Source of the DNA: a virus
Taxonomy: Duplodnaviria; Caudoviricetes
Reading direction: 5' to 3' (one strand)
Length of the DNA: 64,000 bases
IMG/VR virus record: IMGVR_UViG_2974513946_000001
Span: 3,499 to 67,498 of that record
The notes beneath the pieces were generated by a model. That model was not told the DNA's origin. It saw only the letters and a program-made list of their open reading frames with translations, and searched no databases. Each line of letters starts with the position of its first letter. Positions within the stretch are counted from its first letter, which is position 1. Below are positions 1 through 64,000 of this stretch, in pieces. Made by a program: the position numbers and the translations under genes.

Positions 1-11
1 TTTCGACAGAC

Positions 12-54
12 AATAAAAAGCCCCGGTTCATTGCTGATTCCGGGGCTTTTTATT
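12..54. terminator. Bidirectional intrinsic terminator
   Basis: AATAAAAAGCCCCGG-loop-CCGGGGCTTTTTATT perfect inverted repeat with A/T tracts on both sides, just after the stop of 65..382 (-). Confidence 0.9.
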
Positions 55-64
55 CAGTGGTGTA

Positions 65-382
65 TCATGTCAGCGGGTAAGCATCACTTACGCCGGTAAC
101 GCCTTCGCCGACCCCGCTACGGGTCAGAGCCGCCAGACGGAAGCCATTGGATTCGGAAGTCATCAGGGCGCCGCATTTCGATTCACTGGAACCGACGCTT
201 TGCATATAGGCCAATTCGGCCTTGAGTTGGGCACCCTGCGCGCCGTACTCGCCAACGCTGGCGACCGCGTGCCGGAACTGGTGGACGACGCCGAAGTCGT
301 GGGCGCTGGCTACTGTCGAGAAGCCTAACAGAGACAGGGCGACACAACACATGCCCAGAACAAAACGGTGAAGACTCTTCAT
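65..382 (-). CDS. Small exported protein, unknown function
   Basis: 105 aa ORF; signal peptide-like N-terminus (MKSLHR-hydrophobic-ASA); AAGGAA RBS; followed by terminator. Confidence 0.75.
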   Translation of the reverse strand: MKSLHRFVLGMCCVALSLLGFSTVASAHDFGVVHQFRHAVASVGEYGAQGAQLKAELAYMQSVGSSESKCGALMTSESNGFRLAALTRSGVGEGVTGVSDAYPLT

Positions 383-448
383 AGCGGTGTTTCCTTTTGG
401 TGGGGTTATCGGTTAAGAGGCGATCAGGTTAGCACCTAATCCAGAAAG

Positions 449-940
449 TTAACAGCCCTTTGCGATCTTCGTCAGGTCGTAATGTGGGAAGGCTTTAGAC
501 ACAAGCATTTCCCAATTCTGGAACGCCGCGTAAACGGTCGGGAACGAATCGGTTCGGGTCTTCAAGCGGTCTTGAACATCCCACTTGCCGGAAAGGCAGT
601 TGAAACGGATGCTCCCGCCGACCTGATAATGATCGTTGTAAAAGTCGCCGAACTGGTCGGCTTTCCAGCCCAGCTTAATGTCATAGACGATTGCTTCCCA
701 CTGGTCGGCGCTGGACGGGATGACCACATAGGAGATAGGGCAACGGGTGCCGGTGCGTTCGTCGATGAAAGTTTCTTTTTCGGCGTTGAAAGAGAAGTGT
801 TCCGCCAGCGGTTCCCACTCCTTTTTCTCCTTGCTGAACATTTCGGTCACGCCGCCTTCTGCGTCTTGGCGCAGGGCGTAATAGATGTTACGACCGACGA
901 AGACGTGAACAGCGGCGATTGCGTAATACTTAACAGACAT
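449..940 (-). CDS. Hypothetical early protein
   Basis: 163 aa ORF in a tightly packed minus-strand cluster; AAGGAA RBS upstream. Confidence 0.75.
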   Translation of the reverse strand: MSVKYYAIAAVHVFVGRNIYYALRQDAEGGVTEMFSKEKKEWEPLAEHFSFNAEKETFIDERTGTRCPISYVVIPSSADQWEAIVYDIKLGWKADQFGDFYNDHYQVGGSIRFNCLSGKWDVQDRLKTRTDSFPTVYAAFQNWEMLVSKAFPHYDLTKIAKGC

Positions 941-952
941 GGTTGTCGTTCC

Positions 953-1507
953 TTACTGGTTGATCGTCAGGGACATGACGTTGATTGTGGTTCCGGCTTC
1001 TTTGACGGATTCTAGAAGACTAGCACCATTCACGATAAATGGAAGCGCTTTATTCGGCAAAGGGTTAACAGTTTCGACAACATCACGACGCGAAATCATG
1101 CCGTGCATTGCCAGCGTTGAAACAGCGGTGCTATGACGCCATTCGCCGGTTCGTGGGTCTGCAAACCATAGCGATTGATCACGCGCCAGATGATATACCG
1201 CATCGCCGCCGATTCCACGCGTCCAGAACTTCGCGGCGGGTTTCACTGCGTCTTTCGGCAACGTGCTGTAAATCGTCGATGTGTGGTTGATGTGCGCTTC
1301 TGTCGTCACAACCACCATTTGAGCGTTGACCAGAGCGCGCAAGACGTTATGCGCCAACGGTTCCCAACGACCACCGGGCACACACTGACGACGGAACGCC
1401 TTAACAGGATCGCCCGGAATGGCCTTGTAAGCGCGGAACAGGTTCACGTTCTCGGTATAGCGGTTGTGGTCGATGTAGAAAACGGGGTCGTATTGGGCTT
1501 CACTCAC
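953..1507 (-). CDS. Hypothetical early protein
   Basis: Track ORF 953..1576; start refined to GTG 1507 (AAGGT RBS, next to the upstream stop at 1500). Confidence 0.7.
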   Translation of the reverse strand: MSEAQYDPVFYIDHNRYTENVNLFRAYKAIPGDPVKAFRRQCVPGGRWEPLAHNVLRALVNAQMVVVTTEAHINHTSTIYSTLPKDAVKPAAKFWTRGIGGDAVYHLARDQSLWFADPRTGEWRHSTAVSTLAMHGMISRRDVVETVNPLPNKALPFIVNGASLLESVKEAGTTINVMSLTINQ

Positions 1508-2024
1508 GGGATTTACCTTTGTCTGTTCCTGCGATGGCTTCGCGGGACTTGAGTTCGAACGCATAGGTCTTGTCACCGAACTGAAACGCCAGCTTGCCGG
1601 ACTCTTTCAGGCGCATACGGAAGCGTACAGCCTTGGAGCCGGGCAAGCGTAGGGCGTCGAAGGCCGCTTGAGTTGACCGGTATTCGCCCGTTTCGACTGC
1701 CGTTTCTGGGGTTGGTTCCATGCCTTGATGCGTCGTGACAAACACACGGTGGCGCGTGACGCGTGCTTCGAAAACGTTGGGGTCAGTCCACGACTCTGAC
1801 TTCGTGCGACCGCGACGGGTGTTGTCGGCTTTCAGGTCGCCACCGTTCACCACCTTCATAGTCGCCATGTGGCGAAGGTCGGCTTCGGCCATTTCTTGGG
1901 TAATCAGATGTTCAGGAACATCGGCGTTAAGCGAAACGTAACCGTCTTCGTTGTCCTGATCGACAATTGGGTTGTCTGCTACGTGTTCGCGGCCTGCACG
2001 TTGACGGTAAATCGGAGTGGACAT
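1500..2024 (-). CDS. Hypothetical protein, possible DNA-binding C-terminal domain
   Basis: Basic C-terminal half (RRGRTKSESWTDP...EYRSTQAAFDALRLP...RFRMRLK) resembles an uncharacterised phage domain I recall; directly downstream of a sigma70 promoter. Confidence 0.7.
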   Translation of the reverse strand: MSTPIYRQRAGREHVADNPIVDQDNEDGYVSLNADVPEHLITQEMAEADLRHMATMKVVNGGDLKADNTRRGRTKSESWTDPNVFEARVTRHRVFVTTHQGMEPTPETAVETGEYRSTQAAFDALRLPGSKAVRFRMRLKESGKLAFQFGDKTYAFELKSREAIAGTDKGKSRE

Positions 2025-2057
2025 TTTCAATTCTCTGAATGGGTTGGGAAAGCGGGA

Positions 2058-2086
2058 AGTCTATATTTCACTTCCCGCGTTGTAAA
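2058..2086 (-). promoter_or_regulatory. sigma70-like promoter with AGTGAAATA
   Basis: TTTACA-17bp-TAGACT on the minus strand; overlaps the inverted repeat GCGGGAAGT/ACTTCCCGC. Confidence 0.7.
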
Positions 2087-2092
2087 GCGAAA

Positions 2093-3094
2093 TCAATCGC
2101 TTACAGGCAAATCAGCCAGTTTGACAAGGTTGGCAACGCGCAACTGTTGCGGTCGGCAGTGAAGCCACATTTCGGACGTGAACATTTCGTACACGACAGG
2201 CGAAGCCGAAACGTCTTCTTTGATCCAGCACGGAGCGCAACGCAGACCGCCGCGATACCAGTGTGTTGCGTCTTGTGGCGCATCGTTGCGGAACGGGTCT
2301 ACATTCTTTTCTAAGCCCGATTGAATCGCCTTTTCTAACACCGTTTCGGTTCGTTTGAACGATGACAGGTCGGCGTGTGCGTCGATGCTGGTAATCGGCC
2401 CCGGTTTCAACTGGTCGAAAGGAATAGGGTCGTTCAGTTCGAAGACTTCAAAATCTTTCGTGTCGGTCATTCGAACCAGTTCGCTTGCTACAGCGCACCA
2501 GACTTCGGAACCCATGCCGGATTTGATGTAGTGACCGAAAAACACATTCCCGTTTTTCATGACGAATTGATGGGTTGCCATCAAGCCAGACAGTTCGGTT
2601 ACGCGTGGTTGCGATTCGCCGAAGAATGCCGACGCTTCTAACGAAGAGTGAAGGCTAGTCGCCGCCGCCATCTTTTTGTGGTCGATAATGATAGGGTGCG
2701 CAACGCAACGGCAATTGTACGCCTCTGGTGTCTCTGGACGATGCAGCGGGCGGCGTGTGCGTGGGTCTAATGCACCCGTCCAGAGATAGCGCGGAACGGC
2801 CTTGTAACCGGCGATGGCCTTTTCTGCGATTGCATCAAGGTAGGCTTTAGGGTCGTTCGCAATGTGGCGGAACTCAAGCGGGCAATAGCCGTTCGCGTTC
2901 AGGTATTGGGCCAGCTTGCGGCGCTTCATTGGCTCCGTTGCTGGGTTGGATGGGTCTTTGGGGTCGTGCAGGTAGTGGCGAGAACCCTTTTTCAGTTCAG
3001 GGCCGACGCGCTTGATGATAACGGTATGGTTAAGCGGGATGTTGTGAAGTCGGCGTTCTGCGTAAACGTCGTCACGCTCAAAAAGAAAAATCAT
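2093..3094 (-). CDS. Protein with an internal minimal MuF/SPP1-gp7-like motif
   Basis: YLWTGALDPRTRRPLH...NCRCVAHP matches the W-x-D-x-RTR-H / NCRC signature of MuF head-morphogenesis domains. Confidence 0.7.
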   Translation of the reverse strand: MIFLFERDDVYAERRLHNIPLNHTVIIKRVGPELKKGSRHYLHDPKDPSNPATEPMKRRKLAQYLNANGYCPLEFRHIANDPKAYLDAIAEKAIAGYKAVPRYLWTGALDPRTRRPLHRPETPEAYNCRCVAHPIIIDHKKMAAATSLHSSLEASAFFGESQPRVTELSGLMATHQFVMKNGNVFFGHYIKSGMGSEVWCAVASELVRMTDTKDFEVFELNDPIPFDQLKPGPITSIDAHADLSSFKRTETVLEKAIQSGLEKNVDPFRNDAPQDATHWYRGGLRCAPCWIKEDVSASPVVYEMFTSEMWLHCRPQQLRVANLVKLADLPVSD

Positions 3095-3148
3095 CGTAAT
3101 TCACCTATCAGGAAAGGGCGACCGGGATTAGCCGCCCTGTACCGCTAT

Positions 3149-3808
3149 TTAACTGCCGTAACCGTCCAGAAAATTCAGGGTGTTGACCATCGGGGCGAAC
3201 CCGGTCGATGCGAACTTGTCGGTTGTCATTTTCCAGCCCAGACGAATGCGAATGTCTTTCGTCTCACTCCACGGATAAACGACATAAAATTCGAACCCGA
3301 TCAGTTTGCCGGTGGTGTGGTCAGTGTACGTTGTGTGGTACGCGCCTGCAATCTTGTATTTGTCGGAAATGTTCGGGTTTCCGTTGGTCAACAGTATATC
3401 GTTCGGGTCGAATGGCAATGACACCTTTTGCGACCAACCGTAAATAGGGTTTCGAATCATCCAGCCGATGCGATTCAAATAGCCTTTGAAACCGGTGGTG
3501 ATTCCGGGGAACCACGAACGTTTCGCGACATAGCCTTCGTCACCTTGCGGCGGGTTGTCATAGGTGCCGTAAAGACCGCCCCAAGTGTACCCGGTAGAAC
3601 CGTAGGGTTGCGCGCTAGTAAACGCCGCGATGAACGGAGCGACGAAAGGAATCGTCAGAGTCAGGACGAAATCGACAACCACATACGCCGACCATTTCAG
3701 GTACGCCAGTTGCCAAGTGAACAGGGCCATTACCAGACCGAAGACCGGCAACAACAGAACGGCAATGACCATCAACAGGCCCATGCCAAGGGTTTTCAGG
3801 AAGTTCAT
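3149..3808 (-). CDS. Membrane-anchored hypothetical protein
   Basis: Two N-terminal hydrophobic segments; W-x-x-RNP-x-Y motif. Confidence 0.8.
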   Translation of the reverse strand: MNFLKTLGMGLLMVIAVLLLPVFGLVMALFTWQLAYLKWSAYVVVDFVLTLTIPFVAPFIAAFTSAQPYGSTGYTWGGLYGTYDNPPQGDEGYVAKRSWFPGITTGFKGYLNRIGWMIRNPIYGWSQKVSLPFDPNDILLTNGNPNISDKYKIAGAYHTTYTDHTTGKLIGFEFYVVYPWSETKDIRIRLGWKMTTDKFASTGFAPMVNTLNFLDGYGS

Positions 3809-3811
3809 TTG

Positions 3812-3997
3812 TTACATACTCCAGAGGCTGAAATTGATTACGCGAATGTGCATCGCCAGAGGCGAAATATTCAGGTTCGGGGCGTAGCTTTCCGGTTCCG
3901 GGTCGGCTGCGTCCATTTCGGCATTGATCGAATCAATCATTGCCTTTTGTTGTTCAGAAAGGCCCATCTTTGCGAACTTCTTTTTGGTAAGTGCCAT
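3812..3997 (-). CDS. Small hypothetical protein
   Basis: 61 aa, GGAG RBS, fills the gap in the operon. Confidence 0.6.
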   Translation of the reverse strand: MALTKKKFAKMGLSEQQKAMIDSINAEMDAADPEPESYAPNLNISPLAMHIRVINFSLWSM

Positions 3998-4002
3998 CTT
4001 TG

Positions 4003-4425
4003 TTACTCCACCGACAGGTTTGGAAGAATTTGGGAAGGTTTGAAAATCACCTTGTAATGGTACGGGTCAGTTTTCAGACCGTCCATTTGTTCGGCGAAGT
4101 AAGACAGGTTCCCGGAAAGGCCAAGATAGTGGCGCTTGTACTCGTTCGGGCCGACTTTGCACGTCACTTTCAGGGCTTGCGACGATTGCAAATCCATACT
4201 GCAAAGACCTTCGATGGTCAGCAGGTATTCCCCGTTCATGCTGTTGTAAAACGACACGCGGCGTTCGACTTGGAAGTTATCCGCCGCATTCGACAGGTTT
4301 CGGTTTACCACGGAAGCGTCATCGCACGCAGTCAGGGCCAGAGCGGAACCCAGCAAGAACAGGGCGCGTGCAAGGCGTTTGCCAGAAGCACGACCACCAA
4401 TAACGACAACATCTTTACGTTCCAT
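4003..4425 (-). CDS. Conserved phage lipoprotein
   Basis: Lipobox LALTA-C; NLSNAADNFQVERRVSFYN...TIEGLCS pattern of a widespread phage lipoprotein family. Confidence 0.8.
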   Translation of the reverse strand: MERKDVVVIGGRASGKRLARALFLLGSALALTACDDASVVNRNLSNAADNFQVERRVSFYNSMNGEYLLTIEGLCSMDLQSSQALKVTCKVGPNEYKRHYLGLSGNLSYFAEQMDGLKTDPYHYKVIFKPSQILPNLSVE

Positions 4426-4452
4426 CTTTGTTTCTCCTTTGCTGGTTACGAA

Positions 4453-4480
4453 AACGCCGTCATTGTGACATGACGGCGTT
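4453..4480 (-). terminator. Intrinsic terminator
   Basis: 10-bp stem AACGCCGTCA/TGACGGCGTT followed by a short T run on the minus strand. Confidence 0.65.
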
Positions 4481-4503
4481 GGGTTGTGAAGCGATTTATT
4501 TCA

Positions 4504-4803
4504 TTAGGCTTTTTGGGTGCGGTCTTCGCCCGAAGCCTTGTCGAAACCGAAGGTCACGTCGGGGGTTTTCCGGTCGATACTTTCCAGATGCGCGGCGATC
4601 TTGGACAACACCAGCCAGCCCGAAGACAGCACCGCCCAAATCAGGACACCGACGACCCAAACAAGGAGGATGGCACCGAAACCGGCAAGGTCTGCTTTGA
4701 AAAACGCACCGATCAGGGCCAGAGCGCAGAACACGGTAAGAATCCAGAACGACAGCTTCACAAAGAAGTTCATTACGGAGACAGCAAGGTTATTCAGTTT
4801 CAT
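4504..4803 (-). CDS. Small inner-membrane protein
   Basis: 99 aa with two long hydrophobic helices; start abuts the upstream stop. Confidence 0.8.
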   Translation of the reverse strand: MKLNNLAVSVMNFFVKLSFWILTVFCALALIGAFFKADLAGFGAILLVWVVGVLIWAVLSSGWLVLSKIAAHLESIDRKTPDVTFGFDKASGEDRTQKA

Positions 4804-5367
4804 TTATTCGTTTCCTTCTTGGGTTTGGGTAGGTTTCGGGGAAATGATAACACGCCCCACGTTAGATGCAAGTTCCGTAACCGCATCACCTTCACGAATG
4901 TACGTCACGTTAAGACCACGCGAACCGGCACGCGTAACGAGAAAAGGTTTAAAGCCGGATTCGTCTTCCACGAAACACGCTCGACCGGTGCCCATCATAC
5001 GGTCAACGTGGCCTAGCGCCGCTTGCAGGCGTCGAACGTCGTCAGGGTTGATACGGCTGAAATCGACGAACAAATCGTCGTCACGGTGTCCATAGTCGCG
5101 ACGGGTGCCATAGGTTCCCGGAACCAGTTGTTCAGGCTGGTCGAAGACGACCGGTTCGTCTGGAACAAGCGCGGCCATCGGTGAACTGTCGCGAATGAAC
5201 ATTTCGCATTTGGTATAGCTCTTTGCGTCTTTCAACTGGCTGCGCGTAAGGGCGTACAAGGCCGCGAAGTTCAGGGAAAGCACCAGAGCAATCCAGAAAG
5301 CCAACTGCCAGTAATCGCCAGAGATTGCCAGACCAGCAAGGAAGAAATAAGCGAGTGCGTAGAACAT
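4804..5367 (-). CDS. Membrane-anchored hypothetical protein
   Basis: Two N-terminal hydrophobic segments, soluble C-terminus. Confidence 0.75.
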   Translation of the reverse strand: MFYALAYFFLAGLAISGDYWQLAFWIALVLSLNFAALYALTRSQLKDAKSYTKCEMFIRDSSPMAALVPDEPVVFDQPEQLVPGTYGTRRDYGHRDDDLFVDFSRINPDDVRRLQAALGHVDRMMGTGRACFVEDESGFKPFLVTRAGSRGLNVTYIREGDAVTELASNVGRVIISPKPTQTQEGNE

Positions 5368-5370
5368 AAG

Positions 5371-5541
5371 TCACCTTTTGAAGAAATATAGAACAAAGTG
5401 GAGAATCGTTGCCGCGACAACGGCTAGGGTAATTTTCCAATGCGGGTCGGGGTGTGCGACAGCCAAGTACAGAGAAACGAAACAACAGACGTAAGCGACG
5501 AACAGAAGAAAGAACAGAAAGAACTTGAACAGCCGATTCAC
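5371..5541 (-). CDS. 56-aa two-helix membrane microprotein (not in ORF track)
   Basis: AGGAGG RBS, GTG start; MNRLFKFFLFFLLFVAYVCCFVSLYLAVAHPDPHWKITLAVVAATILHFVLYFFKR; stop 3 nt before the next gene. Confidence 0.8.
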   Translation of the reverse strand: MNRLFKFFLFFLLFVAYVCCFVSLYLAVAHPDPHWKITLAVVAATILHFVLYFFKR

Positions 5542-5608
5542 GGTGTAACCCTCCTTTGATATCAGGATACAGACCAGAGGGTTACAACCAAAGTTCCTAA
5601 GTCGCTAT

Positions 5609-6412
5609 TTATTCCGATTCGTCTTCGACGGATTCGACGTAAACCGAACCATGTTCGCCGGACACTTTCAATTCAGAAAGCAATTCCGCGATTTCCGTTC
5701 CCTTGTACGAATGTGGCAGGAAAGGGACGTTCGGAGACTTGACCGCCGGTTCATGTTTCATCACCGAAAGAATAAGCGCCTTCCACTTCTCCCACGTCTG
5801 CGCGGCACCGATACCGTGCGACACTTTGACGCTATCAGTCCGAATCATGTCCGGGCGCGCTGCGTCGGTACGGTGGGAAGCGAATTGCAATTCCGTCGCC
5901 GTGTAGGTGATGGGCCAAGGCGCGCACATGATCGACTTGAGTTGCGCGCCGTTGCCTATGGCGTTGTACAGGTCGTTGTTCTGAAACACCGTACCGTCAA
6001 GGTCTGCGCCTACAAAGTTGGTTCCGCGAAGGTTGCAGCTAAGAAGGCGGGAGCCAACGACCTTGGAACGCGAAAAGTCCGCGTGCATGAACTCCGTTCC
6101 AAGGATGGTGCAGCCCAACAGGGATACGGCGGACAAGTCCGCATCGTTGAACTTGGCGCCTTGGATTTCGCAGCCGATGAAAGATACGCCGGTACTACCG
6201 GTGTGAACCCCGTTAAAGTTCGCCTTGTGCAGATTGCAGCGCGTAAAGGATGTGTCGATAAGTACGCAGTTCGACAAGTCCAGTTCGGTCAAATCCAGAC
6301 CTTCCACTTTCACGCCGAAAATGACATTCCCTTTCAGTGTGTCACGGTCGCCGGTCATCAAGACCGATAAAAATTCGTCGTGGTCGATAACGACCGGCTT
6401 TTTGGTTTGCAT
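5609..6412 (-). CDS. Pentapeptide repeat protein
   Basis: Recurrent A/L-x-L/F pentapeptides (LDLSN, ANFNG, AKFND, ADLSA, ADFSR, ADLDG); start refined to ATG 6412. Confidence 0.85.
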   Translation of the reverse strand: MQTKKPVVIDHDEFLSVLMTGDRDTLKGNVIFGVKVEGLDLTELDLSNCVLIDTSFTRCNLHKANFNGVHTGSTGVSFIGCEIQGAKFNDADLSAVSLLGCTILGTEFMHADFSRSKVVGSRLLSCNLRGTNFVGADLDGTVFQNNDLYNAIGNGAQLKSIMCAPWPITYTATELQFASHRTDAARPDMIRTDSVKVSHGIGAAQTWEKWKALILSVMKHEPAVKSPNVPFLPHSYKGTEIAELLSELKVSGEHGSVYVESVEDESE

Positions 6413-6505
6413 TTGTGTTGCCCTTTGCTGGTTGGTTTCGGCGATGATAACACGGATACAGAAAGGCCGCACAATAGCGCGGCCTTATTTCCCATCTGCG
6501 CCAGT

Positions 6506-6715
6506 TCAGCGCGTGATAGTGACGACTCGATCAAGCCGGGCCGAATAAGGCAAGTTGTAGGAGAAAAGTTCTCCGGTCTTGCTGCAACGAATCTTGACGG
6601 CCACTGTAGAACCGTTTTTGTTGACGCTTTCGACAACACCGTTAGACGGGTCGGAACTTCCTTGCAGGTTTATAACGTCGCCGCGTATCACGGAACCCGC
6701 GTTGATTGTGCCCAT
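6506..6715 (-). CDS. Small hypothetical beta-rich protein
   Basis: 69 aa with AAGGAAGG RBS. Confidence 0.7.
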   Translation of the reverse strand: MGTINAGSVIRGDVINLQGSSDPSNGVVESVNKNGSTVAVKIRCSKTGELFSYNLPYSARLDRVVTITR

Positions 6716-6804
6716 GTGTTGCCCTTCCTTTATGAGTATGTCGCGGCTGGCCGATTGCCTAACCTATCGTATGCGACCACCATAAAGGAAGGTAGTTCAA
6801 AAGC

Positions 6805-7218
6805 CTACTTAGACACCTTCGCCGGTTTGGCCTTAATGGCGCGTTCGGCGTCTTTGATGTAGCAATAACCTTCGGTGCCGTTCTCTGTCAGGTACATGAT
6901 TTCGCCGTCAAGAACTTGAACGATCAAGTTCGAAAGCAAAGAGTCATCGACCACACGTTTCGGGCGAATATAGAAATCGACTTGCGCTTGGCCGTCTTCG
7001 GTGACTGGAACGCCCTTCTTGAAGGTGGGCCAGCTAACGAAATCAACAAGGTCGGTTTCCCCGTCGTTAAGAAGCAAATCGTTCAGGCTGATGTTCGACG
7101 CATCGCCGCGCATCCCGGCTTCAAGAAAGATCGCCCCGACACCTTTCCCAACGATCAACGCAGCGGCTTGCATGATCAGTTCACATTGCGACTTGCTTGG
7201 TTTCCATTGTGCAGACAT
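6805..7218 (-). CDS. Hypothetical early protein
   Basis: 137 aa preceded by the CTACCCGAAACGGAG leader/RBS. Confidence 0.8.
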   Translation of the reverse strand: MSAQWKPSKSQCELIMQAAALIVGKGVGAIFLEAGMRGDASNISLNDLLLNDGETDLVDFVSWPTFKKGVPVTEDGQAQVDFYIRPKRVVDDSLLSNLIVQVLDGEIMYLTENGTEGYCYIKDAERAIKAKPAKVSK

Positions 7219-7249
7219 GTTCTATTCTCCGTTTCGGGTAGGTAAAGGG

Positions 7250-7432
7250 TTAGGCGAATTTGCCCAACAGAAGGCGCGGCATTTTGTAGATATGGAAGAC
7301 GTGTTGAGTGTGGCGGATGTAGGCGCCTTCCTGAACTTCACGGTTCGACAACCAGCTAAAAGGGCGCTGCGTGTCCATGGCGTTCATGGTGGCGTTGCGG
7401 GTTGCTTCGGTGTACTCGTTAAAGATGTTCAT
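7250..7432 (-). CDS. Small hypothetical early protein
   Basis: 60 aa with its own promoter and CTACCCAAAACGGAG leader. Confidence 0.75.
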   Translation of the reverse strand: MNIFNEYTEATRNATMNAMDTQRPFSWLSNREVQEGAYIRHTQHVFHIYKMPRLLLGKFA

Positions 7433-7467
7433 TTCGCTTTCTCCGTTTTGGGTAGTAAGTGGGGAGG

Positions 7468-7496
7468 ATATTATTTCACTCCCCGGATGCTGTCAA
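7468..7496 (-). promoter_or_regulatory. Strong sigma70-like promoter with AGTGAAATA
   Basis: TTGACA-17bp-TAATAT. Confidence 0.85.
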
Positions 7497-7500
7497 CAGA

Positions 7501-7929
7501 TTAAGCGAAAAGAATTTCGTTCATCACTTGTTTGCAGTTGGCTTTCTCGATTTCGATTTGTTCGGCCTTGGTCATCACGACGCCCTGTTGGTTGTTGCCG
7601 TTGCGAACACGGGTCGCCCAATACATCGCATCGGAAGCGAAAGCGCATGTCGGGGCGTTCTGCACTGCGTTGACGCGGTGGGAAACCCAATCAACGCACA
7701 TGCCGCCAACCACGACCACAAAGCCAGCGACGTCGGTGATGTTTTCGAGGATTTGAAGTTTCAGGGCCAGACGGGAGAAGACAGGGTTTGCCATCGCCTC
7801 TTTGGCTTTCTTGTGGCAGTCTTTCAACGCAGCTTTGAACATGTCCGCGTAAGACAGCTTAACGCCAGCTTTTGCAGCTTCGGCGACGGTGGCTTTGGTC
7901 AGGGCGTGGGCTTTAGTCATTACGTTCAT
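7501..7929 (-). CDS. Hypothetical early protein
   Basis: Start refined to ATG 7929 (MNVMTKAH) behind the CTACCCTAAACGGAG leader. Confidence 0.8.
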   Translation of the reverse strand: MNVMTKAHALTKATVAEAAKAGVKLSYADMFKAALKDCHKKAKEAMANPVFSRLALKLQILENITDVAGFVVVVGGMCVDWVSHRVNAVQNAPTCAFASDAMYWATRVRNGNNQQGVVMTKAEQIEIEKANCKQVMNEILFA

Positions 7930-7972
7930 GTTTTCAACTCCGTTTAGGGTAGTTCGTTTCGGTATAGGCGCC

Positions 7973-8000
7973 ATTCTACCGGAATAGAACGGCGCGTCAA
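7973..8000 (-). promoter_or_regulatory. sigma70-like promoter
   Basis: TTGACG-16bp-TAGAAT, with AGTGAAATA 5 bp upstream of the -35. Confidence 0.7.
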
Positions 8001-8012
8001 CACTTTATTTCA

Positions 8013-8639
8013 CTAACCGCGTTCGGCCCTTCCGCGTTGCCCGTTATAGGTGTTGTTAAACCGACCCAAAATATAGTCCGGTCGCCGCTGTTCTTGAGTA
8101 GTCACCGCAAGGATGCGCCAACCTTCGTCAAGTTCAGCCTGTAGCGCGTCGGTGCAATAGTCCTGACACAATTTCAGGTCGTTGCAGTTATGCAGATGGA
8201 ACCCGCTCAACGGGCTATTGGTGCGCTCGTTCCAGCCGGGGTTTTCTGGGTTACGGTCTGGGTCGCCGGACTCAAGACGAAGCGCGGCCAATTCCATGCG
8301 TTCGATAAGGGTGAACATCTTGTCTTCGATTCGTTCACGGTCGTAGAACAGTTCTACGTTAGCCACGGAATACCGCGCCGGGTCTTCGCCGGTCGGAGAC
8401 TCTTTGTAGTTGGTGAAACGACCGGTACTAATCATGATCGTCGCCAGCGCGGCGTCATCGACCAAGATAATGTCGTTCCCATACCAATGTTTTTCTTTCC
8501 AGCTTTCGACGCCGACGTTAGGCAGGGAAAGAACCCAAGCGCGCATTTCATCGCGGAAGCCTTGGGACATAGCTTCCCGGTCTGGTTCTACATAGCTATA
8601 GAAGCTTGGAAGGTTCAGGGTCATTCGGTAAAGTTTCAT
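8013..8639 (-). CDS. Conserved phage hypothetical protein
   Basis: C-terminal CTDALQAELDEGWRILAV...RRPDYILGR motif seen in many phage proteins (from recall). Confidence 0.8.
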   Translation of the reverse strand: MKLYRMTLNLPSFYSYVEPDREAMSQGFRDEMRAWVLSLPNVGVESWKEKHWYGNDIILVDDAALATIMISTGRFTNYKESPTGEDPARYSVANVELFYDRERIEDKMFTLIERMELAALRLESGDPDRNPENPGWNERTNSPLSGFHLHNCNDLKLCQDYCTDALQAELDEGWRILAVTTQEQRRPDYILGRFNNTYNGQRGRAERG

Positions 8640-8668
8640 GGTTTAGCCTCTGGGGTTTGGGTAGGCGA

Positions 8669-8697
8669 ATTTTAGGTCTGTTATTTCACTCCGTCAA
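8669..8697 (-). promoter_or_regulatory. sigma70-like promoter with AGTGAAATA
   Basis: TTGACG-17bp-TAAAAT; divergent from terL. Confidence 0.85.
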
Positions 8698-8824
8698 GCC
8701 ATTTGTTCCGACAATCTGCGACGGGGTAGAATGCCACCACGCAAACCGACCAGCGGACGCCCGCAACCTGTCGGAATCACCCAATAGATAGCGCCGCGCT
8801 GACGGCGAAACGGAACCGAAATAG

Positions 8825-10231
8825 ATGGCAGCGCAAAACAAATTTTACATGCTGAACCCGTACCTAAAAAGGTTCTGGCGAACCCGTTCACGTTACAAGG
8901 TAATTTATGGCGGTCGCGCTTCGGGCAAGTCCCATGACGCGGCTGGCATGGCTGTATATCTGGCCGCGAACTACACGCTGAAATTTCTTTGCGCCCGTCA
9001 GTTCCAGAACCGGATTTCCGAATCTGTCTATGCGTTGATCAAAGACAAAATCGAAAATTCCGAATACAAAGACGATTTCGAAATCCTCAAGACGACCATT
9101 CGTCACAAAAAGACCGGTTCCGAATTTATCTTTCTTGGTATCGCCCGCAACCTTTCCGAAATCAAATCGCTTGAAGGCGTAGACATTCTTTGGTTGGAAG
9201 AGGCCCATTACCTTACGAAAGAACAATGGGAAGTCATCGAACCGACGATTCGTAAAGAGGGGTCTAGTATATGGATCATCTTTAACCCTAACGAACTGGC
9301 CGATTTCGCATACCAAAACTTTGTCCTGAATCCGCCACCGGATACGGTCAAAGTGATGATGAATTTTCCGAACAACCCCTATCTTTCCGAAACGATGATG
9401 CAGGTTATCAGGGCCGCGAAAATGCGTGACCCGGACGGCTTTAACCACATTTATTTGGGCCAGCCAAAGACGGGCGGCGATAAGTCGGTCATTAACCTGA
9501 AATTCATTCTTTCCGCTATTGACGCACACAAGAAGATTCCGGGTTGGGAGAAGACTGGACAGAAGCGAATCGGGTACGACGTGGCCGACGATGGCGACGA
9601 CCTGAACGCCACCTGTTCGACCCACGGCAACATCATCGACGGTCTGGACGAATGGCAGGGTCTAGAAGACAAGCTTCTAGAATCGGCTACGCGGGTCTTC
9701 AACGAAGCCATGATGCGCGGTGCTAACGTCACCTATGACAGTATTGGCGTGGGCGCAGCGGTCGGGAACCAGTTCGTCAACTTGAACAAGGCAGGCCGTG
9801 GCTTTACGCTGGAATACGACGCCTTTAACGCTGGTGGCGCTGTACGCGACCCGAAAGAGCCGTTCATGGTGCTACCACATACCACCATCACCAATGCCGA
9901 CCACTTTTCGAACATCAAGGCGCAGGCATGGCACGAAGTCGCGCAACGTTTCTTCAAGACATACGAAGCCATTGAACTTGGAGTCAAACACCCGATTGAC
10001 GAACTTATCTCAATCGACAAAGACGCCATTAACGACGATGAAAAGCTAAACCGTATGTGCCTTGAACTTTCTTCGCCGCGTAAAGACATTGATATGTCTG
10101 GTCGCTTCAAAGTCGAAAGCAAAAAGGACATGAAAGAGAAGCGCAAGATTAAATCCCCGAACATGGCAGACGCCGTAATCATGGCAGCTATGAAACCCCT
10201 TCGCGCTCCGAAAGGGTTCTTCGATTTTTAA
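8825..10231 (+). CDS. terL: Terminase large subunit (PBSX-type)
   Basis: Walker A GGRASGKS, Walker B WLEEA, nuclease motifs GYDVADDG and SPNMADA. Confidence 0.95.
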   Translation: MAAQNKFYMLNPYLKRFWRTRSRYKVIYGGRASGKSHDAAGMAVYLAANYTLKFLCARQFQNRISESVYALIKDKIENSEYKDDFEILKTTIRHKKTGSEFIFLGIARNLSEIKSLEGVDILWLEEAHYLTKEQWEVIEPTIRKEGSSIWIIFNPNELADFAYQNFVLNPPPDTVKVMMNFPNNPYLSETMMQVIRAAKMRDPDGFNHIYLGQPKTGGDKSVINLKFILSAIDAHKKIPGWEKTGQKRIGYDVADDGDDLNATCSTHGNIIDGLDEWQGLEDKLLESATRVFNEAMMRGANVTYDSIGVGAAVGNQFVNLNKAGRGFTLEYDAFNAGGAVRDPKEPFMVLPHTTITNADHFSNIKAQAWHEVAQRFFKTYEAIELGVKHPIDELISIDKDAINDDEKLNRMCLELSSPRKDIDMSGRFKVESKKDMKEKRKIKSPNMADAVIMAAMKPLRAPKGFFDF

Positions 10232-10235
10232 TCGT

Positions 10236-10319
10236 TCAGTGGGTCGCGGCGAGCAACACCAGACAGGACGCCGCGACCAACACATAAAAGAACATAGCCT
10301 TTGCGATAATCGAACCCAT
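10236..10319 (-). CDS. 27-aa hydrophobic peptide (not in ORF track)
   Basis: MGSIIAKAMFFYVLVAASCLVLLAATH; TGATG overlap with the upstream stop. Confidence 0.55.
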   Translation of the reverse strand: MGSIIAKAMFFYVLVAASCLVLLAATH

Positions 10320-11236
10320 CAGAAATATTTCCCAAGGCAGATAGGGCCAATTCCAAGTTCGATGGAAACGGCGTTGTCCAACTGGCGACCGCAGCAAGAA
10401 CACGACCCGGTTCGTTTGCCGTACAGCTTCGCGGATTCAAGCGGGGTTTGCAGGGCCAAGACGATCTTGTCGGAAATTTCCTGTATCACTTCACGCGAAC
10501 GATAGAACACGCCGCTTGTGATTTTCCCCAGATAGAAACCGTCAGGGGTCTTAACGTACAGGCTCCCGGCGTTCTGGCTATGTGGCGCGGCTTCGTAAAC
10601 AACCATTTCCCCGTCAGTACCGAAAGAAAGGCGCATTTTCGGCTTTTTGATGCCGGTTCCTTTCGCCTTGCTCATTGCAGCGGTTACGCCCTCAATCGAA
10701 ACTTGTCCGTTCTCTTTCGCCTTTTCTGCGATTTCTTCGCGCTCTTTGCGGGCGTTAGCTACAGACTCAATCGTCTTGTAACAGGCCGCTAACTGACGTT
10801 CGGTCAAAGAGCCATAGAACAGGATTGATTCCCGCATAGACATGGCAAACGGATAGGTTCCGCTGTTCTCAATCCAACCCCAAACAGCCGGGTGTTCGGC
10901 CTTGAACGCGTCAACCTTCTGTTGCAGCTTCGTGCGAACACCTTCGGCCTTCTTTGTCCGATTCTTTTCGCGTGCCGCTGGGGAAGACTTGTAGGTAATC
11001 TTTCCTTTACCCTTACATTTGGTGCATTGGGCGTGACCCAGAGAAGACGGGAAACGGTAAGTTCCAGAACCGCCGCACTTTGCGCAGTTCTCGACCCAGA
11101 CTTGTTTTTCTGTCGGAGCCTTCACCGATTTGTTTTTGCTGGCGTCTTCCATGGTTGCCGGAAGGTCTGACGCGACTGGCAAAGTGTCGAAATCGTCGCC
11201 AAGGTCTTCGAAGCCTTTGAACGCTGGTGCTGTCAT
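10319..11236 (-). CDS. DUF6011-like zinc-finger protein
   Basis: N-terminal CxxCxGxG pairs; C-terminal CSCCGRQLDNAVSIELGIGPIC signature. Confidence 0.85.
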   Translation of the reverse strand: MTAPAFKGFEDLGDDFDTLPVASDLPATMEDASKNKSVKAPTEKQVWVENCAKCGGSGTYRFPSSLGHAQCTKCKGKGKITYKSSPAAREKNRTKKAEGVRTKLQQKVDAFKAEHPAVWGWIENSGTYPFAMSMRESILFYGSLTERQLAACYKTIESVANARKEREEIAEKAKENGQVSIEGVTAAMSKAKGTGIKKPKMRLSFGTDGEMVVYEAAPHSQNAGSLYVKTPDGFYLGKITSGVFYRSREVIQEISDKIVLALQTPLESAKLYGKRTGSCSCCGRQLDNAVSIELGIGPICLGKYF

Positions 11237-11275
11237 GTCGATTACTCCGTGAAAGGTAGTGGTTTGTTAAACGCG

Positions 11276-11304
11276 ATTCTAAAGGCGATATTTCACTAGG
11301 TCAA
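11276..11304 (-). promoter_or_regulatory. sigma70-like promoter with AGTGAAATA
   Basis: TTGACC-17bp-TAGAAT. Confidence 0.85.
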
Positions 11305-11403
11305 CACGATTCTGAAAATAATGTTCACTAGGAAGGCAAAAGGAACGGTCATCGCTGGGAGAATGGGCACGGGGAATGCCTGCGCAATGAACATAAAACG
11401 AGA

Positions 11404-11438
11404 AAGGCGCGGCCATATCCTTGGACATGCCGCGCCTT
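11404..11438 (-). terminator. Probable terminator hairpin
   Basis: AAGGCGCGGC/GCCGCGCCTT 10-bp stem right after the stop at 11440. Confidence 0.6.
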
Positions 11439-11439
11439 G

Positions 11440-11706
11440 TTACTTCTGGTGGATTCGACGAATCCTTTCGGCCAAAGGTGGTTCGTATTTTTCCAGCCTA
11501 TCCCGAAGCCTGTAGTTTTCTTCGTACAGTTCTTTGTTCCTTACGGCGTGGCGTTTAAGGTCAGATGCCAGCCGGTTGGCGTCACCTTGCGACAACTCCA
11601 AAAGGTCTTTAATCAGCTTGTACGAAGCTTCGGACACACACGGTTCGCTGTTGTCGCCGGGGTGCCCGTTGTGGATTCGTACCGCGTAGAAAACGGCTGT
11701 CTTCAT
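11440..11706 (-). CDS. Small hypothetical protein
   Basis: Start refined to 11706 (ATGA overlap); C-terminal coiled-coil tendency. Confidence 0.7.
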   Translation of the reverse strand: MKTAVFYAVRIHNGHPGDNSEPCVSEASYKLIKDLLELSQGDANRLASDLKRHAVRNKELYEENYRLRDRLEKYEPPLAERIRRIHQK

Positions 11707-12062
11707 TTGCGCACACACACCAGCGAAAAGGTGTAGCCATCCGAAATGATATCGAACATGTCTTTATAAGGCAGGTAGTTTGCCCGGTACACCGCGCCGT
11801 CAGCGGTTCCGATGTAGCCGCCTGTTCTTGGGTCGCGGCTCATTACCGGCGACATGAAAGAGTAATGGCGAACGGGGTCGATGATCATGAATTGGTTCGG
11901 TGCGTGTTCGCCCGAATAAGCTTTGAAAGGGGCGACCGCGCCGGTGTGGTTGTTGGTTGCGGTGCCGGTGCAAGATTGGGCGTCACCGAAGTGGGCTTGT
12001 GACGAAGCGAACGCCGAACCAGCGGACATAATCAGGGCGATTGCAGCAATATACTTTTTCAT
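11703..12062 (-). CDS. Exported hypothetical protein
   Basis: Start refined to MKKYIAAIALIMSAGSAFA (signal peptide, AFA cleavage site), GGAAGG RBS. Confidence 0.8.
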   Translation of the reverse strand: MKKYIAAIALIMSAGSAFASSQAHFGDAQSCTGTATNNHTGAVAPFKAYSGEHAPNQFMIIDPVRHYSFMSPVMSRDPRTGGYIGTADGAVYRANYLPYKDMFDIISDGYTFSLVCVRK

Positions 12063-12099
12063 TTTTGAAACCTTCCATTTGTTCTTTGGGGGTTTTGGA

Positions 12100-12303
12100 T
12101 CAGTTCGAAGGGCGTTTGATTTCTGCGCACTCAAGCCGCGAATCTGCGTCACCGAAAGCCTGTTTCCCGGATAGCGACCATTCGCAATCCGCCTTACTTT
12201 CGTATACAGTAGCGGGTGTTTCGTAGGCGCTTACATCGCAGTTGTATTCAGACCCGTGACAGGTCAAAACCGCGATCATCCATCCGATTGCTTGAAGGTG
12301 CAT
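12100..12303 (-). CDS. Small Cys-containing protein (DUF1482/YebW-like)
   Basis: Hydrophobic N-terminus then C-x6-C...YES-x2-DC pattern; start refined to 12303 behind a CACCCCAAACGGAG leader. Family call tentative. Confidence 0.6.
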   Translation of the reverse strand: MHLQAIGWMIAVLTCHGSEYNCDVSAYETPATVYESKADCEWSLSGKQAFGDADSRLECAEIKRPSN

Positions 12304-12331
12304 TTTTGGGAACTCCGTTTGGGGTGACGCA

Positions 12332-12360
12332 AAGATATGCGAACGACGATAAGTTGGCAA
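12332..12360 (-). promoter_or_regulatory. sigma70-like promoter
   Basis: TTGCCA-17bp-TATCTT, with near-copy AATGAAATA upstream; divergent from the portal gene. Confidence 0.6.
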
Positions 12361-12411
12361 GCCGTTTTCGAAAATATTTCATTCATCCTCATATCGACGG
12401 ATACCGACACA

Positions 12412-14742
12412 ATGCGAATCTTACCCTTTGGCCGCAAGAAAGACCGCCAAGAAGCCGAAAAGAAGGCGAGCGAACAGGCCATCCAGCTACGCGGCGAATT
12501 CGACCCGCTGGATACCCGTTCACGCTCTGTTTCCAGTCGCGGCGAAGACTGGCCGGAAGACAAGGAAGACAAAGGGCCGACCCTTCTTACGGTCGATAAC
12601 TTCCCGGTCTACCACAAGCCAAAGGAAATCGGCGGAAAGGGTACGTTCTCCCGTGGCGTTGCGATGGACGAAGCTTCGTATAAGTCCCTAGCGCTTGATG
12701 ACGCAGAAACCGGCGCGGGTAGCCTCAAGGCCAGCGCCATGTCTAACTACCAAGTCCCGGAAGCGCTGCAACAGTGGTACAACTCCCAAGGCTTTATCGG
12801 CTATCAGGCGTGCGCCCTGATCGCGCAACACTGGCTTGTTGATAAAGCCTGTTCCATGGCCCCGAACGACGCAGTTCGAAACGGTTGGGAACTTAAAGCT
12901 GATGGCGTAGACCTTGACGAAGAAACCGTGAAGGCGTTTCGCGAACTCGACAAGTCTATGAAGGTCAAAGAAAACCTTGCGGAACTTGCCCGGTTCAAGA
13001 ACATTTTCGGCATTCGTATTGCGATTTTTGAAGTCGAGTCCGACGACCCGGACTATTACGAAAAGCCGTTCAACATCGACGGAGTTACCGAAGGTTCGTA
13101 CAAGGGTATTTCGCAGATTGACCCGTATTGGATGACGCCGCTAATGACAGCCGCGTCAACTTCTAACCCCGCTGCGATCAACTTTTACGACCCAGAGTAT
13201 TGGGTGATTTCGGGCAAGAAGTACCACCGGTCGCACCTTGTCATTTGTCGCGGCCCGCAACCCGCCGACATTCTCAAGCCGACTTATATTTTCGGCGGTA
13301 TTCCGCTGACCCAGCGCATTTACGAACGCGTGTACGCCGCTGAACGTACCGCCAACGAAGCGCCATTGCTCGCCCTGAATAAGCGCACAACTGCCATTCA
13401 CTTGGACGTTGAAAAGGCGATGGCAAACGAAGGCAACTTCGTTAAGCGTCTTCTGTTCTGGGTTAAACACCGGGATAACTACGGCGTTAAGGTTCTGGGC
13501 AAAGATGAAGTTATGGAACAGTTCGACACGAACTTGGCCGACTTCGATTCTGTCATTATGAACCAATACCAACTTGTCGCGGCCATCGCCAAGACCCCGG
13601 CAACCAAAATGCTTGGCACTTCGCCGAAAGGTTTCAACGCAACGGGCGAGTTCGAAACTGTTTCGTATCACGAAGAGTTAGAGAGTATCCAAGAACACGA
13701 CTATGACCCGATGCTAGAGCGTCATTACCTGATCGCGAATAAGCACTTGGGCTATAACGTGTCGCTTGAAATCGTATGGCAACCGGTAGATTCCATCGGT
13801 GCAGTTCAACGCGCCGCCCTGAACTTGACGAAAGCGCAGACCGACGAAATCAACGTTAACTTGGGCGCTGTATCGCCTGACGATGTTCGCGAACGCATCA
13901 AGGAAGACCGTCACAGTTCTTACAATTCCCTGACTGACGAGAAAGCATCGCCAGAAATGGGCATGTCCCCGGAAAACTTGGCCGCGTTGGAGAAGGCCGG
14001 GGCCGAACAGAAAAAGGGTGACGCTGATCTAACCCAAGCTGGCGACCCACAAGGCCCGCAAGCCCAGACCGAACCAGATGCACCCGGCAGCACGCAAAAG
14101 CCTGCATTGGCCCCAGCGGAAGCCCCAGCCAAGCCACAACAGGCCAACCCGCTGGCCGCTACCGTCGAACAGGTTCAGCAGGCTATCGAAGCGGTTTCCG
14201 ATGCTCTGATGCCCGAAGGTGAATCGGACGGTTTCGACGCTCTGTCGGGTATTCAACGCACCGTCAAACCAAGCGTGACAGGCATTGACGCAACAGTCGG
14301 CGGCATTCACAACGTTATCCCGCAAATGCCAGAATCCGACATGCCAAAAATCAAGTTGAACGGCATTGTTACTTGCATTGAAAACCCACGCGGAACCGTG
14401 CGCCGTGGCAAGAATGGTGATTGGGCTATCAAAATGCCGCACCACTACGGCTACGTTAAAGGAACTCAAGGCGCGGACGGTGACGCGGTAGACTGCTTTG
14501 TCGGCCCTAACTTGAAGTCGAAAAACGTCTATGTTGTAAACCAACTGAAACAAGACGGTTCGTTCGACGAACACAAGTGCATGATGGGCTTTGATAGCCA
14601 AGAAGAGGCCGAAGCCGGTTACAACGCTTCTTACTCCGAAGGCTGGACGGGCAAAGGGCCAGTAACGGCTATGAACATTAACGACTTCCGCCGTTGGGTT
14701 CGCAGTCCGAAAGCAACTAAACCAACAGTGGACGGCCTGTAA
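12412..14742 (+). CDS. Portal protein (DUF1073-like) fused to a C-terminal inorganic pyrophosphatase-like domain
   Basis: Position after terL; portal-type core, then a P/A/Q-rich linker, then IENPRG...YGYVKGT.GADGDAVDCFVG...FDEHKCMMGF; start refined to 12412. Confidence 0.85.
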   Translation: MRILPFGRKKDRQEAEKKASEQAIQLRGEFDPLDTRSRSVSSRGEDWPEDKEDKGPTLLTVDNFPVYHKPKEIGGKGTFSRGVAMDEASYKSLALDDAETGAGSLKASAMSNYQVPEALQQWYNSQGFIGYQACALIAQHWLVDKACSMAPNDAVRNGWELKADGVDLDEETVKAFRELDKSMKVKENLAELARFKNIFGIRIAIFEVESDDPDYYEKPFNIDGVTEGSYKGISQIDPYWMTPLMTAASTSNPAAINFYDPEYWVISGKKYHRSHLVICRGPQPADILKPTYIFGGIPLTQRIYERVYAAERTANEAPLLALNKRTTAIHLDVEKAMANEGNFVKRLLFWVKHRDNYGVKVLGKDEVMEQFDTNLADFDSVIMNQYQLVAAIAKTPATKMLGTSPKGFNATGEFETVSYHEELESIQEHDYDPMLERHYLIANKHLGYNVSLEIVWQPVDSIGAVQRAALNLTKAQTDEINVNLGAVSPDDVRERIKEDRHSSYNSLTDEKASPEMGMSPENLAALEKAGAEQKKGDADLTQAGDPQGPQAQTEPDAPGSTQKPALAPAEAPAKPQQANPLAATVEQVQQAIEAVSDALMPEGESDGFDALSGIQRTVKPSVTGIDATVGGIHNVIPQMPESDMPKIKLNGIVTCIENPRGTVRRGKNGDWAIKMPHHYGYVKGTQGADGDAVDCFVGPNLKSKNVYVVNQLKQDGSFDEHKCMMGFDSQEEAEAGYNASYSEGWTGKGPVTAMNINDFRRWVRSPKATKPTVDGL

Positions 14743-15602
14743 TGGCCGTTTTTAAAGCTTCCAAGGAACGCAAAAGGAAATCCCCTGACCCGGTGGGTCG
14801 GGGGAAGCCCATTATTCCCTCCGTGGCTATTGAGGGGGTTTATTCCCGGAAGATGAACCAACTAGCCAATTCAATGCGCGCAGACTATCGGGAGAAGTTG
14901 CACGAAGTCATGCGCGAAAAGATGGTCAAGGAACACTATGCAAAGGACGCATCTGTAACTTCCGCTTTCACTTCAACTCTGAAAGGTTTGAAAACCCGTT
15001 GGTCTTCGATCTTTGAAGGGTTCGCCAGAGTTATGGCCCCGGAATTTGTGGAAGACGCGGCAAAGGCTGCAAGTGATACAACGCTGTTTAGTTTGCGGGC
15101 GGCTGGTTTGAAGCAACCACGGGCCGAATATAACGAGTCCATTTCAAACCTTTTGCAGTCGTCGAAAGACTACAACCACACTCTAATCACCGGTCTTTGT
15201 GAAGAGGCGCACGAAAAGGTATACAGCGCCGTTATGCTTTCGTTAACATCGCCTGACCCAGCCCAACAGGGTATGTCGGGGATTCGGAACGCGCTTACAG
15301 AAATGGGCGTGTTTACAGAAAACCGAATCAAGCTGATTACCAAAGACCAAACGTCTAAAGTTTATTCGGCTGTTAGTACAAGCCGGATGAAAGAAAACGG
15401 CGTTACTAAGTTCGAATGGTTGCACACTAGCGCCGGGAAAGTTCCGCGACACTCACATGTTGAGAAAGACGGCGTAGTTTTCGACATTGACGATAAACGT
15501 TTGTGGGAAGGCCCGAAAGCCGACCAAGGGCCACCGGGTTGGGCAATTAACTGTCGTTGTCGTGCTGTTCCAATCATTGGTTGGATGGAAGACGACGATT
15601 GA
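14742..15602 (+). CDS. Head morphogenesis protein (MuF/SPP1 gp7)
   Basis: FEWLHTSAGKVPRHSH...DG...PPGWAINCRC motif; follows the portal. Confidence 0.9.
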   Translation: MAVFKASKERKRKSPDPVGRGKPIIPSVAIEGVYSRKMNQLANSMRADYREKLHEVMREKMVKEHYAKDASVTSAFTSTLKGLKTRWSSIFEGFARVMAPEFVEDAAKAASDTTLFSLRAAGLKQPRAEYNESISNLLQSSKDYNHTLITGLCEEAHEKVYSAVMLSLTSPDPAQQGMSGIRNALTEMGVFTENRIKLITKDQTSKVYSAVSTSRMKENGVTKFEWLHTSAGKVPRHSHVEKDGVVFDIDDKRLWEGPKADQGPPGWAINCRCRAVPIIGWMEDDD

Positions 15603-15696
15603 TGCGGGTTCCCAAGGACGGGAAGTTTTAACTAATCGGAATTGAACTTATTGAAGTTTCCAGTTTCAAAACATAAACCCAACCGGAATAACCGCC

Positions 15697-15831
15697 ATGA
15701 CCGCTCAAGCTATCAAATCGACATTGATTCAATCGACGGAAAGTTACTTGAATTCGACTGTTTTAGGGATAAAGTTTTGCTTTGTCGATTTGGTGTTGTT
15801 CGTTGCGTGCCTTGTGTACGTTGTTGCCTAA
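15697..15831 (+). CDS. 44-aa C-terminally anchored membrane peptide (not in ORF track)
   Basis: MTAQAIKSTLIQSTESYLNSTVLGIKFCFVDLVLFVACLVYVVA; GGAA RBS; followed by a GCGCGGCA/TGCCGCGC hairpin. Confidence 0.55.
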   Translation: MTAQAIKSTLIQSTESYLNSTVLGIKFCFVDLVLFVACLVYVVA

Positions 15832-15923
15832 GTTGGCGCGGCAGTTTCGTTAATGGGATTGCCGCGCAACTTTTCGACAAGTTAGGAAGTTGCATATTTA
15901 TTTCGAAAGTTGCTTTTAAACAC

Positions 15924-15952
15924 TCGACACGATTAAAACCGAACCATATAAT
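15924..15952 (+). promoter_or_regulatory. sigma70-like promoter of head genes
   Basis: TCGACA-17bp-TATAAT. Confidence 0.75.
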
Positions 15953-15984
15953 GGCCGGAACAGACACAAACGGTATTAGTTCCA

Positions 15985-17463
15985 ATGGCTTCGGCACGCG
16001 AAATTGACGATAACGGGTTTCTTCTAGTTAAAGATTGTCCTTTGACTAGCTTCGGTATCTTCGAATACGGCGCCGGTCAACTGGACTTGCCGGGCGACCC
16101 TATGCGGATCGTCAAAGTTTACCGCCCAGAGTCCGCAGTTTCCGACCCCGCGTTCTTAGCAAGCCTGCGCAACATTCCGATGATCGACGATCACGCTATG
16201 TTGTCTGGTTTCCAGAATGACGAAGAATCGGACGCGCCGGAAGATAAGGGCGTTGACGGTATCTTAACTGGCGACGTTGAATACGCCGCTCCGTGGACAC
16301 GGGGTAGCATCAAAGTATTCTCCCGGAAAATGCAACAACTGTTGTTGCGCGGCAAAAAGGATTTGTCGTTGGGTTACGGTTGCCGTTATACCGAAAAGCC
16401 GGGCGTCTGGGAGGGGCAAGCTTACGAAGTTGTTCAGGATCAGTTGCGCGGCAATCATATCGCTTTAGTCGGCGAAGGTCGCGTGCCCGGTGCGCGTGTC
16501 CTTGATGGTCTTTGCTTCGATCATCTGAACTTTGAAATCAACCCACGCAAAAAGGGAAACGACACCATGCCACGTCAAACACGCGGGCGCGCTGCCGACA
16601 GTTCCGCCGTTGCCGAACTTCAAAAGCTGTTGCCACTGTTGGCCCAAGCTTTCGGCAACTTTCTGAATGAAGAAAAGGCCGAACCAGAACACGACGCCAA
16701 TGCAGAACAGACCGACCCGGATATTTCGGCGCAGTCTGAAAACCAAGCCGACCCGGAACAATCCGCTGATCCAGCCACGACCGCTGACCCAGCAGTCACG
16801 GAAGACCCGGAAGTTTCGCAAGGCAATGAGCAAGGCGACGAAAACGTGACCGACGACGAAAACAAGTCGGACGCGGAAAAACACGAAGCAACCGGCGAAC
16901 TTCAACACGAAGCAACCGGCGATATCGGCGACATGATTAAGCAAGTCGAAGCGATCCTGTTGCAAATCAAAAAGGCCACGGGTCAAGGGGCCACCGATGC
17001 AGTCGAAGGGCTTCAAGAATCGCCGGTCGAAGGCGCGCAAGTACAAGCGGTATCGTGCGACGAAAACGGCGACCCGATGCAAGCCGACGACGAACTCGAC
17101 AACGACCAGTTGCCAGCATCCGACGACCAGACCGTCGAAATCGCAGGAAAGGGCGAAGACGCTGCGCTTAGCCGTTTCTATGCTGATTTGGCTCGTAAGG
17201 ATCGCACTTACAACCGGGTTAGTGCCGTGGTTGGCGCATTCAATGCACGCGGCATGGACGCGGCTGGTGTCGCTGTTTACGGGCTGAAAAAGTTCGGCCT
17301 GACCGCTGCCAAAGGCAACGAACAGGCTGTACTTGACGCTTACCTTCACGGCGTCGAAAACGGTCTGAAAAAGACCAGTCAAAAACCTGCAAACACTGCA
17401 ATGGACGCCGCCAGCAAGGGCGCGACTGACGCAATGGATGCTTACCTGAACGGTGGGAAATAA
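15985..17463 (+). CDS. Prohead protease/scaffold (DUF2213-like)
   Basis: N-terminal S-x-REIDDNGFL...LSLGY...GNHIALV..GR domain; long acidic scaffold-like C-terminus. Confidence 0.85.
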   Translation: MASAREIDDNGFLLVKDCPLTSFGIFEYGAGQLDLPGDPMRIVKVYRPESAVSDPAFLASLRNIPMIDDHAMLSGFQNDEESDAPEDKGVDGILTGDVEYAAPWTRGSIKVFSRKMQQLLLRGKKDLSLGYGCRYTEKPGVWEGQAYEVVQDQLRGNHIALVGEGRVPGARVLDGLCFDHLNFEINPRKKGNDTMPRQTRGRAADSSAVAELQKLLPLLAQAFGNFLNEEKAEPEHDANAEQTDPDISAQSENQADPEQSADPATTADPAVTEDPEVSQGNEQGDENVTDDENKSDAEKHEATGELQHEATGDIGDMIKQVEAILLQIKKATGQGATDAVEGLQESPVEGAQVQAVSCDENGDPMQADDELDNDQLPASDDQTVEIAGKGEDAALSRFYADLARKDRTYNRVSAVVGAFNARGMDAAGVAVYGLKKFGLTAAKGNEQAVLDAYLHGVENGLKKTSQKPANTAMDAASKGATDAMDAYLNGGK

Positions 17464-17465
17464 CC

Positions 17466-18086
17466 ATGCCTTTTCAACAAGTTGTAAACCGTGCGTACAC
17501 CACCGGTTTCGTCGGTGAGTTCGTCCGCATTGGCCCGAAACGCGTCCGTGTTGGTCGCATCATTGCGAACGTACAGAACGCACCGAACCGCATCGGTCGC
17601 GCTGTCGGCTACGTTAGCGACCTGTCTGTCGTTGGTTCCGCTGGTTCTCACACTCTGGCCGCTGATTCTGACGCCTTCCGCGTTGGCGACCCGATCTTCG
17701 CCGGCCTGATGATTCACCCGAAACACTACGCTCTGTCTGGTGTTGCCGGTGATTCTCTGGCCCCGTCCCTGAACCTGCCGAACGGTTCCGAAGTCGAAGT
17801 CGCCTACATGGCTACGGGTCTGGTCGTCGAACTGGTCAACCACACCACCGCAGAAATCGACGCCAAATTCGGTTGGGCTTTGGCCTACGTTTCCAGCGCC
17901 ACCACCGCCGTGCAAAACCCGGTCGGCCTGGATATCGGCACCCTGATTGTGTATGACCCTTCTGGCGCTGTTCCAGACGGTTATGTCGCTATCCCGAATT
18001 CCCGCATTACCAACGCGGTGACTATCGGCGCATCGGCTGTCGGCGCAATCATCGGCGCTACCACCATCGTAGACCTGACCCAATAA
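17466..18086 (+). CDS. Head decoration/cement protein
   Basis: MPFQQVVNR...G..GEF start, beta-rich, between scaffold and major capsid. Confidence 0.75.
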   Translation: MPFQQVVNRAYTTGFVGEFVRIGPKRVRVGRIIANVQNAPNRIGRAVGYVSDLSVVGSAGSHTLAADSDAFRVGDPIFAGLMIHPKHYALSGVAGDSLAPSLNLPNGSEVEVAYMATGLVVELVNHTTAEIDAKFGWALAYVSSATTAVQNPVGLDIGTLIVYDPSGAVPDGYVAIPNSRITNAVTIGASAVGAIIGATTIVDLTQ

Positions 18087-18160
18087 GGGTTGGTAATCGA
18101 AATCCTAGCCCTAATAAGGGTTAGGTTTCACCGAAAAGAATTCAGTTAGGAGATTCACGC

Positions 18161-19315
18161 ATGAGCCGTGTTGTCAGCAAAACGCATTCGCGATTGGCCG
18201 GTGGTCAAGCCCGCCAGTTCGCAATGGACGCCAATATCACCGCCGCCGCCGTGCAACAACTGGCGCGCATCGGTCTGAACTTCGACCACGCCACCGTTTC
18301 CGGCCAGATTCAGGAAATGGCCCGCGCTGGTATGTTGGGCGGCAACAAAGGTGGTCAGGGTATGGACGCCGCGTTCATCGCGCCGGTTACTACCCCTTCC
18401 ATTCCGACCCCGATTCAGTTCCTGCAACAGTGGTTGCCGGGCTTCGTCAAGGTCATGACCGCCGCCCGTAACATCGACGAAATCGTCGGTATCTCGACTG
18501 TCGGTTCGTGGGAAGACGAAGAAATCGTTCAAGGTATCGTTGAGCCAGCAGGCACCGCGACCGAGTACGGCGACTGGTCGAACATCCCGCTTACTAGCTG
18601 GAACACCAACTTCGAAAAACGTACCGTAGTTCGCGGCGAAATGGGCTTCACCGTTGGTCTGTTGGAAGAGGGCCGCGCCGCTGCAATGCGCCTGAACTCC
18701 GCTGACACCAAACGCCAACAAGCTGGCGTATCGCTGGAAATCATGCGGAACGCCATCGGCTTCTATGGCTGGACTGGCGGCGGTTCTAACCGTACCTTCG
18801 GTTTCCTGAACGACCCGTCGTTGCCTGCGTTCATCACCGCCGCTTCTGGTGGTTGGGCCGCTGCCGACTTCAAAGCGATTATCGGCGACGTTCGTGAAGC
18901 TGTGCGCCAACTGCGTACACAATCGCAAGGTCAAATCGACCCTCAAAAAGTCGCTCTGGTCTTCGCTGTTCCGACCGACATGATTGATTACCTGACCGTG
19001 ACCACCGATTTCGGTATCTCGGTTGTGGACTGGATCAAACAGACCTATCCGAAGATGCGTGTTACTTCGGCGCCGGAACTGATGGACGCCAACAGCGACG
19101 GCACCGAAGGCGTGTTCTACCTGTTCCCGGAAGATATCGACAGTTCTGTCGATGGTTCGACCGATGGCGGCGAAGTCTTCGTTCAACTGGTTCAGTCGAA
19201 ATTTATCACTCTGGGCGTTGAAAAACGCGCGAAGTCGTACATTGAAGACTTCTCCAACGCCACCGCTGGCGTAATGTGCAAACGCCCTTGGGCTGTCGTT
19301 CGTTACCAGTTCTAA
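18161..19315 (+). CDS. Major capsid protein (DUF2184-like)
   Basis: 384 aa, strong AGGAG RBS, highly biased codons, GFYG...FGFLNDP motif, position. Confidence 0.9.
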
Positions 19316-19335
19316 CCAACTGGTTCGGCGATCAA

Positions 19336-19366
19336 TAAAGCGGGTGTAAAAGCCCGCTTTACTTTC
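19336..19366 (+). terminator. Terminator after the major capsid gene
   Basis: TAAAGCGGG/CCCGCTTTA stem followed by CTTTC. Confidence 0.75.
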
Positions 19367-19427
19367 AACAGATTGCGGCAGGCTGTAGGGGCTTAGTTCG
19401 CGACTTAATTACAGGGACTACAAAACC

Positions 19428-19871
19428 ATGAGTGTATACATTCTTTCGACGATGACTAACAGTGTTCGTTATCGCACTTACGATACAACCCGACCTGACG
19501 CACCGCGTCCTGTTGGCAAAGACATTTTCATTCAGGGCGGCAAAGGTCTGGCCTCTGAACGTTCGGGCTTTGGTGACAAAGAAAACTGCAAGGTTAGCGG
19601 GAATCCTATTTGGACTGCCCAAGGCTTCGTCACCCCTGTTAGTGATTCGGATTACGAACGCTTGCAACTTCAACCAACTTTCAAGCGGCATTTGGATCGC
19701 GGTTTGTTGAAAGTCCTGAACAAAGACATTTCCGAAAACCACGGCGCAATCACCAAAGAAGTGCGTAGCATGGAATCGGACGGCTTCGCACCAATGAGCG
19801 CATCGCGCCTTGGCGGCACCGTTAAAGTGTCTACCAAAAACATCGACGTAGAACAGAAGTTCCGTCTGTAA
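19428..19871 (+). CDS. Putative head-associated structural protein
   Basis: Position after the capsid gene; synteny with PB1-like phages. Confidence 0.7.
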   Translation: MSVYILSTMTNSVRYRTYDTTRPDAPRPVGKDIFIQGGKGLASERSGFGDKENCKVSGNPIWTAQGFVTPVSDSDYERLQLQPTFKRHLDRGLLKVLNKDISENHGAITKEVRSMESDGFAPMSASRLGGTVKVSTKNIDVEQKFRL

Positions 19872-19886
19872 TAGGAGAAACGCCCA

Positions 19887-20360
19887 ATGGCGACATTCAA
19901 CGCCGCGCTGTTACGCGCTCAATTTCCGACATTCGCCGATGTGAGTAAATATCCTGACGCGATGTTAGATGTAAATTGGGACACGGCGACGTTGTTTGTC
20001 GCCAACGAGTCGTTTCCGTGCAAGACCCTGAACCCCAAGCAATTGGCGTATGCAATCAACGCCATGACCTGCCATATCATCACCATGTTTACGCCTGTCG
20101 AAGACCAGTCGGTTCCCGGCGCTGGTGGCTCCGTATCGTCGCAAGCTGGCGGCGGTTTCACCACTTCCGCAACTGTCGGCAAAGTCAGCGTTACCAAGCT
20201 TGCACCACCGGTTAAAGATGGTTGGGAGTTCTGGCTGAACCAGACGCCATACGGTGCCGCGCTTCTGGCAATGTTGCAAGGTCTGGCGGTCGGCGGCTTC
20301 TCCGTTGGTGGTCTTCCTGAAAGCGACGGTTTCCGCCGCGTTTACGGGGTATTCTTATAA
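19887..20360 (+). CDS. Head-tail connector (DUF4054-like)
   Basis: FR..FP.F.D...YPD start and W-LNQTPYG signature. Confidence 0.85.
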   Translation: MATFNAALLRAQFPTFADVSKYPDAMLDVNWDTATLFVANESFPCKTLNPKQLAYAINAMTCHIITMFTPVEDQSVPGAGGSVSSQAGGGFTTSATVGKVSVTKLAPPVKDGWEFWLNQTPYGAALLAMLQGLAVGGFSVGGLPESDGFRRVYGVFL

Positions 20361-20785
20361 TGTATGGTGGCGTACCCGGTTCTAACCTTCTGAACCAAGC
20401 GTTTACGTCGATCAACCAACAAAACGTCCTTTACAGGGCGTTTTCTGGTCGAACTCTGAACAGCCAGCGTCAGTATATAAGCGGATTCGCCGAACCCGGT
20501 GGTTTCCGTTGCAGCGTCCAATCTGTTGACCGCTCCCAATATGTGCAATTCGGCCTTGAGTTCCAACGGAACTATGTCGAACTTTTTGCATCGTTGGATT
20601 TGGTAGACCTTGAGCGCGATTCCGCTGGTGATCAGTTTATCTACGCTTGGCGCATCTATCAGCTTGAAAGCCAAGGCACTTGGAAAGAGCAAGACGGATG
20701 GGCCAACGCTATGGCAATCGACATTGGCAAAGCGGTTGCAGACGAAAACGGTCGCCCGACTTTCCCTGATTTGGTGAAAAAGTGA
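20360..20785 (+). CDS. Head closure/neck protein
   Basis: Position and size; TAATG coupling. Confidence 0.7.
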   Translation: MYGGVPGSNLLNQAFTSINQQNVLYRAFSGRTLNSQRQYISGFAEPGGFRCSVQSVDRSQYVQFGLEFQRNYVELFASLDLVDLERDSAGDQFIYAWRIYQLESQGTWKEQDGWANAMAIDIGKAVADENGRPTFPDLVKK

Positions 20786-21336
20786 AAGATAGTTTTGTTA
20801 TCAGCCTTCTTGCCGACACACTGGACAAGTGCGCGGCAATCCTTGCGGTCGAACTTGGAGTTGATTCTATCCCTGTCGTTCAAAAGGATCAGCCGACGCA
20901 ACAGGGTACGAACAGCGCCCCGACGATCTTTTTTCAAAAGTTGTTCGACGTGCCGCGTGGTTTCCCGAAAGCAACTTTCGGAAAGGACGAAGAAACCGGC
21001 GAATGGATGGATGGCATTCAACAGGCTTACGAAACCCATTTCCAAATCTCTGTTCTGAACTGGCAAGACCCAACTAACGAAAACATCAACACCGCTTCCG
21101 ACTTGGTTAACGGTGTGTTTCAGCTATTAATGATTGAGTCCATGCGCTCGACCATGAAAGCGAAAAACTTGATGGTGTTGCGCGTTGACCAAGTTCGGAA
21201 CCCCTCTTTTGAGAACGACAAAGGCCAGTTCGAATATCACCCGAACTTCGATTTGGTCTTGACCCACAACGCCATGCGCCGAATCAAGATCGACACAACC
21301 GAAGTTGTCGAAGGCACTATTCGATTTGTTCCGTAA
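20782..21336 (+). CDS. Tail terminator/neck protein
   Basis: Position; ETHFQIS and HPNFDLVLTH motifs. Confidence 0.7.
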   Translation: MKDSFVISLLADTLDKCAAILAVELGVDSIPVVQKDQPTQQGTNSAPTIFFQKLFDVPRGFPKATFGKDEETGEWMDGIQQAYETHFQISVLNWQDPTNENINTASDLVNGVFQLLMIESMRSTMKAKNLMVLRVDQVRNPSFENDKGQFEYHPNFDLVLTHNAMRRIKIDTTEVVEGTIRFVP

Positions 21337-21357
21337 GTTATTTAGGAAGGTCTAAAG

Positions 21358-23529
<2,172 letters not shown>

Positions 23530-23537
23530 CCAACAGT

Positions 23538-23567
23538 CAGGCCGCGTAACTTTGCGCGGCCTGACTT
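23538..23567. other. Stable RNA hairpin between sheath and tube genes
   Basis: GTCAGGCCGCG/CGCGGCCTGAC stem without a U tract. Confidence 0.6.
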
Positions 23568-23597
23568 ACAGATTAGACCGTTTTAGGAGAAAGAAAA

Positions 23598-24047
23598 ATG
23601 CAAAACGTTTCGGGCTTTGGCCTGTCTATCAACATCGTGGCTAGCAAGACCTTTCCGTCTGGCTTCACGGTTTCCCAATTCGCGGATGATTCCGACCCGC
23701 TGGACGTTCCAGACCTGACGGTCGGCGATTCGTCTTCCGGTCTGAACGGCGACCTTCTGGTCTGGAACAAGGCCACCGGTATTCCTGTCGCTATCTCCGT
23801 CATTGCTGGCGGCGACGATGACAAGAACCTAGAAACCCTGTTGGAAGCCAACCGGGTCGGCAAAAACAAAGTCGGTGCGCGTGACACTGTTTCTCACGTC
23901 CTGACCTACCCGGACGGCAGCCGCGCCAATTGCGGCCCCGGCATCATCACTGTCGGCCCAATTGCGAAGAGTGTCGCAAGTGCTGGTCGTTACAAGACCC
24001 GAACTTACCACTTCGTTTTCGAATCCATTTCGAAAAGCAACGGTTGA
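23598..24047 (+). CDS. Tail tube protein
   Basis: 149 aa immediately after the sheath; QFADDSDP motif. Confidence 0.85.
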   Translation: MQNVSGFGLSINIVASKTFPSGFTVSQFADDSDPLDVPDLTVGDSSSGLNGDLLVWNKATGIPVAISVIAGGDDDKNLETLLEANRVGKNKVGARDTVSHVLTYPDGSRANCGPGIITVGPIAKSVASAGRYKTRTYHFVFESISKSNG

Positions 24048-24053
24048 TAAATA

Positions 24054-24374
24054 ATGCTCCCTATTCCCCTGACAGCGCTGGCAAATCAGGAAGTTTCATT
24101 TAACGCAGACAATGCGTATTGGGAACTTCACGTCTATCAAGCCGTAGACCAAATGTACGCCGATATCGTTCGCGATGGCGTAACTATTGTGAGTGGCACG
24201 CGCTGTTTAGCGGGAATAGGGGTCATGCCCTATTCATATATGCACATGCCAAACTTTGGCAATTTTGTTTTCGACAACGTAGTCGATTGGAACAATTTCG
24301 GCACTACTTGCAAGATGTACTATCTTGATGTTACGGAATGGGCCGCGTATAAAGTCGCTTTCGAAGGGCAATAA
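24054..24374 (+). CDS. Putative baseplate/tail protein
   Basis: IPL...NQE.SF start; position in the tail operon. Confidence 0.7.
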   Translation: MLPIPLTALANQEVSFNADNAYWELHVYQAVDQMYADIVRDGVTIVSGTRCLAGIGVMPYSYMHMPNFGNFVFDNVVDWNNFGTTCKMYYLDVTEWAAYKVAFEGQ

Positions 24375-24376
24375 AC

Positions 24377-24727
24377 ATGACAACTTCCACGCTGCAAATT
24401 GATTCTAACAACGACCTTTATTTGCCTGACGGTCGAAATCTTGTCCTTTTGACAGGAACGGAAGCCGTAGTTCAGGACGTGCGTTGCGCCACTCTTATGC
24501 GTAAGGGTGAAGACGTGTACGACGTTTTAAGCGGTGTTGACTATCTTGGCTATATTTTCACCCCCCAGCCAAGTTATGATAACGCCCGCCGCTCTTTGAT
24601 TTCGAACATCGAGTCGTCACCCGACGTTTTGACGGTCGAATCTTTGACGATGACAGTCACCGAAAATACATTGACCTATGAAGCGAAAATTCGCACAACT
24701 TACGGTCAAATTGCCATAGGGAACTAA
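24377..24727 (+). CDS. Baseplate wedge/sheath initiator (gp25-like)
   Basis: D.NNDL...G and terminal I.T.YG motifs. Confidence 0.75.
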   Translation: MTTSTLQIDSNNDLYLPDGRNLVLLTGTEAVVQDVRCATLMRKGEDVYDVLSGVDYLGYIFTPQPSYDNARRSLISNIESSPDVLTVESLTMTVTENTLTYEAKIRTTYGQIAIGN

Positions 24728-24730
24728 AAC

Positions 24731-25102
24731 ATGAACTTTCTTCAATATGCAAAAGGCGTTCTTATGCAAGTCGAAACCGGCCTGCATATCTACCCGAAAG
24801 CGGAAGCACAACAGCCCGAACAATTCGTCGCGGCCTCTTCGCCTGCCCTGTCGCTGCCGGGTCTTGATCCAGTGACCGACACCAGTACCGCCCCGGACGA
24901 CGGCGCTGGCCTCCCTACCATGGGCGCGGCGACCACCGACGCGGCGACCACCGACGCGACCACCGACGCACCAGCAGCCGACGCGACCGCCAGCGAAGCA
25001 CCAGCAGCCGACGCGACCGATTCGACCGCCAGCGAAGCACCAGCGGCCACCGCTGACGCACCAGCAGCGACCGAAGCACCAGCCGACGAAGCCGCGCAGT
25101 AA
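24731..25102 (+). CDS. Acidic Ala/Asp/Thr-rich low-complexity protein
   Basis: Repeats ATTDA and APAADATASE in the C-terminal half. Confidence 0.7.
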   Translation: MNFLQYAKGVLMQVETGLHIYPKAEAQQPEQFVAASSPALSLPGLDPVTDTSTAPDDGAGLPTMGAATTDAATTDATTDAPAADATASEAPAADATDSTASEAPAATADAPAATEAPADEAAQ

Positions 25103-25121
25103 TTAAAGGGAAGGGGTCAAC

Positions 25122-25616
25122 GTGGAAAACATCGGCGGTCACGGAACGTCTATCACAATCGTCGCTTTGAACTCGTTTCCGGTTGGTTTCCAACTGACGA
25201 AACTGGCCGATGACGTTGACCCTATTTCCCACAAGGAAGTAACAACCAACGGTTATAAAAAGCTCATTGACGGTTCGCTGTTCTTTTACAGCCAAACCGC
25301 GCCAATCGAAGTTTCTGTCTCTGTTGTCCCCGGAAGTGACGACGACATTAATTGCAAGATTCTATTGCAAGCGCAAAAGGGCGGGTTGCAGATTATCCCT
25401 TTGCCAGACATTACGACGATGATTATTACCTATCCGAAGGGCCGCGTCTTACTGACTAATGGTTCTATCGTGTCCGGGCCTTTGCTGGATTCCATCGCGG
25501 ACACCGCCCGGAAAAAGAGCAACACTTACACTTTCGTATTCGCTAACTTCGCCGGTATGCAGAACGGCAAAGAAACGATTACAACCGTACTCCGTGAAGC
25601 CATGAGTTTTTTCTAA
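25122..25616 (+). CDS. Tail tube-like paralog (tube initiator)
   Basis: Similar to 23598..24047 (GFQLTKLADDVDP vs GFTVSQFADDSDP). Confidence 0.75.
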   Translation: MENIGGHGTSITIVALNSFPVGFQLTKLADDVDPISHKEVTTNGYKKLIDGSLFFYSQTAPIEVSVSVVPGSDDDINCKILLQAQKGGLQIIPLPDITTMIITYPKGRVLLTNGSIVSGPLLDSIADTARKKSNTYTFVFANFAGMQNGKETITTVLREAMSFF

Positions 25617-26149
25617 TGCCTTCTATTCTCGCTTCTATCCTTGGTAAAACGACGACTTCTTTTTTGCAGACTATCAACGACGAAACGTTGCCAGTCTTGA
25701 AAGACCTGAAAGTCGAAAGTTCGCGCATCACTCTTAAAGCGACTTTGTTTAGCCATAAGCTAGAGAACGGGCAATCGTTCGTCGATTCTAAAGTGATGGT
25801 TCCTATCGTCATCGAAATGACGGTCATTTGCCCGACCGTCGATGTGGTGGACGAACTCAACTCGATTATCTTGAACAGAAGCGCACGTTACCAAGTCACG
25901 TCACGCGGCCTTATCTTTCCGAACATGTTGCCGAAGGGCGAGACGATAGACATGTCTGGCGAAATGCTTTCAGCAACGCCTATTAAACTGACGTGGTGTC
26001 AGTTGCTTGTTCAGGGCGAAGCACCTGTTCTGTTCGCAAACCAAGCGGAATCTAGAATCGTCCAAAAGGGCACGCAGCTTTTAGACAAAGCGGAAAGCAC
26101 GGCCACCGAACTGGCTGGTCAAGCGAAACAATGGTTGGGTATCTCTTAA
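25616..26149 (+). CDS. Baseplate/Dit-like tail protein
   Basis: H.LENG..F.D.KV..P motif; position. Confidence 0.7.
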   Translation: MPSILASILGKTTTSFLQTINDETLPVLKDLKVESSRITLKATLFSHKLENGQSFVDSKVMVPIVIEMTVICPTVDVVDELNSIILNRSARYQVTSRGLIFPNMLPKGETIDMSGEMLSATPIKLTWCQLLVQGEAPVLFANQAESRIVQKGTQLLDKAESTATELAGQAKQWLGIS

Positions 26150-26739
26150 TGGCGTCTATCACACAATCAATTCTTGGCGTTCAGCAAGTAACAATCACTG
26201 ACGAAGAACTAGACATTAGAGTTCTGGAAAAGCTGAAATACGCACAAGTTAGCGTCGATGCAGATTCCCTTACTTCGGAAGTTCCGATTCAAACGGAAGA
26301 CTTGACAGAAGAAATCGTCTATGTAGATCTTGCCGAAGTGGACTTGAAAAACACACGCGTTATTCGACCTGTAAAAGTTCGCATCATTGCTTATACCGAC
26401 CAACTGTCGGACGTGGAAAAGGTCGAAAAGGCTCTATATAACATTAGCGCTACCTATGCACTTTCGGCGCGAAAAATTTCGGCTGAAACTATGGTGTTCG
26501 CAGCGGCTGTTATTGATCAGTCTGCCGAAATGACCAACGCAGTAAAGATAACAATGGACTTCGAACAGTCAGGGCGACCAATCACCAGCGATTACAACCC
26601 ATACAACAGCGCGGACAACAGCAGTTCAGGATTCACCGTAAACACTCTGAACAAGGCTCAACAAACGGTTGACGGTTTGTGGTCTAAGGTTTCGGCAGGG
26701 TTCAAGGTGGCGACTGATAAAGTTACATCCCTTCTCTAA
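26149..26739 (+). CDS. Baseplate/Dit-like tail protein paralog
   Basis: Start refined to the TAATG overlap at 26149; resembles the preceding gene. Confidence 0.65.
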   Translation: MASITQSILGVQQVTITDEELDIRVLEKLKYAQVSVDADSLTSEVPIQTEDLTEEIVYVDLAEVDLKNTRVIRPVKVRIIAYTDQLSDVEKVEKALYNISATYALSARKISAETMVFAAAVIDQSAEMTNAVKITMDFEQSGRPITSDYNPYNSADNSSSGFTVNTLNKAQQTVDGLWSKVSAGFKVATDKVTSLL

Positions 26740-26750
26740 TCGGCTATAAT
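26722..26750 (+). promoter_or_regulatory. sigma70-like promoter
   Basis: GTTACA-17bp-TATAAT. Confidence 0.55.
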
Positions 26751-26784
26751 GGGCGCCTACCCCACAAACAACCGGCGCCCTAAA

Positions 26785-27195
26785 ATGATCGAACTTCAAT
26801 TGCCGAACGGCACTCAAAAACTAGTCACCGTTTCCACATTCCCGGCCCTTGTTGGTTGGGACATGCAACAGCGCTTTCTGGAATTCGCGGCGACCACCGA
26901 TTCGGAAATTCGAACCAAGTACACTATGGACGTTCTTTCGTTCGCCAAAATCATTTCCGGTGAAAACGAATTGCCGCTTGCAACTAGTGCGCTGATCGAC
27001 AACCACTTGGGCACTTGGGAAAACATCAAAGTCGTGTTCGAAGCGGTTTTGACGTTGAACGGCATTAACCCATTGACCCATGCTGATAAGCCGCAATTCT
27101 GGTCTGACGCTGGTGAAAAAATGGCAATCGCTTTTGTTGCCGAAAGCATCAAACTTTTCGGCCCTGCGTTGAAAATGGAACTTCCAACCACCTAA
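26785..27195 (+). CDS. Tail assembly chaperone
   Basis: Directly upstream of the tape measure; FPALVG...LIDNH..WE pattern; start refined to 26785. Confidence 0.75.
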   Translation: MIELQLPNGTQKLVTVSTFPALVGWDMQQRFLEFAATTDSEIRTKYTMDVLSFAKIISGENELPLATSALIDNHLGTWENIKVVFEAVLTLNGINPLTHADKPQFWSDAGEKMAIAFVAESIKLFGPALKMELPTT

Positions 27196-27218
27196 CCCAA
27201 ATTTAGCGGTGTCCAGAA

Positions 27219-29591
27219 ATGGCTAACGAAACAGAAAAGTTTGTCTTGCAGTATGTGACGGAAATCAAAGATTCCGTCAAGAAGCTTGAGGAACTGCAAA
27301 ACAAGGTCAAGAAGACCAACGAAGCTACGGACGCCGCAAAGAAGGGTTTTTCGGAATTCTCCGACGGTGTGTCTGACCAGCTTTCAAAGATCGTTCCGCA
27401 AGTTGACGGAGTAACTAAGGCCGTAAAAATGATGACGGCTGAATTTGCTGTCGCATCTGTTGCGGTCGGTGTTCTGGCTGTCGGCGTGAAAGCCGTAATG
27501 ATGGCTAACGAGAACATCACAAAACAGCGATCTATGGGCCAGCAAATCGGCATGGCTCCGAATCGCATCGAACAACTGACGCGGGACTTCTCCGACAACA
27601 GCCAAGGGCGGCTAAACCGCGATCAGGCGATGGACTCTATCAAGTCTTTCGGCGATAGGGTTCAGGAAGCGCGGCAGGACTTGCCCGGAACTGGTGCCCG
27701 TCGCAACTTCACAATGAACGGCCTTCAAGTCGGAACCGTGCAGAATCACCCGACCTTAACGTCGATGTTCAACACCATCGGCGGTCGCGTTCAGGGTATG
27801 GACGAAGCCAAGGGCCGCGCCTATCTGAATCAGATTGGCATGTCCCCTGATATGTTGGGGAACTTTCAGAAGTTCGGCAACAAGACCGGCGACCGGATGT
27901 TGTCGAAGAAAGAAACGGACGAACGAAAGGAAGCCGAAGACGCGTCGAAAAAAGTAAACGATGAACTGAACAAGATCAACAACCAGTTTACGGAAATGGG
28001 TTTGATCTTGGGTCAGAAGCTTTTGCCGTGGGCTGAAAAGTTCACAAGCTGGATGCTTGACGTAACCAAGTTCGTTTTCTCCGACACTAAAACGCCAGTT
28101 GCGAACTACAATAACGACCCGTTCGCCAAGCCTACAGACAAAGAACTGGCAGAAGCCCAGAAGTATGGCGGCAAGAACCCTTTGCAGTTCGGCGCACGTC
28201 ACCCGGAAGCGGTAAAAGGGCCGGGTATCACGCCGCAGATTGCGAACGCCATCAACAACGGTATTCATGAACCGGAAGACAAAGGCGCGTCTAATGCCTT
28301 GACTATTTCCGACAAAAACAACCAACAGTTGATTGGTAATTCAAAGCAGGAAAAGCAAGCGCTTGAAAAGTTCACCAAAGAACAAGCGGACATAACCGCG
28401 AAGCAACAAGAAGCGCAGAACAAAGAAGACGAAATGTACGACAAGTATTCGGACGCGACGGCAGAACAGAAGTTAGCCGCGCAGATGTTTACAACCGCCG
28501 TCGCGACCTTCGCACACGCTACCGATATGAACGACGCGCTTGCAATGTGGGCCGGTTCCATCGGTGCAGCTAGTGGCTTAAAGGGCGCTGACGGAACCCA
28601 GAGCGGGAACACTGGCGCGGCTGCAATCGGGCCTTACGCTTCTCAACAGAACCGCGAAGTTTTGGGAAGTCGCCTAATCACCAGTGGAACCGCCGAAAGC
28701 ATTGGCGGCAAGGAATACACACACAAGTACGACGAACTTTACAACAAGTACGGCACGGCTATGGGTATCGACCCGCGAATCTTGAAAGCCCAAGGGATGC
28801 AAGAATCTGGCTTGCACAATGACAACCGGGGGAACGGCGGCGGTCTGGGTCAGTTGTCCCCGAACATCCAAAAGAAGTACGGCGTTACCGACGTTCACGA
28901 CGCAGAACAGAACATCCGCGCTTCTGCAATGTACATGAAAGACCTGATCAAAGAGACGGGCGGAAACATCGCCGAAGCGCTTAAACGTTACATCGGCGGC
29001 GGGCCAGAGAACAAAAAGAATCAAGGCAAGCAAACAAACGAGTACGCCGGGAAAGTTTACAAACACGCCGGTTTGACCGCTGACGATTTCGAGAACTCGC
29101 CTAGCAACATGGGTTCTATGCCTAACGTGATCATCGGAAAGGGCAAGGCAGGGCGTCAAGTTATGGATGCTGTGCGTTCGCTTGCGTCCTATATGAACAT
29201 TGACCCCGGCCAGATTACAGGCCACCACACAACACGCGGCGACATGGAATTTTCCATGGGTCAGCTTGAACGAAGCTTGATTAACAACCATCAAGATTTG
29301 GTCAACAAAACCCACGCGATTAACGTTCCTGAAAAGGAAATGGCATCTTACCGCCAGCAACTTCGACAGAACGAAATCGACCAACAGAACTTAAAAGCTT
29401 TCGGCGGAAACGTTCTCGACATGGCTACAGAAGGCGGCAGAACAGCAGAAACTAACGGTTTGATTCCCGTTACGATCAACGTTCAGACGACCAGCCAAGA
29501 CCCGTACAAGCAAGGACAAATCGCGGCAGACAGCTTTAACGAGCATCGCCGCGACCTTGTTAAGCAGAACGCTAGCACGGTGAAGTATTAA
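27219..29591 (+). CDS. Tape measure protein with lytic transglycosylase (SLT) domain
   Basis: Helical N-terminus; GIDPRILKAQGMQES...GLGQL...NI.A.A.Y...ALKRY SLT motifs. Confidence 0.9.
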   Translation: MANETEKFVLQYVTEIKDSVKKLEELQNKVKKTNEATDAAKKGFSEFSDGVSDQLSKIVPQVDGVTKAVKMMTAEFAVASVAVGVLAVGVKAVMMANENITKQRSMGQQIGMAPNRIEQLTRDFSDNSQGRLNRDQAMDSIKSFGDRVQEARQDLPGTGARRNFTMNGLQVGTVQNHPTLTSMFNTIGGRVQGMDEAKGRAYLNQIGMSPDMLGNFQKFGNKTGDRMLSKKETDERKEAEDASKKVNDELNKINNQFTEMGLILGQKLLPWAEKFTSWMLDVTKFVFSDTKTPVANYNNDPFAKPTDKELAEAQKYGGKNPLQFGARHPEAVKGPGITPQIANAINNGIHEPEDKGASNALTISDKNNQQLIGNSKQEKQALEKFTKEQADITAKQQEAQNKEDEMYDKYSDATAEQKLAAQMFTTAVATFAHATDMNDALAMWAGSIGAASGLKGADGTQSGNTGAAAIGPYASQQNREVLGSRLITSGTAESIGGKEYTHKYDELYNKYGTAMGIDPRILKAQGMQESGLHNDNRGNGGGLGQLSPNIQKKYGVTDVHDAEQNIRASAMYMKDLIKETGGNIAEALKRYIGGGPENKKNQGKQTNEYAGKVYKHAGLTADDFENSPSNMGSMPNVIIGKGKAGRQVMDAVRSLASYMNIDPGQITGHHTTRGDMEFSMGQLERSLINNHQDLVNKTHAINVPEKEMASYRQQLRQNEIDQQNLKAFGGNVLDMATEGGRTAETNGLIPVTINVQTTSQDPYKQGQIAADSFNEHRRDLVKQNASTVKY

Positions 29592-29593
29592 TT

Positions 29594-30469
29594 ATGCCAC
29601 TAAAGAAACGAGTTATCCGGGTAACGTTTACGCAGGACGACCGGACAATGACAATCGACGATTCTCTAGACATTGCCGTTAAGGTAAATAAACTGGCGAT
29701 TGCTTATCAACAGAACGCAACGATTGATATTTTCGGCCTGACAACTTCCAACCGTCAAAGTTGGTTTTCGCAATTCACTGCGTTCAACAGGTTGCGGCTT
29801 GATTCCGCATCTTTGGGGAACGCATACGTTAACGTCAAGATCGACGCCGGGTATTTGTCCGATGGGATTGAAGACGTGGTGACGATCTTTGACGGGCAGG
29901 TTATTGACTCAATGATTGAATCGCCGCCGCCTAGTATCGGAATGAAGATCATGTGCCGGACGAATCAGGAGAACAAAGGCCCGCTTGATATCCAGACATT
30001 GCCGCCGTATAGCGTGACGTTTAAAGTTCTGGCGCAATGGGTTGCTGACAAAATCGGGTATCGCTTGGACTGTTCGACAAGCAAGGATAACAGTTTGGTC
30101 GAAAACCCGATAACTTCGATTCAGAAGTACGAAGCCGCGCCCATTATGTTGATGAACGCGTTTCAGAACCAAGTTGTTGTTTTCATGGACAACAAGACGC
30201 TGTATTGCCGTGACGTTAACGCGATTAAAGACGTTTCGAAGGTTCCGAAGTTGAAAGAGTTTATCGGAACCCCAGCATGGACGGCTGACGGGTGTTCGGC
30301 TAAAATCCTTATGCGGACTGACTTAACGATGATCAGCGGCTTTAACGTGAACTCGATTATCAACAGGACGCTAAACGGGGATTATGTGGCGCATACAATG
30401 TCCTATGACTTGTGTAGTCGCCGCTCCCCATTCTATTTAAACATCCTCGGTTCGGCGCCTTCGTCATGA
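29594..30469 (+). CDS. Baseplate hub protein
   Basis: Follows the tape measure; LKKR.I.VT start and size fit hub proteins. Confidence 0.8.
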   Translation: MPLKKRVIRVTFTQDDRTMTIDDSLDIAVKVNKLAIAYQQNATIDIFGLTTSNRQSWFSQFTAFNRLRLDSASLGNAYVNVKIDAGYLSDGIEDVVTIFDGQVIDSMIESPPPSIGMKIMCRTNQENKGPLDIQTLPPYSVTFKVLAQWVADKIGYRLDCSTSKDNSLVENPITSIQKYEAAPIMLMNAFQNQVVVFMDNKTLYCRDVNAIKDVSKVPKLKEFIGTPAWTADGCSAKILMRTDLTMISGFNVNSIINRTLNGDYVAHTMSYDLCSRRSPFYLNILGSAPSS

Positions 30470-30984
30470 CATGCAAAGTCAAAGTTCTTTCCCTGTTCGG
30501 TGTTGAGTATCGTTGCCGTCAATTTTCTGCGATTGAAGGCATGTCGATTTTTGACGTGGAAAACCTTCACCCTTCCGTTCTGCTTTCTAAAACGGAAGTC
30601 CAGACCAAGAAAGGGAAATGGAAACCCCTTTCGGATGGCGCGGCAATTAACAGACATGTCGTCGATAAACTTGGGGTCTTTACTCCGTTGCAAGTTCTGA
30701 ACATGCTTATGGAACTTGTGCGAAAGGAGAACTTCGGGTTCCTAAGTTCTTGGAAGGGTGTTCGCGTTCCGAGTCGTTTTCTTAGCGACTCTAAGCAAGT
30801 TCAATCCGAGTACACAACCCCGATGCTTGCCGCGCTGATCAACGAAAACAAAGCATCATTGAAAGAATTGGAAGAGTATTATTCTCTAGAGGATTCTTTC
30901 CGAATGTTCGACATGCTTTCGATGAAAAATGTAAACGAAGCGCTGTCGAACGAAGCGGCACAATCACGGGCAAGAACCCGCTAG
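30466..30984 (+). CDS. Possible second tail-assembly-chaperone-like protein
   Basis: RQFSAIEG start; C-terminal YSLED.F.MFD..S..N.NE pattern like tail chaperone extension domains. Confidence 0.6.
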   Translation: MTCKVKVLSLFGVEYRCRQFSAIEGMSIFDVENLHPSVLLSKTEVQTKKGKWKPLSDGAAINRHVVDKLGVFTPLQVLNMLMELVRKENFGFLSSWKGVRVPSRFLSDSKQVQSEYTTPMLAALINENKASLKELEEYYSLEDSFRMFDMLSMKNVNEALSNEAAQSRARTR

Positions 30985-31013
30985 TTGGTCTTGTGGCCTT
31001 GGCGCGATATAAT
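30985..31013 (+). promoter_or_regulatory. sigma70-like promoter
   Basis: TTGGTC-17bp-TATAAT. Confidence 0.55.
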
Positions 31014-31041
31014 GGCCCAAACCTTATAGAGCGCCAAGAAC

Positions 31042-31737
31042 GTGGCCGACCCAAAACCCCAGAAGTTCATAACAAACGACCTTCCCGCCGATTCTGAAAC
31101 ACTAACAGCGGCGATGGAATTCGTGCTTAGAATGTTCAAGGTCGAACTTGATCAACTTTTGCCCGCCAGAGTGGTGGCCTTTGATCGTAAGTTGGGTCGC
31201 GTCAACGTCAAGCCGATTATCCATTGGGTCGATATGAACGACCAAGAACACCCGCGACCGGCGATTAACAACGTTCCGGTGTTCACGTTCGGCGCTGGAA
31301 ACATGCATATCAACTTCCCGGTTAAGGCTGGGGATTTGGGATGGATTTTTGCGTGTGACCGCGATATATCCCTTTTCAAACAGTCGATGAAAGAAGGTAT
31401 GCCGAACACCGGTCGCCTTCATTCTTTCTCTGACGCAGTGTTCTTTCCCGATGTTATGCGGCAGTACCAGATTAACCCCGAAGACGCCGACGCGCTGGTC
31501 ATTCAAACGACCGATGCTTCTACGCGTATCAGCGTAAAGCCGGGTCAAATCAAAGTGACTGCACCAACGAAGTTTATTGTTGATTCCCCAATGTCTGAAT
31601 TTACCGGCGCGGTAAAGATGGATAGCACATTGGAAGTTGTCGGGGACGCGAAAATTAACGGGATTCAATTCACACCACACGAACACACCACGACCGAACC
31701 GGGCAAACCTACTGCCGGTGGCGCTCAAAACGGGTAA
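31042..31737 (+). CDS. Baseplate central spike (Gp138-like)
   Basis: LPARVVAFD, PVKAGDLG.IFACDRDIS, R.HSFSDA, C-terminal H-x-H iron-binding tip. Confidence 0.9.
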   Translation: MADPKPQKFITNDLPADSETLTAAMEFVLRMFKVELDQLLPARVVAFDRKLGRVNVKPIIHWVDMNDQEHPRPAINNVPVFTFGAGNMHINFPVKAGDLGWIFACDRDISLFKQSMKEGMPNTGRLHSFSDAVFFPDVMRQYQINPEDADALVIQTTDASTRISVKPGQIKVTAPTKFIVDSPMSEFTGAVKMDSTLEVVGDAKINGIQFTPHEHTTTEPGKPTAGGAQNG

Positions 31738-31744
31738 ATAAACG

Positions 31745-33004
31745 ATGGCCGCAAATTATACATATCTTGTAGATACCGGCGTTGTCGCGGCGGATACTGC
31801 GACGATTCTTGCCGATGTTCAGGGCGAGTACAAAACAGCTTTGGGCGATAGTCTGAACTTGGCTTCTAGCACTCCGCAAGGAACGCTTATCGCTGGTGAG
31901 ACTACCGCCCGAACCGGCACGATGAAAAACAACGCCGAAATGGCGAACAACATTAACCCGCAACTTTCCTATGGTGTGTTTCTTGACGCTGTTTGTGCGT
32001 TTCTGGGTATCGAGCGCGGCGACGAAAGTTCGACCGTGGGTACTGCCGTACAACTGGTGGGTAACAGCGGAACGGTTATTTTGGCTGGTAGCCGCGTGCA
32101 GACTGGCGACGGTGAAGTGTTCACTATACAGGCGCAAGTAACGATTCCGTCCAGCGGTATTGCCAACGGAATTATCGCGGCAGTGAACACAGGGGCGATT
32201 GCTTTGGGTGTTCAGTCTCTTTCGATCCTAGACGGGATTATCGGTTGGGGCGAGTGCAACGTAACGTCTACAACTAGCGTCGTTTTGGGTGCATCTTCCT
32301 TGGAAGACCCGCAACTAAAGAATCAGCGCAATCAATCTCTGTTCCGCCAAGGTCGCAGTTCTGTAGGTGCAATCCGCGCCGAACTTCTGGCGACTGCGAA
32401 CGTTACTTCGTGCATCGTTCTGGACAACAACACGGGCGCGGCTGGCCTTATCAATGGGGTTTCGTTCACTCTTCCTAATGCGACTTGGGTTTGTGTCTCT
32501 GGAACCGCTACAGACGACGAAATCGCTTCGGCAATCTGGGAAAGTTGCCAAGGTGCAATCCCGTTTGATTTTGGCGCGGCTGGTAACGGGGTTCCGGCAG
32601 GTACTTCGACTGGAGTTTCTGTCATCGACAAGGCTTCGGGCGTGTCGTATCAAGTGAAGTTCGTTCGTTCCGTACAGCATGACGCATATGTGAACATCAC
32701 GGTTTCGCAAGGTTTGAGTTCTGCCGACCCACAAGTCGCGGTCGCTAACTCAATCGTAAAATGGGCAGAAGGGAATATCGCCGACGAACTTGGCTTGATT
32801 ACTGGCGCGTCCCTTTCCGGTTGGGAAGTTGCAGGCGCAGTTAATCGGGACTTGCCCGGAATGTACGTTAAACACGTAGAAGTTGCGGTCGTTGCCGCTG
32901 GTGCCGCTGCACCGTTGCCCGCTGCGTACTCACAAGAAGCCGTCGCAAATCCATACGACGAATTTAATATTTCAATCGGACGCGTTAAGGTGACTGTAGT
33001 ATGA
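31745..33004 (+). CDS. Baseplate J-like wedge protein
   Basis: STPQG.LI, NP..SYG.FLD..C motifs; 419 aa. Confidence 0.9.
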   Translation: MAANYTYLVDTGVVAADTATILADVQGEYKTALGDSLNLASSTPQGTLIAGETTARTGTMKNNAEMANNINPQLSYGVFLDAVCAFLGIERGDESSTVGTAVQLVGNSGTVILAGSRVQTGDGEVFTIQAQVTIPSSGIANGIIAAVNTGAIALGVQSLSILDGIIGWGECNVTSTTSVVLGASSLEDPQLKNQRNQSLFRQGRSSVGAIRAELLATANVTSCIVLDNNTGAAGLINGVSFTLPNATWVCVSGTATDDEIASAIWESCQGAIPFDFGAAGNGVPAGTSTGVSVIDKASGVSYQVKFVRSVQHDAYVNITVSQGLSSADPQVAVANSIVKWAEGNIADELGLITGASLSGWEVAGAVNRDLPGMYVKHVEVAVVAAGAAAPLPAAYSQEAVANPYDEFNISIGRVKVTVV

Positions 33005-36000
33005 GCATGATTCCTTTCGACGGTGATATCACTCGTTGCCTTAAATGGATGCAACAGAACGCACCGGCCATTCAATCCATCGTAAACCAAAAAGCGCAAT
33101 GGTACGACAACTATAACACGCAGTTTTGGGAACAGTGGCAAAAGAACGTTTTCGACTTGAGAACGGCTAACAACTTCGGGTTGATGGTTTGGTGCATTAT
33201 CCTTGGCGTTCCGTCTGGCGGTTTGGGTCTTTACCCGAACGTTGCCGCGTTCGCGTTCGGTAAAGAACGGCAAAACTTCATCGGTGATTCGTCGGTATCT
33301 GACCCTTCGACCGGTGGTAACTTCTACGGAGCTGGTACGACTGCCGTAGGTAGCATCGAAGAAATCCGCAAGTTACTGCAACTTCGATATGTCTCTTTGA
33401 CCAGTCGCGGCAACATCGCACAAACCAATCGTATGTTGAAGTACATTTTCAACAAGGGGCAAGATTGGGATTTCAGCGCCGGTAAATACTTCTATGTAAT
33501 GGACATTAACGGAACCCAGAAGACCGCCGCGCCAGTTACAAACCTTTCTGTCTTCCGCAGCGACTGGCAAGGCGATGTTAAAATGTCTCCGGTAGCCAGA
33601 ACCAATATGGTCAAACAAAGCGGAATCCCCGGCGCGGCTGGTACTGCGTGGGACGATTCCGGGTGCCTTCTCGGTTTCTCCGACCACTGGCAAGGCATGG
33701 TCGGAACCCGCATCTTTGCGAACGACGCAGCACCGAAGGCGACCGATTCGCTTAACTACGGTACGACTGGCGGCTATCTCGACCTTAAACCGGGTTCTTA
33801 TGCCATCACCGTGTTCTATCAGGTCGGAATGTCCGGGCGTCTGCGCGTTGGTATCACGGATGCATCTAACGGCCTCTTCTCTGGTTTCTCCGGCGTGGTC
33901 GGCGGTCGTCTGTCGGATATCTCTTCGAACGGCTCTAAAGCGACGATAACGCTTTCTGACGACGTACTCTTCGACCAGACTAACAACGTCCGTAAATTTA
34001 CGGCTGTTCTGAATGTTAAGTCCGAAATCGTTTCGGGTTCGTTCTCGTTTGGGCCGAACACCGTCCTTAAAGACAAAGACGTTATTCTGTACGGTGTGCA
34101 AATCGAATCGGGTTCTGTGTTTAACGCCTTTATCACGACGCCTTCTAACTTCGCTAGTCGAGCGTCTTCCGCAGCGTATTACGACGAATCCAACGTGATG
34201 CGATTCGCGGCGGCGAACGTGGCCCGTTCTGACTCTTATCGAGTCAACAAAAACGGCGATTTGGTCAATATCGGCCTTATCATGGAACCGGAATCAACGA
34301 ACTACATGCCGCGCCCGGCTTCTGTTGTTCAGGGTAGCGTAACCGGTTCCATGAACAACGCGCCAATGGCAGTAGAAGGCAACGCCGGAACTTGCCCGGA
34401 CAACGTGCTAAGAATGTACCATATCACAACTATGGAAAACGCTTCGCCGCGTATTGTGACAACTCCAACTTTTAGCACTTTGGTAGGTAAAAAAGCTTCG
34501 GCCAGCGCGTTCTTTTCTGCCGGTGAAAACGCCAATTTTGTTTCTATGCGGATTTATGGCGCAACAGTTGACGGTTCGAACTTTGGCGTGGAAGCTTCTT
34601 TCGACCTTGTTAACGGCGTTGTAGCGATGGTTCGCGAATTAGAAGGTATTGATTCTTCTAACGTAATCGGTGTTTGGGCCGACGTTGAATCGGCTGGTTA
34701 TCACGGTGGAAAGCACGTTTTCCGTTGCGCTATGGGTGCGACCGCTGGCCCTGCACTTGTTAGCGGTTTTACTTTTGTCGATTACATTCCGGCAAGTTCC
34801 GCAATCGGCGTTAGTAACTACCAACAGCGCGTAATGGGCGATGATGTTTATTCTTGGCATAGCGGCGGAATTGTCGTTGAATCAACGCACTATCCCTCTA
34901 CTCATATCCGGCCATCGACTAACTTTGTAAGTCGTTCGACAATCGCCAGCTATTTGGACTCGACCGGCGCTATGAAGTTTGCCGCGATTAACACACTTCG
35001 TTCGCCTTCTTATTCTTGGGATAAAAACAACAACCTACAGGCAATCGGGGATTACACGGAAGGCGCGGCGACTCAACTTCTGACAGGAACCGAAAGCTTT
35101 TCGGGTTGGTCGCTTACAAATGCTTCCTTGATTACAGAAGCAACGGCGGCGGTATCTCCAACTGGCGCCAAGATGTTGCACCTTGTTGAAACGTCAGTTA
35201 ACGGGCTTCACTCGTTGGGGAAAGCGATTAGCGGAACTGCGCTTAGTTATGTGTGTGCATCTGCTTTCGTTTCCAAAAACGGCGCCAAATATGTAGCCAT
35301 GATTATTGGGATAGACACCAACGATAGCGCCGTCGTTATTTTTGACACTAGTAATTGGGAAGTCGTGGCGAAGCGGGACAGCGCTAGTTCTATCTTGCGA
35401 TGTGTTAACTTCGGGTCTAATCCTTTTGGGCCGGGTATCGCCCGAATCTACCTATCGACCCAATTCCCGGCAGACAAGACAGCACTGTCTGTTAGTTTCG
35501 CTTGCGTTAATGACGTTTCCGTTTGGCCGCCGGTTTACGCTGGGTCAGGTAACGGCGTTTACATCTGGGGGGCACAAGCGGAAGAGGGCGTAATGCCTAG
35601 TTCCTATATCAGTGGAGAAGGGGCGACAGGAAACACGGCACGCGGCGCCGATATCTTGGGTTCTGCATCGACAGTTCGTTCGGCTGACGTTCCTACGTCT
35701 GTAACTTCTGTTGTCGATTATACACTGTCTGACGCAACTAACGGCGGCGTAACGATGGGCCAACCACCTTTGGCCGGTGCTGTTCTTTATTGGACTGGCA
35801 ATTGGAACGGAGCGACACAAAGCAGTCAACTAGAGTTCGGAACAGGAGATAGTCAAAAGACTGCGTTTGTTTTATCCGAGCCACTTTCTTTAACTTCTCC
35901 AACTGCCGGGGCTTTTCAGTTAGAATATCGGGTCGGCCCGAACATGGGTCTGTCTTCTCAATTGATCAATTTGCTGAACGACGAAACCATGGAATTATTG

Positions 36001-36045
36001 CCGCGAACCGCAGGCGTAAAAGCGACCGTCATTCAGGAGGCTTAA
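33001..36045 (+). CDS. Baseplate wedge protein (DUF2612-like) with large inserted repeat domains
   Basis: N-terminal VFDLRTANNFGL.VW..ILG domain; three beta-rich modules ending in G(V/A)Q(I/A)E.G or an equivalent. Confidence 0.8.
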   Translation: MSMIPFDGDITRCLKWMQQNAPAIQSIVNQKAQWYDNYNTQFWEQWQKNVFDLRTANNFGLMVWCIILGVPSGGLGLYPNVAAFAFGKERQNFIGDSSVSDPSTGGNFYGAGTTAVGSIEEIRKLLQLRYVSLTSRGNIAQTNRMLKYIFNKGQDWDFSAGKYFYVMDINGTQKTAAPVTNLSVFRSDWQGDVKMSPVARTNMVKQSGIPGAAGTAWDDSGCLLGFSDHWQGMVGTRIFANDAAPKATDSLNYGTTGGYLDLKPGSYAITVFYQVGMSGRLRVGITDASNGLFSGFSGVVGGRLSDISSNGSKATITLSDDVLFDQTNNVRKFTAVLNVKSEIVSGSFSFGPNTVLKDKDVILYGVQIESGSVFNAFITTPSNFASRASSAAYYDESNVMRFAAANVARSDSYRVNKNGDLVNIGLIMEPESTNYMPRPASVVQGSVTGSMNNAPMAVEGNAGTCPDNVLRMYHITTMENASPRIVTTPTFSTLVGKKASASAFFSAGENANFVSMRIYGATVDGSNFGVEASFDLVNGVVAMVRELEGIDSSNVIGVWADVESAGYHGGKHVFRCAMGATAGPALVSGFTFVDYIPASSAIGVSNYQQRVMGDDVYSWHSGGIVVESTHYPSTHIRPSTNFVSRSTIASYLDSTGAMKFAAINTLRSPSYSWDKNNNLQAIGDYTEGAATQLLTGTESFSGWSLTNASLITEATAAVSPTGAKMLHLVETSVNGLHSLGKAISGTALSYVCASAFVSKNGAKYVAMIIGIDTNDSAVVIFDTSNWEVVAKRDSASSILRCVNFGSNPFGPGIARIYLSTQFPADKTALSVSFACVNDVSVWPPVYAGSGNGVYIWGAQAEEGVMPSSYISGEGATGNTARGADILGSASTVRSADVPTSVTSVVDYTLSDATNGGVTMGQPPLAGAVLYWTGNWNGATQSSQLEFGTGDSQKTAFVLSEPLSLTSPTAGAFQLEYRVGPNMGLSSQLINLLNDETMELLPRTAGVKATVIQEA

Positions 36046-36051
36046 ACAACT

Positions 36052-38565
36052 ATGATTATTCCAGATGTATTGCTCGCCCCATTCGCGCAGAATGGGGACA
36101 GAGCGGCTATCCCGCAACAGGATTCTAGCGGGTTTATCAACTTTAGCGACGGTTATACCCCGTTCTATGAAATTTCCCTGACTGCCAACAACCCACAAGC
36201 GAAAGCGGTGGAGCGTCAGGGTATGAACGAACTGTTCTACCAACTGTCGCAAAACGCCATGGCTTGGCAACAGATGACAACCGCGCCTTGGTTGGCCGGT
36301 ACATCTGGCGGCTATATGGTGAACGCAACAGTTGCGCGGGTGAATTCTTCCGGTCAAGCCGGGATTTATCGTTCCCTGATCGACAACAACACCAGCGACC
36401 CGGCGACCAACTCTTCGCAATGGGAGTTGCAACCGCGTTGGTCTGCGATGCGTGCAAACATCCCTATGCCTGCCGGTGGCGATGGTTTGGACTCTTCGAA
36501 AGAACTTATTTCGGTTACGTCCGGTGTTAACCTCGATCTTTTGAACAACGGGGTTTGGGAATTCGCTTCCGACGCCGCCGCTAACGCTGCCAATAACATC
36601 CCAACTTTGTCGGGTGCTAAAGTCGGTCGCGGTATGCACGAATCGAAACTTTGGACAGTTGGCGGAACGTCGCAAGCTGGTGTTCAGCGCTATTCGGCTG
36701 TTGCTTCCGGGCGAACTTTCTTTCGGACTTATAATGGTTCGACTTTTTCGCCTTGGTATCTTTCTGTAGTTCCGCAAGATATCCAGAACGGAACGTTCAC
36801 GTTCTCCGTTGCTGGCGGAACTGCGCCAAATTATACGGCTAGTGTTTCCCCAGCACCGGGCGGCGCACTTCCTGTAGGCGCCCAAATCACGCTGTTTTTC
36901 TCTGACCCAAACCCAGCAGGCGCGGCAACTCTGAACCTTAACGGGAGTGGCGCGGGTCAGATTATCAACGAAGCGAGCGACGCGCTTACAGGTGGTGAAC
37001 TGAACGGGTTCGTTACCCTTGTCCTGTCTAACGGGTTTTGGAAAATCCTTTCGACGCAGGGGATTAAAGCTCAAGTTTCCTATGCTGTTTCAGACGTTCA
37101 GTTGCCTACGTTCGGTCAAGTAAAGGCGATGATTGCCGCGCTTGGTAAGCCGGACTATTCGAACGTAACGAATACTCCCGCAAACTCATTCGGTATTGCG
37201 ACTAATTCCGCGAACGCTTTCGCCGTTACGATAACACCGATTTATAACTTCGCCGTTGGCAAAGAAATCACTGTTTATTTTGGAACTCCGAACACTGGCG
37301 GATCAACCCTTAACTTAAACGGAAGTGGCGCAAATACCGTTCTTGACGCACGGGGTAATCTGCTAACAGGCGGCGAACTTTCTGGGTTTGTGCAATTCGT
37401 TCTTTCTGGCGGCGGATGGCGAATCACTTCAAGCAACGGCGTGAACGCACAAAATTTTTACGCCGCTACAGACTATCAACTTCCCGTTCTTAAACAGGTA
37501 AAAGAGCTGATCGCCCCTTACGCTAACCCAGAGTGGGCGAACGTACAGAACAAACCAAACGTAGCAGTTCAAGGAACAAGCCCCGCTTTTATCTCGCTTG
37601 AACTTGGCCAAGGGATTGGCGCCGGTAACGCTTTCATTGATTTCCATTACGGTAGCGATGGGGCCGACTTTAACTTTCGTATCATCAACGCCGCGAACGG
37701 GGTTTTGTCTTTTGTAAGCCCTAGTGGTGCCCCTATTTACATGGACGGTAACGGCTTTCATACAAACGGCCTGTACGCGTCTACCGTACTGCATTTAACA
37801 GGCGCGGCAAATTCGGCGATCTATTTCGAAGACGGTGCCGGTGCTGTTAAATATGTAATCGGTGATAACGGCACAAGCGGACTCGACTTTAACGTTGCTG
37901 GTGTTAATACGGCGATTCGAATTTCGAGGACAGCCCAAGTTCTTTTCCCCGGCCCGCGACCTGCTTTCAGTACCGGTACGCCGTGGGATTCTGGCAACTT
38001 TAACCCGGCGACTAAACTTACCGTGTCTGCCACACAAGCGACCCAAGGAACAGAGTTCGATAGCCAAACTGTCGGTAACTTCGCTAACGTAAGTGCTGGC
38101 TCTAATACTTGGGATAACTCCCAACTTGCGTTGCGCATTGGTGCAGCGGCCTCGAATGGTGCGTCGGCTGGCATCGGTTATGTTCGTTGGGGCGCTTATG
38201 GCGTTATCATGGGCTTGGACACCGACAACGTAATGAAAATCGGTGGCTGGTCTATGGGCGCGGCTGCATACCCTATCTTGCACACCGGAAACCTTGCGGA
38301 TAACGTCGGCGCAGCTATGGCCGCGAACGCTTATAACGCAGTTGGTCAAGTAGGCATGTTCGTTGCTGCTGGCGCAGCGTCTAGTGTTTTCATCCCACCG
38401 GGAACACTTTGGGCGGGTAGTAACCTGATCTATTCTTGCGTTGGTTACATCCCTTCGGGCACTTCGGCTATTAGCCCGCCCGGAACTTGGCAATGTGTGT
38501 CGTGGCTGTTCGACGGTGACGGCGCGGCAACGAACAGTATCGGCGTTTTCCGTCGAGTTTCTTAA
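36052..38565 (+). CDS. Long tail fibre
   Basis: N-terminal PFAQNGD...IP...GY.P.Y anchor; AFIDFH..S..DF..RI and GGWSMG...ILHTGN fibre motifs. Confidence 0.9.
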   Translation: MIIPDVLLAPFAQNGDRAAIPQQDSSGFINFSDGYTPFYEISLTANNPQAKAVERQGMNELFYQLSQNAMAWQQMTTAPWLAGTSGGYMVNATVARVNSSGQAGIYRSLIDNNTSDPATNSSQWELQPRWSAMRANIPMPAGGDGLDSSKELISVTSGVNLDLLNNGVWEFASDAAANAANNIPTLSGAKVGRGMHESKLWTVGGTSQAGVQRYSAVASGRTFFRTYNGSTFSPWYLSVVPQDIQNGTFTFSVAGGTAPNYTASVSPAPGGALPVGAQITLFFSDPNPAGAATLNLNGSGAGQIINEASDALTGGELNGFVTLVLSNGFWKILSTQGIKAQVSYAVSDVQLPTFGQVKAMIAALGKPDYSNVTNTPANSFGIATNSANAFAVTITPIYNFAVGKEITVYFGTPNTGGSTLNLNGSGANTVLDARGNLLTGGELSGFVQFVLSGGGWRITSSNGVNAQNFYAATDYQLPVLKQVKELIAPYANPEWANVQNKPNVAVQGTSPAFISLELGQGIGAGNAFIDFHYGSDGADFNFRIINAANGVLSFVSPSGAPIYMDGNGFHTNGLYASTVLHLTGAANSAIYFEDGAGAVKYVIGDNGTSGLDFNVAGVNTAIRISRTAQVLFPGPRPAFSTGTPWDSGNFNPATKLTVSATQATQGTEFDSQTVGNFANVSAGSNTWDNSQLALRIGAAASNGASAGIGYVRWGAYGVIMGLDTDNVMKIGGWSMGAAAYPILHTGNLADNVGAAMAANAYNAVGQVGMFVAAGAASSVFIPPGTLWAGSNLIYSCVGYIPSGTSAISPPGTWQCVSWLFDGDGAATNSIGVFRRVS

Positions 38566-38573
38566 ACAAAAGA

Positions 38574-38593
38574 GCGGGGTTTAAAAGCCCCGC
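38574..38593 (+). terminator. Hairpin after the tail fibre gene
   Basis: GCGGGG/CCCCGC stem; weak U tract. Confidence 0.45.
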
Positions 38594-38613
38594 ATTCAAA
38601 CAGAGTAAAACGA

Positions 38614-39276
38614 ATGAAGTTAACAGAACAAGTTATCATCGTTGGGACTGCGTGTAATGCAGCAAAAGCGACTCAAGTTTTGCCGTTCTTACAAGCCGTT
38701 TGCGACAAATACAACATCAACACACCGCGCCGCATCGCCGGTTTTCTGGCTAATGTCGGAGTCGAATCGGGCGGTTTTAACGCGAACGTTGAAAGCCTGA
38801 CCTACAGCGCCGCCCGTATGGCCGTTGTGTGGCCTTCTCGATACGCCGTAGACCCCAAGGCAGACCAAAAGGTTCCCAACGCTCTGGCGCAGCGTCTGGC
38901 CCTTAATCCGGTGGCTCTGGGCAACAACGTGTATGCTAACCGCATGGGCAACGGCCCGGAAGAGTCCGGCGACGGCTACAATTTTCGCGGTCGCGGCTGG
39001 TTGCAAAACACCGGTCGGACGAACTACACGGCAGCGTCGAAAAGAACGGGAATCGACTTTGTTTCGAACCCGGATTTGATGGCCGAACCATCGGGTTCGG
39101 CTGAATCGGCTGGTGCTTTCTGGGAAAGCAACGGTTGTAACGCCCTTCTCGATGCTGATTCTTTCAGCCAATCGGTTAAGGTGATTAACGGCAAAGCGCC
39201 ATGCCCAGAGAACCAAGGCCCGGTTCGCCTTGGTCGTTACCGTGATTGTGTCGTCGAACTGAACAAGCTTCTTTAA
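38614..39276 (+). CDS. Endolysin, glycoside hydrolase family 19
   Basis: FLANVGVESGG and FRGRGWLQNTGRTNY motifs. Confidence 0.9.
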   Translation: MKLTEQVIIVGTACNAAKATQVLPFLQAVCDKYNINTPRRIAGFLANVGVESGGFNANVESLTYSAARMAVVWPSRYAVDPKADQKVPNALAQRLALNPVALGNNVYANRMGNGPEESGDGYNFRGRGWLQNTGRTNYTAASKRTGIDFVSNPDLMAEPSGSAESAGAFWESNGCNALLDADSFSQSVKVINGKAPCPENQGPVRLGRYRDCVVELNKLL

Positions 39277-39289
39277 AGTTCAGGCAAAC

Positions 39290-39323
39290 AAAAAGGCCGC
39301 TAGGGTGAACCAGCGGCCTTTTT
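39290..39323. terminator. Bidirectional terminator between convergent blocks
   Basis: AAAAAGGCCGCT/AGCGGCCTTTTT. Confidence 0.9.
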
Positions 39324-39560
39324 CTATTTGTCGTCTTTCCCTTCGTCTTCGTCTTCGTCGATCATCCGAAAGAGTTCGGGGATTGCTTCTAGTATAGGTT
39401 CGGAACCAGTGTAACCACCTACAGCCCCAGCAAGAACGACGATTACCGCTCTAGCCAAATGGTTCCTTATCCCTTCCCCCAAAATCAACTTTAGAAGCAA
39501 TACGAAGAGTTCGGCCAGTTCTTTCCAAGGGATTATCCCCTTATCAGCGCGCTTTTTCAT
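39324..39560 (-). CDS. Small membrane protein (holin/antiholin candidate)
   Basis: 78 aa, two hydrophobic segments, basic N-terminus and very acidic C-terminus. Confidence 0.65.
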   Translation of the reverse strand: MKKRADKGIIPWKELAELFVLLLKLILGEGIRNHLARAVIVVLAGAVGGYTGSEPILEAIPELFRMIDEDEDEGKDDK

Positions 39561-39643
39561 GTTGTGTTTTCTCGTTATGTGTGAAGGCCGCGAACCCTAT
39601 ACAAGCGATTTCGCGGCCTTATTCTACCACCTATGGCGTGATG

Positions 39644-40606
39644 TTACTTCGCCCACTTCGCCAGTTTCAAGGCCGACAGGGTTTTCACTTGGTCGGTGTC
39701 CATGTCCCATTCTTCGCGGAACCCGTCCCACTGCATATGCCGTGGTCGGTCTTTGGCACCGTGGGAGAAGTGTTTGCCGCGTAGAAAGCGGTTCCCCAGA
39801 CGGTGACGGTGTTCCCACGCCCAACGGCGCATGTCGTGCGGCATGGTGGTTGCGGAAACGTTGAACTCGACGCCGGGCCACTTCGGAGACGAACAGACGA
39901 AGGCGCCAAGCATACCCGAAGGCACCAGATTTTCGGCGTGCGTAGACCGCGCAGTCTTGCCAAGTTCGTTAATGTAGGCTTCGTTTTCGTTGTGCATCAA
40001 TTCTTCGAAATCGAGAATCACGCATTCGTCATGTTCGAAGCGTTTCAGTTTCAGAAGAATCGCTTCTTTCAGGGTCGAGCGACCGAACTTGTAACGACCG
40101 TCGCGGCTACGCAACATAACGCCTTCGAAGCCTTTTTCGGTCGCCCAAACTTCATAGGCCGTCAACTCTTCCGGGGAGTGAACAAGGACGTGTTCCACAT
40201 GGAACAATCGTTCGCGCAATTCCGGGTACAGGCCGCGCAGGGATTCCACACGAACGCGGCTTCGTTCCAGACGTTCGGAGAATGGCAACGACGGGTCGGT
40301 GAAGTCGTCGAAAATGTGCCAAGCCCAAGCGCCGGGGTCGTCTTTTTTACGACGCAGCGCACCGCTACTGTTCTGGAAAGCCAACGGGTCGTCGAACTGG
40401 CCGACAACCAATTCGCCGTCCAGACCGTCGAATTTCGGATGCGACAGGAATTCGCGGATGATGTTGTTATCTGTCGGGCGCATGGAACGGGTGCGCGGGA
40501 TACCTTCAAAAGCCAGATTGCGGAACCCGTCGATTTTCGGGGAAACGTAATAAGGCCAGTCGTTCAACAGGCTTTCGTCTGCGTGTTCGGCGAGTAATGG
40601 TTTCAT
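39644..40606 (-). CDS. ATP-dependent DNA ligase
   Basis: KIDGFR motif I, DGEL, EGVMLR, LKLK motifs. Confidence 0.95.
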   Translation of the reverse strand: MKPLLAEHADESLLNDWPYYVSPKIDGFRNLAFEGIPRTRSMRPTDNNIIREFLSHPKFDGLDGELVVGQFDDPLAFQNSSGALRRKKDDPGAWAWHIFDDFTDPSLPFSERLERSRVRVESLRGLYPELRERLFHVEHVLVHSPEELTAYEVWATEKGFEGVMLRSRDGRYKFGRSTLKEAILLKLKRFEHDECVILDFEELMHNENEAYINELGKTARSTHAENLVPSGMLGAFVCSSPKWPGVEFNVSATTMPHDMRRWAWEHRHRLGNRFLRGKHFSHGAKDRPRHMQWDGFREEWDMDTDQVKTLSALKLAKWAK

Positions 40607-41184
40607 GCGTCAACCCCTTGCGCCGCTTTGGACTCGTTCAGGTCTTGCATTTCAAGTTCTTGCATGATGCCCGGATAGCGCTTATCGTCTTCTTTGACGA
40701 AAACACCGCCGTACATCACACCGCGACGGTGTTTGATTTCGTTGTACGCAACTTCGACGCATTCGACGAAATCAAAGCCAAGCTTGCGGCACAACAGTTG
40801 CAGGCTGTTGCCCAGAAGCCCGAGGGTTTCTAGTGCGTTGTCGCGCTGATTCTTCGCCACATAGTCGGACAACAGACCCATGTGTTCGACGAAGAAAAGC
40901 GGGTCGTCTGACGGTTCGCAAGGGTTCGCCATCAAGCCGATAATTTCGCCGCCCATGATTGCCGAAACGTTGTTCAGCATAACGAAGGTGTCGCCGATGC
41001 CGTCTTGGGTCTTGCAATCGTCGTCTTCGCGGATGCCTTCGCAGATTTCGCCGAACTCGCTAACGAGTTTCATAAACTGCCCTTTGGCGTTTTCCGTGGC
41101 GATGATACGGCGATCATGTGCCCATTGGGTGATAGCTACGGCCAAGCCCAGCAGGATCATACGCTTACGCTCTGGGGTGTTCAT
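40603..41184 (-). CDS. MazG-like nucleotide pyrophosphohydrolase
   Basis: KLVSEFGEI...DGIGD and AYNEIK.R.G motifs. Confidence 0.85.
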   Translation of the reverse strand: MNTPERKRMILLGLAVAITQWAHDRRIIATENAKGQFMKLVSEFGEICEGIREDDDCKTQDGIGDTFVMLNNVSAIMGGEIIGLMANPCEPSDDPLFFVEHMGLLSDYVAKNQRDNALETLGLLGNSLQLLCRKLGFDFVECVEVAYNEIKHRRGVMYGGVFVKEDDKRYPGIMQELEMQDLNESKAAQGVDA

Positions 41185-41783
41185 CAGTTGTTACCTTTGG
41201 TTGGGTTGCTGGAAACAACGCCGTCTTTGACGGCAAATTGGGTGATGGTCGCGGCGGACTCGTTCGCGTTCTTGGTAGTCCCGAAATAGAACGCCAGAAC
41301 TTGTTTAAGTTCGCTGAACCAGTAGCCTATCACCGTGCCGACCGTGATAGCAAGCTGGGTCGGCAATTCGGTTGTTTGGGTAAGAATCGAATAAGCGATT
41401 CCGATAGAACCCGCCAGCAGTATAACGGCGATGGTTGGGCGAATCCAGTCTTTAGGCTGGGTCGCGGCAAAATCGCGGGCCGATTTGCGGTCGTCAACTT
41501 CGGCTTGGAATGCAGCCTGATCAGCAAGAACCTGATCATGTACGGCGGTCGCGGCGATTTGTTGCAACTGAACCTTGGCGTTGGTTTCCAATTCCTTGAT
41601 TTTCACAAGGGCGTCGGGGTCGTTCTGCAAAGCGGCAGATACAGACACTTCGTCGTTGTTGACCCCAAGTGCAGTAGAAACAAGGGTGCCTACCGCCGCG
41701 CCTGCCGGGCCACCTAAAAGGGTGCCAATGGTTGGGGCAACAGAACCGACGACTTTCGAAACATCAGACCAAGAAAAAGACAT
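41184..41783 (-). CDS. Holin-like membrane protein
   Basis: APTIGTLLGGPAG N-terminus, DR.SAR, WIRP, two C-terminal TM helices ending FYFG. Confidence 0.7.
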   Translation of the reverse strand: MSFSWSDVSKVVGSVAPTIGTLLGGPAGAAVGTLVSTALGVNNDEVSVSAALQNDPDALVKIKELETNAKVQLQQIAATAVHDQVLADQAAFQAEVDDRKSARDFAATQPKDWIRPTIAVILLAGSIGIAYSILTQTTELPTQLAITVGTVIGYWFSELKQVLAFYFGTTKNANESAATITQFAVKDGVVSSNPTKGNN

Positions 41784-41810
41784 GATTTCATTCCTGTATT
41801 TAAGTTAAAA

Positions 41811-41846
41811 GAAAGCCCGCTTACCGAACAAGGTTTGCGGGCTTTC
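41811..41846. terminator. Intrinsic terminator
   Basis: GAAAGCCCGC/GCGGGCTTTC stem; T tract on the minus strand. Confidence 0.8.
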
Positions 41847-41868
41847 TCTATTTACGCATTACCGACGA

Positions 41869-42765
41869 TTAAAACTCTTCGGCTTCGCCTTTGGCAGCGT
41901 CATCACCTTGGGCACCGCCCGAAGTCGAAGCGCTGTCGGCCTTGCTGTAATCGGCGTTCAGTTCGCCGCCTACTACGGCCTTGTTGAACTCTTTCGCGGC
42001 GTCGAACCAAGTTTTGATGCCGACCATACCGGCCAGTTCGAAAGACACACCAGACCAAGTACCGGAATCGTTCGACATTGCGGCGGTAGTCAGCTTGACC
42101 ACGTTAGCGAAGGTCGGCGGTGTCATCGGGCCTTTAGGCGTGTTTACTTTCTTCTGCGAAAGCGTGGTCATCAGCTTACGGGAAGCCTTGATTTGCGACG
42201 ACGAGCAAGAAAGGATTGCTTGGCCGAACTCGCCGGTTGCCGGGTCAACGATCAACACGAAGTGCGAACGGGTATCGGCGAAGTAATCGTTTTTCTTGAC
42301 GTTAACCGAACCGTCTTCGGAAGGTGCGTAGAAGCCGCGTTCAACTTCCTTAACCTGCGTTGGGTCTTCGCGCAGTTCGTTGAACTGTTCGACGGTCATT
42401 TCGCCTTTGAAACCGCCGTCGCCACCTTCACGACCGCCCCAGCGAATGAAAGTACGCTTGAAGGCGCAAGGGATGATAAAGATACCCTCTTTGCCGTCGT
42501 ACAGCTTGCCGGTAACGTTGTTGTACAACATGCCAGCTTTGGCGCCTTTGACGTACTTGGCGTCGTCTTCGTCAACCAGCGGCGACATTTTTTGCAGAAC
42601 CATGATGAACGGAATTGCAAAGGATTCGATATCCGCGCCTTCGAAGCCGGTCACGCCTTCGAACATGTCGTCGCCCATGAATTCGGCCAGAGCGCCACCA
42701 GTTGCAACCAGCGCAATTTGCTTGGTTTCTTCGGTCGCTTGAGCGTTTTCGTCTTTCTTAGCCAT
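41869..42765 (-). CDS. Putative single-stranded DNA-binding/recombination protein
   Basis: IPFI.VLQK.SP motif; acidic-aromatic C-terminal tail (GEAEEF); own promoter; start refined to 42765. Confidence 0.65.
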   Translation of the reverse strand: MAKKDENAQATEETKQIALVATGGALAEFMGDDMFEGVTGFEGADIESFAIPFIMVLQKMSPLVDEDDAKYVKGAKAGMLYNNVTGKLYDGKEGIFIIPCAFKRTFIRWGGREGGDGGFKGEMTVEQFNELREDPTQVKEVERGFYAPSEDGSVNVKKNDYFADTRSHFVLIVDPATGEFGQAILSCSSSQIKASRKLMTTLSQKKVNTPKGPMTPPTFANVVKLTTAAMSNDSGTWSGVSFELAGMVGIKTWFDAAKEFNKAVVGGELNADYSKADSASTSGGAQGDDAAKGEAEEF

Positions 42766-42824
42766 GATCTTTATTTCCTTGTTTCGTTTTGGTTGGGTTG
42801 GTGTTCCTTGCCGGAACAGCGCCC

Positions 42825-42852
42825 ATATTACGCTGATTCCGGCAGGTGTCAA
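42825..42852 (-). promoter_or_regulatory. sigma70-like promoter
   Basis: TTGACA-16bp-TAATAT. Confidence 0.7.
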
Positions 42853-42860
42853 CAGCTAAT

Positions 42861-43508
42861 TTACTTCTTTTTGCGTTTTGCTGGGTCTTTCGGTTGGGTC
42901 ACTTTTGCTTCGCGGAATTCGAACAGGTCTACGCAGTCAGGCAGCGGCTTATAACCTTCCTCTTCCTGATCTTTCGCAAGGTGTTCACGGATGAACGCCG
43001 ATTGGGTCATAGCATGAATGGACTGGTCAAGCGACGACATGTAGCCAGCTTTTTGCAAGGCTTCTTTGGCCTTCTTGGCTTCGTCCAATTCGCCGCGCCC
43101 GAACTCGGAAACGACTTTAGTTTTAATAATGCCGTCGTTCTTGGTTTCTTCCAACCATTCGAACCACTTGGCCCGGTTCTGTTCTTTGACAGTGCCGTTA
43201 ACCTTGCGCGCTACGCCGACCTTACGACCGTCAGCTAGGCGGCATTCTTCTTGGCCCATTTCATCCAGCAGTTCGGGCAACTCTTCGCGGCGAAGCTTTT
43301 TCAACTTCTCTTCGAGTTCGATAAGCGCCACTTTCGCGGTGGTGATGTCGGCGTCTAGCTGAACTTCACGGTCAACAAGGTTCAAAAGGCGTTCTTTGAT
43401 ATCGACGGAAGCGTCATCGCCGGACGGCGAATAGCCTTCGAAATAGTCGATGCTGTCGGCTTTCTGGAAATCAGGGTGCGCGGGGTCGTTGATGTGAACA
43501 GAAGTCAT
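42861..43508 (-). CDS. Conserved replication-cluster protein
   Basis: Coiled coil followed by WFEWL...GIIK and SIHA.T..AFIRE; located between helicase and SSB-like genes. Confidence 0.75.
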   Translation of the reverse strand: MTSVHINDPAHPDFQKADSIDYFEGYSPSGDDASVDIKERLLNLVDREVQLDADITTAKVALIELEEKLKKLRREELPELLDEMGQEECRLADGRKVGVARKVNGTVKEQNRAKWFEWLEETKNDGIIKTKVVSEFGRGELDEAKKAKEALQKAGYMSSLDQSIHAMTQSAFIREHLAKDQEEEGYKPLPDCVDLFEFREAKVTQPKDPAKRKKK

Positions 43509-45175
43509 TGTTTCGATTCCAATGTCAGATTGTGGGGAGAAACGCCTAAGCGTTCGTATTCGGGAATTTCTGGAACTTGTTGGGTTTCAAGTTCTGCGCC
43601 CTCTTCGTCTCGCTCGTTACGAAGGCGCATCACGCCATTTACGACGTAATCCATAAGCTTTTTCTTATGTTCTACGTTCTTGAAAACGTCGTCGTCTACC
43701 GAGTCTTCCGCGTGAAGGTCGTAGTATACGACAGTTTTTACGGTTCCGATACGGTGGTTACGGTCTTCCGATTGAAGGCGAAGTTCTGCGTTCTCCGACG
43801 TGGAAAGGTAAATTGTCGTATCGGCGCGGGTTAAGGTGATACCGATTCCGCCCGCCGCAGGGTTGCCGATGAACACCGGGAAATCGCCGCGTTGGAAGCC
43901 GTCGATGATTTCTTCGCGGTCATTCTTGTGGGTCTTACCGTTGTAAATCCGGCAACCGATTTGCATGTCCGCAATGATTTGCGCGGCCATTTCAATTTCT
44001 TGTTGGTATTCCGCCCAAACGATGATCGAACGCGACGGGTCGTCGTCCATAAGGTCGGCTACAAGGCTTTTGAAAGCCTGCATACGCGGATTGCGTTCGA
44101 TGCCCAACAGTTCCGGGACTCCGTACAGGCTGATAAAACCCGACGTAACCTGTTTGAGTTTGGAGCGTGCCGCGATTGCTTCGAAGCTGAAGTATTCTTC
44201 GTTAGTGTAATCCGGGGTCATACGGGCGAACTCGTAATCGTCGCGGATTAGGTTGTAAATCTTGCGCTGTTCGGTGGTCAGTTCGAAGTATACGCGTTTG
44301 TACATCTTGGGCGGCAGGAACGGCAACGCCTCTTCTTTGGTGATGCGGTAGCTATGCGGGGAAATCAGGCTGATAAGACGGTCAAGGTTCTTGAACATCG
44401 GCAGTCCGGTAACAGGGTCGGTTTCAGCCAATTGCGGCGCAACACGGGCACCCGTCTTTTTCATGAGCGCAACCATTCGCCGGTCATCTGACGGAATCAG
44501 AACGGTGAATTCGGCCACGAACGCACGGTAAGACGAAATCCCCAGAAGGCCCGGTTTTAAGAACTGGTATTGCATGAACAGGTCGGCGGGGTTCTTTGTG
44601 AGTGGGGTTCCCGACAGGATTCGACGCGCCATTGCCTTGCGACCCAGCTTAACGATTTTCTTCGTCCGGGCCGCGTCTGGGGACTTGATGCGCGAAGATT
44701 CGTCCACGACCATCATGCAATTGGGGAAAGCCTCAAGGAACCGGGTCACTTCGTCATGACCAGCCGCGAAGTTAACGGCGTCGATGTTCACCGCAAACAC
44801 GCGCAACGGGCCTTGGCCTTCGTAATGGTCTGCGTACAGTTCGTCTAGGCGCTTGCGGGCCTTCTTGCTACTTGGGTTCCCCTGCCACACACGCATCAAC
44901 ACCGGAATGTCGGCGTGTGTGGGGATTTCGCGGATGACCCAATTTGTATGGACGCCTTTAGGGGCCAGAACCAACACGGCGTTGATACGGCCTTTCAGGT
45001 ACGCCCGAACAATGTCGGCTATCGTCATCCAAGTTTTGCCGGTGCCCTGTTCAGCCAGATAGGCGAAATTCCACTTGCCCGCCGACAGTTCAAGACCCTT
45101 GATTTGATGACCAAGCCCGCCAGTCTTCATACCGGGAACCGGCGTTGTGTTCTTGAAAATATCCATTACTTGCAC
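43505..45175 (-). CDS. SNF2-family DNA helicase
   Basis: QGTGKT, DESS, LSGTP, GGIGITLT, QSEDRNHRIG motifs. Confidence 0.92.
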   Translation of the reverse strand: MQVMDIFKNTTPVPGMKTGGLGHQIKGLELSAGKWNFAYLAEQGTGKTWMTIADIVRAYLKGRINAVLVLAPKGVHTNWVIREIPTHADIPVLMRVWQGNPSSKKARKRLDELYADHYEGQGPLRVFAVNIDAVNFAAGHDEVTRFLEAFPNCMMVVDESSRIKSPDAARTKKIVKLGRKAMARRILSGTPLTKNPADLFMQYQFLKPGLLGISSYRAFVAEFTVLIPSDDRRMVALMKKTGARVAPQLAETDPVTGLPMFKNLDRLISLISPHSYRITKEEALPFLPPKMYKRVYFELTTEQRKIYNLIRDDYEFARMTPDYTNEEYFSFEAIAARSKLKQVTSGFISLYGVPELLGIERNPRMQAFKSLVADLMDDDPSRSIIVWAEYQQEIEMAAQIIADMQIGCRIYNGKTHKNDREEIIDGFQRGDFPVFIGNPAAGGIGITLTRADTTIYLSTSENAELRLQSEDRNHRIGTVKTVVYYDLHAEDSVDDDVFKNVEHKKKLMDYVVNGVMRLRNERDEEGAELETQQVPEIPEYERLGVSPHNLTLESKQ

Positions 45176-45600
45176 ACCGAAACGATTGAAAGAATGGTGA
45201 TGATAGCAGGGACGCCCTTTGCAACGATAGGCCCGGTCGTGAAACCAGACTCAATAGACGCGGCCATATCTTGGTTCGACATTTCTTCAAGGTCGAAATT
45301 CGGGTTCAGAAGGTAAGCTTCGCCGCCGATTTCTGCCAGTACAAAAGCAGGTGCGCCCCACGATTTTTTCTCACGCAGGAAAGCGATTTGGCCTTTTTCG
45401 AATTTCCCTTTCAGCGGGCAAGAAAGCGACCGAACCTTGTGATCTACCGACTTGAATTCGACATAGAACGAACAGCCGCGACGGTTGGTCATGAGGCTGT
45501 CGGACAACCCGGAACGCTGGGTTTCTAGGAAGTCGATCAATAACGACCGTTGCGAAGCGGTCTTGAATCGACGGGCAAATCTGCTTTCTTTATCATTCAT
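45166..45600 (-). CDS. VRR-NUC/PD-(D/E)XK nuclease-like protein
   Basis: GLSD...YVEFK...QIAF pattern; start refined to 45600. Confidence 0.7.
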   Translation of the reverse strand: MNDKESRFARRFKTASQRSLLIDFLETQRSGLSDSLMTNRRGCSFYVEFKSVDHKVRSLSCPLKGKFEKGQIAFLREKKSWGAPAFVLAEIGGEAYLLNPNFDLEEMSNQDMAASIESGFTTGPIVAKGVPAIITILSIVSVCK

Positions 45601-45790
45601 AATCTGTACTCTCGTTTTCTTCCCAATCAACAACGTCATAGCGACCCGAAATAACACCCCAAGCCCATTTCAACCGGTGCCAAAGCCAATCGGCTTTGTG
45701 GTCAAGCGAGCGAGCCGGGACATTTCGGCCTGACTTGTCGAGCCTCATAACACGCCAGAGCATTATTTCATTAGCTTTGTACTTTGCCAT
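45593..45790 (-). CDS. Small hypothetical protein
   Basis: AAGGTG RBS; RLKWAWGVISGRYD motif; start refined to 45790. Confidence 0.7.
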   Translation of the reverse strand: MAKYKANEIMLWRVMRLDKSGRNVPARSLDHKADWLWHRLKWAWGVISGRYDVVDWEENESTDYE

Positions 45791-45877
45791 ATTTCGACAC
45801 CTTATGTTCATTGAACGGCGACAGTGTAACACGGTTTGCGGGTAATGGCAGGCGGTTTGACGGCCTGCCAGTGAACA

Positions 45878-48847
45878 TTATTCCTTGTTTTCGGCGGCGA
45901 TCTCTTTCGGCGTTTTCAGGCGCTTGATTGCACGACCGATAAAAATGTCGATGGTCGGAGACATGCGCCAGCCCTTGAACATGAACCATTGGCCTTTCTT
46001 GGCGCCTTCAATAAGCGACTTATACTTCGGGTAGCTTTCCGGCTGGATACGAACGCGATACGGCTGGTCGGTCGAATCGTCAACGACGAACAAGTCGGCG
46101 AACTGGCTATCGCCGCGCCACATTCCGCGCTTACCACGGGCAATACGCTTTGCCTGACGCTTCGGGTCGTTTTCGTCTTCTAGCTTCTTTTCGGTCAACT
46201 TTCCGATGATTAGGAATGTGTCCTTACCGGCAACGTCCTTAATCTGGGAAATCTTGCGACCGTCAGTCACGCCAGCAAGCGAGCTATCCCGGTACATGTC
46301 GCCGAACAGTTCGTGGGCTTCGGCAATCGAAGCGAACTTGACTTCCGCATTCGCAAGGCGTTCAGCCGACTTTTCGTAACTGGCGATGACCTTTTGATGT
46401 GGGCGCGAAAGCTTTTTCACTTCCTTTTCGGTCAACGACTTGTCGGCCTCAATCGCGGCCAGAACCTTCCACGATTCGGCGGCGGCGTCACGCAGCGCAA
46501 AGAAACGTTCCGAAGTCGCCATGCCGAAGCCCTTGGCGTTCATGATACCGCCGACAAGCTTACCGTTCGCGGCTTTCCAGTTCGCACCCGACAACTCTGG
46601 GTCGATAGCCGAATACGTCACACCTTCCGCCGCCAGTTCGCGAAGAATGGCGATGGTCTGTTCGTCGTCCTTTGCAGCGCGCAGGGAAGCGGCGGCGAAC
46701 TCCAAGCGGTGATAGCGCTTTAGGTACAGCGTCCAATAGGTGACGACCCCGTATGCGACGGCGTGCGACTTGTTGAAGCCGTAAGCACCGAACGCGGCCA
46801 TTTCCGACCATAGTTTAGCGACATGCTCTTCTTTGATGCCAAGGGAAAGCGCACCTTTCAAAAACGGTTCGTACCACTGTTTTAGGTACTCTTCGCCCTT
46901 CGATTTCGCCATACCACGACGCAGACCGGAAGCCTGTTCCCAATCCAACAAGCCAATGTCGCGGGCAATCGACATGATTTGTTCTTGGTAGATCAGAACG
47001 CCATAGGTAGCCGAAAGGTGTGGTTCCAGTTCAGGGAAAGGGAACGTTACGTCTTCGCGGCCTGCTACCCGTTCGATGTACTTGGTAGCCATACCCGACG
47101 ACAAAGGGCCAGGGCGGGCGAGTGCTGTCAGTTGCTCCAAGTGGTCGAAGCGGGTCACGTTTACTTCGTTCGTCGTTCTGCGTACTGCGCCACCTTCGAA
47201 CTGGAACACGCCCGACAGCTTGTCGTCGTTCACCATCTGAAAGATTTCGGGGTTGTTCAACGGCAAGTCGTACAGTTCTTGAACTGTCATAACCCCGGCG
47301 TCTTCGATAACCCCAAGCGTGCGAAGGCCAAGAACGTCGATTTTCAACAGGTTCAGGTATTCGGCGTCTGGCTTGTCAATCTGCGCCACACCGTCAGCGC
47401 CGACCGTGCAGAACTGGCCTACAGGCTCATTACAGACGATGATTCCCGCCGCGTGAACCCCAGAGTGTGAAGGGTTCAATTCAATCGCTGACATGACCCC
47501 AGCGGCGTATGGTTCGCGCTTGGCAAACGACCGGCCCTGTTCTGTCTGCGCGAACGTGTCTTCCATCCCGTGCCCGTAACGATCATCGCCGGAAGCGTAA
47601 TCCACAAGTGTGGCTTTCAGAGCGTCGGTGTCAAAGAAGTTCAAGCCGAAGCCCGCGCCAACTTTGCCGATGATGGAAAGACCTTTCATCATGTTGACGT
47701 TGCCAAGTTTCGACACATACGGGTTGCCGTACTTCTGAAACAGATAGTCGATAACGTCAGCGCGGCGGGTATCCGGGAAGTCGATATCTACGTCGGGAAG
47801 GTCGGAGCGGGAAACGTCGATAAAACGAGCGAACAGAAGGCCGAAGGGAATCGGGTCAACTTCGGTCATTTCGGTTAGGTAGCAAATCAGACTGCCAGAG
47901 CTAGAGCCACGACCGGGGCCGACCAACATAGTTTGCTTGGCGTAACGGATCAAATCCGACACAACGAGAAAGTAAGAATCGAAACCCTTCGCCATGATCG
48001 CCGAATATTCTTCGTTCAAGCGGTCTTCATATTCAGGCGTCCATTCTGCGATGTGCCCACGTTCCAAGCGGTACGCCTGACCAGCACGGGCCAGAGCCAT
48101 CAAGTCACCTTCGACCTTGATGATTGGTGCTTTCGGCAAGCCGTGGCTGTCTGCGTTTGAGGCGATGACCAGACCAGCAACAAAGCCGGTGTTCTCGATT
48201 GCCTTGTCGAGTTCTAACGGGGTCAACCAGCGGGAGAAGAAACCGCGAATGTCTGTTTCGCTGACCAGATGACGAATGCCGATGCTTGTCCGAATCCCGG
48301 CACCTTGCGCGGCGTCCTTGTCAGAGTTTCGCGGCATGTCGTTGTAAGATGTAAGAACGAGCGGTTTACCCGTGGCACGATGGCGAGCGACACCGGCAGC
48401 GATGGCCGCGCCTGACGTTGGGTTAAGGTCGATATAGTCGAAATCGTCGTCGCTAAGCTGACGCAGCGCGCCACCAGAGAACCGAACGACGCCCTTGAAC
48501 ATACGGAACGTGTGACGACTGATAGGGCCGTTCTGCGCGCTATGGGTGCTAGCCAGAAAGAAGCCTTTGTAGTCTGTCGCCAGCATCCAAGCGACCGGGC
48601 GGGAGTCCAACAGTTCGCCGTCTTCGTCAAACGTGCCGATTGGGACTTCTACACCGAAGCCGGGCTTAATGTCGGTCTTCGAAAGGGCTTGTTCCCAACG
48701 AACCGCGCCCCATGTGCCAGTGTCAACCAGACCGGCAAAGTCTGCGTTCAGTTCTTTCAGTGTGTCGATTACGTCGTCGATTCGACCGAATGCAGCCTTG
48801 AAGCTGAACCCGGTACGGACGCGAAGTTGCGGAAATTTGGAAGTCAT
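45878..48847 (-). CDS. dnaE: DNA polymerase III alpha subunit
   Basis: GPGRGS..GS, PDVDIDF, HAAG, KIDVLGL, YGFNKSHA motifs. Confidence 0.97.
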   Translation of the reverse strand: MTSKFPQLRVRTGFSFKAAFGRIDDVIDTLKELNADFAGLVDTGTWGAVRWEQALSKTDIKPGFGVEVPIGTFDEDGELLDSRPVAWMLATDYKGFFLASTHSAQNGPISRHTFRMFKGVVRFSGGALRQLSDDDFDYIDLNPTSGAAIAAGVARHRATGKPLVLTSYNDMPRNSDKDAAQGAGIRTSIGIRHLVSETDIRGFFSRWLTPLELDKAIENTGFVAGLVIASNADSHGLPKAPIIKVEGDLMALARAGQAYRLERGHIAEWTPEYEDRLNEEYSAIMAKGFDSYFLVVSDLIRYAKQTMLVGPGRGSSSGSLICYLTEMTEVDPIPFGLLFARFIDVSRSDLPDVDIDFPDTRRADVIDYLFQKYGNPYVSKLGNVNMMKGLSIIGKVGAGFGLNFFDTDALKATLVDYASGDDRYGHGMEDTFAQTEQGRSFAKREPYAAGVMSAIELNPSHSGVHAAGIIVCNEPVGQFCTVGADGVAQIDKPDAEYLNLLKIDVLGLRTLGVIEDAGVMTVQELYDLPLNNPEIFQMVNDDKLSGVFQFEGGAVRRTTNEVNVTRFDHLEQLTALARPGPLSSGMATKYIERVAGREDVTFPFPELEPHLSATYGVLIYQEQIMSIARDIGLLDWEQASGLRRGMAKSKGEEYLKQWYEPFLKGALSLGIKEEHVAKLWSEMAAFGAYGFNKSHAVAYGVVTYWTLYLKRYHRLEFAAASLRAAKDDEQTIAILRELAAEGVTYSAIDPELSGANWKAANGKLVGGIMNAKGFGMATSERFFALRDAAAESWKVLAAIEADKSLTEKEVKKLSRPHQKVIASYEKSAERLANAEVKFASIAEAHELFGDMYRDSSLAGVTDGRKISQIKDVAGKDTFLIIGKLTEKKLEDENDPKRQAKRIARGKRGMWRGDSQFADLFVVDDSTDQPYRVRIQPESYPKYKSLIEGAKKGQWFMFKGWRMSPTIDIFIGRAIKRLKTPKEIAAENKE

Positions 48848-49392
48848 TATTTAGCACCCCATGCGCGGAAAATGCCCGTAGCTTTTGCCACTTCAAACAG
48901 CATTTTGCAGTCGTCAGACGCCCGGTGTGTCTGAACCAGAGGGCCGACGTAGATTTCGTAAAGCTTTTCTAGCTTCATATTGAAGCCGTAAAGGTGGCGT
49001 GTTTCTTCGACAGAACAGATTTCGAGGGCGGGCCAGTTGATGCGCCCCAAGTGTTCGTCGATACGCGACATTTCGCATTCAGCAATGAACTTATCGAACG
49101 ACAGGTTGTGCGACATTACCGCGTCTGCTTTGCCGAAGAAATCACCGATAGATTCGACGTGTGCCGGGAAGGTCGGTTCGCCTTCTAGCATTTCGTCGGT
49201 GATTCCGGTAATGCGGGTAATGACCGATTCCAAGGGCATATTCGGATTGATCAGAACGTTAAGTTCTTCGATGATTCGCACGCCATCCGTAAGGATTCCG
49301 CCGAACTCGATAGCCTTCGGTTGCTTGTTGACAGAGGCGCGGCGATGCAGCGGAAGCCCGGTAGTTTCGAAGTCGAATAGAGCAAACATCAT
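48847..49392 (-). CDS. 3'-5' exonuclease (DnaQ/epsilon-like)
   Basis: DFETTG (ExoI), HNLSFD (ExoII), HRASDD (ExoIII). Confidence 0.92.
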   Translation of the reverse strand: MMFALFDFETTGLPLHRRASVNKQPKAIEFGGILTDGVRIIEELNVLINPNMPLESVITRITGITDEMLEGEPTFPAHVESIGDFFGKADAVMSHNLSFDKFIAECEMSRIDEHLGRINWPALEICSVEETRHLYGFNMKLEKLYEIYVGPLVQTHRASDDCKMLFEVAKATGIFRAWGAK

Positions 49393-49431
49393 GTCGATGT
49401 TTCCTTGTGGTCAGGGGATGGGAAACAGAAA

Positions 49432-49465
49432 AGCCGTCGCGGCGATGGGTATTCGCCGGACGGCT
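49432..49465 (-). terminator. Intrinsic terminator overlapping a promoter
   Basis: 13-bp stem with one bulge followed by TTTTCTGTTT; TTGCGC-18bp-TATAAT immediately upstream. Confidence 0.7.
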
Positions 49466-49505
49466 CAAATTATACAGACCTAATTTAGATCAGCGCAAGC
49501 GTCAG

Positions 49506-50483
49506 TTACTTGCGCGGCGCATGGTCACGCAACCAACCTTGCAAGGTGGCGACGGCCTCTTCGACGTCTTTGAACGCGGTTTTGCCGCCAGTCCGAACGC
49601 CCGGAACCATCAGCTTTTTGCGTGCGTGATAGAGCCGGGAAGCGCCCGGAAGGTTGATAGGGAACAATTCGTCTACGCGGTAAACGTCGATGAATTCCCA
49701 TTCTTTGGGAAGTTCTTTCCAGTATTGCGGGAAAAGAATGGCCTGTTCGATTGCTGGGTCGCCGCTAAAGATCGGGTCAGACTGCCAGTCTGGCGATGGG
49801 TCGTGACGGGTGCGCTTGTCCAGACGTTCACCAGCGACAGCGGGTTCGGGTTCGATTGCCTGTTTGTCTTCCGGTTGGCCTACCATTTCCGGCAGCGGTT
49901 CGTCGTCCTCTTCGATAAGGTGGCTATCCGCCGCCGCCTGCATCGCGGCAAGACTGCCATTCGATTGTGCTGGCGCGGCTGCAAGCTTCGTCTGTTCGAT
50001 TTCTTCCGGTGTCATTTCGCGGAACTCGACAACTTCGGTCGCTTCGTCGTCACACTTGACGGTTCGAATCTGGTGGGAAATAAAAATGTCCAGAAAGCCA
50101 GAGTCAGACGACACGCCAGCGGTGATTTTTGCGCCTTGCTTATTGCAGTATTCGACCCAATTGGCGACTACGCGGGCGAAGTGTTCAGGGCCGGAAACGG
50201 CCAATTTGCCGTCCTCTTCCGGGATAAGGTACAGGCCGAAATCCATGCCTTCGACCATACCGGTTTGTTTCTTGATCAGCTTCGACAGGCGCTGACGCAT
50301 GGATTCGCCCGCTACTGCGATGATTACGGAGAAGTGGTTGATTGTGGCGCAGGACTGCAACAGCTTAATGCCGTTTTCAACGCGGGAATAGCGCACGCCG
50401 TCGCCGCGAATTGCTGGGGTGAACAGGGTGTAATCGAAGCCGAATACGACTACGCCTTTGCGCTCGTTGGTTGCTTGAGTCAT
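49506..50483 (-). CDS. Degenerate HAD-like domain fused to a DUF3310/T7 gp1.7-like domain
   Basis: VVFGFDYTL resembles HAD motif I without the first Asp; C-terminal IDVYRV.ELF...HA.KKL..PG.R.G.K..KDVEEA..L pattern. Both family calls are from recall. Confidence 0.55.
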   Translation of the reverse strand: MTQATNERKGVVVFGFDYTLFTPAIRGDGVRYSRVENGIKLLQSCATINHFSVIIAVAGESMRQRLSKLIKKQTGMVEGMDFGLYLIPEEDGKLAVSGPEHFARVVANWVEYCNKQGAKITAGVSSDSGFLDIFISHQIRTVKCDDEATEVVEFREMTPEEIEQTKLAAAPAQSNGSLAAMQAAADSHLIEEDDEPLPEMVGQPEDKQAIEPEPAVAGERLDKRTRHDPSPDWQSDPIFSGDPAIEQAILFPQYWKELPKEWEFIDVYRVDELFPINLPGASRLYHARKKLMVPGVRTGGKTAFKDVEEAVATLQGWLRDHAPRK

Positions 50484-50486
50484 GGT

Positions 50487-50816
50487 TTATTGCTCCGTTT
50501 TCATAATGAGTTTGACAAGGGTTTGCATGTTGTTTTCTTCGCCATCGCCGCGAATGTTGGCGATTTGGCTTTCCAGTTCAGACAGGTCAATCGGATGGGA
50601 ACGACGAATTACGACGAACTCTTTCGTGATTGCGCGAACCAAAGCCAACAGGTCATCGACGTTACGAAAGTGCATGATGTTCGCGCAGTCCATGACAATA
50701 AAGTCGGAAAGCTTGGAATCTGCGACGATGGTTTGTTGATGTAGCTGCGCGTCGTTAAGGTCGTCAAAAACCTTGCCGTCATCGCAGCGATACATAGGAA
50801 CCTTTACGATTGCCAT
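50487..50816 (-). CDS. Hypothetical protein
   Basis: 109 aa; Y.CDDGKVF motif; GAGG RBS. Confidence 0.7.
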   Translation of the reverse strand: MAIVKVPMYRCDDGKVFDDLNDAQLHQQTIVADSKLSDFIVMDCANIMHFRNVDDLLALVRAITKEFVVIRRSHPIDLSELESQIANIRGDGEENNMQTLVKLIMKTEQ

Positions 50817-50825
50817 TTTGAACCC

Positions 50826-51152
50826 TCAAAGTTCGTAAGCGTAGACCCAACCGGGGAAGCCTTCGTTTCGACTCCCTTCCGGCAGGCTGATAAGTTTGCG
50901 CGAAAGTTCGCCGGTTTGCCACATTTCAGTAAGGTCGCGGCTTAACTGTTTGCACTTGAAAGCCCCGTACTTTACAGGCTCAAAACGAGCGCCGGAAAAG
51001 TCGATATACGCGTTAACAAAATCAGAATCGAGAATGTCAACGGTTGCGCGACCGACCCTTTGCGGGTACAGGGTGCGATTTTGTTCGCGCAGGTAATGAA
51101 GAATGAATTCGCGCCTTTCCGCTGGTTTCTTTCTTGCTGGCGCGGCTGTCAT
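50826..51152 (-). CDS. Hypothetical protein, possible winged helix
   Basis: 108 aa basic protein; ATGA overlap with the upstream gene. Confidence 0.7.
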   Translation of the reverse strand: MTAAPARKKPAERREFILHYLREQNRTLYPQRVGRATVDILDSDFVNAYIDFSGARFEPVKYGAFKCKQLSRDLTEMWQTGELSRKLISLPEGSRNEGFPGWVYAYEL

Positions 51153-51613
51153 TGCGTGTAATCCCCGGCTTCTTTGCCTTCTTGCTTAGCGCGAAAGCAG
51201 GCGTTCACCATTCCGCGAAATTCTTCGTCGCTGAACGAAATCGGGTAGCGGTCGCGGAATGCTTGCGGGTCTTTACAGAAAGGTTGCATAACGCCACGCG
51301 GAATAGTGAAGTGTGCGTTTTGTGGGACGTAGACGGGCGTAACCTTTGGCGGGTACTTCGCCGGGTCTGCGCGCTCAACCAGAACCGGGCGGGATGGTGG
51401 CCGGGGCGCTACTGGCGCGACAGGTTCGTGAATGATGACCGGATGGGACACAACCGGTTCGCTGATATGGACAGTCGGAACGCTGACGTGTGGCGTCGTG
51501 AAGTGCGAAACCGTAGCGACGTGGGCCACTGACGTGACAGACATAGCGTGCGCCAGAGAAGCGGCAGACAGGGTGCCAAGAAGTACAGACAGAAACATGC
51601 GATGCTTTTTCAC
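51149..51613 (-). CDS. Exported Pro/His/Val-rich protein
   Basis: Signal peptide (AHA), Pro/Val/His-rich linker, C-terminal two-Cys domain. Confidence 0.75.
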   Translation of the reverse strand: MKKHRMFLSVLLGTLSAASLAHAMSVTSVAHVATVSHFTTPHVSVPTVHISEPVVSHPVIIHEPVAPVAPRPPSRPVLVERADPAKYPPKVTPVYVPQNAHFTIPRGVMQPFCKDPQAFRDRYPISFSDEEFRGMVNACFRAKQEGKEAGDYTQ

Positions 51614-51641
51614 TGGTTTATCCCTTTATTCCGTGTTTGGT

Positions 51642-52070
51642 TTATTTGGTTCGAAGTTCACGAACAGAAATCGCGAAGTGTGCTTCGCAAAGGTCTTCGA
51701 CCGCCACTAGGTCACTTTCCCCGAAGTCTTTTAGGGTAGTGTCTGCGTAGTCGTTCAGGTGGCCGCAAAAGTAGTCGGCTCCGGGTTTGCTGGTGTCTTC
51801 GTCAAACTTGGCGCATGTCACACCAGCAACCATTTTCCCACAAAGTGCGCGAAATCGGAACCAGCCAGCTTTTGCCGAACTGTGCATGTGCATGTAACGA
51901 ATCGCGGCGTTGTACTCTTCCGCGCCGTGGCCTTCGTCGTAAACCAAACCCGAAGTTTCGTAATAATAGATACGGAATTCCGACTTGTCCGACTGTTGGT
52001 CAGCTTGGCAGGCGGTCGCCGCGAACATCACGGACAGAGCCAAGGCCAGCTTTTTGGCGGTCATTTGCAC
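51642..52070 (-). CDS. Putative lipoprotein
   Basis: KKLALALSVMFAATA-C lipobox-like signal; four further Cys. Confidence 0.7.
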   Translation of the reverse strand: MQMTAKKLALALSVMFAATACQADQQSDKSEFRIYYYETSGLVYDEGHGAEEYNAAIRYMHMHSSAKAGWFRFRALCGKMVAGVTCAKFDEDTSKPGADYFCGHLNDYADTTLKDFGESDLVAVEDLCEAHFAISVRELRTK

Positions 52071-52255
52071 CGTGGATCACCACCGAAAACGGAGCAATAA
52101 GAAGCGCGGATTTCGTGCTTTGCGTATTCGCGGCCAGCGATGAAAGAAACGCAAGATACAATAATGAGGCCGGTCACAAAGAGGGAAACGATTGAGTTTT
52201 TGCGCTCTTTGTAAAGCTCTTTCATCTTCTTGCTTTGTTCGGTTTTGATTTCCAT
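52061..52255 (-). CDS. 64-aa single-pass membrane protein
   Basis: Start refined to MEIKTEQ; one TM helix. Confidence 0.7.
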   Translation of the reverse strand: MEIKTEQSKKMKELYKERKNSIVSLFVTGLIIVSCVSFIAGREYAKHEIRASYCSVFGGDPRCK

Positions 52256-52257
52256 GA

Positions 52258-52347
52258 TCAGATGACCCCATAAAGAAGCAAAAGGATTGCCATAGAAGCG
52301 GCAGCGGCGACAGGTGCAGCGATGTAATCGACCCAAGTAGTTTTCAT
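52258..52347 (-). CDS. 29-aa hydrophobic peptide (not in ORF track)
   Basis: MKTTWVDYIAAPVAAAASMAILLLLYGVI; exactly fills the gap between two genes. Confidence 0.65.
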   Translation of the reverse strand: MKTTWVDYIAAPVAAAASMAILLLLYGVI

Positions 52348-52349
52348 GG

Positions 52350-52598
52350 TTACAGGCGTTCCGCAGTAAGTGCGCAGGAAATAGGCTCGTAAACTTCGAT
52401 GAACAAAGCTTTCGGGTGTTTTGCCTTGACCGTATCGAAGGCCAATTGAAGCGAAGTTTCGGCGCTGAAACGGTAGACTTTGGTTTCGTCTTGGACTTCT
52501 GTTTGACCTTCGGCGTTAACAACTAGTTCCCGCTTGGTTACAACTTGCAGGCAGATAACGCGAATAACCGGGTTGCGTTTGATCGTTTGTTGGGACAT
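52350..52598 (-). CDS. Small hypothetical protein
   Basis: 82 aa with its own promoter; GGAAG RBS. Confidence 0.75.
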   Translation of the reverse strand: MSQQTIKRNPVIRVICLQVVTKRELVVNAEGQTEVQDETKVYRFSAETSLQLAFDTVKAKHPKALFIEVYEPISCALTAERL

Positions 52599-52630
52599 GA
52601 CAGGCTTCCGTCTTGGTTGGGAGTACGCGA

Positions 52631-52659
52631 ATTTTATATATCATCGTCGGAACGGTCAA
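52631..52659 (-). promoter_or_regulatory. sigma70-like promoter
   Basis: TTGACC-17bp-TAAAAT; AGTGAAATA at 52686-52694. Confidence 0.8.
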
Positions 52660-52708
52660 GCTTTTGTTTGCTTGAAAGGCGTAAATATTTCACTGCAAGA
52701 ATGCAGGC

Positions 52709-52746
52709 AAAAGAAAACCCGCCAGCGGTGTTAACCGGGCGGGTTT
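52709..52746 (-). terminator. Intrinsic terminator of the putative ncRNA
   Basis: AAACCCGCC/GGCGGGTTT stem followed by TCTTTT. Confidence 0.85.
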
Positions 52747-52935
52747 GGGTGTGTCTTCTGTACCAGAGCTATAAGGCACCAATGAGGCTAATCAACCGGC
52801 GTTCCCTCCTTACGCCCTACAATGGCGGCTATCGCCCCCGCGATGCTCCCGGAATGGCTGTTTTATGCCTTCCTGCCCTGACAAGTGGACGGCTAGCCGG
52901 TTCCGGGTGCCAACCAGTGCAACAGTAGGACACCC
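52747..52935 (-). ncRNA. Putative structured non-coding RNA (~189 nt, 6S-like rod)
   Basis: Lies between its own promoter and terminator; no AUG; 5' and 3' halves pair (GGGUGU/ACACCC, CUGU/ACAG, GGCACC/GGUGCC, AACCGGC/GCCGGUU). Confidence 0.75.
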
Positions 52936-52939
52936 GCGC

Positions 52940-52968
52940 ATTATATGGACGGCGCACCATAATGGCAA
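52940..52968 (-). promoter_or_regulatory. Near-consensus sigma70 promoter of the putative ncRNA
   Basis: TTGCCA-17bp-TATAAT; GGG at +5 to +7 after the -10. Confidence 0.9.
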
Positions 52969-52980
52969 CAAATTTTAGGC

Positions 52981-53008
52981 AAAAAGAAAGGCCACCGAAG
53001 TGACCTTT
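52981..53008 (-). terminator. UUCG-tetraloop intrinsic terminator
   Basis: AAAGGTCAC-TTCG-GTGGCCTTT-CTTTTT. Confidence 0.9.
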
Positions 53009-53095
53009 AGTCTTGCGCCTTCCCAACCAAAGGAAGGTGTACGGGCCGAATTCGATTGCGGGCGGGCTAGCGCATTCGGCCTTGAAGCGGTGATA

Positions 53096-54238
53096 TTACT
53101 GCGCGGCGGCGTCGGTGTCAACGTCTTGCGCTTCGGTTTCTGGGTCTTTCTTGTCTTCGTCGGAAGGTGCATCACCTTCGGCCTTGACGTGAACCAGATC
53201 AACCCATGCCATCAGTTCCAGCTTCGACAGGAAAGAACGGATTGGCGAGCCGTACAGCATCGGCTTGACCACGGCTTCAAGTTCGTCGATGGACACTTGT
53301 TCGCCGACCGCGAAGTTTTCGCGAATGTGGGCGTGAAGCTTGCCGCGAATCGAAATGCTTTGTGGCTTGCCCAGACCTTCGGCCAGAACAACGAAGTGGG
53401 TAGCACGCGGGCGGCGGGTGCCTTCGGCGCTGCGCAGGTACTCTTCGCGTTCTTTCAGGCCATTGCGCTTGGCTTCGGCGTCTTTTTCGCGCTGAACCTT
53501 GGCTTCACCTTGCAGAACTTTTTCGGCCGCTTTGGCGTCTTCGCGGGCTTGTTTGCGCGCTTCGGATTCCTTGGCCTTTTCGGCTTTCTGTTCTTCTTTG
53601 CGCGCCAGTTTGTCGGCTTCGCGGGCTTCTTTTTCGGCTTCTTTGGCCTTGGCCTTTTCGGCTTTCTTTTCTTCGCGCTTGGCTTCGGCTACCTTGGCGC
53701 GTTCGGCCTTCTTGGCTTCGTTTTCAAGCGCCTTTTCGGCCTTCTTGGCTTCGGCCTTTTTGGCGCGTTCGGCTTCGACTTCGCCGCGATTGGCTTCTTT
53801 TTCGGCTTCTTTCAGCGCCAGTTCTTCGGCGCGTTTGGCGGCGCGTTCTTCGTTCTTTTTGGTGCGTTCGGCTTCTTTCTTCTCGAAATCTTCCTTACGC
53901 TTGAGCGCGGCGGCGGCGTCTTTTTCACGCTGTTTCAGTTCGCGGGCTTCGCGCTTCTGATCAGCAGTCAGCTTGACCGGCGCGGATGCAGCGGCTTCGG
54001 TGGTGGCTGGTGCAGCGTCGGTGCCGGTGGTCGGTGCGACATTGCCGGTTTCCAGACCAGCGAGCGGCAGCGCTTCGGTAGGGGCTTTGGCTTCGTGGTT
54101 GTGCTGGTGGTTGTGCTGGTGGTCGTGGTTGCTCATTTTGCGGCCCTCCTTTGGGCTGGTCTGGGATTTTGCTTTAGTCGAAGGTTTAGCGGCGCCAGTC
54201 TTGGCGGTGCTTTTTACTGAATCGGATTTCTTAGCCAT
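53096..54238 (-). CDS. Lys/Glu/Ala-rich coiled-coil protein with a putative C-terminal DNA-binding domain
   Basis: About 180 aa of KAE/REA repeats (histone-H1/TolA-like composition) followed by a compact ~90-aa globular domain; starts at 54238 and 54136 each have an RBS. Confidence 0.85.
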   Translation of the reverse strand: MAKKSDSVKSTAKTGAAKPSTKAKSQTSPKEGRKMSNHDHQHNHQHNHEAKAPTEALPLAGLETGNVAPTTGTDAAPATTEAAASAPVKLTADQKREARELKQREKDAAAALKRKEDFEKKEAERTKKNEERAAKRAEELALKEAEKEANRGEVEAERAKKAEAKKAEKALENEAKKAERAKVAEAKREEKKAEKAKAKEAEKEAREADKLARKEEQKAEKAKESEARKQAREDAKAAEKVLQGEAKVQREKDAEAKRNGLKEREEYLRSAEGTRRPRATHFVVLAEGLGKPQSISIRGKLHAHIRENFAVGEQVSIDELEAVVKPMLYGSPIRSFLSKLELMAWVDLVHVKAEGDAPSDEDKKDPETEAQDVDTDAAAQ

Positions 54239-54284
54239 GGGATGTACTCCGGGGGAAGTTGGGTTGTGTTTCGGAATGAGCGCC

Positions 54285-54321
54285 ACTATACAAACGAAAA
54301 AGGAGGCTTGCAAGCCCCCTT
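54285..54321 (-). promoter_or_regulatory. Terminator hairpin containing the next promoter
   Basis: AGGGGGCT-TGCA-AGCCTCCT-TTTT terminator; its centre is the -35 of TTGCAA-17bp-TATAGT. Confidence 0.7.
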
Positions 54322-54347
54322 CATAAATATTTCGTCGAAAGTTTTGG

Positions 54348-55607
54348 TTAAGCGCGCAACAACATCATGAATCGAATTGCGCGGGTAATCGCCGTGTACA
54401 TCAGTTGGGCATATGGAACGCCCGGAATCGACTCTTCATAGACTAAAACTTCTTCCCATTCGGAACCTTGCGACTTATGTACTGTCAGCGCGTACCCGAA
54501 GTCGAAACCGCCCGCACACTTCTGCGCGGCTTTCATGCGTTCGAAGTCACTGTCGAAAGACACCGGGTTAAACAGAACCCAGCGTTCGAAGCCGGTGGAC
54601 AACATGCGGATGTTCACCATTTTCATGTCCGGCCAATCGTCGTCTTCCATCCCTTCCGGCAGGTCTTTATAGTCCAGAACGATGGCCTGTTCGCCGTTCA
54701 TTACGCCATGCGAATGTTGGTTCGCGGTCGCGACGACCTTTTCGCCGACTTCCGGCAATACGTCTTTGTAACCCAGCAGGCGACGGGCGCGGCGGTTGGC
54801 CTTCTGGCGTGTGGCGTTTCGTGCGCAGATAACGACATTCGTTTCTGGCAAGAAGCGCTTAAAGATTTCGTCGTCGATGGTCTGGGAGTTCTTAACCGAA
54901 ACGTCGTCGTATTCACGCGGCGGAAGGCGTTTCCCTTGACGCACAAACATGGACGCTTTCACGATGTTACCGGCGTTCCGTTCGATTTCCGTCAGGCAGA
55001 TATCGGCGCGTTCGATGGTGAACACTTGTTTATCTTTAACCGGTGGAACCTGACCCGGATCATACAGAGCGATGATAGGCAGGCGGCGGGCGCACAAGTC
55101 AGCTTCGACATAGCCGCCGACCATCGAACTTTCGTCCATTACGACAAGATGCGGGGTTTCGTCCAACACGCCTTTATCGACAAAGATAGGGTCGCCGTCG
55201 TCGTTCTCGCCAGCCGGGCGGTAAATGAACTGGTGAATGGTACAGGCGCCCGTGCATCCCTTCTGACGGAGACGGCTTGCGGCTTTGCCTGTTGGTGCAA
55301 CGTAACGCACCGAACCGGCGTTAGAAGCGCCCAAGCAAAGTTGCGCGATAGCCATAGCAATGGTGGTTTTACCGCAACCAGCGAAACCAGCAAGGCAGAA
55401 CACTTGCTGACGGTGGACTTTGTGTTGCCAGCCGCGATACCAGTTCACGGCCAGATTGACGGCGTAGACCTGCTGTACGTTCGGTGGGAAGCCGATGATT
55501 TCGGCGATTTGTTCAGCCGTCACGACGTAAGGTTCGCCCCGGACATACTTCGACGGGCTAAAGCGATCATACGGCGGAGGGTTGTTCAGGTCATACAGTG
55601 CGGACAT
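54348..55607 (-). CDS. RecD/Dda-like SF1B helicase
   Basis: GFAGCGKT, APTGKAA, DESSM, DPGQVPPV, YALTVHKSQGSEW, YTAITRA; start refined to the TAATG overlap. Confidence 0.92.
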   Translation of the reverse strand: MSALYDLNNPPPYDRFSPSKYVRGEPYVVTAEQIAEIIGFPPNVQQVYAVNLAVNWYRGWQHKVHRQQVFCLAGFAGCGKTTIAMAIAQLCLGASNAGSVRYVAPTGKAASRLRQKGCTGACTIHQFIYRPAGENDDGDPIFVDKGVLDETPHLVVMDESSMVGGYVEADLCARRLPIIALYDPGQVPPVKDKQVFTIERADICLTEIERNAGNIVKASMFVRQGKRLPPREYDDVSVKNSQTIDDEIFKRFLPETNVVICARNATRQKANRRARRLLGYKDVLPEVGEKVVATANQHSHGVMNGEQAIVLDYKDLPEGMEDDDWPDMKMVNIRMLSTGFERWVLFNPVSFDSDFERMKAAQKCAGGFDFGYALTVHKSQGSEWEEVLVYEESIPGVPYAQLMYTAITRAIRFMMLLRA

Positions 55608-55990
55608 TACAAGTCTTCCTTTGTCAGTTTTGGAATGATTCCGATAGGCGACCAAGCGTAGGGAATTGCGCGGTCATTACCGCTTACCCATGCTACGCTT
55701 TTGAATACGTCTTCGCCTACCACGATGATTTTACCGTTTTCATCCAAATAAGCGAGCGCTTTCCGCTTTGCGTTTTTGGTGGTGGCGATGTGGTTTCGTT
55801 TCAGGTTCAGGACTTGGCCGTTAAGCCGGATGACTTCCCGTTCCAGATTTTCCACGACTTTGTTTTCTTCCGCTGCAACGCGGTTCGCTTCTTTAAGGCC
55901 GACCAGTTCTGTCGCTTGCGCGGCGATGACCAACGCAGAATTGATAAGCGCTTTCTTTAACTCTTCGACCGTCAGGTTATCTAAGTCCAT
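55607..55990 (-). CDS. Coiled-coil hypothetical protein
   Basis: 127 aa with heptad pattern; coupled to its neighbours. Confidence 0.75.
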   Translation of the reverse strand: MDLDNLTVEELKKALINSALVIAAQATELVGLKEANRVAAEENKVVENLEREVIRLNGQVLNLKRNHIATTKNAKRKALAYLDENGKIIVVGEDVFKSVAWVSGNDRAIPYAWSPIGIIPKLTKEDL

Positions 55991-55991
55991 G

Positions 55992-56651
55992 TCACTGGCT
56001 CCAGTTGTCGCGGTCGCTACGGCCTACGCCCATAACGCCATGATTGAATGCTTTGTCGGAAGCGCGCTTGTTGCGGGTTGCCTTACGTCGTTCGGCTTTA
56101 CCTTTGCGTGCGTTGCGCGATTCTTGCAACTGGTTCTCTAAAGATTCGATTGTCTTCTGTTGCCCTTTGACTTTCGACTTCAAATGACCGACTTCGCAAT
56201 AAGCGTCCCGAAGCTTCTGCAACAACTCTTCGACGCGTTCCGATTCGATGATGCCCGAAATCAGGTCGGGGAGTTTCGACGGTTCGTCGTGTGGGATAAC
56301 GTCGGGTTGAATCACCTTTAGGGCGGGCATTTCCCCATGGAAGACGTAAGCCGAAATCGCGGCCTGTTCGCGCCCTTCACCTTTCAACAGTTCTTTCTTG
56401 TCGATGAACGCTAGAACGTCTTCGTGTACCGGGCAATCGCAATGATGTGGGTGAAACTTTGGGTTCGAACAAACCGGCTTCCGTGCGTTCACCGAAACCA
56501 AAGGCTTTTGGATTTGCACCGCGCCTAGTTCGCGGCGTTCTCGGTTCTTGCGGCGTTGTTCTTTGCCGGGGTTCTTGTTTTTCTTGGGCGCTTGGGCTGG
56601 CTTGGCTGCGTTCTGGGAAGGCGCGGCGGGTTTGCGTGCTGGTGTCTTCAT
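55992..56651 (-). CDS. Basic hypothetical protein
   Basis: Lys/Arg-rich termini, HPHHCDC motif, C-terminal coiled coil. Confidence 0.75.
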   Translation of the reverse strand: MKTPARKPAAPSQNAAKPAQAPKKNKNPGKEQRRKNRERRELGAVQIQKPLVSVNARKPVCSNPKFHPHHCDCPVHEDVLAFIDKKELLKGEGREQAAISAYVFHGEMPALKVIQPDVIPHDEPSKLPDLISGIIESERVEELLQKLRDAYCEVGHLKSKVKGQQKTIESLENQLQESRNARKGKAERRKATRNKRASDKAFNHGVMGVGRSDRDNWSQ

Positions 56652-56756
56652 CTATATAGCTCGTTGTCAGGTTGGCTGTCTGGGGCTGCGACAGGTGCCG
56701 GGAGTGGGTCGCCGCAGCCCGGCTATTAGACGCTAACCAGATTTCAAAAACAAGGC

Positions 56757-56785
56757 TTTACAAGTGAAATACTTTTCGCCACAAT
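56757..56785 (+). promoter_or_regulatory. sigma70-like promoter with AGTGAAATA
   Basis: TTTACA-17bp-CACAAT followed by the CTACCCAAAACGGAG leader. Confidence 0.7.
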
Positions 56786-56822
56786 TCGCCCTGTTCCTAC
56801 TACCCAAAACGGAGAAACAAAA

Positions 56823-57698
56823 GTGACCAACCAAATCGAACGCCCGCAAGCCGAAGACCAACCCCACGCAATCGCCGACATTTTCGGTCGCTTGCAAAAG
56901 CATCTGAAACACGGCGAACGCTTGCAGTTCATGACCAACGAAGAATTGAAGTTTCTTAACAAGAACTTCGCGCATAACCCTTTCGGCATCCAGTACGCAA
57001 AGCACACCGATTGGCCCGCAGGCTTCAAACATCTGCACGTTTATTCGGTGTGGGTCGGCAACGCTGAAGGTGGTAAGCATGTTCCGGGCGTCCTGCAAAC
57101 CTTCGGCCAGTACCATGTCAGCGGCCCGCTGTTCGCTGTCGTCGATTGTGGCGAACACGGCGTCGTTCATCGCTCGCCACACGCGTTAACCCAACTGACC
57201 CGCGAAGCTTCCGACAAGTTCGCCGAACTCTGGCAGCGCCGCCAAGGTCGCCGCGTTGTCCGGGCGATGCGTGATATCGGCTCCGTTCCCGGCCAAGAAG
57301 ACATTTTGCTTTTGAACATCATTCAAGGGATGAACCTGTACCGTCGTTTCATGGATCATATAGAAGCGCGTTTCGGGGTGATGGGGAGTCGCGCTATTTT
57401 CGACGGCCTGCGTTATACGCAAGCGAACAGCGAACTTAATGTGTCGTCCTCTTTCGCTGTATCAACCACGCGTGAAGTGGTGATGCCCAACCGTCATTTG
57501 ATTGGTGAACGCTGCGTACACTTGTTGATGGACGCGGGTATCCCACCCGGTAATCTGTACCACGGAATGCATGAAATGTTGCGTGAAGTAATCAGCCGTC
57601 GTAAAACCGTGAACCTTCTTGACCCGCATATGGTGACGCGCCATTCTGCTATCATGGAAGCTTACCGTTTGGAACAATCGAAGAAGGTGGAAGAATGA
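56823..57698 (+). CDS. Hypothetical protein
   Basis: 291 aa, GTG start with GGAG RBS, phage-like codon usage. Confidence 0.8.
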   Translation: MTNQIERPQAEDQPHAIADIFGRLQKHLKHGERLQFMTNEELKFLNKNFAHNPFGIQYAKHTDWPAGFKHLHVYSVWVGNAEGGKHVPGVLQTFGQYHVSGPLFAVVDCGEHGVVHRSPHALTQLTREASDKFAELWQRRQGRRVVRAMRDIGSVPGQEDILLLNIIQGMNLYRRFMDHIEARFGVMGSRAIFDGLRYTQANSELNVSSSFAVSTTREVVMPNRHLIGERCVHLLMDAGIPPGNLYHGMHEMLREVISRRKTVNLLDPHMVTRHSAIMEAYRLEQSKKVEE

Positions 57699-58138
57699 GC
57701 AACGCATATAACGCAGATGGTCGCGAACCGTCAGAAGACTACATCAAAGCGATGATGTATGTTATCGAGGAACACACGACCGATTTGTCTGGTCAGGAAA
57801 TTTACGACATTACGCATACGCTGATAATGTCCGGCTTCTATACCGGGATTGAACGTCATCAGCTTGAAGGCCATCTAGTGCCCGAAGGTTCTGTCGAAAA
57901 ACTGCGCGGCACCGTCAACAGTTACCCGCCGCGTGAACCGGTGTTGAAGACCGAAAACCAATATGAATTGGAACTGACCAAGGAACTTGGCGGCGCGATT
58001 GATGGCCCGTTCTCCGAAGCTTTGGAGAATGCCAAAAAGGAAGCGTCGGAAGTTGAACCGGACTTGGCAGCGGGCCGGGCGTCTTACGGCACCAGCGAAT
58101 GCACTTGCGATCAATGCACGCCGTACAATTGGGATTAA
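57695..58138 (+). CDS. Acidic hypothetical protein with C-terminal CxCxxC
   Basis: ATGA overlap with the upstream gene. Confidence 0.75.
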   Translation: MSNAYNADGREPSEDYIKAMMYVIEEHTTDLSGQEIYDITHTLIMSGFYTGIERHQLEGHLVPEGSVEKLRGTVNSYPPREPVLKTENQYELELTKELGGAIDGPFSEALENAKKEASEVEPDLAAGRASYGTSECTCDQCTPYNWD

Positions 58139-58142
58139 TCCG

Positions 58143-58388
58143 ATGACCTATAAAATTATCCTGATTCTGTCTTTTCTGGCGATGGCGAAGGTTTGCAGCT
58201 ACGCCGAAAACTACGCGCTGTCGTGTCTGGCTGGTTCTGCAAAGCGCATCCGGTGGATTGATCGCGGCGCACGTCTTGCGTTCCTTTTGAGCGACCTTTG
58301 TGTCGTGGCCTTCGCGCTTATTTCACTGCACGCGATTGCAGGTCTTTCGGGCTATGAATTCGTGCTGTCGTTGGTTCCCGCCAACTGA
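58143..58388 (+). CDS. 81-aa membrane protein
   Basis: Start refined to MTYKIILILSFLAMAK; two hydrophobic segments; followed by a GGCTAGCC/GGCTGGCC-TTTT terminator. Confidence 0.7.
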   Translation: MTYKIILILSFLAMAKVCSYAENYALSCLAGSAKRIRWIDRGARLAFLLSDLCVVAFALISLHAIAGLSGYEFVLSLVPAN

Positions 58389-58522
58389 TCGTCGTAACAC
58401 CCTTTAGATAGACAACTGGCTAGCCTGTAATGGGCTGGCCTTTTCACGTTCTCCCGGTTGCGTTCTCCGTTTGAAAGGCGCAGAATACGGGACTGATATT
58501 TCATTGGCTCAAGGCGGGCAAT

Positions 58523-59710
58523 ATGCAACTTTCCAGAAGCGACAACAACAAGCGGCGCGAAGCGTGTTACGAATTCCTGCGTGAACTTGGGCGCGGCATC
58601 CCTGACGACGAACGCTTGATGTTCGCCACTCCCGTTAACGCCAACGTCCAGAAGGGCGAAGACGGCAAAGCCAAGAACAGTGGGTTTTGGTGTTCTCCGT
58701 GGGACGAAGACAGCGCGCTCTCTGTCAACGGTCGGCACAACGCCTATGTGTGTATCTCTTCGTTTAAGAAAACGCTTAACGAGAAGACGAAGAAAATGCG
58801 CTACTGGCGTTCCGACCTTGGCTTCGGTCATGGTCTGGCGTTGATGGTCGATGACGTCGGAAACGGCACCGGTTCGAAAGGCGGTTTGGATTCCGCCCAC
58901 TTCTATAAGATTCTCCCGCCGACCGTCGAAGTCGAAACCAGCCCGAACAACTTTCAGTTGTGGTACTTCCTGAACATGCCGGAAATCGACAAGTACCGTT
59001 TCAAGTACCTGTTGGCCGCGTTTGCTGAACAGGCGTTGTCAGAGGGCGGCGACCGGACTATTAAAGACGTAACCCGAATCGCCCGGATGCCTTACGGTCA
59101 TAATGACAAGCATCAGGAGATTCAGCACAAAGACCCGGAAACCGGCGAAGTAATCAACACCACGTTCGAACCGAAATACGCTGACGCTGACGGCGACCTG
59201 TTTGAATGCCGAATCATCGAAGCCGATTACGAACGCCGTTACGACATTGATGAAATCGCCGAAGCGTTCGGGCTTGTAATGTCCAAAGGACACGCACACG
59301 TTCGCGCCATCGACGTGGAAGAGGATTCGCTAAACGAAATGTATCTAGACCTTGCCGTCACTATCTGTTCGAAATACGGGATGGGCGCGGGTTCTAACGG
59401 TGAAGCCGAAATCAACGCTTCGGGCAAGTACCGAATTAAATGCCCGTGGGGTCACGAACACCGCAACGGCTCAACAGAAGCCGGTGATGCGTACTTTCGC
59501 GGCTGGATTGCAGGCGCAGAACATAGCTACGTTTTCGGGTGTGCCCACGACACATGCCGTCAGAACCAGCGGACTTGGGGGCCGTTCATTGACGAACTGG
59601 TGATGCCATATGTTGAAGGGCTTATCGTTAAGGCCGACCGGCTTGGCGATGCGTGGTCGCGAACCTTCCCTTTTGATGGGAATGCAATTCAGGGGAAACC
59701 GACAGAATAG
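58523..59710 (+). CDS. RepB-type (AEP superfamily) DNA primase
   Basis: ALMVDDVG, ETSPNNFQ, RMPYG.N.K motifs; C-terminal CPW..EH...CAH..C zinc finger. Confidence 0.88.
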   Translation: MQLSRSDNNKRREACYEFLRELGRGIPDDERLMFATPVNANVQKGEDGKAKNSGFWCSPWDEDSALSVNGRHNAYVCISSFKKTLNEKTKKMRYWRSDLGFGHGLALMVDDVGNGTGSKGGLDSAHFYKILPPTVEVETSPNNFQLWYFLNMPEIDKYRFKYLLAAFAEQALSEGGDRTIKDVTRIARMPYGHNDKHQEIQHKDPETGEVINTTFEPKYADADGDLFECRIIEADYERRYDIDEIAEAFGLVMSKGHAHVRAIDVEEDSLNEMYLDLAVTICSKYGMGAGSNGEAEINASGKYRIKCPWGHEHRNGSTEAGDAYFRGWIAGAEHSYVFGCAHDTCRQNQRTWGPFIDELVMPYVEGLIVKADRLGDAWSRTFPFDGNAIQGKPTE

Positions 59711-59754
59711 CGAAAGTGGGTCGGGCTGGATAAATGATCGCCGCAGGGTGTACT

Positions 59755-59904
59755 ATGACCGACCCAACAAGGGATAGTTCCCGAACCACTGACGGCGACT
59801 TCCCGAATCAAATCAATGAAATCGACGATGTTGTGTGTCGTCAAAGGGCGAGACACTACATGTTGTGTAAAGAAGTATTAGAACAGGCGGGCAACACCAA
59901 ATGA
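59755..59904 (+). CDS. 49-aa hypothetical protein (not in ORF track)
   Basis: MTDPTRDSSRTTDGDFPNQINEIDDVVCRQRARHYMLCKEVLEQAGNTK; ATGA overlap with the helicase start. Confidence 0.6.
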   Translation: MTDPTRDSSRTTDGDFPNQINEIDDVVCRQRARHYMLCKEVLEQAGNTK

Positions 59905-61676
59905 CTGACGATATTAACGATCAATTAGCGGATGCTTTCGACGATGACCAAGCCGAATTTGACTTCGCTGGCACCGTTGACGACATTCCTAGCGTCATCG
60001 AAGAAAAGGTCGTCGCTGTTTCCAGTCGCCAGAAGTCTCTAGAAGACTCCGAAAGAGCGACCATCGACGAAGGCATGTCCGAAAAGGATTTGTCTAAGCG
60101 CGCTAAACACATGCTCCGTCACTTCGTGCTGAACTTCCCGGTTGTGGCGATGCTTAAAGACGGTTCGTCTATCCCGAAATCCGATGAACTGAACAGAACC
60201 GCGTTCCTTGATGCGGTGTTCGACTTCGGGAACCCGGCCTATGACCATCCGGTCTTTGACTCGTTTTCGCAGTCCATCGTTATGCACGACGGGCGCGACT
60301 TCGATAAGGCTTGGTTGTTCCCCATCATTAAGGCGATGGGCGCGGTTGGCCTTGAAGGTCAGTCGTATGAAACTGTCGCCGAATCGTATAAGTCATGGGC
60401 GATTCGTCATGAGCGCAATTTGCTTCAAGACCGCATCGAAGCGATGACCCCAGAGTGGGACGGCGTACCGCGTGCCGAAGACTACCTTATTAAGCTGTTC
60501 CGTTGCCGCGATACCCCGACGACGCGCCTTGTGGGCAAACAGTTTTGGCTTTCGCTGTTCAACCGTGCCACACAACCGGGTTGCATCGCTCCCGTCTCTA
60601 TCGCGCTTGTAGGCGGTCAGAACGTGGGTAAGTCGTACTTCTCACAACTGATTTCTAAAGCGATGATTGGTAGTCAGAATCCGCCGTCCGTTCAGTTGAC
60701 GTTTAAGGTGTCAGAGCGTACCGATTTTCTCCGTAACATCACTGGCGCGGCTGTCGTTGCGAACGTGTCGGAGTTCTACGGCTTTTCGTCCGGCGACATG
60801 GATGCAATTAAGGCTTTCACAACCCAGACCACCGACTCTTTCGGTCATAAGTACATGAAAGAAAGGGGTGTTCCGCGTCAGTGGATTGTGATCATGGACG
60901 GCAACGACTATAAAGGCTTCCACCGGGACGATACCGGCAACCGTCGTTTCTATCCGATCTTCTGCAACCAATTGGAAGACGACGCGAAAGGGCATCCGCA
61001 GTGGGAGAAAGGCCAAGTCATCCGCGCAGACTTCGAACAGGGCGCCGGTTTTGATATCGAGTTCTGGCAAGTTATGTCGGAATGCAAGGCATGGATGGCT
61101 GAACAAGGGATGGGCGGCTATGTTCGTTTCACCAACGAAGTGTCCGACGCCGTGGCTACTTTCAACAGTGGCGAAATGGCGAAAGGCGCGGGTACTATTT
61201 CGAACGAGCACACCGATACATGGTTGCCGCGTATCCTTATGGCCGCGATGTGGAAGGTAAAGCGTTCTAAAAGTCGGAATGAGTGGTTCCGTGCTTCGGT
61301 TGCGCTTGATCATTTGCAACAAATCGTCAAACAGGCAAGCAACCAAGAGTTTAACCCGAAGGCTTTAAAGCGCAAGATGGAAACAATGGGCTTTGAACGC
61401 ATCCGGGAACTGAACAAGTACCACTATGTTATTTCCGCTTTAGACTTCCACCAAAATCTAGAAGACCGGAAGTTCGAAGACGAATCGCTTTTGAACGGTT
61501 TCTCTATGCAACTTAAATGGTGGTTGATGAATGAAACACCGAAAGGCGCGGCTCTGGCTTCTATGGTTGTAGCGACTTCCGATGATATGGCCGATGTAAG
61601 GTCGGAAATTGCAGAAGCGCGGCAGGGAATCCGATTCTTTGAAGACGTTGATTCGGAGTCACCAACCGGATTTTGA
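59901..61676 (+). CDS. VapE-like (SF3/AAA+) replicative helicase
   Basis: WDGVPR, Walker A GGQNVGKS, DDTGNRRF motifs. Confidence 0.88.
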   Translation: MTDDINDQLADAFDDDQAEFDFAGTVDDIPSVIEEKVVAVSSRQKSLEDSERATIDEGMSEKDLSKRAKHMLRHFVLNFPVVAMLKDGSSIPKSDELNRTAFLDAVFDFGNPAYDHPVFDSFSQSIVMHDGRDFDKAWLFPIIKAMGAVGLEGQSYETVAESYKSWAIRHERNLLQDRIEAMTPEWDGVPRAEDYLIKLFRCRDTPTTRLVGKQFWLSLFNRATQPGCIAPVSIALVGGQNVGKSYFSQLISKAMIGSQNPPSVQLTFKVSERTDFLRNITGAAVVANVSEFYGFSSGDMDAIKAFTTQTTDSFGHKYMKERGVPRQWIVIMDGNDYKGFHRDDTGNRRFYPIFCNQLEDDAKGHPQWEKGQVIRADFEQGAGFDIEFWQVMSECKAWMAEQGMGGYVRFTNEVSDAVATFNSGEMAKGAGTISNEHTDTWLPRILMAAMWKVKRSKSRNEWFRASVALDHLQQIVKQASNQEFNPKALKRKMETMGFERIRELNKYHYVISALDFHQNLEDRKFEDESLLNGFSMQLKWWLMNETPKGAALASMVVATSDDMADVRSEIAEARQGIRFFEDVDSESPTGF

Positions 61677-61839
61677 TCGTCGGAAATGCTGGGATTTACG
61701 ATAAGTTGCACTGATCTACGGTTTATGTTAGTGACCGTTCGTCGTGCAACTTTCGTCGTTTAATGAAATCACCTTCGATAGTGGCTTTATGATGTTAGCT
61801 TTTCGTTGGTTAAAAAATGTACAGGGTTCGGCGGCGCGT

Positions 61840-62230
61840 CGATCATAGTCAAAAAAGTGATTATCTTTCGGCCTAAATGCGATGATTTCGCAACACGCTG
61901 CAAGCCGCGCAGTATAAGGGCTGTAGCGATTGCCGCGCTTTTTGTAAGGTCATTTATAGTCAGTTAGTCAAGTGATCAGAGCAAAGTAGCCGCCCAGAAC
62001 ACGCCAGACGCTGCGCAGCCAGTACCCCCATATTTACTACAGCATAGTTTCATATATACACTTGACTATATGACTATAGAGAATAGAGAAATGGCTACAG
62101 CCCTTGTATTCCGTGGCCTCTAGCGATAGTCACATTTTTGGAATGCAGATAGTCAGGCGGCTAAATGGTCGCTTAAAATTGAGCTTGACAGCTACAGGCC
62201 ACGAACGGCGCGGCTTGCAGCGTAGTCAGG
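61840..62230. repeat. Putative replication origin: iterated TAGTCA and nested inverted repeats
   Basis: About 580 bp without a gene after the primase-helicase; 8 TAGTCA/TGACTA copies; 15-bp and 12-bp perfect inverted repeats. Confidence 0.7.
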
Positions 62231-62258
62231 TTATTATTTCACTTAGAGGACTCAAACA

Positions 62259-62489
62259 ATGACAACTATTTTCAATTGCCGTTTCTGTCACGAAACATCG
62301 TCTTATAGCGGTGAACAAGAACTGTTCTGTTCGGTAGGTTGCCAACATGATTTCGCCGTTGTAGCTCTATACATCGGAACACAAAGTAAGCGCGGCAACG
62401 TTCCATATAGCGAAGTTCGCACGTTCCTAGAAGACCCATCGAACGAAGACACGCTAGAACGTTTGTTCGACGCAGCCAAACCGCGTTAA
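62259..62489 (+). CDS. Small zinc-finger protein
   Basis: CxxC-x13-CxxxC; GAGG RBS. Confidence 0.7.
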   Translation: MTTIFNCRFCHETSSYSGEQELFCSVGCQHDFAVVALYIGTQSKRGNVPYSEVRTFLEDPSNEDTLERLFDAAKPR

Positions 62490-62553
62490 CATAGACCATC
62501 AGCAACCGCCCAAGCATGGCGCGGCCACACGGACAAACAGGACACACGCAGCC

Positions 62554-63099
62554 ATGAGCGACGACGTAACTAAATATCCCGCCGATCACCCCTTTCATTT
62601 GCGCAACACACCGGAAGTCGAGTTGTTCAGCCGTGGGGACTTCACGGAGTTCAATCAACAAGCATTCCGCAACTTCGCAGATTCCAGAATCGAGGGTTAT
62701 TCGCGTGTAGTTTCGCTGCGTATGTGCTTCGGCAGTAACTTCGTATTCGGTAACGAGACGGCTGCATATTGCTTTGCCATTGAAGCGAATCCGTACTACA
62801 AAAAGCAGTACGACAAGAAGGTCGAAGCGCTTGAACTAAAGAAGGCGTGGAACCCTAAAGTTTCGATGGTTGCCCTAAAGCAACTTATCCGCGACGATTT
62901 CGTTAAAGACAACGTGCGTATGGCGGCGATCAAAGAAGCCAACGTTCTAGCCGAAGTGACTTTCGTTGACGAGAAGGGCAACACCAGAGCGGTGCGCGGA
63001 ATGGATGATTTCTATTCTGACAATTCGGGGAAGACTGGCGACGATGGCGCGGCGATTCCAGAGCATACCCCGCCTGTACCTTCCGACACGACGCATTAA
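62554..63099 (+). CDS. Probable terminase small subunit
   Basis: Helical protein with R.AAIKE.N.L motif typical of TerS oligomerisation helices; no other TerS candidate near terL. Confidence 0.5.
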   Translation: MSDDVTKYPADHPFHLRNTPEVELFSRGDFTEFNQQAFRNFADSRIEGYSRVVSLRMCFGSNFVFGNETAAYCFAIEANPYYKKQYDKKVEALELKKAWNPKVSMVALKQLIRDDFVKDNVRMAAIKEANVLAEVTFVDEKGNTRAVRGMDDFYSDNSGKTGDDGAAIPEHTPPVPSDTTH

Positions 63100-63454
63100 G
63101 CCCTCACCCGTCACACTGACGCCCGTAGACGCAGAACGTTGCGCTACGGGCCTGCTGGACGCCTTCCCGCCTGCATACGACCTGTCACCTACCTACCCCG
63201 CGTAACGCCATGACTGGCGCGGCGATACCCGCCGACCTTCACCACCAGCACCAGCACCGCCCTCGAATGGGCCTTGTGCGACCCACAACCAACCGCCACA
63301 ACGAGCAACGCCCCAACCCGTCACAACCACACCGATTCGGGTAGCGCGTCAGGAAGAGGCGTTCTATGCTTGTACAGAGGGTGTCAGACATGGCACGTTA
63401 GTTGCAGACACAAGTATTTCACTCTTCTGCGTGGACTTTTCGCGCCGGTTAACA

Positions 63455-64000
63455 TCACCGCTTTAGCCATTGCTCGTTCGGGTTTTGCGGGACTTTTGGT
63501 TTTACTTCGCACAATTCGTCAAGAATCCGAACAGGTATCATTACGCAAAGTTCACGCTCTGAACTTTTGTAGTCCTGCGTTGTTTCTCGCCAACCGAACA
63601 TGGGCTTTCGGTTGTTGTAATCAGCCATGATTGCAGCGATGGCCGCGTGTTGCTCTGGCGTGTAGGTCGGTTGTGGGTTGGTCGCTGGCTCATTCCGGGG
63701 AGTCGTCGAAGTTCTACGGGCGAACGTAACAGCAATCGCGGCCACACCTTGAATCTGATCCTCTGTCGCCGTGGTGTTGGCACGCAGCCAAGCGCAAACG
63801 TCGTCAGCCTTCGCCTGAAATTCTGCCGTGGTTGGCTCATTCCGGGGAGTCGATACCGCTTCGTCGGTTGCCTTGGCGCTTGGAGTAGTCGCGGCATTGT
63901 GCGCGGCCCGTGCTGCCAGAGCGATTACCTGTTCCTCCTTGTGCTTCGGCAACCAGTCTTCGATTTCCTGAATCGCCCATTCGGTTAGCTGTTCGGTGCT
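63455..64000 (-). CDS. Hypothetical protein with an internal repeat (5' end outside the window)
   Basis: Frame stays open to the window edge; TPRNEP repeated twice (20-nt DNA repeat at about 63686 and 63833). Confidence 0.65.
   Translation of the reverse strand, partial: STEQLTEWAIQEIEDWLPKHKEEQVIALAARAAHNAATTPSAKATDEAVSTPRNEPTTAEFQAKADDVCAWLRANTTATEDQIQGVAAIAVTFARRTSTTPRNEPATNPQPTYTPEQHAAIAAIMADYNNRKPMFGWRETTQDYKSSERELCVMIPVRILDELCEVKPKVPQNPNEQWLKR

Follow-up and report, generated by a model that had tools for sequence, protein, structure and literature searches.

Bacterial 6S RNA (SsrS; RF00013) is a stable, abundant and trans-acting noncoding RNA (ncRNA) of ~180-200 nt whose 5′ and 3′ ends are paired in a closing stem; the Escherichia coli RNA is processed from a longer precursor. 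The pRNA of phi29, a Bacillus phage, is ~170 nt long, and its 5′ and 3′ ends form a helix below a branched centre, where exposed loops can make RNA-RNA or protein contacts. To our knowledge, few phage-encoded ncRNAs have a known function, and most of the candidates that have been described are UTR fragments, not dedicated genes. The ncRNAs found in Pseudomonas phages by transcriptomics include ncRNA1 and ncRNA2 of PAK_P3, candidates in phiKZ, and 5′UTR-derived candidates in 14-1; the PAK_P3 ncRNAs are processed from the 3′UTR, and other candidates come from 5′UTRs (PMC10914365). The locus described here appears to be a clean, insulated RNA gene, that is, one with its own promoter, its own terminator and a conserved, covarying fold, and because the phage that carries it is a lytic isolate, the gene is directly testable.

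An RNA unit in the replication gene module

The window, that is, the whole 64,000-nucleotide stretch of DNA that was analysed, belongs to a complete virus record of 67.5 kb. The phage is an isolate in public databases and occurs in 20 listed public sequencing runs from nine studies; its Dda-like helicase has 56% protein identity to the helicase of Pbunavirus LBL3, and the phage appears to be a distant relative of the Pseudomonas Pbunavirus phages. The RNA locus lies within the replication gene module, after the helicase and a low-complexity, K/A/E-rich 405-aa gene (53096-54313, minus strand). Between the end of this gene (53096) and the start (52598) of an 82-aa gene (52598-52350, minus strand), the first of the downstream operon, 497 nt of the minus strand are noncoding. 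The neighbouring genes are all without an assigned function and give no pointer to a protein partner of the RNA. The 405-aa protein has a conserved C-terminal domain of ~110 aa (phrog_4765) that is also present in Pbunavirus proteins carrying the annotation ‘structural protein’, in the ‘TolA protein’ of BcepF1 and in Xanthomonas Carpasina-like phages; its length varies among close strains (380 vs 405 aa), and all of the SNPs in the sequencing runs examined (10/10) are inside its gene.

Read along the minus strand, the unit begins with an intrinsic terminator (52987..53008; AAAGGTCACTTCGGTGGCCTTT, with a UUCG tetraloop, a 9-bp stem and a T-run to about 52977) that is predicted to end the transcript of the 405-aa gene and to insulate the RNA unit. 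The sigma70-type promoter of the RNA gene follows (52940..52968; TTGCCA-17-TATAAT, 11/12 matches); in the 3-kb region, six promoter-like sites are found vs 1.4 expected. The RNA core, from the first to the last base of its closing stem, is 189 nt (52747..52935, minus strand; nt n of the RNA is position 52936 - n), starts with GGGTGT, ends with ACACCC and contains no ATG. After an AAA linker, the RNA gene's own intrinsic terminator (52709..52743, minus strand) consists of a GC-rich hairpin, CCCGCCCGG..CCGCTGGCGGG, then TTTTCTTTT; the tail after the hairpin is UUUUCUUUU. A separate promoter, TTGACC-17-TAAAAT (52631..52659, minus strand), serves the downstream operon, and the RNA unit is therefore not needed for transcribing its neighbours. 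The first-pass annotation had described an upstream UUCG terminator, a near-consensus promoter, an RNA without AUG that runs from GGGTGT at 52935 to ACACCC at 52747, and a second intrinsic terminator; all of these are present at 53008-52987, 52968-52940, 52935-52747 and 52743-52709, respectively.

The segment that follows the stop codon of the 405-aa gene and precedes the UUCG terminator (53009-53121, minus strand) contains the hairpins GGCCGAAU...AUUCGGCC and CCUUCC...GGAAGG, and a promoter-like TTGACA-17-TAATAT at 53121-53093 (minus strand) overlaps the end of the 405-aa gene. In L005, an 89% relative, the pairing of the first of these 3′ hairpins is kept by a compensatory change from A-U to U-A. 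The segment could be a structured 3′UTR or a second small transcript of ~100 nt.

In the three contig runs examined, the depth is flat (200-500x) over the whole 2.2 kb and library adapters are located at the contig ends, which identifies the sequencing runs containing the locus as DNA. No RNA data set is listed among the runs with the locus, and a wastewater RNA run available as raw reads yielded none.

Conservation of the unit and its closing stem

Homologues were sought with the helicase as bait across ~5.8 billion proteins, after which the contigs were fetched. In two lineages, L008 (identical to L009) and L011, the helicases are 64% identical to that of the window, a gap follows the same two genes, and the gap has the same five-part layout as in the window, that is, terminator, promoter, RNA, terminator and promoter. 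The homologous RNA cores are 188 nt (L008:8620-8807) and 170 nt (L011:8621-8790), and sequence identity among the three RNAs is only about 50%. The promoters of the two RNAs (TTGACT-17-TATCTT in L008; TTGACC-17-TATATT in L011) occupy the same relative place as that in the window, the terminators after the L008 and L011 cores are preceded by GAAA and GCUGAAAA linkers, and the promoter of the downstream operon is kept (8923-8951 in L008; visible in L011), 50-80 nt past the terminator in all three. The L011 RNA contains no ATG, and no ORF is common to the three RNAs; the motifs that are common to them are YUKGUCAGGG, a C-GGGG-G hairpin loop, UGUAG and GCUGG, with GAU after C-GGGG-G in L008 and L011 only. 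The upstream terminator hairpin, GGTCACTTCGGTGGCC (52987-53008 in the window), is base-for-base the same in L008 (8532-8551), and L011 has an equivalent terminator; at 64% helicase identity, the identity of this hairpin is unusually strong for a terminator.

The closing stem, P1, pairs nt 1-14 (52922..52935, minus strand) with nt 175-189 (52747..52761, minus strand), and 3 nt separate its 3′ strand from the terminator hairpin downstream. The stem is 12-14 bp long in each of the three RNAs and is present in every single-sequence fold (window, L008 and L011). Its sequence covaries among the three RNAs, with changes on both sides in 7-8 of 15 columns, and its duplex energy beats that of ~98.8%, 98.5% and 99.3% of the background 17-mers in the three genomes. 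The distance from the end of the -10 element to the first P1 base is 4, 6 and 7 nt, the predicted start is at, or no more than two bases from, that base in L008 and L011, and the terminator is 3-8 nt past the P1 3′ strand in the three genomes. The first-pass annotation had claimed a stand-alone ncRNA, and this claim is supported by the two relatives, which keep the promoter, a start at the stem, the stem itself and the terminator and have compensatory changes in their stems, and by the lack of a conserved ORF.

Among near-identical strains (L219, L222 and L223), the ~225-nt RNA unit has one substitution and the next ~100 nt beyond it have eight substitutions and one indel. The upstream 3′UTR likewise shows no variation among close strains, which means that a low SNP count does not single out the RNA. 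The variation hot spot at 52600-52700 (minus strand; L222 and L223 vs the window) is the promoter and 5′UTR of the 82-aa gene. The contigs of the 89-93% relatives stop before the RNA locus.

Beyond L008 and L011, where the homologues that the first-pass annotation had proposed to look for are found, the RNA was not detected. In the more distant relatives Pbunavirus LBL3, L210, L212 and L213, the gap that would house an RNA of this kind is missing. With the locus as the blastn query, phages (a collection searched with the window's own record left out), plasmids and E. coli genomes gave no homologue, and no record of the phage collection had sequence similarity to it; nhmmer on all of the fetched loci gave no further homologue; and a covariance model derived from L008 (R1) had no match in 85 loci of more distant relatives. 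Scans of IMG/VR and the JGI metagenomes with motif and terminator patterns returned chance matches only, and no RNA homologue was present in the helicase-guided loci from IMG/VR (≤58% identity) or from bacterial genomes (GTDB; ≤37% identity, all alphaproteobacterial RecD-like genes). These comparisons suggest that the RNA element is real but clade-restricted.

A provisional branched interior

The minimum-energy fold of the 189-nt window RNA is an interrupted rod built from the helices GGGUGU/ACACCC, CU.CUGU/ACAG.AG, GGCACC/GGUGCC and AACCGGC/GCCGGUU, that is, those that the first-pass annotation had drawn by hand, with AACCGGC/GCCGGUU as the first of its two alternatives for the last helix; beyond P1, the rod of the window RNA pairs nt 25-30/156-161 and 34-40/136-142. 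The z-score of this fold is -0.95 (33 of 200 shuffles fold as well), and those of the relatives are also modest (-1.45 and -2.12); what sets the feature above chance is that two diverged relatives have this architecture too, with an end-to-end stem that covaries. The comparison of the three RNAs points to an interior that differs from the rod: P1 would close a 4-5-way junction that presents a long hairpin capped by GUCA and, in the 65-85 nt on its 3′ side, two or three smaller hairpins. This shared, branched fold is provisional because only three diverged sequences exist.

In the proposed fold, domain I (nt 26-91; 52845..52910, minus strand) is a long irregular hairpin with helices P2, P2b and P2c, an A-rich 3′ internal loop and P3. 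P2 (nt 26-35/82-91) is formed by GCACCCGGAA/UUCCGGGAGC and includes an A.A mismatch that the hand alignment shows as conserved, and P3 is capped by a loop that ends in the conserved GUCA of the motif YUKGUCAGGG. The pair probability of domain I is 0.99 in L008 and L011 and 0.08 (P2) in the window RNA, whose ensemble prefers the rod (0.76); enforcing the consensus helices in the window RNA costs 3.7 kcal/mol relative to the rod. Hairpin C (nt 125-155; 52781..52811, minus strand) has the stem AAGGAGG/CCUCAUU, which includes the SD-like UAAGGAGG, and the loop motif CGGYWGA; its stem covaries against L008 and L011, its loop is CGGCAGAC, and its pair probability is likewise 0.99 in both relatives, against 0.07 for the window RNA. 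The UGAY of this loop could form a kissing interaction with the GUCA loop of P3.

The other two hairpins are less secure. Hairpin B (nt 92-105; 52831..52844, minus strand), which we regard as provisional, would be a 5-bp stem with an invariant GGGG loop; its stem reads AUCGC/GCGAU in the window RNA and UUACC/GGUGA in both relatives, that is, three compensatory pairs, whereas its thermodynamic support is low (0.008 in L008; 0.16 in L011) and an alternative pairing of the G-run with a downstream GCCNCC is thermodynamically preferred in both relatives. Hairpin D (nt 109-123; 52813..52827, minus strand), CGCC[AUUGUAG]GGCG with the loop motif UGUAG/UUUAG, is the weakest element; it is present in the window and L011 and has only 2 bp in L008. 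The sole SNP among the close strains (A to G) is in its loop.

A model built from L008 only locates both L011 (20.1 bits) and the window RNA (13.6 bits) at the right coordinates and aligns the window RNA to the consensus P2. The same model has a weak match at 63213-63255 (minus strand; 12.7 bits, E 0.27), which covers only a GC-rich hairpin similar to the closing stem and is most likely due to chance. In the model-fitted alignment, 94% of the cells are paired and 18 pairs have changed on both sides, vs 7.9 in shuffles (0/500 reach 18) and 0-5 with slid partners; the hand alignment has 62 pairs, of which 94% are paired and 26 are compensatory, and RNAalifold applied to it returns nearly the same structure. 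Both of these alignments are structure-guided, and the three diverged sequences amount to effectively two to three lineages. Unguided MAFFT with RNAalifold misaligns the 3′ strands and gives a poor, different consensus (-11.9 kcal/mol). The structural conservation and covariation that the first-pass annotation had thought worth seeking in relatives is seen in P1 and in stems with compensatory changes in L008 and L011.

Function and relation to known RNAs

Scans of the window, L008 and L011 against Rfam, at both gathering and evalue thresholds, returned only terminator-like noise (NsiR1, P9, P37, ctRNA_p42d, Atu_C8, isrB, PhrS and TarB), and ARAGORN identified no tRNA and no tmRNA in the whole window. 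The first-pass annotation had offered a 6S-like RNA polymerase sponge; such an RNA, as an open-promoter mimic, would sequester the sigma70 holoenzyme and aid the switch from host and early to later phage transcription. Pbunavirus-type phages are reliant on the host RNA polymerase and possess both phage-specific promoters and promoters of sigma70-like type (PMC10914365); this dependence would make a sigma70 sponge biologically sensible, and the strong sigma70-type promoter of the RNA gene fits early accumulation. The ~190-nt length, the paired ends (cores of 189, 188 and 170 nt with a 12-14 bp end-to-end stem) and the interrupted rod favoured by the window RNA alone (pair probability 0.76) also agree with a sponge. 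However, the RF00013 model has no match at E≤10 in the whole 67.5-kb record and finds a match in 7 of 14 control genomes, no 6S match is among the Rfam results for the window, L008 and L011, neither GGCACC/GGUGCC nor AACCGGC/GCCGGUU has a nested counterpart in the folds of L008 and L011, both of which are branched, and no large two-sided central bubble is conserved among the three sequences. Thus, of the 6S-like geometry originally described, the length and the paired ends stand, and the rod and the central bubble do not; the sponge reading, which we now consider very unlikely, has neither a 6S model match nor a rod-shaped shared fold behind it, and the fallback of the same annotation, an unrelated new ncRNA class, is favoured by the conserved branched fold and the lack of an Rfam family. 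As judged from covariance models and the comparative fold, we reject membership in the 6S family; a label such as ‘6S mimic’ should not rest on one hand fold.

Three other explanations bear on the same observations. The RNA might be an Hfq- or ProQ-type base-pairing sRNA that uses a conserved loop as the seed against host or phage mRNAs; we regard this as improbable, and it is the main alternative to a protein-binding RNA. The intrinsic terminator with its U-tail, preceded by an A-rich linker (AAA, GAAA or GCUGAAAA) as in many chaperone-bound sRNAs, and the short conserved single-stranded motifs GUCA, GGGG, UGUAG and CGGYWGA are what an sRNA would have, but P1 sequesters the 5′ end, the conserved segments left unpaired span only 4-7 nt, and ~190 nt of conserved structure far exceeds what a seed and a terminator need. 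The location on the same strand just upstream of the downstream genes, with a P1-closed multi-helix junction and a terminator immediately after it, would suit a cis-acting, riboswitch- or attenuator-like leader in which a P1-closed sensor controls terminator read-through into the downstream early operon; the resemblance to large junction riboswitches is in outline only. The conserved promoter that the downstream operon has of its own (in the window, L008 and L011) and the absence, by inspection, of an antiterminator common to all three (5-bp candidates are present in the window and L008 and not in L011) argue against such a leader, as does the lack of a riboswitch family match in Rfam, and we think it unlikely. 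The locus could also be non-functional as RNA, that is, a DNA-level element (replication or regulator-binding sites) or a neutral sequence kept by recent descent. The small number of homologues, the modest fold z-scores, the location in the replication gene module and the DNA origin of the runs that hold the locus are compatible with this; in the opposite direction, helix partners change together and stay paired at an overall sequence identity of only about 50%, the three genomes keep the positions of promoter, terminator and the start at the first stem base, and the locus has neither iterons nor a GC skew switch (the cumulative maximum is at 61-62 kb), so we consider a purely DNA-level or neutral origin highly improbable.

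Several more specific candidates were rejected. The apex of domain I (GUCAGG..GGAAGG..CAGCCA) has what we take to be a likeness to domain IV of 4.5S RNA; the model for bacterial small SRP RNA (RF00169) has no match at E≤10 in the phage and finds one in 13 of 14 control genomes, and the words GGAAGG and CAGCCA are not conserved in L008 and L011. A micropeptide or ribosome decoy (UAAGGAGG with an 8-codon UUG ORF) is disfavoured since L008 and L011 have neither the SD-like word nor the ORF; in the consensus, UAAGGAGG is the 5′ strand of hairpin C. For a CsrA/RsmA sponge, the GGA counts are near chance and GGA is, by inspection, not conserved in loops; for a G-quadruplex, the G-tracts are, also by inspection, too widely spaced; for a retron, no reverse transcriptase is among the neighbouring genes; and for a replication origin or primer RNA, no GC skew switch occurs at the locus. 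The cumulative GC skew maximum is at 61000-62999, where the local GC falls to 0.48-0.49. Apart from these candidates, hairpin D may have a loose resemblance to type I-F repeats, one that is absent in L008. The RNA anti-CRISPR that has been described is a solitary repeat mimic with a hairpin segment near-identical to the host CRISPR repeat (PMC10651486).

The reading that we prefer is a stable RNA that binds protein in trans. We infer that the host sigma70 RNA polymerase would start at, or no more than two bases from, the first base of P1 and that transcription would stop at the strong intrinsic terminator 3-8 nt past P1; the resulting primary transcript, ~225 nt long, would have each end held in a helix, and on this ground we expect it to be stable and to build up early in infection. 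A stable, trans-acting RNA that presents loops is suggested by the sigma70-type promoter, by the clamped ends and by the concentration of conservation in loops and junctions; the conserved bases in loops and junctions, the sequestered 5′ end and the absence of a conserved ORF or antiterminator point to protein binding as its probable role. The RNA may act on a host or phage factor as its decoy, sponge or scaffold, that is, as a protein-binding RNA and not as a 6S-type open-promoter mimic. We see roughly an even chance that it represents a genuine new family of early, stable, structured phage ncRNA, independently transcribed and probably protein-binding in trans, and we hold with middling confidence that the family is confined to a small clade of Pbunavirus-related (Lindbergviridae-like) phages. 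More tentatively, it could be the founding member of a new class of end-clamped, multi-helix phage RNAs that are expressed early from a host-type promoter and neutralise or redirect a host factor; for such a decoy, RNA polymerase, an RNA chaperone or a defence sensor would be speculative targets, and its fold might conceivably be unrelated to those of 6S RNA, the Csr/Rsm sponges and the RNA anti-CRISPRs. If the RNA does serve to decoy a host factor, it would provide an additional, RNA-based mechanism of host takeover or counter-defence.

The comparison with known systems places the phage RNA near several of them and within none. With 6S RNA it shares its size and the pairing of its 5′ and 3′ ends in a closing stem, and the window sequence on its own can take the form of an interrupted rod; the phage RNA differs in having no covariance-model match, in its predicted multi-helix junction in place of a rod with a large central bubble, and, unlike E. 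coli 6S RNA, in being predicted to be a primary transcript with its own terminator. The large-junction riboswitches (e.g., lysine, RF00168) are alike in their P1-closed multi-helix junction, similar size, terminator right after P1 and a possible loop-loop contact; the phage RNA has, in contrast, no Rfam match, a separate downstream promoter and no conserved antiterminator. Its likeness to the pRNA of phi29 would lie in size, end helix and a branched centre that displays loops; there is no sequence or model similarity, phi29 belongs to another phage group, and the window RNA is located in the replication module, with no link to packaging genes and no complementary loop pair for ring formation. 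Like the orphan ncRNAs of Pseudomonas phages, the RNA is small, structured, phage-encoded and conserved only in a narrow group of relatives; unlike them, it has a gene with its own promoter and its own terminator.
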